DNA of 64,000 nucleotides from Eledone cirrhosa (lineage: Eukaryota): the NCBI GenBank assembly GCA_964016885.1, contig OZ024743.1, forward strand, positions 118,296,001 to 118,360,000, read 5' to 3'. The position numbers and the translations under genes were made by a program. Of the stretch, positions 1 through 64,000 are shown in pieces (the first letter of the stretch is position 1; each line of letters starts with the position of its first letter). The notes below the pieces were generated by a model. That model saw only the letters and a list, made by a program, of their open reading frames with translations, made no database searches and was not told where the DNA came from.

Positions 1-519
1 AAATATAACTTTCCATATATATATATATATATATATGAATAACCTGAAACTATGATAAAGCAAAGCCAATATTTTGAGCAAAGCATAACAAAAATGAAAT
101 AAATATGCAAAACCTGTTTTTTTTTTAATCTAATTAAACTAATTTCACCCCTGGGTTATCTCTTCCCTTCAATTATATACAGATATTTCTTAAATATATT
201 CCAAAGGAATGTTTATATATAAAATATATACTCATGCAATACATGATACCATCAATTTATACATATCGAATACGTGCGTAGAAAGAATAACCTGGCTACA
301 TTTGACATGTTCTAAATTTTTATCATTTTATATCTAAAACTTTTTCTTCGAATACTCACTTGTAAAATAATAACTGGTGGTCATTTTAAGGTCAAAGTAG
401 CACACGTTTTTATACATATGCATATTTTTACATGTCAGTAAGTGGTTTTGATCTTAAAATATCTATCAATCTTCCCCACCTCTCTCTCTCAATATACATG
501 TATGTGTGTGTATGTGTAT

Positions 520-583
<64 letters not shown>

Positions 584-634
584 ATACTTGTATGTGTATG
601 TGTGTATAGATATTTACATATTCATGAATACACG

Positions 635-727
<93 letters not shown>

Positions 728-1098
728 TGTGTGTGTGTGTGTGTGTATACAAATACAAATTTCTATTTCCTCTGTTATTGTTTATATCTTAAATTTATAT
801 TTTCCCTCCTATTCCCTTTTATCCTTTATTCTATCTTGTTCCTTATTTGATAAAACCTTTGTGATGTAGATAAGACATTTAGATGAATTTCAATAGAGCT
901 TATTGATAAACCTTTCTTTTTTTTTGTATATTCCTTTTAGAGAGTCATTTGTGTTTTAGAATAACATGGTTAATAAACCTGAAAGCAATCACATTAGTTG
1001 TCGAGGTAAGGCTATGCCCATGTAAATGCGACAACTCACTTTGATTGCCAATTAAAAGGAAGTTCCATTATTTATCGCTCTGAATATAGCATGTTAAA

Positions 1099-1278
1099 TA
1101 ATTGTTTCTACTTTTGACACAAAGCCAGTAAATACCCAGTACATTACTGGTACTTTATTTTATCGACCCCGTAAGGATGAAAGGCAACGTTAACCTCGGC
1201 GGGATTTGAACTCAGAATGGCAAGGCCGTAACTCTATACGTCAAAGCATGGTGTCCGACCCTCTACCGATACTGCCAA
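1099..1278 (-). mobile_element. tRNA-derived SINE (octopod family), near full-length; extra partial copy 1283-1345
   Basis: Minus strand reads TTGGCAGTATCGGTAGAGGG (A-box-like) ... GAGTTCAAATCCC (B box) ... GCCTTTCATCCTTACGGGGTCGATAAAATAAAGTACCAG; the same sequence recurs >10 times in the window. Confidence 0.85.
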
Positions 1279-1604
1279 GTTAAATAATTGTTTCTACTTT
1301 TGGCACAAGGCCAGCAATTACCCAGTGTATTACTGGTACTTTATATGAAACCAAAATTGAAGCAAATCTGATTTGCAATTCGTTAGTTTTGAGGAAAAAT
1401 TTCCTGTGGGCTTTAGAATTAACATTGAACGTCAGAAGAAATAAGTGGTCAAAAGGATATATTCTTTCCTATAATGAGTTAACAAGTTCGATGAAAATAT
1501 TGTACCATATCTTCAGCTCGAGCAGAGACTCGTGCCTGAAATTGAATTAACAGAAACCATCATATTGCGGGTATTATAATTTAAGAGGCCAGCTTTATGA
1601 CATA

Positions 1605-2193
1605 CTACCAGTGGTACCCGGCGTTGCACGGATAAGGTATTGTGAAATATATAACCGCCTTAGCTAAGCTTAGTATTGCCACAACCACGGCTGGCAAACA
1701 AGTAAGGGTATGGTGGTACGTAAGTAAGCAACACTGGCTTAAAACGTGAGGAAGAAGTTGTGTGCACTTACCAACTGTTTGGGGATTGAGTGTGAGATTT
1801 GTCTTGAGCAAGGGTGGCAGAATAACCGGACGCAGCAGACAGCCAGACATACAGACAGATATTATAAGGGCGCGTTCTGGACGCAGAGCGAATTGTAGGA
1901 AGTGACGTAATGCAGACAGCCAGGCATACAGACATATTGTAAAAGGGCGCGACGTTATATGTATGTATCTATCTAAAAAGGGAAATACTAAGAATTATAG
2001 AGAGAGATCGCTAAATCGCCTAATGCGGTCCCTAGAGCATGGAAAATTTGAAATTACTTTTGCTCAGAACACTCCCTGAAACATAAGTATTACATGTGTA
2101 AAGTTTGAAAACAGTCGGTTGGGTGCTTCTCTAGTTTTAGGGATTCAAACTCACACACACACAGACAGACATTCTCTGTTTTATATATATAGA
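1605..2193 (-). mobile_element. Non-autonomous Helitron-like element
   Basis: Minus strand begins 5'-TCTATATATATAAAAC followed by (TGTC/TG)n and ends with a CCGTGCAACGCCGGG hairpin then GTAG (CTAG variant). Confidence 0.65.
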
Positions 2194-2726
2194 CTAGCAG
2201 AAAACCACCCGGTGGGCGGTTTTCTGCTAGCAAATCTAGTGTATATACTGATATTGTTGAGATTTGGATGAGAAATGTTTTCGGCGCCACATGTTCACCG
2301 TCTCTCGGTGTGTCTTTTATGCATGTATAAATATATATGTTATCTATACGGTGAAATCTTTGAAATAAATATATGTTAAAACGAAAAAGGAGAAAAAGAG
2401 ATTAGTGACGGAAATATAAACGTTATAATATAACGATGGAAATATATCTTCAAATGGTCCTTGGCAGGGTGTCAAGTCAGAACCGCCTCGAACTGGTTAC
2501 TTCTAGCTTGTGCAATGTGTCTCTATAGCAACCAGCGATTCCCTCGGCCTCAGTGACCAAAGTCAGTGGAGAGGGGAAGGTAATGTTTCTGTAGCGACAG
2601 TGTTTCTCTTGGTAGTACCAAAGTGGAGAAAGGAAGGGGAAGGTAATATTTCTGTAGCACCTACATTTGAGTTTTAGGGAAGGACAGACAGACAGACAGA
2701 CAAACAGAGAAATGCCCATATATTTC

Positions 2727-2769
<43 letters not shown>

Positions 2770-3235
2770 CACACACAGAAATGTATGTATATTTCAGTGT
2801 GTGTATATATATATATGTATATATTACACACACAGAAATGTATATATATTTCTGTGTGTATATATATATATTTCTGTGTGTGTATATATATATATTACAC
2901 ACACACAGAAATGTATATATGTTTCTGTAGCACTCCTCAATTCCCCCTGTCTCCCTCCCGCTATCCCCCTCTTGTAGCCTGTCTCTTTCTTTCACTCTCA
3001 CTCTCTCTCTACACGTGCGCAAAAAACATTCGCACGCGCGCACGTGTTTTAGCGTCTATTCACGCTCTCTCTCTCTCTCCCTCTCTCCCTCCCGCTATCC
3101 CCCTCTCGTAGTCTGTCTCTTTCTTTCACTCTCACTCTCTCTCTACGCGTGCGCAAAAAACATTCGCACGCGCGCACTTGTTTCCACTGTTGGACAGACA
3201 GACAGAGAAATTGCTGGTTATATATTATAAGGAGA
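2194..3235 (-). mobile_element. Second Helitron-like element abutting the first
   Basis: 5'-TCTCCTTATAATATATAACC start with (TGTC)n; 3' hairpin and CTAG at 2194-2230; internal duplication ~2945-3048 / ~3080-3180. Confidence 0.45.
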
Positions 3236-3475
3236 TTGTGTCAGGGTGATTCCTGCTATACACAGGAACGTACGCTTTACGTTAACAAGAGAATCATCCA
3301 GTGGAAAGATCAAATGGCGGAGTAACGTTCAGAATTATTTACAGTGATTTGGAGAAAGTGAATTCACTTAGAACACACAGCTTATTACCTATGATTATCG
3401 TGCATATATATATATATATATATAGAAAAGTGAAGAATAACATGGTTGACAGTACAAACAAAGATATTTATTTAC

Positions 3476-3580
3476 AGTCTTACAATTGTTCCATGGTAGA
3501 ATTGTCTATAAATTGCTAAATACTGGAGACAGTATAACTCAATTTACAATACATCTAACTTCAATCATTTCATCAGAGCC
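3476..3580 (-). ncRNA. Degenerate hammerhead ribozyme in PLE 3' terminal repeat
   Basis: ggct-CUGAUGA-long stem II region-GGAAC-AAUU-GUA-agac; palindromic stem III ACAAUUGU; GAAA mutated to GGAA. Confidence 0.5.
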
Positions 3581-4080
3581 TATTAAGAAATATAAAATAT
3601 ATGCGTAACGGCAAACTTAAAAATTCAAATTACTACATCAATAATAGTATTAATGATAAATAAATAAAGGAAGGGGGACAGATAGAAATGAGAGAGAAAG
3701 AAAGAAAACCGGCAAAGTTACGAAATTAAACTATCACACCAAAATAAATATAATATTAATAATAATAAAGATATATATATATATAGAAAGAGAGAAGGGG
3801 GGTATATCATAGGCAAAGAGGAAGGATAAGTAAGGAAGATGAGAAAGAAATAGAGTAAGATTAAGGGGGATGAGGAAGCAGAGGGGGATAGAAATGAATC
3901 ATGAATATAGGGATATGAAGAAGAGAGAAAAGAAAAGAAAACATACGGACGAATATACATTACTATGTAAAATAGCTAATTTGAGATGTATTATATTTTA
4001 GGATAAAATGATCGAGATAAATTTTGTTTAAGTGGAGAAATACAAAGACAAATGGTGAAAGGTGTATATATATAAGATAA

Positions 4081-4215
4081 TAATTGTTTCTACTTTTGGC
4101 ACAAGGCCAGCAAATATCCAGTGTATTACTGGTACTTTATTTTATCGACCCCGTAAGGATGAAAGTCAAAGTTAACCTCGGCGGGATTTGAACTCAGAAT
4201 GGCAAAGGCCGTAAC
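4081..4215 (-). mobile_element. SINE copy inserted in PLE 3' region
   Basis: Matches the 1099-1278 family, lacking the A-box end. Confidence 0.85.
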
Positions 4216-6272
4216 ATATGAGATAATAATGATGTAAATACAAATAAAAATAAAAATAAGGATGTTAATACAAATGTTTTTAGGTTATTCCTACATAATT
4301 ATGAAGTTTGTGATAATTTGATATCGTAATAGATGCTAAATGTATAAAAAGGAATAAGAAGTAGAAAATGGAGTTAAGTTGGTCTAAAGTTCAGGAACAT
4401 CGTTGCTGATTTATGCCGGCAAATTCGGCAATTCGGCTGTTAAGAAGGGTTTTACTAAAATTAAGAATTTGGAATAGCTCCATATTACAGAGCCTACAAT
4501 GGGACATACCAGTTTGATAGGCCTTAGCAGGTGACAGTATTTTCCAGCTGATCTCGTCTTTAATGCTTGCATTCTTGAGTTGCCATATTTTATTGGCAAG
4601 AGTTGTTGTATTTACTTGATTCTTATTAATCATAGAATGTCTGTGCACGTACCACCGTTTTTTAAAACACCAGCTGTGGAACCAATGTAATACCATGCCA
4701 AGCTACCTGAGTTGATAGTACACAAGTATATTACGTCTTTCTCAAGGCATCTGTTTAGTAGAGGGCAATTGTCGGGTAAGTGGCAATTGCATAGAAATGC
4801 TTTCCTATGCGCCGGTTCTACTATATGATTTTGAAGATTGTTATGTATGGGCTACAAATTAGGTTTGTTGGTGTATTGTGGTGGTGTTCTTTGGCGTGTA
4901 TTTGGTTGCGATAATGTAATATGTGTGTGTTTTGTATTTGGTGATATGGAACTTACATGGGGGCTACTTTGGTTATGAATTCTTATGTAGTTAATTTTGT
5001 GAATGTGCGATTCTATGTTGTTAGCAGTGGAGTATGATAGTTTGATAGTTTGTCTATTAAAGATTTTATGATATTTATGTATTTTAGGGAAGTGTTTGTC
5101 AACTAATTTAAAGAAAGTGAAAGGAAACATAGTTTTAATAGAGGAGTTAAACATTGGATTAAACCATAAGCAGTTTCTATTTCTGTATCTTCTATGTCCG
5201 CTAGTGGTATTAGTATTAGCATTTTGTTTATTTAAATTAGGTATATGCTGCCTATTTATGCGTTTAGACCTAGGTTTGTTGATTCTATGGTTGTGGGAAG
5301 TATCGTTAACATTAAGTGTGTTGTTATTTTTTGTATCAGGTATGTATTTGAATCGTTCTTTATGGCCTGCCTTAAGTAAAGCTAAGTTGTAGTAGCTAGC
5401 GTGTTCATTAAACATGTCATGGTTAGAGGATAGGCACGAGATTCTAAGGGATATACTATACGCTATGGAGTTAATTATCGATCTAGGATGGTTCGAGTTA
5501 TAGTCAATGTAAGCTAAATTTTCATTATTTTTATGGAAGGGTCCTATTAGTCCTGAGTTAAACGATACGTCCAAGAAGTTGACTCTTTTTAGAGTTGGGT
5601 TCAAAAGTAATGCTAAGGCCTAAGTTATTAAAGAATTTTCTAATCTTCTTCCTTAATCTTTCTAAGTTTTGGGTATTTACGTTTCTAGCTAAAAGTAGAG
5701 TATCATCTCTATAGATTCCATCTTTTAAGTTACCAAATTCCCTATGTAAGAAATATGGTATAGTTTGTGATCTGGGCTGAGTCGTTCGATCCCATAGTAA
5801 TATCGAAGTTATTCAGTCTATTTTTTCGCTCCCAGTAACTGTTGTCGAATTTAATGATAGTTCGTCTAGCGGCTAGTATTATTTTAATTTCATCTGCTGA
5901 AAGACCCGAATGATTTTGGGCAAAGGATAATGCCTTATTAAGGGTGACTGGGGAGATAAAAGAGTAGTAGTCATTTATGTCAAATTATATAAAGTCGGAC
6001 GATTATTTATTGTCTAATGAGTTGAACCAGTCTATTGCTTGACTTGTGTTACTCCAGATCTTGATAGTTAGTTGTTTCTTAATTTGTGGTAATATTCTAT
6101 CTAGCATAAACTTTTTAATTCTACCTATATCTGATTTTGAAGGACATATAAATCTAATAGTAGGGTTGGTTTCGAAGTTAAATTTATGATCTTTCAGATT
6201 AAAAGTGGGTTCACAAGGTGTAAGAGGCTCGGTTCTAACGGATAATCAAAGTTTTTTTACTATGTTAAGACC

Positions 6273-6336
<64 letters not shown>

Positions 6337-6377
6337 AAATGAAAATCCGAAGGCAAGGTAAAATTCCAATCAATTAA

Positions 6378-6451
6378 TCACGACACATGTTTCAATAAGA
6401 GATTGATCGATTGTGAAGCCATGATCGATTATCACTGATCTCATCAGGTGA
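6378..6451 (-). ncRNA. Minimal type I hammerhead ribozyme (left arm)
   Basis: UCAC-CUGAUGA-(stem II/loop)-GAAAC-AUGU-GUC-GUGA; stem I UCAC/GUGA; palindromic ACAUGU in stem III as in PLE HHRs; stem II pairing is weak. Confidence 0.7.
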
Positions 6452-6965
6452 AAATGAATTGTCTTCAAATTCTTGATATGAGGGAGAAAAAATAACGATG
6501 TTCTCTCGCAGAATTCATTCCCCATATGCAGACACATCAGTCAGAGACACGGCGACTGCTATTAACTTCAGTTGAGGTCATACAAGTTGTAAGATTTCTG
6601 TTGCTGCAAAAGACGCTGGACATCAATCAAATCTGTAGGGATATAGTCGGTCACAGTTAATGTGAGTGGGTACACACCCACATACACCGGCTCGAGGTCA
6701 AAGGAAAATATATACATATATATACACACCTCAACACAGTATCAAACCTGTAGAATTATAGAAGGTCACAGTTAGTCTGGGTGGGTACACACACACTCTC
6801 ACACACACTCTCAGACAAAAAACAAATATAAGAAAACAAATATAAGAATGTACCAACACAGCATTCACCGAAAGTTAGTTCACAAAACAACAGATGGTAC
6901 ATTGGTCAAATCTCAATTGGACGATGTAAATTGGAAATATTGGGTTAACGAACGCCCCATACACA

Positions 6966-7003
<38 letters not shown>

Positions 7004-9299
7004 TACACATACACACACACACACACATACACACACACACACACACATACTCAAGCAAGTAAGTTCAGTTCAGTGTTCTGCTATACGTGTATAGATTGAA
7101 TTGTAACAACCATATCTTCAAGTGTATGTTATGGTATATACACATCCGAATCGTCCAAAAAAGGGTATGCCTGGGTATATACACATCTATGTGAAGAGCA
7201 AGCAATCAGCTTATATCGAACTCAGTATGTACCCCTGTCCCTTTGAGAATCCGAGTCACCAAATCCCTGCGTGCAAGCAACCGCAATGTAGGCAAGCAAG
7301 GGGCTCCGTGTAGGGTTGGGTATTGGGTAAATGCGTCAGTAAGTGCGATTTCCCGTCATATGTGACAATGAGCTTTTAAGATAGTTGTTTGAGTGGTGGA
7401 GGTGTGTCATCCAACACAGAAGGTGAAGCAAAAAACACGGGATAGTAAAATCCAGAGGATGTGTGTAGGCCCATTAATGGTGTTTAAGTTATATTGTTCA
7501 ATCCGTAATAGTGGGTTCTCCATGGTTAGATGATAACGAATCAAAACCTAGTGTAGTGTTCAGTCGTAATTGTGGGAGCTCAATGTCTAAAGCAAACGGG
7601 TACTGTGTGTAGAATTATGTATAGAGAGCGTAATCGGTCCTAACTAAGTGTGTAATACGACTAGCTATATCCCAACCGAGAGAACTCAATGGTTAGGATA
7701 TCTTAAAGTAAAGGTAGGTGCGCATAATCATTCATGCCTGAGTGTGCAATCAATTACTAACTAGGTATTCTATGTGTGTAATATATCTAACTATTTACTA
7801 GCTAGGTATTCTAAAAAAGTGCACTCAGCTGTGAGAACTCCGTGGAAACAGGCCGAGTATCGTTTGGAAGTGCGCAAACAATCTTAGCCGTCTAACTACC
7901 TGAGTGTGTGACTGCCTGTTTATTGAGAGAACTCTATGGCTAAAGTAGAGAGGGAGGAGTTACTAGTAGGTTACCTTCCAAAAATCCTGCGGAAGGTTTT
8001 CGAGGTTCTATGTTGGCAGTTGCTGAAAAAATCTCCTAGCCTGGAAAACCTTAATTGAATTCAACGGTGACCTGTGGACCAGGAAGGATTGGCCAGGCAA
8101 TTTCGACATCACCATGGGATTCACGGACTCGGCCCAGGTGACGGATCTGGTGGGCCTTTACCTCTTTTAATGTCTCGGAGTGAAAATGCCCCACTTGGGA
8201 GGCGACGTTTTGTTTACTGTGTCATTCCATAATAATAGTATGGTAGAGAGGATGAGGAAAAAACTTAGCAAATTCTTCAAGAACATAGACCTAAGTATAG
8301 TATTTCAAGAGAACTTTAAGATAGTTAATTTTCTAGATGTTACACTTAACCTCAATTCGAGACTCTTCCAACCCTACCACAAACCCAACGAGAATTTAAA
8401 CTATGTCAACGCAAAATCGAACTACCCTAGTAGAATTTCAGGACTATCTTCCAATGAAGATACCTTTAATAAGATCTCGAATTACTATAATAGCGCCCTG
8501 GAACGTGCGGGGCATAGCGAGGGAATCTCATTCAAACGTGCATTAAATAGTAGAAGCAACATTGCCTGCGATAGCTTAGGCCTAAATAGTGACAATCTAG
8601 TTAACAGCAGGCGTGATACGAGGGAGGATTCATATAGTCTTCATGTTGTACTGCCGCCTAGTCCCAATGCTGTTGGTACCAATAGAAACAACCACCCATG
8701 TACTAACACGGGGTCTGAGAAACGTAACGCCAGCGGAACTCTAATGGTAACCCTAATTGTGGAACCGATAAAACTACCGTTGAACGCAGTATGGAACGGG
8801 GGTCGAGTAAGGGGTATAGGGACAGGTGTAACAGGCGCATAGTGGATATAATCCCGGCTACGTGGGTAATCCCAATGGCCGCACGGGGTTACACCGACAT
8901 GGAGACTTCACCTTGCTTCACCTTGCTTCACCTTCTGTGTTGGATAACACACCTCAACCACTCAAACAACTATCTTAAATGCTCATTGGCCCATATGACG
9001 GGAAATCGCACTTACTGACGCATTTACCCAATACCCAACCTTACACGGAGCCCCTTGCTGGCCTACATTGCGGTTGCTTGCACGTACGGATTTGGTGACT
9101 CGGATTCTCAAGGGGACAGCGGTACATACTGAGTTCGATATGAGCTGATTGCTTGCTCTTCACATGGATGTGTATATACCCAGACATACCCTTTTTTGGA
9201 CGTTTCGGATGTGTATATACCATAACATACACTTGAAGATATGAATGTTACAATTCAATCTATACACGTATAGCAGAACACTGAACTGAACTTACTTGC

Positions 9300-9352
<53 letters not shown>

Positions 9353-9866
9353 GGGCGTTGGTTAACCCAATATTTCCAATTTACATCGTCAAATTGAGAT
9401 TTGACCAATGTACCATCTGTTGTTTTGTGAACTAACTTTCGGTGAATGCTGTGTTGGTACATTCTTATATTTGTTTTCTTATATCTGTTTTTTTGTCTGA
9501 CATCGCTTCGGTGTGTGTGTACCCACCCAGACTAACTGTGACCTTCTATAATTCTACAGGTTTGATACTGTGTTGAGGTGTGTATATATATGTATATATT
9601 TTCCTTTGACCTCGAGCTGGTGTATATGGGTGTAGAGTGTGTGTGTACCCACTCACATTAACTGTGACGACTATATCCCTACAGATTTGATTAATGTCCA
9701 GCGTCTTTTGCAGCAATAGAAATCTGACAACTTTTATGACCTCAACTGAAGTTAATAGCAGTCGCCATGTCTCTGACTGGTGTGTCTGCATATGAGGGAA
9801 TGAATTCTGTGAGAGAACATCGTTATTTTTTCTCCCTCATATCAAGAATTTGAAGACAATTCATTT

Positions 9867-9940
9867 TCACCTGATGAGATCAGTGATAATCGATCATGGC
9901 TTCACAATCGATCTATCTCTTATTAAAACATGTGTTGTGA
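9867..9940 (+). ncRNA. Mutated HHR copy (right arm)
   Basis: Same motif with AAAAC in place of GAAAC and a GUU triplet; probably inactive. Confidence 0.55.
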
Positions 9941-10156
9941 TTAAATGATTGGAATTTTAACTTGCCTTCAGATCTTCATTTTGATACTTACACTCCGTTT
10001 TACATCACCTATTTATTCCCTTGAATGAAATTGGGGATATACAAAAGCGTGGAGAACTTAATATTGCTAACATAAATTTATTGGACCATTTTACACTAAC
10101 AATAATGCACCTTACTATATAAGAACTATATCTATATATATATTTATTATATATAT

Positions 10157-10335
<179 letters not shown>

Positions 10336-10342
10336 CTTTTTC

Positions 10343-10401
<59 letters not shown>

Positions 10402-10407
<6 letters not shown>

Positions 10408-12595
10408 AGGTATGACATTAAACTGCATCATATGACAAAGATGCATCCAGTTCGGGAGTTTAGGAATTGAGTGGAATGTGGAATTAATCCCGGGTCTCCT
10501 CTGGACCGCCGCAGTAGCACCTGTAACGGCCATATTTATGGATTCAATAATTACCTTAGTGCCGCTAATAAGGTATTATCAGCCATCGAAAAGAACAATG
10601 GCCACTATAATTGACAGTACTGGGGTTAGGGTCCTTGTCTACACTGTCAAGGAGCAGTCAGGTATTTACGAGTGTGCCAGTTCAAAGCTACAGGGATGGC
10701 CAGAAGATGATTGATGGGCTGTCTCTGAGACACAACAATAAAATATAAAGATCTCAGTTTTGGCATGCAATAGAGCCTTTAAAATTAGCATACTACGTGT
10801 GAGGACTGTTCGGACGTTGGAGAAGTAGAGGAGTTGGGTCCTCTATTCGAGGAGTGAGTTGCGCAGGCTCCTACTTGATGAGACGTAGAGAGAACGATGA
10901 TTGGGAGGAGGAGCCAGCTCATCACCTCATCAGCTGTGATGAACTGAACTAATGCTGCAGTAGGAGGAGTGTGGTTTGTGTTGAGTACAGGAGCCAACCA
11001 ATTAGTGAAGGAGATCATACCTGTCTCCCCGCGAGTTTTGAGGGTGACCTTCAATGGAAAGCCATAGCTGACAGACATCTCAGCCTATAGTATAGAGAGA
11101 CAGGGATGAGAGTGCAGAGGTGTTCCATGAGAAAGTGTGTAGAGCTGTCAACACAACACGAGCTCACAACAACCTGCTTGTTTTGGGTGACTTCAATGCA
11201 CATCTGAATAAAGAGGGCGATGAGACCCTTGCTTGTACCTCCATGACCACCAACCTAAACTGGAGACTACTGTGAGACACCCCGATTGAGGTGACCCTTA
11301 TGATAACCAACCTAAGTTTTAGGAAGAATCGGCGGAAGATGTGGACCTACATCTCTGATATGCACCTGACCAAGTCACAGATTGATTTCATTCTGGTAAG
11401 GAGAAAGTGGCGGAACAGTGTCTGAAAATAGTACTCTACAGTTATCTCAGTAGACGGGGCAGAGACCACCGGGTTATTATGAGATAGGTCCTGGTGAGTT
11501 TAAGAAAGAGTAATGCTAAACTGCGGAGAGTTATCTCTGACTGGGGAGCTTTAAGGAAGATTATAAGTTATAGGAGAGTACACAGTAGAGGTGAGGAACA
11601 GGTTCAGTGCTCTATGTGGAGAGGCAGTATAGAGAGAATGTGGGGAATGAGGAGACTGTGAAGAGGGGGTACGGGTACTTCTCCACTGCAATGGCAGAAG
11701 CAAGTGAGGCACTGGCGCAGCGAAGAGAAAGGAAGAGGAGGGATGACAACTCTTCAGACACAAAAGTGTTTGCAGCCAGAGAACGCCTGAGCGCTGCCAA
11801 GGACCAATACCATGCTGCTCATACGGAGGTGCTGATGAAGAAGCTCAGGAGTGTATAAAGAGTGGTGGATAGGTGTAAGTTTAAAGAGAGCTGGACGATT
11901 ATCAATGAGATGACGGAGAGGAAGAGATGGAGTTAGAGGCAGATCCGCGAAACACAGCCAGAGTATAGTAAGAGAAAGATGAAGTGGCTTGACGGTTGTA
12001 AGGCCCTACTAGGGGAGCCACCTTCCACAGCCCAGAACATCGGAGAGATCAGACAGCTGTTTGAGGAACTGGACATTGAGACAGGATTCTTATCCAGAGA
12101 GGAGCATCAGAGAACCAAGTAGAAATCAAGGAACGTAAGGTCCATAGAGTAAATGGAGTCTGCATGAGATGTTATGAAATGGTGTGATTTTGATGATATC
12201 ATCCTTGAGTTCTGTACTACAGCTAGAGTTCTGTAACGCAGCTCTACAACAAAACCAGAGCCCAAGTCATCAAATCTGATTGGATGACGAAATTCTTTGA
12301 GATACTGGCTGGAGTGCACTAGAGTGATACATTTGCTCACTATCTTTTCCCCATCGCAGTAGACTGTGACTCTTGTAAGCGCCTTGAACTGGAGAAACCC
12401 TACGACTCGGGCTTCATAAAACACCGGCTCAGAGAAGGAGAGGTAAGCCTAGAAAGATATCAGGAGCTGAATTTGCTGACAGAACATGGAGACCGTGGAT
12501 TACATATGGTGTAGCTCTAAGGACAGACACTGACCTCTTCCAGACGCGAGACATAGCGAGACAGAGACTGCAGGAACTCGTCCATGGATCTAGAA
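10402..12595 (+). mobile_element. Degenerate RTE/RTE-X-type LINE with internal deletions
   Basis: APE motifs GDFNAHL (~11186), WTYISD..SQIDFILVRRKWRNSV, DHR; RT remnant LYNKTRAQV..FEILAGVH*SDTFAHYLF (~12240-12360); 3' end GAACTCGTCCATG shared with the 31350 element. Confidence 0.85.
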
Positions 12596-13503
12596 TATAT
12601 ATATATATATACAAGCGAGCGAAGTGCATTCTTTTTTTAAACAATAGAGTCAGATTTGTGTGAATACAATCACACGCACACATATATAATGAACTTTAAA
12701 CCTAACAAATATAAACACACACAACATAAATGTAGGAAAACACATAAACAGTACACACGACAGAGACAATAATCATTGCTGAGCGTAATCATAATTAGAC
12801 ATGACATTTAGTGTTCATGATTGGATCTTATGCTGAAAGCTTCCTTTCCAACACCTAAACTGGTTGATTATTTACGCCATATATTACTTCATATAAGTAG
12901 GCACACATTCTGCACTAAGGTGATCCTCTACTGAACTACAAATAACGAAATTCAGTTGACAAGTGAAGCAGGTACTTCTATTGCTTTACAATGCTTTCTA
13001 ATTTTAAACATACGGAGAATGAGTAAGGGGTTAATTTAACTTCTCAATCAATTTGCTTGCGTTCAAAGAAGGTATAGTAACACACATACACACACGTACA
13101 ACCACACACACACGCACGCACACACACACATATATATACATACATGAATATGTATGTCTATCCATCCATCTATCTATCTATCTCTATCTATCTATCTTTG
13201 TGTGTATAAATGTGTGTGTATTCCCTTAATGTAATTATGATACAGAATTAATGTGAAAGAGGTAGAGAGGCAAATGTTATCATTTATATTGTACATAAAA
13301 TTGAATAAAGCTTGGAATTGTTGTTCTTTTAGTCGCGAGTTTCCAGTTATCTAATCATAGTATATATGAAACCTACACCCAGGTTACTTGGAAAAGTTCT
13401 CAAATATTCAAATATCTGTATCTGTGACAAGAATGTTTTGCAAAGTATTGCAAAGACTACACACACACACACACAAAGACACACAGACATAGACTCAGAC
13501 ACT

Positions 13504-13553
<50 letters not shown>

Positions 13554-13589
13554 GAGAGAGAGATAAAGATATAGATTTCGTTATTTGCC

Positions 13590-13960
13590 AAAAGGGCGCC
13601 CACCAAATGGAACATTACAATACCTCACGGCGGGGGTTCTTCATGTAAGCGTGTTAACAAATTTAATAATTATAAAATTGAGTTAAAAATATCGAAATCC
13701 CTAATAGGGGGAAGAGGCCTGCGGGGTTGTTTTACACCTCGTAGAAAGAACAACCCTCAACACCAGGAGCATGTTTTGTAAGTGCTCCTGTCTTCTCTCT
13801 TCTTCAACTTACAGGTTTATATACAGAGAAGCCCCATTCCCTCGGGCCATTTTCACCAGATTCATCCACGATTCGGCGAATTTACTGGGTTGCCTCTTTC
13901 TCAACCCTCACTTTCCTTTTAAAATAATATTTGAAGAAAGGGAAGAGTTTTAGTTTCCTG
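13590..13960 (-). mobile_element. Probable L1/Tx1-type LINE 3' end
   Basis: Minus strand encodes FFKYYFKRKVRVEK...KFAESWMNLVKMARGNGASLYINL*, resembling Tx1-like ORF2 C-termini (recognition from memory). Confidence 0.4.
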
Positions 13961-14845
13961 CGTCCAACTGACGTCAGCACCAGTAAACCAGACCTGTAGT
14001 GGCGTTCATGTATGACTCCGCCTACTATCACTTTTTTTTCGTGGGAAAACGCATTGACCATCGCAGAGTGGATAGATAACTTAATGCCAGGAACTAGGAA
14101 TTAGAATTTCACACAGGAAATTAAAAATTGAAAAATTGAAAAATTAAAACTTCAGAATCACCATTTAAAAAATAATTAAAAATAAATGGGAAGATTTATA
14201 AATTAATGTTAGAAATTAGAAAATGGTGTTCAATATTGAATATTAAATATTGATAACTAGTGATTAACAATTAATGTTTCATATTATATGAAGTATACTA
14301 TCTATATGGAGTACGATAGCTAGGTAAAGAAACCTATTAATCGGGTTACTATGAAAACCGGGTGGAAAATACTGAGCACCTAAACGAAATAAAACAAATA
14401 AATTTACTGGTGCTAGCGTCTGTTAGACGCTGGACTAGCAGTCAACTAAAACATTTAGGCTGAATTGAACTTTGTCACCGTTACATCTTACCGTCTGTGG
14501 TATGCGAGGCTTGGTATTTGAAATAGGCTTATCTCTGCTCGCATAGCGGTGGTAGTCGGATGATCAACTAGTTCTTCTCCTCTGCACCTGCTCAAAAACT
14601 TTGGAATGGAACTAAACTTCACAAAGGTGCGGACATCGGCTATGAAAATATCATTCCTGTCTGTTCCCTTTTCTTTTGTCTTTAGTTTGGATTTCCTAGG
14701 AAGCGTAATCTTATTACATAATTATTTTATCTAATGAGATCGCGGGAATGAATACATGACTGATCCCGTAACCACAATCGCCATGGAAATATGTATCACA
14801 GCTTTGTTAATAAAGGACTCTTTATCATCTACACAAAACGTCGCC

Positions 14846-14908
<63 letters not shown>

Positions 14909-14972
14909 ATATATATATATATATATTATTATTATTATTATATTGTTATATTTGGGGAGGATCATATTGTTA

Positions 14973-15110
14973 TAATTGTTTCTACTTTTGGCACAAGGCC
15001 ACCAATTATCCCAGTGTATTACTGGTACTTTATTTTATCGATCCCGTAAGGATGAATGGCAAAGTTAACCTCGGTGGGATTTGAACTCAGACCGTAAACG
15101 GACGTAACTA
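14973..15110 (-). mobile_element. SINE copy
   Basis: Matches the 1099-1278 family. Confidence 0.85.
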
Positions 15111-15250
15111 TCCTTGTTATAATATTGGCAGAAATATATAATAAATCACACTCACTGTTTGGTTTGGGTTGGTTTCCGCTTCCCTATATTTCATTATCCC
15201 CATAGATAATATAGCTGGCTATCAATGTAGACAATTGATTGACCAACGAT

Positions 15251-15326
<76 letters not shown>

Positions 15327-15531
15327 GTTTCTCAGAGTTCTTTCATCACACACCTGTGACATCATCAGTGATACTATTAAGTTTCCTCCCGTTGTATTGT
15401 AACCAAACAGTGAGTGGGTTTTATCATATATTTCAGGCAATATTATAACAACATGACCCTCCCCAAATTTAACAATATTTATTTCAACACACGGTATCAT
15501 ATAAAAAACCTTGCAAAACATATATATATAT

Positions 15532-15671
15532 GTCCAGAATTAGCCGTCGAAACGGCTTGAGCTCAGCCGTCGGGGTCTTACTTGTTCCTATTACCCACTC
15601 TACTACCCTAAGTATTGAGTACTTTGTTGCGTTATGGTCCACCTGGTTCCTTACCACATTTCCTTCGTTAT
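15532..15671 (+). repeat. Family A ~140-bp element carrying the 3' half of an HHR
   Basis: GUC-GAAAC-GGC-UUGAGCUCA-GCC-GUC-GGGGUC, then GTATTGAGTAC; (TA)n on both sides. Confidence 0.75.
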
Positions 15672-17602
15672 ATATATATATATATATATATATGTGTTTC
15701 TATTTGTGTGTAAGTGTGTGCGTGCGTGCGTGTTTGTGTGTGTTGTGTGTGTGTGCGTCTGTGTGTGTGTGTGTTTAGACATAAATACGGCAAAGATAAG
15801 CGTTGAAAATTAAAGTACAAATAATATCTGCAGCCGCTAAAGTGTACAGCTGTACAGCAGATAGAAAGTGTTTCCATTTTCATTCTGAACAACTCCATTC
15901 ATGTGCATTTCCTCACAATGAAAGAAAGCTAAAATCAACGACCTGAATTAAATCGAAACGTTTGCCGACACAGTGAAGCCGTATTGAAGTCGCGTCTTTA
16001 CATATCGTTACTCTTTAAACATTTTTTATTTGAGGTGGTGACAAATTATGAAACAATTTTACTCATATTTTTAATAGTTTCCTTTTACTACACTTAAAAT
16101 AAATACAGAACCAGCTGGTCTTTAAAGTATTCCTTTAGCCAATATCTAAGTATCTTTCTTCGAAATTCGTATATCCTCGTGTCGATAGATACATGTCTGG
16201 TCCATGTCTTCTTCTTTTGTTGTTTATGCTTTTATTGCAAAATTGTAGTTTTGCCTGCAGCTAATACTTTCAAATCTGAAACGACCTACTTCATGTTTTA
16301 AATAACTACAAGCAATCATCATGACAAATGTGTTTACCGATCACTACATTTTCTATGACAACAAATGTTTATCACATACTATTGGGTGTCTTTTCTTCGT
16401 TTTCTTCTTCATATTTATGCAGTAAGAGATGATCAGACCCAATTCGCCGAAAGCCACATCGAATTATTTTAGCTGAAAAGGCCCTGCATAATATGCCCAT
16501 ACTTTCTTGCCATGTATAATGAATGTCACTGTGATAGGGATATTAAGTCTACCATAGTTTGATTGGCCCTTGATATTGAAAGTCTGCAAGGAAATCCCGT
16601 AATGGTGCCGTCATACAGGTGATTTGGTTTTGTTTTTGTAGAATAAATATTCAACCAAATGATCGTCAAGCTGTAACACGTCGTTGATATCAATTTGTGT
16701 TGGCAATGTCTCTTCATGCCTCAGTTCTCTAGGATAAAATTAGATGAAACAACAGAGAAAGAACTCACTGCAAGCAACAATGGTAATTTCGTGATTTTAG
16801 AGTAAGAAGTGCAGTGTTGTTTTGTATTGAATTGTGGCTATGATTCGTTTATTTCATGACTTCTGTATCCAAAAATAAAGTATCTGTCCAGTTCGAATTT
16901 AGAATGTAATGGAACCAAATTAAATAATACATGGGATTTAACTTTTCCCGCCACAGTTTCTTCTAGATCACTCTGCTGTTACATGGGAAAACATCAGAAA
17001 CGTATTCATTTGACTTAGGATTTCTTATTAATCCAGCCCTAACATTTTGTTCATCCTGCTTTAAAAAACGGTGTTGGGGTTGTTTTATGTTTGGACATCA
17101 GAGATACCTATTTTGATTTTTTTTTATTAAAAGGATTTAGTTTTAAAACCTTGTTTCAAAACAAAACCCAATTAATGAAATTTCACTCAAAATAAATCTC
17201 ATGGTATGTATATTTTATAAAAAAGGGTACGATATGTTAATTACATTTTGGCATATAAATATATTTGATTTGCATGTCAAGTGAATAAATATATATGGTT
17301 TAGGTTTAAAATCATTTATATCACTTATTGGGAATGTAAAATATTGTTGTGTTGTTCCAGTTACAAAATGTTAAGGATGAAAACATAATTTCAGTTGGAA
17401 GCGATATATATCAAATACAAAAGGAATTTCTTTTACATACATAACAAATTTAGTTGAACATGTAAATCCACTATCTTAAATTTCTAGTTGAAAAATACAA
17501 ATTAAAAATAATTTTTTCTAATTTAAAAATAAAATTGGCAGATTCTGAATTCCTGATTTTTAAAACATAAAATTTGAAGACTGCTATAAAAATGGTTTTT
17601 AA

Positions 17603-17780
17603 CTTAGGCGCATGGCCAGCAATATTGTCCCGAAAGGGAATGTCGATTAAATGGATCAGTCTATTACTGATGCTTTATTGTATCGACCTCTTAAGAATGA
17701 AAAGTAAAGTTAACCATGGTGGGATTTGAGCTCAGAACGTAAATACTCGTAACTACATGCCACAAATCATCCACCACGCT
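17603..17780 (-). mobile_element. Diverged SINE copy
   Basis: TATCGACC..AAGAATGAAAAGTAAAGTTAACC..GGGATTTGAGCTCAGAACG matches the SINE family. Confidence 0.7.
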
Positions 17781-20239
17781 TAACTTATCAAAATAAAAAA
17801 TAAAATTTTAGAGGAGGGTTTAACTAAACAAACGCTTTAGCGAATAAATGCTAATATATACCCGAGAAAACGAAAAACGATAATAATTTGGCCCTATAGA
17901 GAAGAAACCAAAGGAGGTGAAAATGATTTATTCTTTTGATAGACAAACGGATTTTATTTTATCCTTTCAACTAAATAATTCAACAACTTTCCAAATTTAT
18001 TACTGGTACTGATATATATGAAATATTTCTTTCTTGATATTTATTTAACTGCTTTCATAATATGTCATATAAAACTCATGGATTTATTCGTTCTTCTACG
18101 AGCTGTGATCTGATAAATTAGATTCAGGAAGGATAAACAAAATATTAAAACAAATAGTAAAATAAAGTAATGCTGATATTTAAAAAAAACAGCAGGAAAA
18201 TAAAGAAAACATTGAACAAATATGGTTTTCCTCTCATTCTATTCCGATGCTATATTATTTTTTCTCTTTCGTTCTTCATTCAAATTCTTTATATTTTTCA
18301 TTTCTTTATATTTCTTGTATATTTATTTTGTAGTCACTGGACCATGCCGGTATCCATTCAATCCATTATTCTTGTATCCAGACATTCTTTCACCTACCAA
18401 TGTCGTCTCTCATAGAATTTACTTCTATTCATATGTTAATTTCATTTTTATTTTGTTTCGTCTCTGTGTGAAGAATGGGATAGACAGTTCGAATCTGCAA
18501 AACATAAAAGATTTAAAAACCCACCTAAATAATATATTTGCGAAATAGAAGTCGACATATTAGAAACGTCGTTAGAACATGACAATATGACTTGTGGCTT
18601 TTTATCCGCTCGCTGTGATCTAAGTTGAAATGCCATCAAGGTCAACTTTTCAATTCATACTTTCGGTTTCGATAAAATAAAATACAAGTCATTGACAGTG
18701 GATTTCCGGAATTGTTAGAGCGTTGACCGAGATGCCTTATGAGATTTTTTTTTATAATTTAAATTCTGAGTCGAAATTCCGTTGTGTTGGTTTTAATCCG
18801 CCGACTGTTCAACTTAAGTTTGTCAATACTGCTGCAAACATTTGGGCCAAGTTTCTTGCAGTCAATATCCTGGAAACTGTCATGAGAGCAATCCTTTTCT
18901 ATGTGATGAAATAGTAAAGTATCTAGGTTATAGAAAGAGTCCTATTCAATGTGATGAAATAGTAAAATATCTAGGTTAAACCTCTCAGCCATCAAAAGTG
19001 CATATGTGGTAAAGGTTTTCATAGTCATGTAGTTGCAAAGAAGCAAATGAAACTTCATATACCAGAACACACAAAGCATTGTGAAAATAACAATGGGAAA
19101 AGAGACTATAGAATCTCATAAGACCTGATAGAAATTTCACTCAAAATAAATCTCATGGTATCTATATTTTATTTTAAAAAAAGGTACATGTTAGATAACG
19201 TTGGTCTAGACACATTACAAAAAAAGAAGGATTATCACAGCATCCCAGCGATAGTCCTGCGTATCTGTTGGGAAAGAATGCCAATGCATTTAAATTCAAT
19301 TATTATTTTCGCGTATGCATATGTTAGTGCACACACCCCCTCACAGAGAGAGACAACCACACACATATATATATACCTGCAATTTTTTGATAATTCATAT
19401 CTATATATATATATATAGAAGAAGAAGAAGAAGAAGAAGAAGAAAATCCAATTATAATTGGTTAAACTGCGACATTTCGCACGGCAAAGAAAGGAATACA
19501 AGTTGTTATAAGTATGGTTAATCAGTAAATTAAGACAAATCATGTGAACATTGTGTAGACGATGCTATGGGAATATGGATTTCCTCCCTTAATATTCGTT
19601 GAGCCCTTTATGGTATAATTGTGTCGATATAATGTATTTCGATCTATATTGTGATATTTAAAGCTTCTCCAATTACTGAATTTAGGTTGAATTATAGTTT
19701 TGAAGCGTTAGGTGTGCTATTTTTAGCTTTCCTCTGGAACACTCACGTTTAAAGGCTATAATTGAAGCAGGTACTTTCTAAAGCAAATGTCACGTTTCGC
19801 TTCATTAATAAATGTAAATGTGCTTTTTGTTTATTGTGAAATCACTCGTCTTATTTGATTTAAGAACAACATAAGTCAATTATTTCAAATTCCCTTATAG
19901 AGGCTTATTATTCTTTTTCGTAAGACGATGCTTAGTGATGAGTATAATTCGTCTTAATTTACTGATTAAACATTTTAATTATAGTTATTAGTATTTTGTC
20001 TTTCTGGTCCGAACCCGCAGTTTAATTAACAATAATTCGATTTACTAATTATAATGTAAGTAAAATTGCATTAGCCTTTAAATGAATTCTTGCTTAGTAT
20101 GATATTTTATACTAACATAAATATATTTATACCTGAATAATATTGTGTAAATAATGTTCTAAAACGTTGGGTCTTAGCTCTGAATGTTCATTGAGCTTTT
20201 TATTGGATCGATATAATATATTTCTATCTATATTTTGTG

Positions 20240-20277
<38 letters not shown>

Positions 20278-20420
20278 TTGTGTGTGTGTGTGTGAGTGTA
20301 TGTGTGCGCGTGTGTGTGTCTATCTTTGTGAGGGTATACGAATATATGTTCATATATATATATATACGTATATATATAAACGTTTGAATATGTATAATAC
20401 GTATATATATATATGTGTGT

Positions 20421-20483
<63 letters not shown>

Positions 20484-22074
20484 AGTATATGTGTAATTTG
20501 GAAATCGATATTAAATTGATTTCAATACGAAGTGCAAATTTTCTAAAGAGTATTTCTGATTTCTGACTTTAATTCCCATCTTTATATACGTTGCATATAT
20601 ACGTTGTTGTATATATTTTTGTAATCTGTTTGTTATAGTTGTATTTTTCTACTGATTCATATGATTGATTTACAAAATCATTAAACCGTGAATGGTGTAC
20701 TCGCTTAGATGCTTCCAACTACTATGAGATATATCTAAAGTTTGCGATGTGCTTGAATTTGTTTTTTTTTTAAGTGTCTTCAAATAGAAAGTATATTAAT
20801 TATTTGCAAGTACGGTCTCACAAATTATTAAAAAAACGTGCGTAGTAAGTAGATGAAATATAATATTCAAAACGCATAATATATATTCAAGATTACTTAT
20901 TTTGATATTAATTTGATTTTGGCTATTACTATACTGCAAACACTTGAAGCCTACCGGAATCGGCGACCCTCTTTCAATCCTCACGGAAACCAATTTCCGT
21001 CACTTAAGTCAATAATGGCATGGCTTTCAAATCTTTCCCCTTACATTTTCTATAAACCTAGGATATTTTAGGCAACTTCAAGTGAAGTAAAAGAATTATA
21101 ACTGATTCAGGTCAGATATACATCTTAACTATTGTTTCAACCTTCGATTGTTCGAAAAGAGTATTTCGGATAATTTGTAACGTGAAAATATAGTTAAGTA
21201 GTTTTTGCAAATTCATTTTGATTATCGTTCATATATCAGTATTGAGTACTTCTGTTTGGTTGCACAATGGTCTATTATTTTTATTCAAAGGGACACCGAC
21301 AGTAGGAAGACAAGCGCCATAGAAATCAAAATATATTAATTTCTACTTAATAATTATTTTCAAATAAAATAGGAATATCAAGGTTTCATCTGTCCAGGAG
21401 AGCCTGCATAATTCTTGGATACTTCCTTCGCCACCATACCTAGCAAATAAAAGTGTATGTGCTGGCGTGTACCTCAAAGTTTCTGTTTGTTTGCGGACTG
21501 TGATTTCACTTTAAAAAACGGTACCAGGGTTTCTTTCAGATATGTTATAATCGAGGAGATATGAAAAGTTCATCCAATTCTACGTAAAAAAATTTTTTTA
21601 TTTTGGTTTTGTTGATTTTTTGCATGCTTTTCTACTAAAGTACTATCTGTGGAAAACATATTGACTTTCGAAAGTTATCTCACGATTGCTGATATTCTGT
21701 ACTGTATACTATGTGTGTCACTTGGATGCGGAGGTGTGGAAATGGTTTAGTTTGGCAAAAAGCATGTTTATATTTATATATGATTATTGCTTTTGAAACA
21801 GTAACTAAAATGTTTCTTTGTTTTTTAGTTTTAACATTTATTGTTTTCTATTTTTCGTGTCCAGTATTAATATTTTGTTTTCCAATGCATACTCGAGTTA
21901 ACCAAGCGCCATGTTTTCTGTATGATTACATACTTCACTGAATAACGACAGCCTGATATTGTATGTCTCAAAGATTCATACAGTTTAAATTTTAAATATC
22001 ATTGAGCATGTCTATGTCATTTTTAAAAACCGATTTAAAGACATTAAACAATTTTCATACTTTATATGAATATT

Positions 22075-22105
<31 letters not shown>

Positions 22106-22112
22106 GTATATA

Positions 22113-23450
22113 CAATGGCGTAGCTAGGGTGTGGCAAGCAGGGCACATGCCACGGGCGCCATATTTATGGGGGGCGCAATTTCGACCCAGATCGATTTCC
22201 ATCCATGTCGTTTTTATCATTTTTTAAAATATAAGCCAAAAATGAAGCATGTGATTTCTTGATAGCCGACTTCCACGCCATGTCTAGTGCACTAGACAGA
22301 ACAGATGTCTGATTTGACTTCACAAAAACGCCCCCCCCCCTCTACACTGACAGCAGGGTGGGTTGCAATTATGCGGGCGCTATTTTTAGCTATACATTGC
22401 AAAACAAGGATACCTCACTTGACCCCCCCACACACACACACACACATACACACTGACTGAAGGGACGTAGTTTTGGACGTGCAACTGGTGGACACGCAGG
22501 CGCTATTTTTAGCAATGCATTGCAATGTCCAATGCAAGATAATTATAATTATGAAACTGGTTAACAAAACAGAGTAGTTTGTCTTTTACAACTGGTACAT
22601 AAGATGTATAGAAAAGGTATCATAATCCAAATGGCCAGATAGGATCTGATAGCTTCTATTAGGAATTCAATTTGACTCCAGTTTAGATGGTTCAATGTTT
22701 TCTTCTATAATACAGTTCGTCAGAATTTACTAAATCCTATCCAAAAAGCAAGATACTATGGTCTGCTGATTGATTCGACCCCTGACCAGGCGCACCGAGA
22801 ACAACTGTCAAAAGTTGTGCGATATGTCGATGTTGATTTCAATATGAAGACGGTCGTTGTGGGGGAATCTTTTCTTGGATTCATTCAAGTAATCAAAAAA
22901 GATGTCGCAAGCCTTGTTGAAACAATCGTGAAAGAGCTAGAAAAAGATGACCTACCACTGCAGAACTGTCGATCGCAGTGCTACCACAATGCTGCCATAA
23001 TGGCTGGGCACTGCAGTGGGGTTCAGCAGAGAATGAGAGAGAAGAAGAATTTGATTCACTTCGTTAATTGCGATAACCATTCACTTAATCTAGCTGGTCT
23101 TCATGCAGGCAAAAACGATTCGGCTATGATGAACTTTTTCAGTTGCATTGACTCGTTATACAACTTTGTTTCTCGTTCAACACGACGATGGGAAGCCCTT
23201 AAAGAAGTTGTTCCACTGGTTGTTAAATATCCTTCCGACACGCGGTGGAGTGCTAGATGTACCGCAGTCAGACCGGTGGCGAATTATTTGACGCTGATTG
23301 TTCAAGTTCTCGAAAAAATGAGTGATGATGAAACAGGGACATGCGAGAGTAGAAGTGATGTCAGTAATCTCTATAATCGGATACTGAGTTATGAATTCCT
23401 GAACTTGATTGGATTCTGGAACACGATTCTCTCACGAATTAGATTCAGTA
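22113..23450 (+). mobile_element. hAT-superfamily (Tip100/ZMYM-like) transposon relic
   Basis: Terminus CAATGGCGTAGCTAGGG; YYGLLIDSTPDQAHREQLSKVVRYV upstream of ORF 22817-23479, which has CRSQCYHNAAIMAG, VNCDNHSLNL and DTRWSAR (hAT DDE core motifs); truncated. Confidence 0.85.
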
Positions 23451-23511
23451 GTGGCGATAACCAAAGTATTGTATGGTGAGCAATAAAGTTTACATGTAAA
23501 CATTAAAAAAC

Positions 23512-23580
23512 GACCCTAAGTATTGAGTACTCTGGTACGTTATGGTCCCTCTGGTTCCTTACCACACCTCCTTCGTTATA
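23512..23580 (+). repeat. Family A partial copy
   Basis: CCCTAAGTATTGAGTACTCTGGTACGTTATGGTCC..CCTTACCACA..CCTTCGTTA(TA)n. Confidence 0.75.
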
Positions 23581-23594
23581 TATATATATATACA

Positions 23595-23688
<94 letters not shown>

Positions 23689-23753
23689 GGGAAAACCAAC
23701 AGTGTATGGAGTCTATAATCTATGGAAGGCAGGGTAGACATAATAATTAAAAT

Positions 23754-24112
23754 TATAAATTAAAATGTATATACGCACCTCTATAACTATATAACACACG
23801 CGTACAAATCCAAAGGGATCTGTTTCGCCAGGAAGTTGTTGAATGAAATTGAATATCTATGGTTCATCAGCGCGTGCAAGACTATACATTCCAGACAACT
23901 CTAAGAGAATCTAAAGCGACCGTCTAGCTACACGCGGCAGAGAGATGTCACAGCGTGTTTAGGGCAGTGAACCAGTGGTATCTGAGGGACGAGCTGCTAG
24001 AAAGGGCAGCCCAAAAAACACTCAAAGAAGTGTGCTCAACCAAATATAAATTAAAATGTATATACGCACCTCTATAACTATATAACACATGCGTACAAAT
24101 CCAAAGAGATCT
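23754..24112 (-). mobile_element. 291-nt tandem unit (about 1.2 copies) containing an HHR; retrozyme- or pLTR-like
   Basis: 23754-23821 is repeated at 24045-24112 with 2 mismatches; period 291. Confidence 0.7.
23797..23876 (-). ncRNA. Type I hammerhead ribozyme, intact core
   Basis: CACGCG-CUGAUGA-A CCA..UGG C-GAAAC AGAUCC CUUU GGAUUU-GUA-CGCGUG; 6-bp stem I, 8-bp stem III. Confidence 0.85.
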
Positions 24113-24266
24113 TTTTTATTCATGGCACCTTTTCAACATATTGTATTTTAAAGAGCTCAGGATTCCTTTTCCTTTGAGCACATTATTGACAGGGAATAAC
24201 GAGGGTCTATGGCTCCGTTAATTTATCGTGATATATATATACATTAATAATAATAATAATAATAGT

Positions 24267-24455
24267 AATTGTTTCTACTTTAGGCACAAGGCCAGCAATT
24301 ACGCAGTACATTACTGGTACTTTATTTTATCGACCCCGTAAGGATGAAAGGCAAAGCTAACCTCGACGGGATTTGAACTCAGACCGTAATGGGACGTAAC
24401 TATGCCGGAAAGCATGGCGTCCGACTCTCTACCGATACTGCCAATCCACCGCCCT
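24267..24455 (-). mobile_element. SINE copy, full-length
   Basis: Begins GGGCGGTGGATTGGCAGTATCGGTAGAG on the minus strand; sits in (TAA)n. Confidence 0.9.
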
Positions 24456-24480
24456 TATTATTATTAATAATAATAATAAT

Positions 24481-24604
24481 AATAGTAATATTAATAAATG
24501 TGAAGACTAAAATCCAAAGATAACGATAAATATATATCAAATATATAAGAACTGTTAAGGGTGAAAGCAGCGATTCTTTTCTTAAACTTTAATCTGTTAT
24601 TTTA

Positions 24605-24610
<6 letters not shown>
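24481..24610. repeat. Family B PLE terminal fragment with internal inversion
   Basis: 24481-24555 matches 29345-29425 in reverse; 24555-24610 matches 29279-29336 forward. Confidence 0.75.
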
Positions 24611-24664
<54 letters not shown>

Positions 24665-24683
24665 ATGTATGTATGTATGTATG

Positions 24684-24751
<68 letters not shown>

Positions 24752-24752
24752 C

Positions 24753-24917
<165 letters not shown>

Positions 24918-26267
24918 TCGGGAACCGATGGTTGAGCTTGTGCCGTTTCAACAACTAGTTCTAGATGCATTGCCGAAGGGTTTGGCGGTTAACTGGATGT
25001 ATCGTCAGGGGTGTGGTTTGTACAAATAAGACCATATTTATCTAATTGTAAATTCTCTTCATATAAGTGTTTTTTTGAAAATATGGTTAGTGAGTGGTTG
25101 TGTATCTGGCTTAGTGAGTGTTTACATGGATGTATGTGTTTATGTGCGCACCTGATTGTATCAGCCTGGTCAACTTGAGACAGAATAATAGTTGAGAGTG
25201 GGTGGGATTATATTTATTTAAAAAATATATTAGAGTGTATGTGCGTGTATGTCTGCCCCCAAGCATGATTATCACAACCTTTAGACAACAGGTCTATAGA
25301 ATTGGCTGCAGATCTCCCTAATCAAAAATTGTCTAAAATTCACCGAATGCCAAATTAAATATGCCAGAGGTGGTGACTTATTTGTTAGTTACCTGAAAAC
25401 AAAAAGGAGCAACCAACCGGTCCATTAACACACACCCGCACTTGATAAGACAAGGATAGATGTTATTGTGACAAGGTTGGCTATGTTGGGGATATTGGAT
25501 ATTATTTAAATAAGTTCATCCTGAACTTGCTTAATAATTACTATTTTAATACGAAACATTGCACAGATATATTTTCAAAGATAACTTTGTAGATACCGAA
25601 TACGCCCATGAAATGAATAATAAAATAAATGTGTTTACCAAGAGGAAAGGATCCAGAGTTTACAGGTTTAGCCTAGCAGCCCTTGATTTTAAAGTAAAAT
25701 CTAGTGGATTTTTTGGTTCAAGTTTATTTACTAGTAACTAAGCTAGTTATTTTACTAAGCTAGTTATTTTAGTTAGATTACGGTTACGAGTATAGATTTA
25801 ATTTACATAAGATATCTACATTTCGTGGAGTTAGTGTTAGTGATTATATTTCATGTATTTATTGTTGAAGAGGTAGAGTTGGTGTTATCTATTTATTATG
25901 CAAGGTAAAGTGCCGTGTTTGTCTTAGGTACGTATGTATGTTCCAAGTGGGCTTGCGGGTGCTGTCCGCATTCAATAAGATATTGATATTTCTGTAATTG
26001 AGGCCCAGGGTGGATGTTGTCGTTTTAATGCCACTATCTTAAAAAATGTTGTGGTACATTCCTATGTAGGAGTAAATGTATGTGGCTGAAGGGTTGGATG
26101 CGCATCTTGGGTAGGTGCAAGATGAGTTGCTTATGTACAGGTTGCAAGTGCTATTAATTTTGATTTGTCATGACAAATGATAGTATGTATATTTAGGTGT
26201 GACACCGCCGGCCCAGGCGCTTCAATAAGAGCTAGTTCTGTGCGTATTTCTGGATGCTAGTGAGGTC

Positions 26268-26478
26268 TGCTGCTGAAGTTTGTTTGGAGTAGTGCTCGTT
26301 GTGCGTAAGCCCTACTTCTCTGTTTATGTCTGATTGCTATTAGAGTCTGCTATTGCACTTTTATTGGAGATGTGCTGCTGAAGTTTGTTTGGAGTAGTGC
26401 TCGTTGTGCGTAAGCACTACTTCTCTGTTTATGTCTCATTGCCATTAGAGTCTGCTATTGCACTTTGTTTGGAGATGT
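26268..26478. repeat. Tandem duplication, ~106-bp unit, inside an unclassified element (24915-26650)
   Basis: TGCTGCTGAAGTTTGTTTGGAGTAGTGCTCG... occurs at 26268 and 26374. Confidence 0.8.
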
Positions 26479-26654
26479 GCTCGTTTGTGCCTATGTACTG
26501 TGTAGACCTGTGTAGGTATGTATTTGTCAGTGTGGTTACCTAATATTGCGTGCAAATGTACTCTGGTGACTTAGGGTGTCTGTTGCAGTGTGTATGTACA
26601 ACGAATGTTGGGAAACGTGTCTGACCTTCCTGAATCGTGTGATGGTCTGGCGTT

Positions 26655-27458
26655 GAGGTATGTTTTGTATATCCGGTGTTTGCACGAGGTCAACATTTCA
26701 TCCGTTGTATTTAATAATTGTTCCGATAAGCATATCACGTGATACAATTGAGGATATTCTGCACGATGAACGTGACATGACGCAGGTTTCTGCTCGGTGT
26801 GTCCCACATTTTCTGACACTGATCAAAAGCATACGAGGCTGATCACATCACGGAAAAATCTGACATTGTTTGAGGCAAAGTCCACTAATTTCCTTGAATG
26901 TTTCTTAACCCAGGATAAATGTTTGTTTCTTCACTTTGAACCAGAGGCAAAGAGACAATCCATGGAGTGGAAACACCCCTCCTGACCTGTTCTAAAGAAG
27001 ATCAAATAACACTTCGGTGTTCTTTTTTCTTTATTTGGATGCAAAAGGCTACAACATCAATGCAGAGTAGTATGCCAATTTGCTGACAGTTACGAAATAC
27101 TTTTAAGACGAAACGCCAGGAAAACTGACGAAAATGGTTTCTTTCATCAGGACAATGGTCCAACACACATGTCCTTGGTTTCAATCTCTAATGTCTGCGG
27201 CAATGTCTAATGTCTGCGGCTTTGAACTGTTGATCGCCCTCACTAATCTCCTGATTTGTTCTCATCTGACTAGCCTCTGTTCCCAAACAAGAAACATCAT
27301 TACTATTGTTGATGACTTTTTCCAACAGGAAGAACGCTTCTTCACCAATGGAAGAAGTGTGTCGTCTGCAAGGGGCACTATGTTGAAAAATAAATCTCAT
27401 TTGGTGATATTTCATGAGAGTATCATGGTCAAACTATGAACTTTTCAGCCTCCCCTTA
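26655..27458 (+). mobile_element. Mariner transposon relic (3' part)
   Basis: VSARCVPHFLT (WVP motif), TQDKCLFLHFEPEAKRQSMEWKHP (TGDE motif), FHQDNGPTH (second Asp); ends AACTTTTCAGCCTCCCCT+TA. Confidence 0.85.
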
Positions 27459-27514
27459 TATAAATATATATATATTTATTATATATATATATATATATAT
27501 ATAAATATAAATAT

Positions 27515-29420
27515 ATTTATTAAAATAACAGATTAAAGTTTAAGCAAAGAATCGCTACTTTCACCCTTAACGGGATCTTCTAAAACTAAAAAAATCAATC
27601 TGTAAACGCAGAAGTAAATATTTCAAAAAACGTTTGAACCGGAGGAAGTCTGGAAGACGATACTTTGGTTCGTGGACACGTTCCCTGGCAAAGAACGGGA
27701 AAAAACGAATATAATACGTCATTATTTGGAGCGTTGAAAAACAATTACACGCAAAGACAAAACCACGTTTATGGTATAAAAGAAGTCGTAGACTAATGTT
27801 CTCTTAGGTGGTTCATGGAGACGTTCTCTGGCAATGAACGGAAAAAACGAAGATAATACGTCATTATGTGGAGCGGGAAGAACAATTGCACACAAAGACA
27901 AAAGCACGTAAATGGTATAACTGAAGTCGTAGACTAAAATTCTAACTAGGAAACCGAATGATTCTCGGCTTCAAAGTTAAGAAAAAAGTAAATAAAATAC
28001 AGAGGTAATTGAAATTAAATAAATACATACACGCATCAATATATGTACATGCACAAGCATACGCGAAAACGTTCGCTATAGGTATACAAATACAAGCACG
28101 TACACAAAATAAAAACACGCACGCACATATAGAACCCACGCAACGCCTGTACCCGCACACATACGAACGTATACACCAAATACACATAAAAATATATATT
28201 AAAAATACATATATATATATTGGTGCGTTTGCGTGTATACATATAATTAAATAAACGTATATAAATAAATAAATACGTATATAACGCGCGCACACACATA
28301 CCTACATGTAAATACACATATGTTCGGAGACATACGTCAACCAAAACACAAAGTACACATATACACACACCCTACATACGTACAAACCCGCATACTCACA
28401 CAGACGCAAAACTCGCATATAAACATAACCAAATGCATATGTACCAAAATATATAATATATACGCCATAACATATACAATCAAATATACGTACGAGAAAG
28501 TATACGTACCTTCACAAAACATACAGGTAATATATACTTACCTATACAAATAAGTAATGGTATAAACATAACATATACTTATGTACCACATCAAGACTTA
28601 AATTATCCGCGTATAGTTCGTACTATCCGTTAGAGTATAATGTGGGGCTGTAATACAGGAAAGTTTTGTGCAATTTATGTTTACAAGCCGAAATAGCCTC
28701 AGATTTTTTGTTTAAGATGTGGTATTTGGCGTAGAGTATTTCCAGGGCCTCAGCGGCGCAGAGGTCACATGGTCTTTTGTTTCCGTGTAACTGATATTGG
28801 GTGTGGTTGTCTTTTAGACTCCAGATATAAGTTGAAAGTGACGTCATATTCCTTCTTAAAAAGTTAAGAAAAGAATGGGTTGACTTCCCCCTATCCGGGA
28901 AATGCCTCTCTAGTAACATTGTCTACAAATGTAAGGTTGAAACACCCACGTCCCGTAGGGCCTACATAGGGTTAACCGCCAATAGATTCAAGCAGCGTCT
29001 TTACATGCATACCCATTCTTTTCTTTTAAAGAAGTCGTAGACTAATATTCTATTAGTCTACGACTTCTTTTATACCATAAACGTGCTTTTGTCTTTGCGT
29101 GTAATTGTTTTTCACCGCTCCAAATAATGACGTATTATCTTTGTTTGTTCCCGTTCTTTGCCAGGGAACGTTTCCACGAACCAAAGTATCGTCTTCCTGT
29201 CTTCCTCCAGTTGCAACGTTTTTTGAAATATTTACTTCTGCGTTCACAGATTGACTTTTTTTAGTTTCAGAAGATCCCGTTAAGGGTGAAAGCAGCGATT
29301 CTTTGCTTAAACTTTAATCTGTTATTTTAATAAATATTTGCTCTACGGTTCTTATATATTTGATATATATTTATCCTTATTGAGCCCTCTTTGGATTTTA
29401 GTCTTCAAATTTATTATTAT

Positions 29421-29425
<5 letters not shown>
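27515..29425. mobile_element. Family B PLE 3' end with GIY-YIG remnant, inversions and inverted terminal arms
   Basis: 27515-27777 is inverted at 29052-29338. Minus strand 28623-28870 gives TSLSTYIWSLKD..CDLCAAEALEIL..LNKKSEAISACKH; plus strand 28882-29022 gives FPLSGKCLSSNIVYKCKV..AYIGLTANRFKQRLYMHTHSF. Confidence 0.85.
29263..29313 (+). ncRNA. HHR-like fold with variant core CAGAAGA (mirror copy 27537-27587, minus, UAGAAGA)
   Basis: AGUUU-CAGAAGA-U CCC GUUAA GGG U-GAAA GCAG..UUGC-UU-AAACU; all three stems pair. Confidence 0.6.
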
Positions 29426-29451
<26 letters not shown>

Positions 29452-29533
29452 GATATAGATATATATATATATATATATATATATGCATGTGTGCGTGTCT
29501 ATGTGTCTGTATGTGTGTGTATGAAGAGAGAGA

Positions 29534-29570
<37 letters not shown>

Positions 29571-30038
29571 AGAGAGAGTGAGAAAGAAACAGACAGAGAG
29601 AGGGGGTGTTGAGAATGGTTTCAACGGAGGCGAAGTACATTACATTTCATAGGTTGAAAGAGAAGAACAAACATCCAATCTTTATTGTTCAGATTATTTG
29701 CATATAAAAATGAAACAGTAGAAATGGTAGCTAGGTAGTTTGTGGGGAGGTCGACGTATAAGTAAATGTTCTTCCCTGCCAACTTAAAGTGCTTCATTTA
29801 CCAGGAAGTTACTTCGCTGGAAACATTGCCAGTCAAAGTCATTAAGATCGAGGTAAAATTCTTTGGACTGGAATAGATTGAGATAATAAGAGGTAAATAT
29901 CAGTTTCGTCAATGCAAAGTGAACTGAACATCAACATAAACACCAGTATATAAACATACACACTTACACACTTGCGTGTGCGTAGAAGTTCGTAGAAACA
30001 CAGATGTGGACACAAACATAAAAACACATATACACAAA

Positions 30039-30107
<69 letters not shown>

Positions 30108-31349
30108 CACACATGCATACACACATTTATAGGTACTCACAGAGACATACGCATATATATGTGTGTATCACTCTTGGGGGAAAGAGAGGAAATGAATCAG
30201 GGAAAGAAATAAAACGATGAATAAATTCATAGATAGATGCATAGTTAAATGGACAGCTGCCTATATAAGACATTTTTTATATGCGTATGTGTGTGTGTAT
30301 GTGTATAAATAATGAACACATTTTCTTTTAAACCTGTTAAATTATAGACACGTCTGTGTTCAATTTTGAACTTTTTCATTAGAGATTATTTCATATTTCC
30401 CTATTAATACTTTACGGTCGGTTTGAAACAAACCTTACCTATTAATGTTATGATACATTTCCAAATCCATCACATTATCGACTCAGATGAAGGCGATGCC
30501 TTAATAACTAAAAGTACATATACAACCCGAGTAAAATTTACGATCATGACAAAATATTTTCTCACACCAAAATGAAGAATGTCGAAACTTAATCATTGTA
30601 TCAGTACCCCGAGACCATTAGCAAAAACAGATATCAATATATTTAAGTAGGTCTTGTAATTTGTATAAGTCATAAGAGAAATCATTTCTTATGGATAAAT
30701 AAAAATATGTTAGAAACTTACGGCACGACAATAGGACGAATTCAAGACCAAACTGAAATTAATTAATGCTGTTAATGCTCAGGTAGAATGTGTCTCTTTT
30801 TAATATATAGTAGGAGAATTTAGACATATACACATGGACGCCATACTCGGCCCCTTTTATCCCAAATTAACACACCGACTGATAAAATCTGAGAAACGAT
30901 CGTCGGGTATTTTCCTTTGTTTTTGTTGAAGCTAGGTATGTGATTTTAGTCACTACCTTAAATTCATAGCGAAATGACTTCAAAATGTTTTTAAATAGAC
31001 ATACAGTACATTATTAAATATACAATACGTACATTCATATATTCATCGGTATTTCAAAGCACCAGTACAAATATATATATATATATATATATATAAATAT
31101 ATAAATTCAGCGAGAATCGTATTTCGGCTGGTAGATAAAGCGAAACGAAATGCAAAATCGTAGAAAAGCTGGCAAGCGTTCCAATACTTAAGAAAACTAT
31201 AGCTAAACAATGTGTTAAAACGCCATACAAACTGAAAAAGTGGTCAAGAAGGCATTAACCACCTAAGCCAAAAAACAAATCAAGCTAAACAGGTCAAACA
31301 GAATAAATGATAAAAACAGACCTGGACCCAAATGGAATTGATGGTATAT

Positions 31350-31995
31350 ATATCTAGGGCGGGTAAAATTCCCGAGATACATGGACGAGTTCTCTCCAGT
31401 GGTCTCTGTCCATCATTATCGCTGCCATGTCCTGCGTCTCCAACAGACCAGTGTCTGTCCTTAGGGCATCAACATACGTTAACCTTGGTCTTCCTCTTCC
31501 AGTGTGTCCATGAAGGGGCTCCCACAGGAGCACTGAGTGCAATGTCAACTCTGGATGTCGGTGAGCATGTCCAGCTAACCTCAGTCTCCTCTGTGTCACT
31601 TTTGAGCTGACTTTTGGGAGGCTCCCATACAGCTCTGAGTTGTTCATCCTCGGTGTATACTGATTAATGTTCAGAGCCATCCTCAGCATTCTCGTGTAGC
31701 ACCCATCCACCATCATAGTGATTTTCTTGGTCAGTGTCCAAGTCTCAGACCCGTACAGCAGCACAGACTCCACTACAGCAATGAAGAGGCGGATTTTCAG
31801 GTTTTTACGAAGGTTCGACTTCCACACCGTTCTCAAGCTGTGGCACGCCGCCCAGGCTTTGCTCTTCCTCTCAACCACATCATCCTCCGTATTCCCAATC
31901 TTTGCTCCCAGATACAGGAAGCCCTCAACCAATTCTAGCGGCTTCCCGCCTACATAAATAATCCCCTCTGGCTTCTCAACATTCTCTACTAGATA
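31350..31995 (-). mobile_element. RTE/RTE-X-type LINE 3' fragment, open reading frame
   Basis: ORF 31354-31932: FLYLG, LFIAVVESVLLYGSETWTLT, RRLRLAGH, GRGRPRLTYVD. Confidence 0.9.
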
Positions 31996-32004
31996 TTTTG
32001 TTTA

Positions 32005-32143
32005 TATATAACGAAGGAAGTGTGGTAAGGAACCAAGTGGATCATAACGCACCAGAGTACTCAATACTTAGGGTAGTAGAGTGGGTAACAGGAAATAGCC
32101 GTCGAAACGGCTTGAGCTCTGCCGTCGGGGTCTTGAACATTTT

Positions 32144-32182
<39 letters not shown>

Positions 32183-32332
32183 TGGACTAATTAGTTCAGA
32201 ATTAGCCGTCGAAACGGCTTGAGCTCAGCCGTCGGAGTCCTACTCGTTCCTATTACCCACTCTACTACCCTAAGTATTGAGTACTTTGGTGCGTTATGGT
32301 CCATCTGGTTCCTTACCACATTTCCTTCGTTA

Positions 32333-32333
<1 letters not shown>
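32005..32333. repeat. Two family A copies, head-to-head with inversion
   Basis: 32005-32092 reverse then 32092-32135 forward; 32196-32332 forward. Confidence 0.8.
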
Positions 32334-32725
<392 letters not shown>

Positions 32726-32980
32726 AGGGGGAGGCGTATATGGAAACATTTACAATTTGTTTCTGCATAATAGCAAACCAGTGGGCGTACTTCGCACAAC
32801 CAATGTAGTATACGAATTTCAGTATACACATCATAGCTGTATACTTCATGACTCAAATAATTATATCGCCCACAAAAACACAGCCATTTCCCTTCGGTTA
32901 ACTACGCATTGTCGACACGGATCCCTATAAAAAAAATACAAGACATGCAACATAATTAGATAGAAAAACAGGAATTTATA

Positions 32981-33092
32981 ATAATTGTTTCTACTTTTGG
33001 CACAAGGCCAGTACATTACTGGTACTTTATTTTATCGACCGCGTAAGGATGAAAGGCAAAGTTAACCTGGGCGAGATTTGAACTCAGATAGT
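32981..33092 (-). mobile_element. SINE partial copy
   Basis: Matches the SINE family. Confidence 0.8.
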
Positions 33093-33418
33093 AAATTATA
33101 ATAATGAAATTTCAAGTAGAATCCCACATATGACGAGGAGAGTAAGTATGTAACGTTCACGATAACCACCATACAAACCAAAAATCAACACTTATATACA
33201 TCGCATGCGAAATTAACTATAAAAGCTAACTAAACATAACTGTTGAGTAATCTTTTTTAATCCGGTGCTGAAGAAATTACTACATCTCCACCGAGAATTT
33301 GTGATGAATACAAAACGCACAAAGGATATGTCATTACTGATATTATTGTTATATTGAAGATGGGCCTCTGAAGTACTCGAAACTTTAATAGACATAACAC
33401 ACAATAACGAAAGCTAAA

Positions 33419-33839
<421 letters not shown>

Positions 33840-34199
33840 ACGTGTGTGTATGATTGTGTATGTGTGTGTGTATACATTATATATATTATATATTACATGA
33901 TATATGCATATGTGCGTATAAATATATGAGAACTGCCTCTTATTTACTGAAGAGGGCTATCTCTTCAATGTTGTGCTGAACGGCGATGAGACCGCAAATG
34001 AGTTCGCACACCTGCCTCGCTCTTGCATAACTTTTACAGATATGACATACATAAAGCTCCCGATAATCCTAAACGTAACCTGCCCTTTATGCAATGTCAT
34101 GATCTGCTTGAATCCAGCAGCACACCTACAAGCATTGTTGCCAAACTGACACGAATACCTGCAGGCTTTTCAGGGAGGACACCAACATAATCGGCCCCA

Positions 34200-34606
34200 G
34201 ACTTCTGATTGCTGTGAGCTCTTAAATGATTAGGAAGATGAGCACGAACATAAGCAACCTTCCCACAGATGTTACAGACATGGTCTGACCGGATCTCCTG
34301 CGGGACTCAATCTACGTTACCTTTTCTGAGTGCTCTTTTAAACAATCAATCCTGTTGACCTCACAGCGATAACAGCCATCATAATCCAGTCTTCTTCAAC
34401 CAGAACGTCTCTTCCTCGTCTTCCCAATCCTCAACACTAATACCAAAAGTCTTCAGGTTGCCTTTAACAACATCCCTAAAAGGTTTCGTGGGTTTGTCCC
34501 TGGGGCATTTACCACGAGTTAACACTCCATACCAAATTCGTTTAGAAAACCTTTCATTTCCCACCCGCCTTAAATGCCCTGCCTAACGCAGTTGGTTTTG
34601 AATGAT
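34200..34606 (-). mobile_element. RTE (BovB-like) LINE 3' fragment
   Basis: IIQNQLR*AGHLRRVGNERFSKRIWYGVLTRGKCPRDKP..FRDVVKGNLKTFGI, followed by a CNICGK zinc-finger-like remnant. Confidence 0.8.
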
Positions 34607-34620
34607 TAATTTTTAAATTT

Positions 34621-35513
34621 AATAGAAAATGCTGACAAATTGTTCACAGTTGAAAAATGGTTTAATTAGCCTGGGTTGGTAGTAGTGAACATAGTTAGGA
34701 TAGTATCGCAAAGGTTTTGGAGTTTGTCGCCGATTTCGGAGGGTTTGTATCCGGTGGCGGTTTCTTTATTTGTGGAGTCAAGTTTGTCGATACAGAAAAT
34801 GCCAACAAAAACGGATACAACCCTCATCAACTCAAATGAAGAGATCCTACAGGAACTCAAGAAAATCAACACCAACCTATGTTAAAGTTGGCAGAAGAAC
34901 CCTGTTTTGCAGAGCTCATCACCAGAGAATAGTTCCAAGCATTAGCATTGCTTATTAATGATAGCTGTTATCAAGTGCGTCTCCGGTTCGCTATGAAATT
35001 GAACAAAGGACTGCTAAGTCTTCGCTTACCTATCTTCTCTTTGGCAGCTAATGACCCTGTCAAGGAACGACGAGCTCAGGTGAAGCAGTTCCTTTATGCA
35101 AATATTAGCAAGAGGAGAGAATATCTCAAACAGCATGTATCACCAGGCTCTAAAATCTATTCCTTACTGCCAGATTATATGCTGCCCTATACAATCCACT
35201 TGCTGGCTCACGACCCTGACCTCAAATCACATGATCATATGCAGGCTTTGATGTCTTTGGTTTGTGATGGATCCATTGATGAGTCGGAGTGAAGATTACA
35301 ATTATGCGTTCTTTAGACGAATGATTGAAGATATCTTTGCTGGTCGACAAACTTGACTCCACAAATAAGGAAACCGCCACCGGATACAAACCCTCCGAAA
35401 TCGGCGACAAAATCCAAAACCTTTGCGATACTATCCTAACTATGTTCACTACTACCAACCCAGGCTAATTAAACCATTTTTCAACTGTGAACAATTTGTC
35501 AGCATTTTCTATT
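34621..35513. repeat. 170-bp inverted repeat pair (34621-34790 / 35344-35513)
   Basis: Reverse-complement match with about 2 mismatches by eye. Confidence 0.92.
34879..35335 (+). pseudogene. PDS5: Intronless, disabled fragment of sister-chromatid cohesion protein PDS5
   Basis: [85 protein letters not shown]..(frameshift)CLWFVMDPLMSRSEDYNYAFFRRMIEDI matches vertebrate PDS5B as recalled ([44 protein letters not shown]); TAG at 34930, a short in-frame deletion, one frameshift. Confidence 0.92.
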
Positions 35514-35559
35514 CCGTTTACCAATATATAATAACTTGTGTGTTACACCTTTATTCTTT

Positions 35560-35613
<54 letters not shown>

Positions 35614-35620
35614 ATATATA

Positions 35621-35685
35621 TAGTAATCATAATAAATGTGAAGACTAACATCCAAAGAGGGCTCGATAAGGATAAATATATATAT
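35621..35685 (-). repeat. Family B terminal fragment
   Basis: TAGTAATCATAATAAATGTGAAGACTAACATCCAAAGAGGGGCTCGATAAGG matches 32417 and 29370-29425. Confidence 0.75.
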
Positions 35686-37084
35686 AGATGTGTGTGTCTG
35701 TGTGAGTGTGTGTGTGTGTCTGTGTATATAAATTTATACTTATGCTTATACAAATATGTTTATAACAATAAAATATGCCACTTTCACATCTTTATTAGTA
35801 ACACCTCCTCACATTCTTATCATAATTTGACATAGCCTTAATTTAAAAATGCTTGATGAATACAATGACTATTGAATTATTTCATGAATCTTTCCAGCTT
35901 TCTTTTTCTGGGTCTTTCTCTCTATTCTCTTGCTCTCCTTCTTTCTCACCCTCTCATTATCTATCGTTTTATCACCCTTTCCCACCTACTCTCAATATAT
36001 TTTCGTATTTTTAGCATTTTGTAAGACTAAACACTGCAGAATTATTCAGTCAAGCTGAATATTTTATTACGCATCTTTCAACTTGACTAACTTGAAATAA
36101 AAGAAAACAATTTATGTAAAGATTAATGTAAACCTAATTATATATATATACATATATATATATGTGTGTGTATGGGGGTGTATATATAGTGTATGTGTGC
36201 GTGAGTGTGTATGTTTCTTTTTGTGTTTGTATACTATATGTATATATATTCTAATGAGAGATAGATAGATTAATAAATAGACAGAACCTACTTTATTTTG
36301 TTCTGAATATAATAATATCTTTACTATCTTGATGCTCCGTTGAATTTGCTCTTTTCAAAATTACAGGCCTTTATTTTCGTAGCCTAACGTTCCACTGATC
36401 TTTAACCTATATACTTACTAATATGTTTGAGAATGTTCCTAAGGTTCAGCTTTGTTGTCAATGTTGTTATAATTACAATTCCTTTAACTAAACTTTGCAC
36501 TAATTATCTTTAATCTTTTACTTATGATTTCTATTCACTCTGTAGAAATACCTATATTAATGACTTCCACAGAGTATATATTTGGATATTAAAATATTAT
36601 ATTGACTCATTAGGAAAAATAAGACTAACAGAAAATGATGACTAATAATAGTAGAAGTTATAGTTTATATATTTTGAGCAGGAAATAATAAAAAAAAATC
36701 ATCAGAAATATGAATGTTTCTAGGTGAAATGAAAATAACATGTTGTAGGTTTGCGACTAGTACTCAAATAAGCTGCTAGCATATAGTTTAAAACCATATG
36801 TTTATGGGCTGATTAGCCTCATATAAATGCGGAGCATTAGGCTGGCGGCCTGAACAAGAAATAGAATTAAGGAAAGGTGTGTGTAAATTTAACAACGACT
36901 ATACAGCGACAAAGAGATGAGGGTTACTTTCCCACCCCCTGATTTTGCTGGAACTAGGTAGGTGGCAATGGCCACCACCTTTAACATTCATAACTAAAGG
37001 ATTTCAAACGTTTATTCGAAAACGTGTCGTATACTATTCGATATACAAACCTTACAAACACACATACGCACGCACACACGCACG

Positions 37085-37189
<105 letters not shown>

Positions 37190-38049
37190 ATATATATATA
37201 TATTTTATCTTTTATGGTTTAGGATAGATCAAAGGAGAAACGCAAAATAACAACAAAAGTAGCCACTGAGGAGGTCACAGAATGCGTGACGAAAGAGCAT
37301 TAACGACCAACAACTAAACAACAATTTGGTTATTAAAATAAACGACTATTATTATAAATTTAAGTGAAAACCTACAGGTGCGTGTGTTTCATTAGCAGCA
37401 TGACCTACCACCACAGATATATATATATATGATTTTAGCATTGTCGCGGGGAGTGCCATTTTCGTCAATCAGACGGCCAACAGTGAAGACAGAGACTTTT
37501 TGTATTTTTACAAATGAAAAGCACAGTTTGAGATGGAATTTGATTTTCTCAAATGGAATTTGATTTACTAATCAGCTGTTCTTTGGTTATTGGTGATGGT
37601 CTTCATGCATTGTAGAAGGTTATATTCTTATTCGAGCAGTACGAATGCAGTGGAATGTGTGTTGCTGTTGGCAGTATTTGTTTGTTGATTTTTTTAGCCT
37701 GTTCTTTTTTAGCTTGTTCTTTTTATTTTTCTGGTCATGGTTGTTTTTACTGTTTTGGGGGAATGTGCACACTTAGTTTTGACCAGAGATCGTGGTGGGG
37801 TGTGTTTTTCACATATGTTTGTGACAATGTCTACAAATATCTGCCATGTTTTGATGTTGGTAGAGATGTGTGTGTGTGTGTGAAAGAACAGTCAACATGT
37901 GATAGCTCGTTAGTGATTGCATCCCAGCTGGCATTATAAAGTTCCATTTTATCAAATAGGTGGAGAGAGGTCATTGGGTTTAGCTTTCGGGTGGTGGAAT
38001 CTCAGGTTACAGAGACCCATCATGGTCTGAAAGAAGGGTTTTCCACTGT

Positions 38050-38770
38050 ATTATTATGTATAGTGTTAGTCTCGTTACTAAACACTAGGTTCAAAATGTT
38101 TTTTTCTGATGTCTTGTTGGTGCAAGGACAGGGTGGAACAAGAAGAACTCACCCATAAAGTCGAAAAGCGACTCTGCGGCTGCTGTGTCAACAGGTTGAG
38201 GTGGAAGTAACTGGTTTCAAATTGTTTGTAGACCAATCAACACAGAGTAGATTCAAATCTCATATCATAAGTATGTTACCCGAATGACACTTAATGGCTG
38301 TTGAGGCATTCTTTAAAGGACAATATGGAGTTTGGGGTGGCTTAAATAGTCCAATTATTATCAAAACATTGGCTTTTATGTGCACGGTGACTGATTCACA
38401 GCAGCCGCTGGAGAATGTGAAATTTCCGTCTGCTGTAAAGGAATCATGCAAGAAAATGGCAGTTCCACGCTTCCTTCGGCCGATACGATTTGCGTAAGTG
38501 GTTGTGATACTCCTCACCTTCACTTCGGCTTCCAAGTGGGAGTTATCAAAATGGGTTTCAGTAAGGATGAGGAAAGGGATCTGATTAACAATCCCATCCT
38601 CATTTTTGTGTATTGAGGGAAAGCCGACATTTTGTGCATTGAGTAGAAATGTGCAGGTTTTGACTGTTGCAGATGGGTTGTTTTCGTGTTTGCGTGTTAG
38701 TGACAGCAATGGAGAGAGTTGGTACATTGGGGTAATAGCATACGATTGCTTTTATCTCTTTTGCAAGGTT
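38050..38770 (-). mobile_element. CR1/L2/Jockey-group LINE endonuclease (APE) relic
   Basis: ORF 38260-38727: LLNAQ, ILTETHF, R..RKRGTAIFL, CESVTV, IGLFKPP, then a degenerate GDLN. Confidence 0.7.
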
Positions 38771-38884
38771 TATCAAGAAAAGTTTTCCTGTTTAGATATA
38801 TATATATAGAAAATACTTGCTGAACACACAAACCGAAACCGCTTGGCGCGTCGATCGGGATTTTTACGCATATCTCTCTCTCTC

Positions 38885-38935
<51 letters not shown>

Positions 38936-38993
38936 GCATACATACATAAATATATATACATAGATATATATATATGTATAGATATATGCATAG

Positions 38994-39045
<52 letters not shown>

Positions 39046-39113
39046 GTTATTCCGGGTTGAATCGGAGGTAACCACAGTAAGTAAGGTACTCAATACATTG
39101 CAGAGTATAAAAG

Positions 39114-39237
39114 TTTTAATATAGATGAGATTCTACCTGACTAGAACTGTTTCATTCTTTAGAAATCATCAGAGATTCCTGATGATTTCTAAAGAATGAA
39201 ACAGTTCTAGTCCTGTAGAATCTCATCTATATTAAAA
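39114..39237. ncRNA. Palindrome with a hammerhead core on each strand (family C)
   Basis: CUGAUGA-U UUC UAAA GAA U-GAAAC-AGUUCUA-GUC reads on both strands; ~58-bp arms around 39173-39178; stem I truncated by the fold-back. Confidence 0.7.
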
Positions 39238-39298
39238 TATATATATATATATATTTTAATATAAGGAACTGTTTCTTTGTTTATTCATTATTTTATTA

Positions 39299-39347
<49 letters not shown>

Positions 39348-40495
39348 TATATATATATAATCATCAATGTGTACACTCGTCGGATCTGATTCAGTATCTA
39401 CTAGAGCGGTGACGATATTAAAGAATACATTAAGTTTCAATGATATGACTATTTTTTACCTGCACAATAATGCGTCTCTTGAAAACCGTGAAGACGTTAG
39501 AGATTAATCACAAAAGGTAATTTGTTAATGAATAATTAATTTCCATTTGAACTGTTGACTTAACTGTGTTAATGTAGGTTGTTAAGTATTTTTTTGTAAT
39601 TTTATATATGTTATTGTATTCTTGTTATGGTCTTACTTTTATATCCAAATGTGAGTAACTGGAACACTTTACGTTTTAGGAAATATCACTTTTTAGAAAG
39701 TGAGGTTATTTTTGTTAACTGTTTATAATAGGCGTACTGAACTAATGCTAATGATAAGGCCACGAATTGGCAAAATCGTTAGAACGTTGAACTGGGTGAT
39801 TTGTGGTATTCGTTATGGGTCTCTCCTATCTGAGTTCAAATCACGTCGAGATCAATTTTGATATCTATAACAAAAGTACTAGTCTAGTACGGGATTCGAA
39901 TCTTTATCTCTTTCATTAGCATCATTTCAGGATCGAAAAAGGAAGTACCACTCCAGGGGATTGTTAAAGTATCACTTGGTGGGATTGTTAAAGCGCCGGA
40001 AACTATCATATGCGATAGCTCCTCCAGCTCTCCACACTCTGTGTTCGAATGCTGTCACTGGAAAGGCGGCGATACTTCTGTCAGGAGTAATAATCGGAAA
40101 TGGAGTAGGGTCAATGGAAATGACGAAGGATTCTTTTCCGCCTGATTATTACTCCCTTTCTTCACACAAAGACACGCACATACACATTCTTTATATATAC
40201 CTTGTTTGTAAATAAGATTATTCTTTCTGTATCTTCTGGTTAACATGTGCGACACCACACTAATACATTTCACTATCATTTGATAATGCATAAAAATGCT
40301 GAAACCATAATTGAATATATAAATAGATAAATAAATGCCATTGTTAAATAATAAATAAATCAACTAATACCTTAACACTTCACACAAAGTAAAATATTTC
40401 GTTTTAATCATTTTCTACCCAGAAAAAAGAGAGAGAGAAACAAAAAAGGAAAAAAAATTTTTTTTTCTTCCTAATAATCGTCTCTTTCTCCCTGT

Positions 40496-40577
<82 letters not shown>

Positions 40578-40580
<3 letters not shown>

Positions 40581-41308
40581 GATTGTTTAACCATCGTCTC
40601 AGTGTGTTTGGCCTTTAACGTTTGTTATAGCTCTGGTTCATCTGAATCATTGAGCACTTGCCGCACATCTCGGAGGTTGTCTTTCGTTATTTCGTGAGCC
40701 GAAATGCGAATCTCGATAATTTATGTTTGTATTATTCACCAGACTCTAGCTATTGACCAGTTAATTTTCTTGATTTTTAGTTGATTCTATTGACTGATGA
40801 ATAGCTTATGTTAATGTTAACCCTTCTGTTGAGAACTCTATTCGATTTGTGATGTTTTTGCATTCTTGCAAAAATATACACAACTGATTTCATTCGCCTG
40901 ATATAGGGGTTGCCTCCCTTGCCGATCCCCACGGGGGGTCAGAAATGGTCAGTCCTTGTATTAACATTGAACTAAAACCTGTTGAGAAAGTGGCTTCCTT
41001 GTTCAATCATGTTACCAGAAGCCTGACATTATTTATGTAAGCGGACGGTACTTGATTTGGGAGCCGCAGAAACCCATATACTGGATTTTACTAACCTTCC
41101 AGGGGTCCGGGTAAATTTTCAATACCCGAATTACTTGATCGTTTTTGGGGCTATGCGAATGATTGTTTAATCATCGTCTCAGTGTGTTTGGCCTTTAACG
41201 TTTGTTATAGCTCTGGTTCATCTGAATCATTGAGCACTTGCCGCACATCTCGGAGGTTGTCTTTCGTTATTTCGTGGGCCGAAATGCGAATCTCGATAAT
41301 TTATGTTT
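40578..41308. repeat. 580-nt tandem unit (151-bp direct repeats), (TA)n-bounded
   Basis: 40578-40728 equals 41158-41308 with 2 mismatches; no TG..CA LTR ends. Confidence 0.85.
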
Positions 41309-41486
41309 ATATATATATATATATATATATGCATGTATATATATATATATATATATAGACCCATAAATGGAAAAAATGAAATTTAATTTCTCACTCTTAT
41401 TACGCCTGATACTTAAATATAAGTATGTATACGTACATACGTATATCTATACAGACGTACACTAGTATGTATATACATACATACAT

Positions 41487-41576
<90 letters not shown>

Positions 41577-43110
41577 TTACCGAACATTTATTATAATGCC
41601 CGGTTTTTTTGTAAACAAACAGCCCGAATTATTAGCCGTACAGTGTTCGGCAACCATCGTTGTGTGTGTGTGTTTGTGTGGGGGGTAATTTACCCGATGT
41701 ATTCGACTATTTTACATTTAATATATGAATTCCATGAATTATGGCGGCTCTTCATAATAAGAAAAGCAAAATATTTAATGTGTGTATATTTACCAATATA
41801 AACATAATTGGCTTATATATAAGATCATATACTATATATTTATATACAATAAATATTTGAGAGCCAGTCTATCAAAGAAAAAAACTGTTTTTCGTTATGA
41901 AAAATGTTTTTCCTCTCTTGCTCTGTCAACATATCGAAGATATCTCAGTAGCCTTTGAGTTAGAGAGACTGTTTCAAATTCATTAATCTCTCATCATTCA
42001 ACCGGTACTGAGCTGAAAATAATCTAGAGCCTATATAGATATTGCGTGATGAACAATTGTTGGAAATGCATATTGCAAATAGAACACATCGGCTGGAAAT
42101 GCTCATTTACATATAGTGAGCATTTCACCGGTTATAATTGGCAGTAAGACTAAAAAAAAGCGTTAAACATAGTAGGGGTGTATATGAAAGCATAGTATAT
42201 GCATTGATTCGTTTATTGTATAGAAACATAGTATATACTCTCTTATATACGCCTATTATGCTTAACCGTATCTTAGTTCTACTGTTAATATATATACAAA
42301 TGCTAGTTAACAATGTGGAAAATGATTTACAATGGGAACTCTATACAATATGATACTTAAATGTGTTTTCTTGATGCGCTACACTGTCTTCTGTGATGAA
42401 AGATAACCTAGAACTGATGACCAGCTGTGATTCTTATTATTTGTGAAAACTTTACAAACATATATGAATTCTATACAATGTAAAACACATCTTTGTTCAT
42501 TCTTTAATGAGTATCTGAAATATTATTTTCTTTTATGTAAAAGTATCATAAATCTTCGCGAACCTGTATATTAATATGCGCATTTTGTAATGTATTTGTA
42601 TAAGGTAAATATTTAGTCACACCTGTCAATTTCATGCATAATGCATAATTTTTATTTCATTAGATTTTATAGCTATCTTTTCCACTAGTATATAGATTGC
42701 TCACGTGCTAACGCTTGGTCCTGTAGATAAATATCACATGGCTATATGATTATGAAAATTTTGCATCACGATTCGAATGCGTTGGATTTTTGGCGCGTCT
42801 CTGATACAATAGAGTCGCATCAGCCTATACCTTCGGTATGAAAGTTTGTGGAGTGAAACTGTGGGAAATTCCATCAGTTCAAGCCGCTTGTTTGGATCAA
42901 TTTTCAAGAGAGATAAAAACAAGAAATAAAAGAATAGTCTAAATGAGAATGAACTCCACAAATTTGGATAATAATAATTTGAGAACATCATTCGGATCTT
43001 TTCTAAGTAGCATCCGTGTCCATCTTTTCCAACATTTTAGTGTTCCTCATGTGATACTATCATCGCGACCGACTTAGCCTAATTTCGAAATTCAAAATAT
43101 TGTTTGTCAC

Positions 43111-43230
<120 letters not shown>

Positions 43231-43238
43231 TCTCTTTT

Positions 43239-43269
<31 letters not shown>

Positions 43270-43529
43270 GTCTTTCTTTCTTTGTTTCGTTCTTTGTTTC
43301 GTTCTTTCGTTCTTTCTTTCTTTCTTTCTATCTTTTGCTCTTTGTTCTACTTTGTTCACTGGTAAGACCAGTGTGCTTCCTCTCATCTTAGTCTTTTATC
43401 ATTATTATTTCCAGGGCTATTGCTTGATATATCATGTTTTAATCTTACTATTCTATTACAATTATCTCCCAACATGTGTAACTCGTAATTTCCCTGCATC
43501 TCAATGTAAAATGTGTCCCGTGCTGTATC

Positions 43530-43569
<40 letters not shown>

Positions 43570-43822
43570 CTCGTGTTGTTTCTATGTCGCTCTATCCTTG
43601 CCGCTCTTTCCAATAGCCGCTGCAATTTCATCCTGAATAGCACTTTTATCTCAGGGACCTTTGAATCACTGGGAAAAAGAGTAATGTCTTTGAAGGACCG
43701 TAACTACAGAGACACCCAACAGATAGATGATTAACGGGAATTGCCCATGTGACGATCTTTTTCAATTTTTCTGTATCCCTCATGTTCTAAGTCTTATTGT
43801 TTGTATATATGTATGTATATGA

Positions 43823-43853
<31 letters not shown>

Positions 43854-43867
43854 TGTATGTGTGTGTG

Positions 43868-43939
<72 letters not shown>

Positions 43940-44670
43940 GTGTGTGTGTGGAGGAATATATTTCGAATTACGAAGAATTCGCCATCAACATGTAAACATA
44001 TAGGGAAGTGTGTATATTTAATACGCGGCATTTATCGCACTGATTGGGACTAATATTTCATTGAATCACTTGTTAATGTATTTGTATACTGGTGGCTCAT
44101 TTTTCTTTATGTGAAATACATCTACTATAGATAGTTTTTACTTATATATGACATTCTACATTTGAGAATAAATTAATGTTCGGCCATGTTAGCGTTGATG
44201 TAAACATTAGGTATAGCGATTAATTCCCGTATTGTATGTCTCAAAACAGACCATTTTGCATGGAAGCAAAGATAGTGTAATCCCTGAAGACAATCCATCA
44301 TGGTACTTTATATTTTCATATTTTTAAAGAGAAATAATCGCATCCAGGCTCAATAACGTTTAGTAATTTTGCACCAGGTTTTATTTCGAGGCATACAAAT
44401 ACCGGGCGTAACCACTTATTCCAGATGTTCACAAACCAACGTCAAAACAGCGCACCTGACAACTTGCTAGCTATCAGATACACAACTTTATACATAAACG
44501 AATAAACATATATAAGAGTCGAGTACCATCAACAAGGCAGTTTGTGAAACTACTAATCATATCACATTCGGCTAAAGCACTGTATTAAAATATATATATA
44601 TATACAAACACACTCATATACATACATGAGACCTGCAAACATCTAAATACATACACACACACACACATAC

Positions 44671-44737
<67 letters not shown>

Positions 44738-44970
44738 AATATATCAAAAGCTTGTATTGAATTAGAAACTCAAAATGGTCTCATTACAGTAAATTAGCTC
44801 TAGGAAAAAGGCTTTTCCGAGCCGTATATAACTGAACAAAAAGGAAAAAACGAACACAGACATATATATATGTGTGTTCAAATCGTAATGGACCAAAATC
44901 GCTAAGGGGAAAAAAATACTAACTACAGACAATAGGGTTTGTATATGTATATACTGTGTGTATATATATA

Positions 44971-45503
44971 TTCAAGTAAGAATATTTTCGAAACAGCGAG
45001 TGGGTTTGAAATTATTAGAAATGTAAGCTATCGCCGTGTTTTGACTAAAGAAATTAAAGAAATTATTTAACCTGATAGTGGGGTTAAGAACCCTCGGAGA
45101 AATGGAAAAAAAGATGAGTATTGACGTACATGGGAGTCGATCCCACATCTTTGGTTATCCGGACCACTGTGCTACCATTTACACCAACACATCACCCGTC
45201 TTTTTCCATTCAAATTATTAGAAATAATAATTTCAAACCCACTCGCTGTTTCGAAAATATTCTTACTTGACATTACAGTCGCTAAGTTTATAGCTTCTAA
45301 TTTGAATGGAATAAGACGGGCGATGTGTTGGTGTAAATGGTATCACAGTGGTCCGGATAACCAAAGATGTGGGTTCGACTCCTATGTACATCAATACTAT
45401 CTTTTTTTCTATTTCTCCGAGGGTTCTTAAGCCCACTATCAGGCTAAATAATTTATTTAATTTCTTTAGTCAAAATACGGCGATAGCTTACATTTCTAAT
45501 AAT
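44971..45503. mobile_element. Fold-back of a ~280-nt unit containing a tRNA-like cloverleaf
   Basis: X(44971-45016) Y(45013-45220) X'(45227-45270) spacer Y'(45296-45503); flanked by TA/TG repeats. Confidence 0.8.
45322..45393 (+). other. tRNA-like sequence or pseudo-tRNA (second copy 45122-45193, minus)
   Basis: Acceptor GATGTGT/GTACATC, A box TGGTGTAAATGG, T-arm GTGGG-TTCGACT-CCTAT; anticodon loop CCGGATA is non-canonical. Confidence 0.65.
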
Positions 45504-46331
45504 ATATATATATATATATACTGTATATATATATATATTGTATATATGTATATATATGTGTGTGTGTGTGTGTGTGTATTTGTATATGGCTGTGAGCCGT
45601 GGATTGCAAACGATAAACAACTTGATCCGAATTTAGAATCTGGTTTAAAGACAGAACAATGCATACAAATAACATTCGTTCTTGTCTACCTATTCAATGT
45701 GTCAACTTACACCACATATTCATGCAGCTTTGTTTGAGTCCTGCAGTAATTTTTGCTATATACATTTATAGTAGATTTAGGTGTTTATTCAATAATTTGT
45801 AAACATTTAAATTAACTACTAATATATATACTCTACTAATCTGCAAATGTTTACATCCTGTTCTCTGCCTTTTCTATATTTGGAAGACTTACAAAGAAAT
45901 GCGTTACGTATTTTTCTGTGGTTAGTTAACGATGTAAACATATTTGATTGAATTCGAACCAGAATTGTAAATCCGATTAAACTGCTCATCAACTAAATAT
46001 CGTTTATTGTTGCTGTTTAGACATACTTCAATCCTGACCAAGTAACATACTCTTCCTCGAATATTGCTTCCGGGGCTATATTATCCAAGACGATCTTTTC
46101 TCTTAAGACAATATTGCTGTATTTGCAATAAGGTTTTTTTCTCATTTTCAGCAGCTCCTGTGACCACATGGAAGACATTTCATTTTGCAGAGCAATGAGT
46201 TTAATGAGCTTTTCACCCGTACTGTAAACAAAATCGAGCACGATGTCAATACCGATGTAATCACTGAGCACTCAACTGATATATTCATTCGACCGTAGTT
46301 TGTTTTCTATCGACAAGTCACTTTCATTAAA

Positions 46332-46515
46332 ATAATTGTTCCTACTTTAGGCACAAGGCCAGCAATTACCCAGTGTATTACTGGTACTTTATGTTATCGA
46401 CCCCGTAAGGATGAAAGGCAAAGTCAACCTCAGCGTGATTTGAACTCAGAATGGCAAGGGCCGTAACTCTATGCGTCAAAGCATGGTGTCCGACCCTCTA
46501 CCGATACTGCCAATT
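46332..46515 (-). mobile_element. SINE copy
   Basis: Matches the 1099-1278 family. Confidence 0.9.
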
Positions 46516-46859
46516 CAAAATAATGTTCGTTTGTTAGTTAGCTCTTTAATAACCATTGTTTATAGTTAATCACATTTAGTAACCAGGCACGGTACTGTTG
46601 ATGCACTTATGCTGTTCTTCTTACTGTTGTTATTGCTGCCCACCGAGACCATCATCATGACCAACCTTACACCCGCACTTTTATTCATCCACATCTTCAT
46701 CATCATCATTATCATCATCATTACAACTTGTATGCATCAACATTATCACCAGGTACGGTACAGTTGTTGCACTTGTGTTCCTTTTACTGTTGATATTGTC
46801 CACCAAGTCCATCAACACCACCATAATTACACCAGCACTTACATTCATTGACATCGTCA

Positions 46860-46960
46860 CCATCATTATCATCATCATTATCATCATCATCATTATCATC
46901 ATCATCATCATCATCATCATTATCATCATCAGCAACATCATCATCATCATCATTATCATC
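46860..46960. repeat. (CAT)n imperfect microsatellite
   Basis: Direct reading. Confidence 0.9.
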
Positions 46961-48234
46961 AGCATTATAATTTGTCTGCATCAACATTATCAGCAGCAGC
47001 ACCACTACACTCGACTGCTCTATTAGTTGGCGAACCATTTACTTCATCGCCATGTCTAAATTTAAAAATGAAAATATCACTGGACAATAATGTTCGTATG
47101 GTGTGACGACATTAAAATTATGGAAAAATTTAATAATAATAATAAAACTATCACCTATAATAGAAGTAATAATAATAATAATAATGACAAACAACAACAA
47201 CAACAACATAAAATATCAAAACAACAATAATTATAATGAAAACAATAATAAAATGTATTTTATAAAATTAAATCTAACGCAATGAATAAATGAAATACTG
47301 AAATTATTTTAAACATTTTAATAAATTATGACGTGCCTTCTATTAAATAAAAAAAATTAAAGTGTTTAATATCTAAAAATGGCCTCCTGGTTTCTGTACA
47401 GTGTGAGTTTGTGTACGTGAATGTGTCTGTACCTGATATTCAGATATTGTATCATAGTTATACTATACCCTGAAACTCAAATGACCAAAGTGATAGAGTG
47501 TTAGGGTTACAAATAAAAGGGTCATGTTTCTTATTCATTTAGCGACACAAAAATAATCACATTTACCTCACTGCAGTTAAACAGCTGCTTCAAAGTTGGA
47601 AAAAACCAGCCCTTGTAAGCAACAGCGGCAACTATACATTTGTTACATTGTAGAGCTGTATTCAAAGGTTTTAGACATTCAAGTTTATTTCCTTGGGATT
47701 AGTTACTTATCCGAATACACGGCATATATACACACACTCACATGAGCACATACTTACAGACAAGCAGTCACATACTCAAAGAAACAGACAAACGTCGGGT
47801 ATATGAGTATATATGTCCTTCTCTGCTTCTACTTTTTGTAATACATTTAGTTCAAATCGTGCCGAAGTCAGCTTTTCTTATCATCATTCCGAGGTCGATG
47901 AAATAAAGAAACATTAAAATACTACGATTGATTTTATAGGCTCCCACTCCACCAAAGCTGTTGGCCTTGTGCCAATGATAAAAGAATCATTACTTTAAAC
48001 CGATTGCTCGAACTAATTCACAAATATTTTACTTATGGTTATCTATCTACAGATTTTTTTGTCGTATTTTCCCTGCCTTTTATTTTATAACTTTCGTGTC
48101 TCCAATAGATATGTACAATTTTCGTCTTGTTTTGCTATCTATTGAGTCGAATGACCTCGACCTCTTGCGTTCCGTTGTCTGCTGTCGTATACATTGCAAT
48201 ATCTCGAATAGATTATGCTTGGTGGTATAGAGTT

Positions 48235-48390
48235 AGGGCCTTTTACTTTCCGAGTCAAATCCCGAGAGGGTTAGCGTTGGCTTTCATCCTTACTGGGTCA
48301 ATAAAATAAAATACCAGTAAACGCACTGCGGTCGATTTGATCGACTTTCCTCTAGCCAAATTGTTGGCCTTGTGCCTAAATCAGAAATCA
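48235..48390 (+). mobile_element. Diverged SINE copy (long form)
   Basis: GGCTTTCATCCTTACTGGGTCAATAAAATAAAATACCAG..GTCGATTTGATCGAC..GGCCTTGTGCC. Confidence 0.7.
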
Positions 48391-48407
48391 TTATTATTAT
48401 TATTATT

Positions 48408-48880
48408 TTGAAGTTCCTTTGAATTCTGTTTCTTTCTCAAATCATCTTAGGTGTCAACTTGACATCTGAAGCAAAATTTGATAATACATACCTTATACAA
48501 TCAATTGTCGTACAAATGATGCAACAAGGGCACAAACAACCGTAAATGTTTTTGCAAGGTCTTAAGTTGTTAATGCCCTGCTCAGGATATAGACAGTACC
48601 AGTCAGCGCTGTTTTCTGTATCTCTTGCAGAGATAACTTTCCAGATATCTGGTCCAAATACCTTTCAGTTCCTATTTTTGTTCTCTCTAAGTGCGCCAAC
48701 TATCAATGGTAATGTACAGACTATAAGATGCCATATTTTCTCAATTTCAATTGATATATCTTTGTACATACTGAGCTTTCCAAACTCTTTCGATGAGACG
48801 TTACAATCTCATGGAATGCTCATGTCAATTAAGAAGCATGTTTTCTCTTTATGGTCCTTCACAATTATATCAGGTCTATG
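48408..48880 (-). mobile_element. R4/Dong-type LINE 3' end with restriction-like endonuclease
   Basis: PDIIVKDHKEKTCFLIDMSIP*D..KEFGKLSMYKDISIEIEKIW..PLIVGAL..EIQKTALTGTVYILSRAL*; ends at (TAA)n. Confidence 0.8.
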
Positions 48881-49108
48881 AATTTCGTGAGAATAGCTTG
48901 AGCAATTACACTGCATCTACGTATTTTCTATTTATATACTGGAGAGCAAATATTTCAAAATATGAATTTATGTGTATGTATGCGGGTATATCCACAGATA
49001 CACAGACACTCACACAAACACACACACATACACACCCAAACACAGACACACACACACATATATATGTGTATGTGTGTAAATACATACACACACATACCCC
49101 CCCCCCCA

Positions 49109-49155
<47 letters not shown>

Positions 49156-49188
49156 ATGGAATCAATCAGAAAAGACATTAAAAACATT

Positions 49189-49373
49189 GCATTGTATGAA
49201 TTTAGTACCTGTGAATGCATGTAAACGCAAATGATAATGTAAGTTTGCATGTATATATATGTTAATAAATATATATATATATATATATTTATTTATGAAA
49301 ATATATATATATGCAAACTTACATTATCATTTGCGTTTACATGCATTCACAGGTACTAAATTCATACAATGCA
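49189..49373. repeat. Near-perfect fold-back, ~65-bp arms around a TA-rich spacer
   Basis: GCATTGTATGAATTTAGTACCTGTGAATGCATG...GTTTGCAT is reverse-complemented at 49311-49373. Confidence 0.9.
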
Positions 49374-49859
49374 TTTCACAAACACACAATGTGTATTTAA
49401 AAGAAGGATTAGAAAACGTGGGATTTGAAATCAGAACATAGAATTTGCAACTAAATATCCCAAACCATTTTATCCGATGCTCCATAATATTTCTCCAATA
49501 ATACGAGGCATGTTCATCTATGCTATGCAAGGAAAGAGACTAGTTTAGAAAAAATAATTTTGAACATTAGAATTTGAGTAGAGTATTTACTTAGCTCCAT
49601 GCCCTATGGTCAAAAACTTTTCAGCAGATCTGCCAAACTCTAAAAAACCAAACGGGGAGTACTATGAAAACAAGTGCCCCAAAATGAGGAGAAATGAGGC
49701 AAAATGGGAAGATTTTACATAATGAAAGCTATACCCATTTTCACAAGAGAATACACCTCTCACTCACCCCAAAGTGGTAGGGAGATCTCCCCGTCGGACG
49801 GGGGGGAGGGGGGGTATTGTCGGGTCTGTTTCAGCTATGGTCTTTCATTCAAACCCATA

Positions 49860-50010
49860 ATTTGCAGTATGGAGTTACGGACATTTACAGCCTGAATTCA
49901 AATCCAGCCGAGGTCAACTTTGCCTTTCATTCTTACGGGGTCGATAAAATAGAGCACCAGTAACGCACTGGGATAATTGCTGGCCTTGTGCCAAAAGTAG
50001 AAACAATTAT
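49860..50010 (+). mobile_element. SINE copy
   Basis: GAATTCAAATCCAGCCGAGGTCAACTTTGCCTTTCATTCTTACGGGGTCGATAAAATAG. Confidence 0.85.
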
Positions 50011-50932
50011 TATCCACTTCCATATATTTTTAAAGGGAGTAGAATATGTTTTAAGAGACAGTTAGCTGGTGTTTCTAACCAATTGAGTTTCTAACCATAT
50101 ATAGGCACACCCATTGGCACATATTAAATGTATTGGAGCTTTTTGTCTTTGTCGGCAAGTGTACAAAAATGAATTTAGATCACTACTTTAAAAAGTTTTG
50201 CATCTGGAGAATTCTGACAAAAGAATGACATTTTGAAAGCTATGCGTGATAAAATCTGTTTGAAAATAATCAGCGTCGAAATAGCCTCCCTGTTTCTATT
50301 AACACGTTGTCCGAAGGGTGGTCAGTCAGGTTACTAAGTGAACTTAGTTTATCATAAATCAAATCTATGAAAAGACGTAGGTCGTTTGGTTCACAAAAAA
50401 TATATAGTGGTCATCTATTTTTCTCTTTCAACGTAATTTTGGAGTGAAAGACATTCATTAGCACATGTGGGGTCTGCTACTCTAAAGTATACATCTGATA
50501 AGGATTCGCTGATAACTTAGGAACATTTTACTTCAATTATACGAACACTGTAACAGGATTTAATAAACAATACGGGAAATATATTTTTTTGTGTTATTAT
50601 TGTGAAAAAGATATTTGCTTCACAATAAGAAGGCTCCAGCTTTGTTCCCACTGTGTGACATCTTGCGCATATGTTTTACCATAGCTTTTGCTTAATCCAA
50701 GCATTCTGAATAAATATTGGGTAGACGGAAATTATGTAGAATCTTATCATTTGAATCGCACCTATAAATAAAGGTCTAGGCTTGTCATATATAGTGTCCC
50801 GATCATTCGGCTTTAGATTTCTATTAAGAAAACTCAACCATTTAGACGTTAATTCAATAACTGGACGTCCAGTTAATCAAATAACTGAATGATCATCGTT
50901 GAAATCCACGAATGATCCACACCAAAACCATC

Positions 50933-50973
<41 letters not shown>

Positions 50974-51548
50974 TATATTGATTCTTTTAGTTCAAGGTGA
51001 TCCCTGATCAATCAGATTTATCGTCAAGTCATGCCTGATCTATCCAACCTGCCATGTCTGGTATCCAGACGTTTTTCTATGCGCAGAAAAATCTCACAAT
51101 CATTATTCACCATGATCTTTTATTTTGAACATGGTAGGCTTGAATTAAATGGGAATTTGGCTCCCATTTCTAGTAGGTCAAGCAACAACATGAGTCCTTA
51201 GTTAGCTTGTGGGACATATTTCAAAATTATCTTTATTTCTATAACTTTTGTGAGCATTTGCTTTGTGTATGTTTAGCATTATTCCATGAAATTATTCCCT
51301 AGGACCACCTTAATTCTCTCTTGTTTATTCAATAATTATAATTTCAATCTTTCATGTTCAACACTGATAAAAGTGAATTTCTCTCACACGGTATTAATCA
51401 TCAAGAGGTTTCAAAAGAAAAAAAAACAAACAAATCTATTGCTCAAACTGGCGGCAGTTGGATCGAATCTTGAACCATATGGTTGTAAATGCAATATATA
51501 ATCAGGCCGCTACTCGTATTAATTTTTAGAATATTAATAATCTCTTTG

Positions 51549-52219
<671 letters not shown>

Positions 52220-52789
52220 GAATTTAAAAAATGTGTACAAAAGGATAGAGAAATACGATAGAAGGAAAAAATAAAATATTTCAAGAAAGACACAAAGAAG
52301 CGAAGAAAAATATTAAATGTAAATCTTACGAAGCAATCAATATCAAGCATAGAATGAAAAGGAATGATATGGTCTTTAGGTTCTTAGGTTTAGGCACAAG
52401 TAAATGATTCTCTTTCTCGTGAAATGAATACCGTTTCACGGTTTCTAACTTATGGAAATATATATTGTTTATGCGAATTATATTTACTTACGAATTGTAT
52501 TCGACCCAAATTAAAGGCACTTGTCCAGGGTGCCGCGTAGTTTGACTGAAACCAAAACCACGTAGAAGCTAAACACAAAGCTATGCAAATAAGCAAAAAG
52601 CAACGTTGTCATAGCTAGAAAGTAATTTATTATAGATCTTAACCATCAAATTTAAACAATAACAAAAATAAATATCTACAATTCTGATGTGGTATAATGG
52701 ATTCTCCTCCAGTTCGTTCGCCCAAATGAATGTCTATTTACTTAACGTAATTCCGAAGTCATATCAATGTTACACAAATTGTGACAAAG

Positions 52790-52972
52790 TTAGAATTACA
52801 GATACAATCAACTCGACGGTTTGCCGTTCATTGTTCCCTCCAGACAATTTCACTCCTAAGGCTTGGGTCGAGCCATGGCTAATGCAAAGATACATGTGCG
52901 AGAAGCCAGTTAATCAGATCGAACCGGCGACTTCATGATAGTGAAGTAAAATTCTTATGCACCCAGCCGTGC
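52790..52972 (-). mobile_element. Diverged tRNA-derived SINE of a second type (another piece at 52503-52575)
   Basis: Minus strand GCACGGCTGGGTGCATAAG..GCCGGTTCGATCTG (B box). Confidence 0.45.
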
Positions 52973-53443
52973 TATTCTAATATTAAACAGGTTGAAATGA
53001 AAGAAAAACAAAAACAATAACCGAGAATAAATATAAAAAGAATATAATTTTGTCAATTGTCGAAAAAAAAAAAAAATTAAAAGCAGCCCTTGAAAGGAAA
53101 CGTTTAAAACTCAACAGGAAAGAAATGAGTAGTTGTGGGCAATGAAAATTCTAATCCACGTGGCAAATTGTGAATTTGTTTAATGCATTCAAAGAAGGAA
53201 CTATTATTTCACGAGCAGAAAGTTGTGCTGGTTTGATCTAGCGTAACGGTGTTGTGAATAGGAGCATCGCTTTGCATCACCAAACACAGCGCCTAGCGAT
53301 CGATGGAATAATTTGGAAAATACTTGTACTTAATTATTTTCAATAATTCTTCTCCTTCTCTCTCTCTCTTCCTATCTGCCTTTCTCTCTATATACGACGC
53401 TGCCTCAGTCTGCGCCTCTCTCTCCATTTATTCTCTCTGTATA

Positions 53444-53516
<73 letters not shown>

Positions 53517-53586
53517 TAATTTATGTTGGTGTATACACACGCATATATATGTGTGTGTGTTTTTATTTGTGTGTGTGTGTTTTTTC

Positions 53587-53624
<38 letters not shown>

Positions 53625-54639
53625 ATTTCATTTTTCCGCACATCCACTATTCAATAACAGATCTGATCAGAATTCCGCCTTTGCCGCAAGTAGCTATCTT
53701 CTTTCAATAGGTTGCTTCATTACATTTGTATTAATTATTCTCTATATCAATGTTTGTCTCATTGTAGTCATTTTCTTTCATATGATGCTTCGCGTCTTTA
53801 TTTCCATTTTCTTTCGTTCACTTCCTTTTCTTTTGTCTTTCCATATTCATATTTTCATTCATTCTTTACTTTTGAGCATTTTCATTCGTTCACTTCTTAT
53901 TTTTGTCTATTTTCCTTTCTTCGTTATACCTCTCATTCTTACATTTCATCGCATTTGCTTTCTTTCCGCCATCTTCCGACAATTTTATATCATTTGTGTC
54001 AGCATTGGTTTTTTTCATATCAACAATATTTGTTTGCTTTCATTACTGCTTAGTCAGAGGAGGAAGGATAGCCCAAATTATCACTGTAGATCCCCAAACA
54101 CTATTTGGAGATATTAACAACCCATAGGCTGCTGTAGTACCTGGGAAGTAGCAGGACATAGATATATCGTTTTATCCTGCAGCAGGAATCCTGATCCGAG
54201 TGAGTGCAAAAACGAGGTAGTAGGATGGATTATGCCTACTCATAAACGTAATTTGAGTGTCTTGAATAAATGACTAGCTCTTTATACGAAATATCTAAGA
54301 AGGACCACTCCACTTAAACTCCCTATAATTAACACTTTAAAGACAGGGCAAATTCAAGATTTCAGAGCAAGGAAGCATCTACTATAGATTGCAGCAGCTC
54401 CTTTCAATGCGAGTTATACTTATTGTCAGTGCTTACTAAGGGATTGGTGAGCAAGATATCTGGTAGTTTAAATTCATCTCCAGGGACATAACTTTGTGCT
54501 TATGAAAGCTTCATTTCTACCCGCTGTCACATATTGATTAAGATAGCTGTGCCTCTCTTAAATTCAATAAAGATTACGCTTCTCCGGCAAAATATAATAA
54601 ACTATTAGGATTATAAATATTTCATTAGACTTAGGCTGC

Positions 54640-54848
54640 TTAATTGACAGAGTCGTTAGAGCGTCGGACAAATTATTTGTCCTATTTCTTCTGACTCTTT
54701 AATATTCTGCATTCGAAAACCGCCAATGTCAACTTTGCAATTCCTCTTTCTGGGTTGGATAAAATACAATACCAATCAAGTAATGGTGTCGATATAAATG
54801 ACATTTCCCACCAGCAACATTTTTGAAATTATGCCTATATTAGAAAAA
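54640..54848 (+). mobile_element. Diverged SINE copy
   Basis: TTGACAGAGTCGTTAGAGCGTCGGACAAA..ATTCGAAAACCGCCAATGTCAACTTTGC. Confidence 0.65.
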
Positions 54849-54879
54849 TATATTTCATTAGGCTTATGTACTTCTCAGA

Positions 54880-55420
54880 AAAGCTGTGCTGCTAGAGAAC
54901 GGGTCGCAGATGGTGGAATGTGATACGACCACGAGATAAGTTGGTTAGTTGCGATATAAGCGAGCACATGCGCTCGAATAAGCAATCTTGGAGTAACTGC
55001 AGTAAACTTCAAGCGGAGATGGAGCAATCATTGACACCTTTAGGTCCCAATATAACTCTCACAATCCAGTGATGTAGAACGAAGATGCGAGTAAAGGCTG
55101 CTTCTAAAAACGCCTGGTCTTTGCGCGTCTGAGAAAAGTCTCAGATTGGTGACACAACAAAGGCAGTCATTCTGCATCGTCCGCCGCGGGGGATAAAAAA
55201 GGATGCATTCACGCCTTAGATAGAGTGGCCTTTTAAAAAATATATATATTGCAGCCTCCTTCTCATACTATAAGAACAGGTGATGGGCCTGCGACCTGCC
55301 CTGGGAGGCGTAGAATTAACGCACACATATTGCGTGTTCAGATACCCCAAATAGGGTTCGAGAAGTTGCAAACCGTAAAAATTGAAACCTGGAATATCAC
55401 AATCCTTACAAATAAGGAGA
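54880..55420 (+). mobile_element. Probable RTE-type LINE 5' UTR and start of APE
   Basis: Ends in VKIETWNITIL, resembling the IGTWNVRTL APE motif I. Confidence 0.45.
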
Positions 55421-55457
55421 GGAGGATGAAATAATGAAGTAGTGGTGGAAGCAATAA

Positions 55458-55609
55458 AGAAGAAGAAGAAGAAGAAGAAGAAGAAGAAGAAGAAGAAGAA
55501 GAAGAAGAAGAAGAAGAAGAAGAAGAAGAAGAAGAAGAAGAAGAAGAAGAAGAAGAAGAAGAAGAAGAAGAAGAAGAAGAAGAAGAAGAAGAAGAAGAAG
55601 AAGAAGAAG
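55458..55609. repeat. Pure (GAA)n, about 50 units
   Basis: Direct reading. Confidence 0.95.
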
Positions 55610-55890
55610 ATCTTATTCCGCCAAATACTCATGCACAGCATTTATTAATTGCGATAGTAATACAGTTGATCACTGTGCATTGTTATAATGGTGAAGATAG
55701 TGCTAAAAGACTTGATATTAACGATAATAATGACGAGAGGAAGGTGAAGAAAAGGATGGGAGTAGGGGAGGTAAAAGAAGTTCCCAACTATGATAACATT
55801 TGTAACTGTTAAGAAGAATGAGAATGATCTTGGATTCTATAAACTTCATGGTGATGCTAAATGATGATGGTGATGATGATGATGATGATG

Positions 55891-55922
<32 letters not shown>

Positions 55923-56336
55923 GAGGAGGAGGAGGAGAAGGGGGGATGGTGATGGTGATAATGACGACTAGAGCCAAGAGGACGTTGTTCCTGTATTATC
56001 TCTTTAAGCAAAGTATTCAGAATATATTCCAATTTATACATAGGCACACAAACACATATATGTAGATATAAAACACACTACACATACACGCACATATAGA
56101 TATATATGTGTGTGTATGAACGTATGAATGTATGGGGAAGTACGGAGTGTATTATACAATAACTCTCACTTATAAAATTGTTATTATAAATAGAAAAAAT
56201 ATTCAAATATGTATATCTTAAACACTGCGCGTATGTGTGTAGAGGTATCCATATTTATATATATATATATATATGTAAGTATATATATATGTATATATAT
56301 ATATGAATATATATATGTATATGTATATATATATAG

Positions 56337-56413
<77 letters not shown>

Positions 56414-56439
56414 CGTACACACAAGCACACAGACCCATT

Positions 56440-56521
<82 letters not shown>

Positions 56522-57393
56522 TGTATGTGTGTGTGTGTGTGTGTGTCCGAAAGTGATAACAGCAAGTCTTGTTAAGAGTTACTTAACCATTACATTGAAA
56601 AAATAAATGAAATTTAATATATTTTTCGTGAATTCATCTACGGCCTATAAAGCAAATTTAATGCAACGTCTGTCAGTAGATATTGGCATTAATATACGCC
56701 ACAACACTGTGATTACAGTGAATTTTATTGTTGTACCCATATATCCTTGAACTTTCATATCCTGACGCGAAATATTCCACTTAACATGAAACCATTTATA
56801 TAAATAACCTGCTCTTCCACATTTAATATATAAATACATGCGTTCAGACTATAAGTTTTTCTTATATACATACTTATATACATACTTATATACATACTTA
56901 TATACATAGTTATATACATACTTATATATATATACATGCATACATAACGTCTCTGTGTGTATAACCTGTATGCCTGTGGGAATCTATGTATATATGAATA
57001 TATATATGTATATATTTTCGCTCTAGAGAGAGCTTGGAGAGCCAAGTGGTTTAAGGACAGGTCATATTTAAACGGAAACTAAATGTATATTGATTGCTCG
57101 AATGCTTTCTTTTATTCACTTTTAACACTCACGCTCATTCAAAATTTCATTTAATTAATTCTTCGTGCGTATTAATTAACTAAACGAATGGACTCGTATG
57201 CAAATATTTAAATTTGGTGCCTACTTATTATCATAATTATGCGTATTTAGCACCTTGACTTTGTTTTCTGGAAAGATTCGTTTGATTCAATCAGAGAGTC
57301 TGATTAATAAGGGAGGTTACATTTATGTTTATTAAACGTGCGCGTCTAACATATTTACGACTCAGGCCTGGTAATGTATGTGAATGAATCTAT

Positions 57394-57424
<31 letters not shown>

Positions 57425-57426
<2 letters not shown>

Positions 57427-57560
57427 ATTGTTTCTACTTTTGGCACAAGGCCAGCAATTACCCAGTGTATTACTGGTACTTTATTTTATCGACCCCGTAA
57501 GGATGAAAGGCAAACTTAACCTCGGCGGGATTTGAACTCAGATCGTAAAGGGACGTAAAT
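57425..57560 (-). mobile_element. SINE copy in (TA)n
   Basis: Matches the SINE family. Confidence 0.9.
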
Positions 57561-58386
57561 ATATATATATATATAATGATACTATTTATAGTTATCTATA
57601 TACTATACTATATAAAACTATAAACAGGAAAGGTCAGTAATTTATTACTACCAGTAAGAGAAATAGCTCAATGTTGGAAAATCTCGCTGTAGAACAACTC
57701 TAATCCATGAATACAATACAATGAATATGAATACAATAAGACCAAGTTACAATCCATTACTATAACTAACTAAAAACATTCAAATCAAACATTAACTAAA
57801 ATATAACTTAACATATGTAATGGATGGGAAATCAGTGACTTTCACATTCTACACACATTCAAATTTGAATTCTACAGAAACTATCATCGCATTACATCCT
57901 CCATAATACACTAACATATTCGCGTAAAGTGCTTGTATTTTATGTAATACCTTGCCATACAGTTTCCTTCTCATATATGTGACTAACGCATGTGCAATCT
58001 CTACACGCTTGAATATGTACTTCTTTCTCAATGCCTCTTTAATTATTAGACTATTCTCTTGTATTATCTGTCGCATGTATTCAACTCTGTGCTTTTAATT
58101 TTAATTTTAATTTTAATTTTAATTTTAATTTGAATTTGAATTAGTGTACAATTCTCGTATAATATATGTCGCATCCATTACACCCTGTAAATACTAAACT
58201 GTTGTTCACAACATCAATATATATATGTATCTATATGATTGTTCAGTTGAATAGGAGGTTAATTATATATACAAACATTGATAATGCTCCGATAACCCCA
58301 AAGTAAAGTTTGGAAGAAACAATTGTCAGCGATTAAATGATTTGAACATAACTTTGATACTTGTGTAATTTATATATATATATATA

Positions 58387-59230
58387 AGTAGTAACACAAC
58401 AGTGAGTTCACCATACCGAGAACAATTGTTTCACCTTATGCGGATCTTCAGCTCGGACTGGTCATGGTTATACGGACCAGAGAGTACAACCGTATCAACG
58501 CGCATACACAGAAACGGGTACTTCACCCAAGCGATACAAGACCACGGGCGAAAGGTGTAGGGAGATAACTTCCAAAGACCGGAATAAAATGTTCGAGTTG
58601 ATTAAACAATTAGAATATTGTTGTTATTCAATCCGGAGCATTGTAGTTATGCAAGCGGTGTTTCCAGACATGTGGACAACGTGAGAAAATTTCATTTCTT
58701 GAATGTAGGTAATCGCTATTGCGTAATCTCCTTAGAATATTTATCCTTTCTTCGATACACAGTCCACAAGACGGATTGCCCCTTGCGTATGGCTTGGACT
58801 TGGTGATGGCTTTCCATTGAATGGAGTAGTCTATACCTGATTCTTTGAGGGGCCATACGTGGCTCGCGTGCTTCGTGGATGATCGTTTGTCCGGGTACCT
58901 AAAGTTCTACTGATGGTTCAGTAAGCGTTCTTTAAACCGACTCTCCGCCATACCCACATAGGATTTGACCTCCTGTGGTTGATTTGGTCGGTTGGAAGTG
59001 ACCACAGCTTCATAAACTACAGCGAGTGTGTTGCATTGCTGTTCAAGGGGACAAGTTTCAGGCTCTTGACAAGAGCTTCCTGGTGGGGTGCCGCTCTTAG
59101 GACTGGTGTTGATGTGGGCTTTCTTATTCTTAGCGCAGGAGTACCCTAATTTTACTCTTCTGTCTGTTAAAGATGGAGCGGTATTTGTGAGCTATAGGAA
59201 AGTGTCTATCTAAGAGGCCTAAATTTATGT
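58387..59230 (-). mobile_element. PLE 3' end with GIY-YIG remnant (not in the ORF track)
   Basis: Minus strand: CQEPETCPLEQQCNTLAVVYEAVV...SYVGMAESRFKERLLNH (~59075-58915) and CGLCIEERINIL..LHSRNEIFSRCPH (~58765-58670); ends at (TA)n. Confidence 0.85.
58416..58456 (-). ncRNA. Minimal type I hammerhead ribozyme
   Basis: CCGAG-CUGAAGA-U CC GCAUAA GG U-GAAAC-AAUU-GUU-CUCGG; 5-bp stem I; palindromic stem III ACAAUUGU. Confidence 0.8.
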
Positions 59231-60247
59231 ATGGTACAGAGCTATTTAATTATGTAATAAACAACACAATATAATTATTCCATTACCCAAGGTTTCACGA
59301 AGTTAGACCATTCTAACAGAAACGTCTGTATATACATATATATATACACACACAGAGACACACACACACACATATATATATATATATGGGTGGGGTGAGC
59401 ACTGGTACACACTCTTATGTGTGTTCAATGTTTATTAAGCGAAAGCAAATACAAGAAGTGTAGAAAACTAAATTATTCCGAGGTGAGTTTGAAAAAGTAG
59501 CTACTCTCTCTTCGCTATTTCACTCCAAATGTCTGTCGGTTATAACCTTCATTTAGGTAACACTTACAGCTGTAAATTTTCCCTCGAAAAACTATACAAC
59601 AAAACGCTACGCCCACCAGTAAAACAACTGTACTGTTGTATAATCAATATAAGTATAAATGTAGACATAAATATAAATGTTTAAGGTTTGTAGAGCGTAT
59701 TATTAAATAATGATTTGATGTGCTTATATTATATACGTTCAATAAACGTCAATATTAAATGCGTAAAATGTTGATATAAAATTTTCTATACGAACCTTAC
59801 ACAGGCAAGTATTGATCACTTGACATCACTACAACAAAACTGAAGATGTTGAGATGTACTTCTATCTGATATAAATATTTAAAATAACTCTCAAATGTCC
59901 ATTCGAACCAATGCTATTCGAACTCAGGTTATATAATAAAAACAATGCTGCTAAAACCCCAAAACACGGGCAAAGGTGTACCCCAGTTATAGCTTTGATA
60001 AAGACACACAAATCATATATATATATATATATATAAGGAAAGGATTGTAGTTCTAAACAATTTAATTTAATTCTATATTATAACATTAAATTAAATTGTT
60101 TAGAACTACAAGTGAAGTCGTCCTTTACCATTTTTTTTAAATATACCTAACTGTACCAAGGATTTCACACATTTTCCAATACATATATATATATATATAT
60201 TTATATATATTTATATATATATATATATATGCGTGTGTGTGAGAGAG

Positions 60248-60282
<35 letters not shown>

Positions 60283-61392
60283 TTGTATATTTTATATACA
60301 AATATATTATATGAGATGACACACTGGGTAATCGATAAATTATGGTTCAATACAGAGAATAATGAATTCCTGACGAATTTGGCATTTCGTATTTTCTCAA
60401 TAACAATATCGTTATATATGAATGTCTGAATCGGCGCTAGTCAACTATTTGTGAACAAATATCGATTAGACGAAATAATTAAGTATCATACGTTACAGGT
60501 GAAAAATCACCGATTGATTTGTAACCATTCACTGATGAGTTAATCTCGGGTCCGGTGTATATAATTGTGGAAACTATAAATGGTTTCATCCTTACGAATG
60601 AAGATCATATATACATATGTAAATATGTAAACACATCCCAAAACACATACATATATGTGTTTATGTGCTTGTGTTTGTGCGTGATGTAAACTCTCACATA
60701 CACATATATATATCTAGATAGATAAGTCGAATAGAGAGATAGATAGATAGAGAGATGGATGCATAGATTGAGTTACAAAAAATTACATCACACAAACATG
60801 CGCACACATGCAAACATATATACATACATATACACCCCCACCCCCACCCCACCCCACCCACACACACTCCAGTATATATTTGTGTATATATGGATGTGTG
60901 TCTACGTGTGTCTATTAGTAATTTGTAATGGAAGTAAGGCAGTCCTATGATAAAAGTCGAAAAATATTTTACGGACATTTATATATCCCTCTTTGGTCTG
61001 ATTTCAAATCTTACTCGGTCTTAACTGGGCCTTTAACTTTCTGCAATCGATAAAATATATGCCAGTCATTCACTAGAGGTTGCTTAAATTTATCATAGTA
61101 TCCCCGTTCCCCAAATCTCGGACTTTGCACCTAGACTAGAATCTACAATATTCATTATTCTGCTTCTCACGGCGATCGTATGATCGGGTTTTACGCTTTA
61201 AACAATCCTAACATTTTCACGAAACCAAAGGATTATTCTTAAACCTTTAACATAATGCACATATTCGAGTGTTTGTCTTTAAACAACCGTAACTATAGAA
61301 ACAAACGGAAGTCATATTGAAATTTTGTAACATAATGAAACAATATTGTGAAAATCTACATATATCTACATCAAAATAGAAAAGAAAAAACA

Positions 61393-61725
61393 GCAAAGTT
61401 AACCTCAGCGGGATTTGAACTCAGCTCATAAACGGTCTTAACTCTATGCTGGAAAGCATGGCATCGGACCCTCTACCGATACTGCCAATCCACCACCCTG
61501 CTGATAATTAATCTTATATAGGCACAAGGCCTGCAATTTTGGGGGAGGGTAAAGTCGATTAAATCGACCCCAGTGCGTGACTCGTACTTCATTTTATCGA
61601 CCCCGTAAGGATGAAAGGCAAATTTAACCTCGGCGGAATTTGAACTCGGATCATAAAGGCTCTTAACTCTATGCTGCAAAGCATGGTGACGGACCCTCTA
61701 CCAATACAGCCAATCAACCGCCCTG
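61393..61725 (-). mobile_element. Two adjacent SINE copies (partial 61393-61500; long form 61518-61725)
   Basis: The long form keeps TTTTGGGGGAGGGTAAAGTCGATTAAATCGACCCC, which most other copies lack. Confidence 0.85.
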
Positions 61726-62208
61726 GTGATAATTAATAATAATTACAAGGCGAACAGTGACACTACATTTCACGTTGTTTCAGTCCACTCAGTCCTCGTT
61801 TAACCGAGATAAGTTTCAGTCTTCGACAACTGATGACAATGATAATGATAAATATTTAAGCGTAGTATATATATATATATGTCGGTTTGAAAAATCCTAA
61901 AAAAATGTGAGGGCGCATATACCAGTCGATGTTTTGTCGATGTATGCTTCTGTGTACACGTAAAGCTCGTAGTGTGGTGTGGGCTTGATTAGGTCAAAGA
62001 GTGAATTAGCAAAGGAGAGAAATGAGGTGTCATATTGAAGTATTAAAGTAATTGTGTTGCGACACGCCTATAAAGGAGTAGCGTCAGCGTTAATTATTGT
62101 CTTCAGATAAAATGTCTTGGAGACCAAAATTAGGAAATTTATAAAACACTGAGTAGTCGTCTGCCTATTTAATTTGGCTCCTTCGAAATTATTTATGTAA
62201 CAGCATGT

Positions 62209-62262
<54 letters not shown>

Positions 62263-62365
62263 CATACATATATGCATGCTTGCCTACATACATACATACA
62301 TACATACATACATGCCTGCATACATATATACATATATACAACCACAGACGTTTGCCAACATGCTG

Positions 62366-62415
<50 letters not shown>

Positions 62416-62903
62416 AATGTTACATTATTATTGTAGCATTAAATGTTTCGAATTAAAAATTTGTCATGCTTATAATACACAAACACAAACACACACAAAC
62501 ACACACGCACACACGCACGCACATACACACATACACACACACACACACACTGACACATAGTCATACAATCTGAGCCAAGTGCATATGCACGCGGGCTTGT
62601 ACACACACATAAATTTGTATATGAAGTATTAGGAAATTTTATAAGATAATCAAATATATATGTAAGAAACCATATAGATATTGGAAATTCGAAATGTCTG
62701 CGTCCCAACATAAATGACCATAATAATATTCGATGACTCTATATAATACTTTAAAAATCGAATTAAGTACACTTGTAACAGAGGTAGTTCTGTTCACATT
62801 TTTCCATCATCGTATAATTTTACGCGATTATCTCAAATATTAAAGATAGTGAAAAATTCTGGCTATTTGAGTTGGAGCGAATGCAATTCAAATTATGCAT
62901 ATA

Positions 62904-62964
<61 letters not shown>

Positions 62965-63014
62965 AGATATAGATGTGTGTGTATATATATATATAGAGAG
63001 AGAGAGAGATTCGC

Positions 63015-63097
63015 AACCATAAGGTTGTGAGTTCGATTCCTGGACCAGGCGATGCGTTATGTCCTTGAGCAAGACACTTTATTTCACATTACTCCTT
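63015..63097 (+). mobile_element. CORE/V-type SINE fragment
   Basis: GAGTTCGATTCC B box followed by TGTCCTTGAGCAAGACACTT. Confidence 0.65.
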
Positions 63098-63196
63098 CTA
63101 CCTGGAGTTGCGACCGATAGATATTATTAGCAATTGGAAAGACCAACGGAAACATTGTTTCCTCGGTCCGATTTGACGAAAGTCGATCGATCAAAA

Positions 63197-63251
<55 letters not shown>

Positions 63252-63422
63252 AAGATATAGATGTATATATATATTATATATGTTTACCTTATATATATAT
63301 ATATATAAATATGTTTACCTTTTACAAGTATATATATATATATATACTAGCTGAGCTATCCAGCTTCTCCCGGGTAAAACAGTATGAGGCGAGATGGTGA
63401 CGAGATCGTGGTGTTCATGTAT

Positions 63423-63453
<31 letters not shown>

Positions 63454-63799
63454 CGTGTGTGTGTGTGCATGTGTGTGTACATGTGTGTGTCTGTGTACAT
63501 CAGCGTTTGAATGCATGGAGATGCTGACAGCGGAACACGTGCATCGCCGACAACGCAGAGTGAGTCCCTAATGGTTGTCTCGCAAACTGCTAGATATAGC
63601 AGTCGGATCGGGTAGCATACCCGGGATGTTTTTCTTCTTTGATGTTATGAAATGATTAACAATAAACCTTTTCTGGGTATAGCCTGATTTCTATTGTTTA
63701 CGAGTGTCAATTTTCGTTTTTGAGAGATGCGCAAAGACACCAACCAACAAATATTTCTTCTCTATATTTCATATAGATATATGTAAAGATATTTCTATA

Positions 63800-63838
<39 letters not shown>

Positions 63839-63884
63839 ATATCTGTCACTTTATCTATCTGTCTATCTATCCAACCACTGTTAC

Positions 63885-64000
63885 AATTAGTACTCAATGT
63901 TAGAGTAAAGACATCTTCATTATAGATAGAAATGACTTCTACAGCGCAAGAACTGTTTCATTCGTATGAAAACTTCAGGAATGCACATTCCTGGTGATTT
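63885..64000. repeat. Diverged family C HHR fold-back, cut by the window end
   Basis: TTCTACAG..AGAACTGTTTCATTC..TCAGGAAT-gcac-ATTCCTGGTGATTT aligns to 39114-39237. Confidence 0.65.

What the first reader, a model, noticed from the sequence alone, without database searches (positions are those of the whole stretch)
34621..35563. Host PDS5 fragment captured inside a young fold-back element
Seen: ~150 contiguous PDS5 codons with a stop, a deletion and a frameshift, no intron, between 170-bp inverted arms ~99% identical. The right arm runs ~50 bp further and ends in (TA)n. That asymmetric layout (inverted 5' copy of a 3' segment, longer right side ending in TA repeats) matches the PLE fold-backs at 6332-10147 and 27515-29425. 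An 88-nt non-PDS5 piece (MPTKTDTTLINSNEEILQELKKINTN) precedes the insert. Inference: template switching by a PLE-type RT onto spliced PDS5 mRNA, or a Pack-TIR-like capture. The arms themselves show no HHR or PLE protein motif, so the PLE link rests on architecture only.
Basis: partly seen in the sequence, partly recalled or inferred. Interest (0 to 1): 0.85.

Follow-up and report, generated by a model that had tools for sequence, protein, structure and literature searches.

The report
Spliced PDS5 captured by Penelope retrotransposon
A 457-base piece of the spliced message of the chromosome-cohesion gene PDS5 sits inside a young, broken copy of a Penelope-like jumping gene, likely because that element's reverse transcriptase hopped onto the host message and back, which would make these elements, known for keeping introns, a source of intron-free gene copies too.

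Summary
The insert (34878-35334) is four consecutive exons of the PDS5 gene 27.8 Mb away, with three introns removed, 3 substitutions and deletions of 15 and 14 nt. Everything around it, including the '88-nt piece', belongs to a young Penelope-like element (RT plus C-terminal GIY-YIG; 3,089 exact 3' ends in (TA)n). The mRNA piece lies in sense inside the element's first ORF, joined at both ends through the same TAT with no element base lost (chance 0.3%). In 92 complete fold-backs of the family, 2 more hold host cargo: a pre-tRNA ending at its terminator and an exon piece. Best reading (0.65): out-and-back template switching by the PLE RT. Main rival (0.25): cDNA inserted into a staggered cut in already-made PLE DNA. 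The copy is dead. Published PLE gene capture that I saw keeps introns; 9 literature searches showed no spliced case. The scan has noted similar RNA-derived cargo elsewhere in this genome. Raw reads could not be checked.

The parts
33777..34614 (-). Left flank: old, decayed LINE-like repeat (about 76-80% to other copies), cut at 34614; then a 6-nt linker 34615-34620. Not part of the insertion
   Evidence: its continuation is not in the window
34621..34790 (-). Inverted arm: PLE ORF1 piece (reference 787-907) joined to pseudo-LTR piece (569-617). Carries the same private junction as the right arm. Outer end is 17 nt short of the family's usual end and has no (TA)n
34789..34880 (+). PLE ORF1 start (reference 686-777; MPTKTDTT...), joined to the inverted arm by a 2-nt GA microhomology
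34878..35334 (+). Spliced PDS5 mRNA fragment: exon parts 34878-34959, 34960-35149, 35150-35250, 35251-35334; TAT shared with the PLE at both ends; stop, 15-nt and 14-nt deletions
35332..35464 (+). PLE ORF1 resumed at the same TAT (reference 775-907), no base lost
35465..35563 (+). PLE 3' end (pseudo-LTR, reference 569/5431 onward) with the tail; joined to ORF1 with no microhomology, a junction found only in the two arms of this locus
35564..35622 (.). (TA)n target microsatellite
   Evidence: same end in 3,089 places

Best explanation
This is a dead, young Penelope-like retrotransposon insertion that carries a spliced PDS5 mRNA fragment, likely picked up when the element's own reverse transcriptase switched template onto the host message and back. 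Inferred order, read from the right: the endonuclease nicked a (TA)n repeat; RT began at the tail-bearing start site and copied about 100 nt; it jumped (no homology) into ORF1 at reference 907; at a TAT it moved onto PDS5 mRNA, copied a 486-nt stretch while skipping 15 and 14 nt; at another TAT it returned to the point it had left and ran to the ORF1 start. The inverted arm was made from the same lineage of template, either by copying the new cDNA or by a second priming on an already deleted RNA, and was joined through a 2-nt microhomology. A deletion then or later removed the arm's last 17 nt and its TA flank. Shown: spliced origin, PLE identity, junction sequences, sense orientation, single copy, broken frames. 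Inferred: which enzyme copied PDS5, the order of jumps, and that it was one event.
For: Three introns absent, two junctions exact. The same TAT is shared with PDS5 at both ends; in 200,000 random draws, 3 nt or more of microhomology at both ends came up in 0.31%. The insert is sense to the PLE ORF and lies within one arm, as needed if RT moved between two sense RNAs; a sense template fits the in vitro work on PAc (PMC11167929). No poly(A); both ends are internal to the coding sequence. Same apparent age: 3 differences in 457 nt of PDS5 against 3 private or near-private differences in 494 nt of PLE. The copy has other jumps: a 4.5-kb skip private to this locus. The family itself takes up host RNA-like sequence: 2 of 92 complete fold-backs. 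One is a tRNA-Met gene with its 3' trailer ending just before the TTTT run, joined by 4-nt microhomology and present in both arms (L101); the other is 287 nt, 100% identical to part of a 746-codon open frame on another contig (L134). No PLE of this family lies beside either source or within the 40 kb fetched around the PDS5 exons, which argues against read-through transduction. Deletions of 10-20 nt occur in family copies too.
Against: The element is perfectly continuous across the insert with TAT duplicated. Tan et al. 2016 (PMC5131818, passages) used the opposite pattern (element sequence replaced) as the mark of template switching and continuity as the mark of later insertion. The inverted arm stops 9 nt before the insert, so it does not prove that the insert was present when the arm was made. 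One case gives orientation at 50% odds by chance. Deletions of 8 nt or more are rare in family copies (8 in 54.5 kb; two in 486 nt has P about 0.002), so the PDS5 part was copied unusually badly or by another polymerase. L134 is a single-exon piece, so its RNA origin is not shown, and it lies between the arms where orientation is ambiguous. No second intron-spanning capture turned up in 153 sampled ends. Reads were not seen.
Confidence: 0.65

Rival explanations
1. PDS5 cDNA was inserted into PLE DNA that already existed (just made or long integrated). A staggered cut at TAT left 3' overhangs; one primed reverse transcription on PDS5 mRNA and the other annealed to the cDNA end. The RT could be the PLE's own acting in trans, a LINE RT, or a repair polymerase.
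For: It explains in one step the duplicated TAT, the microhomology at both ends and the absence of any PLE loss. PAc nicks both strands of AT-rich DNA, including its own sequence (PMC11167929). The PDS5 part has more small deletions than family copies usually do. The inverted arm does not include the insert.
Against: It needs a second rare event in a target of about 500 bp. The PLE and PDS5 parts are equally diverged, although only 3 differences each. L101 shows host RNA taken up before or during arm formation in this family. No poly(A).
Confidence: 0.25
2. The chimera formed in an earlier round in a donor copy (by either route above). That donor, already deleted and carrying PDS5, was transcribed and re-inserted here with both arms primed separately on its RNA.
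For: Both arms share a junction and a minor allele (T, 4 of 32 family loci). In 5 of 34 simple fold-backs the inverted arm reaches further 5' than the direct arm, so arms can be primed separately from RNA. L012 repeats one internal junction twice.
Against: No donor in the assembly: the junction pattern occurs only in the two arms of this locus and the PDS5 piece only here and at the gene (5 of 5 candidates scored).
Confidence: 0.08
3. DNA-level capture by a TIR transposon, a local inverted duplication, or an assembly artefact.
For: Inverted arms frame the cargo. Reads were not examined.
Against: The cargo lacks three introns. The arms are multicopy PLE sequence. The insert differs from the gene by 3 substitutions and 2 deletions, which an assembler would not invent.
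Confidence: 0.02

Closest known systems
Penelope-mediated host gene mobilisation in Adineta vaga (Arkhipova et al. 2013, PMC3846280; passages and whole Discussion seen)
   Same: Host coding sequence framed by PLE terminal repeats, direct and inverted; template jumps were proposed there for inserts inside PLE ORFs.
   Different: That NRPS gene kept all its introns and had an 8-bp target duplication. Here the cargo is spliced, internal, and spliced into ORF1 by microhomology. That paper favoured an antisense template; a sense-collinear mRNA points to a sense template.
LTR-mediated retroposition by double template switch (Tan et al. 2016, PMC5131818; passages)
   Same: Partial, tail-less retrocopy flanked on both sides by retroelement sequence with microsimilarity at both junctions.
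   Different: The carrier is a PLE, not an LTR element. Microhomology is 3 nt (their median 6). No element sequence is replaced, whereas some was replaced in all of their Drosophila cases.
C-terminal-endonuclease PLEs with a CX2-5CxxC linker (Neptune or Nematis; Craig et al. 2021, PMC8557442; passages)
   Same: RT then GIY-YIG, GxKF and DKG motifs, CX4CxxC linker, CCHH residues, (TA)n target, inverted 5'-truncated arm, tail at one end only.
   Different: The family has a separate 455-codon upstream frame with no Pfam match. No hammerhead was found by Rfam. The clade was not placed on a tree.
Poseidon of Anolis carolinensis, two RT start sites (Frangieh et al. 2024, PMC11167929; parts 1-2 of 4 read)
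   Same: Two fixed 3' ends define the tail: here 41 nt apart; 89 of 92 inverted arms end at the tail-less site and 3 at the tail site.
   Different: Here both sites lie just upstream of the ORF1 start codon rather than 111-118 nt into the ORF. No capture of host RNA is described in the parts I read.

Membership tests
Processed (RNA-derived) gene copy | Introns precisely absent | tested here: met
   Three introns absent; junctions 1/2 and 2/3 exact at GT-AG; junction 3/4 joined with 14 nt of exon 3 missing
Processed (RNA-derived) gene copy | Intact multi-exon parent elsewhere | tested here: met
   Collinear PF20168 exons at C4:90.53-90.57 Mb; the four exons join to an open frame
L1-type processed pseudogene | Poly(A) tail and 3' end of the mRNA | tested here: not met
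   Both ends are inside the coding sequence; no A tract
EN+ Penelope-like element (carrier) | RT with GIY-YIG endonuclease | tested here: met
   PF00078 and PF01541 over cut-off in the 784-aa frame of L074; the window copy holds none of this frame
EN+ Penelope-like element (carrier) | Pseudo-LTRs, inverted 5'-truncated arm, tail at one end | tested here: met
   Direct terminal repeat in L075; 92 of 153 sampled ends have a complete inverted arm
EN+ Penelope-like element (carrier) | Hammerhead ribozyme in the pseudo-LTR | tested here: inconclusive
   No hammerhead family in 4 loci at E<=1; minimal PLE hammerheads may escape Rfam (recalled)
Neptune/Nematis clades | C-terminal EN with CX2-5CxxC linker and CCHH motif | tested here: met
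   Read by eye in the L074/L075 translation against the description in PMC8557442
Neptune/Nematis clades | Phylogenetic placement of the RT | not tested
Naiad/Chlamys | N-terminal endonuclease | tested here: not met
   GIY-YIG at residues 691-780, after RT at 265-453
Pack-TIR / Pack-MULE | Transposon TIRs framing DNA-derived (intron-keeping) cargo | tested here: not met
   Arms are PLE ORF1 and pseudo-LTR sequence; cargo is spliced; left end has no matching target duplication
LTR-type double template-switch retrocopy | Microsimilarity at both junctions | tested here: met
   3 nt at each end; 0.31% of random draws
LTR-type double template-switch retrocopy | LTR carrier with part of its ORF replaced | tested here: not met
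   Carrier is a PLE; no base lost

The most novel reading that the evidence does not exclude
Penelope-like elements are a routine, unrecognised source of processed gene fragments and RNA chimeras in this animal: their RT jumps in vivo onto spliced mRNA and pre-tRNA and can return to the exact point it left on a sense template. At 2 of 92 fold-backs, this one family alone would hold about 40 host fragments (range about 5-140), and the orientation of such cargo would settle in vivo that PLEs copy a sense RNA.
Probability: 0.5. Interest if true: 0.72.

Novelty: new variant of a known kind. Interest (0 to 1): 0.58.

Why it matters
PLEs are described as the retroelements that keep introns and can disperse intron-containing genes; an antisense or unspliced template was proposed to explain this (PMC3846280). 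A spliced mRNA piece lying in sense inside a PLE ORF indicates that the PLE machinery, or the break it makes, meets mature mRNA. If the template-switch reading holds, PLEs join L1 and LTR elements as makers of retrocopies, and cargo orientation across a 3,000-copy family becomes a direct genome-only test of template polarity. The locus itself is a dead copy with no sign of function: PDS5 is out of frame with ORF1 and would sit in the loop, not the stem, of the predicted hairpin.

Tried and rejected
Sequencing runs: no runs could be listed, so there is no read, polymorphism or expression evidence. Hammerhead search: nothing but microsatellite-driven matches in 4 loci. A donor or sister copy: none. 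In-frame ORF1-PDS5 fusion: rejected, ORF1 stops two codons into the insert. PDS5 double-stranded RNA from the hairpin: rejected, the insert is in the loop. Alternative splice donor for the frameshift: rejected, the deleted piece does not start with GT. Back-spliced circle for the ORF1/3'-end junction: no GT after or AG before it; a simple forward skip on a full-length RNA explains it. L145's 1.1-kb insert looked like cargo but is another multicopy repeat, so it was not counted. An apparent burst of 9 deletions in L036 was a BLAST artefact: re-alignment shows two. Empty-site reconstruction: the old LINE on the left does not resume in the window, so the target site could not be rebuilt. Folding the RNA around the TAT gave no clear stall structure. 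The 61 of 153 ends without a complete inverted arm were not counted for cargo; those that abut unique DNA were listed but their flanks were not traced. Literature: 9 full-text searches listed no paper on spliced host mRNA inside a PLE; the library lacks most subscription papers and I read no supplements.

Full report
Observation. The arms lie at 34621-34790 and 35344-35513, 170 nt with 2 mismatches. The sequence between them includes a PDS5 fragment (PF20168, E 7.9e-22; human PDS5B). A search of the genome with the insert gave five matches of five candidates: the window and four separate pieces at C4:90,563,515-90,568,293, about 27.8 Mb away on the same contig. These are consecutive exons of 124, 205, 115 and 133 nt with AG acceptors and GT donors that join into an open frame, within a collinear multi-exon PDS5 gene. 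The window copy (34878-35334, 457 nt) matches 486 nt of the joined exons with 3 substitutions (one makes the stop), a 15-nt deletion inside exon 2 and a 14-nt deletion of the end of exon 3. Two junctions are exact. The insert is therefore a copy of spliced mRNA. It has no poly(A) and both ends are internal.

The carrier. The arms, the '88-nt piece' and the right extension all match a dispersed repeat at 96-100%. [quoted passage not shown] By eye the protein has GxKF, DKG, a CX4CxxC linker and CCHH residues, the features that Craig et al. give for Neptune and Nematis (PMC8557442, passages); I built no tree. The exact 3' end followed by (TA)n occurs 3,089 times, with 0 for the reversed control. 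Rfam found no hammerhead in 4 loci.

Anatomy on one reference copy (L075). From the left: inverted arm (617-569 joined to 907-787), ORF1 start (686-777), PDS5, ORF1 resumed (775-907), 3' end (569/5431 to the tail end), (TA)n. The PDS5 piece begins and ends with TAT, both native to PDS5, and the element has a single TAT at that point; no element base is lost. In 200,000 random draws, microhomology of 3 nt or more at both ends arose in 0.31%. The 907-to-569 junction has no microhomology and occurs only in the two arms of this locus. Both arms carry a minor allele seen in 4 of 32 family loci; each has one private or near-private change. The PLE parts differ from the family at 3 of 494 positions and the PDS5 part from its gene at 3 of 457, so they look the same age, on small numbers.

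What the family does. I sampled 153 distinct tail-bearing ends: the first 100 listed on contig C1 and 53 more from two patterns with fixed TA length, after dropping one duplicate from each (analysed in 43, 47, 49, 58, 66). Fifty-three of these and 30 of the C1 set had only 1.5 kb of upstream sequence, the rest 3.5 kb, so long cargo would be missed. Ninety-two have a complete inverted arm; 89 end at one site 41 nt short of the tail end and 3 at the tail end, nearly all against a TA run. This matches the two RT start sites of PAc (PMC11167929, parts 1-2 of 4). The window's left arm stops 17 nt inside that site and abuts an old LINE-like repeat through 6 nt, so its outer end was lost; a few sampled copies are cut likewise. 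In 5 of 34 simple fold-backs the inverted arm is the longer one, so arms can be primed separately. Two of the 92 hold host cargo. L101 has a tRNA-Met(CAT) gene with its 3' trailer, 99% identical to a locus on C3, ending just before the TTTT run, joined by 4 nt of microhomology, sense to the element and present in both arms. L134 has 287 nt identical to part of a 746-codon open frame on C3, between the arms. Neither source, nor the 40 kb fetched around the PDS5 exons, has this PLE beside it. A third candidate, L145, is another repeat. Extrapolated, about 1,860 complete fold-backs at 2.2% (95% interval 0.3-7.6%) would give about 40 captures, range 5-140; the sample is mostly one contig.

Mechanism. 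The best reading (0.65) is one erratic round of PLE reverse transcription on a sense RNA: priming at (TA)n, a long forward skip, an excursion onto PDS5 mRNA at TAT, and a return at TAT. It accounts for the orientation, the microhomologies, the equal age, the other jumps and the family's other captures. Against it: Tan et al. (PMC5131818, passages) took a continuous, interrupted element as the sign of later insertion, and that is the pattern here; the inverted arm stops 9 nt before the insert and so does not date it; two deletions in 486 nt exceed the family rate of 8 in 54.5 kb (P about 0.002). The rival (0.25) is cDNA synthesis primed from a staggered cut at TAT in existing PLE DNA, which gives the same junctions but needs a second event in a small target. 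A lost donor copy (0.08) would explain the shared private junction but none is in the assembly. DNA-level capture or artefact (0.02) is contradicted by the splice junctions; reads were not available to close it.

Function. None is evident. ORF1 stops two codons into the insert, PDS5 has a stop and a frameshift, the piece is single-copy, and it would lie in the loop of the predicted hairpin. Expression was not tested.

Comparison and novelty. PLE mobilisation of host genes is published, but with introns kept, and the same paper proposed an antisense template (PMC3846280, passages and Discussion; restated in PMC8557442). Double template-switch retrocopies are published for LTR elements (PMC5131818). 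The bioRxiv retrozyme paper (10.64898/2026.07.22.740005, passages) has no occurrence of 'template switch' or 'mRNA'. Nine searches listed no report of spliced host mRNA inside a PLE; the library is incomplete and I read no supplements, where such cases could be listed. Earlier notes of this scan describe related, unchecked cases in this genome, which call the animal an octopus relative; none matched this sequence. I rate it a new variant of a known kind, interest 0.58: a clean natural record bearing on how PLEs replicate, but a single dead copy whose mechanism has a serious rival.

Noticed in passing
L101:1640-1920 (G000:C1:22189217-22189500): Perfect fold-back of this PLE family carrying a tRNA-Met(CAT) with its 3' trailer in both arms; the trailer ends just before the source's TTTT run, as a pre-tRNA would.
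   Followed up: yes
L134:2387-2672 (G000:C1:62560369-62560655): 287 nt identical to part of a 746-codon open frame at C3:323489406-323489692, held between the two PLE arms. The gene was not identified.
   Followed up: partly
L012:817-2041: The same internal junction (reference 1462 to 503) occurs twice in tandem, suggesting a circular or already deleted multimeric RNA template.
   Followed up: no
L071, L074, L075 (first frame, e.g. L074:6821-8185 minus): The family has a conserved 455-codon upstream frame with no Pfam match that overlaps the RT-EN frame by 67 nt; canonical PLEs are described as single-ORF.
   Followed up: no
family reference position 428 (e.g. L121, L124, L127): Many fold-backs are near-identical 439-nt units turning at one 10-nt palindrome; a hotspot or a non-autonomous subfamily.
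   Followed up: no
L090, L118, L210 (5' of the direct arm): About 180 nt of other sequence lies between the PLE arm and the outer TA run; possibly an arm copied from a different repeat family's RNA.
   Followed up: no
window 6332-10147 and 27515-29425; also 4852-5619: Other fold-backs and RT-like frames (8171-8842, 4852-5619) that do not match this family by blastn or tblastn.
   Followed up: partly
window 22676-23479 and 31354-32001: A 267-codon frame resembling a hAT-type transposase piece and a 215-codon LINE RT-like frame (labels recalled, not tested).
   Followed up: no
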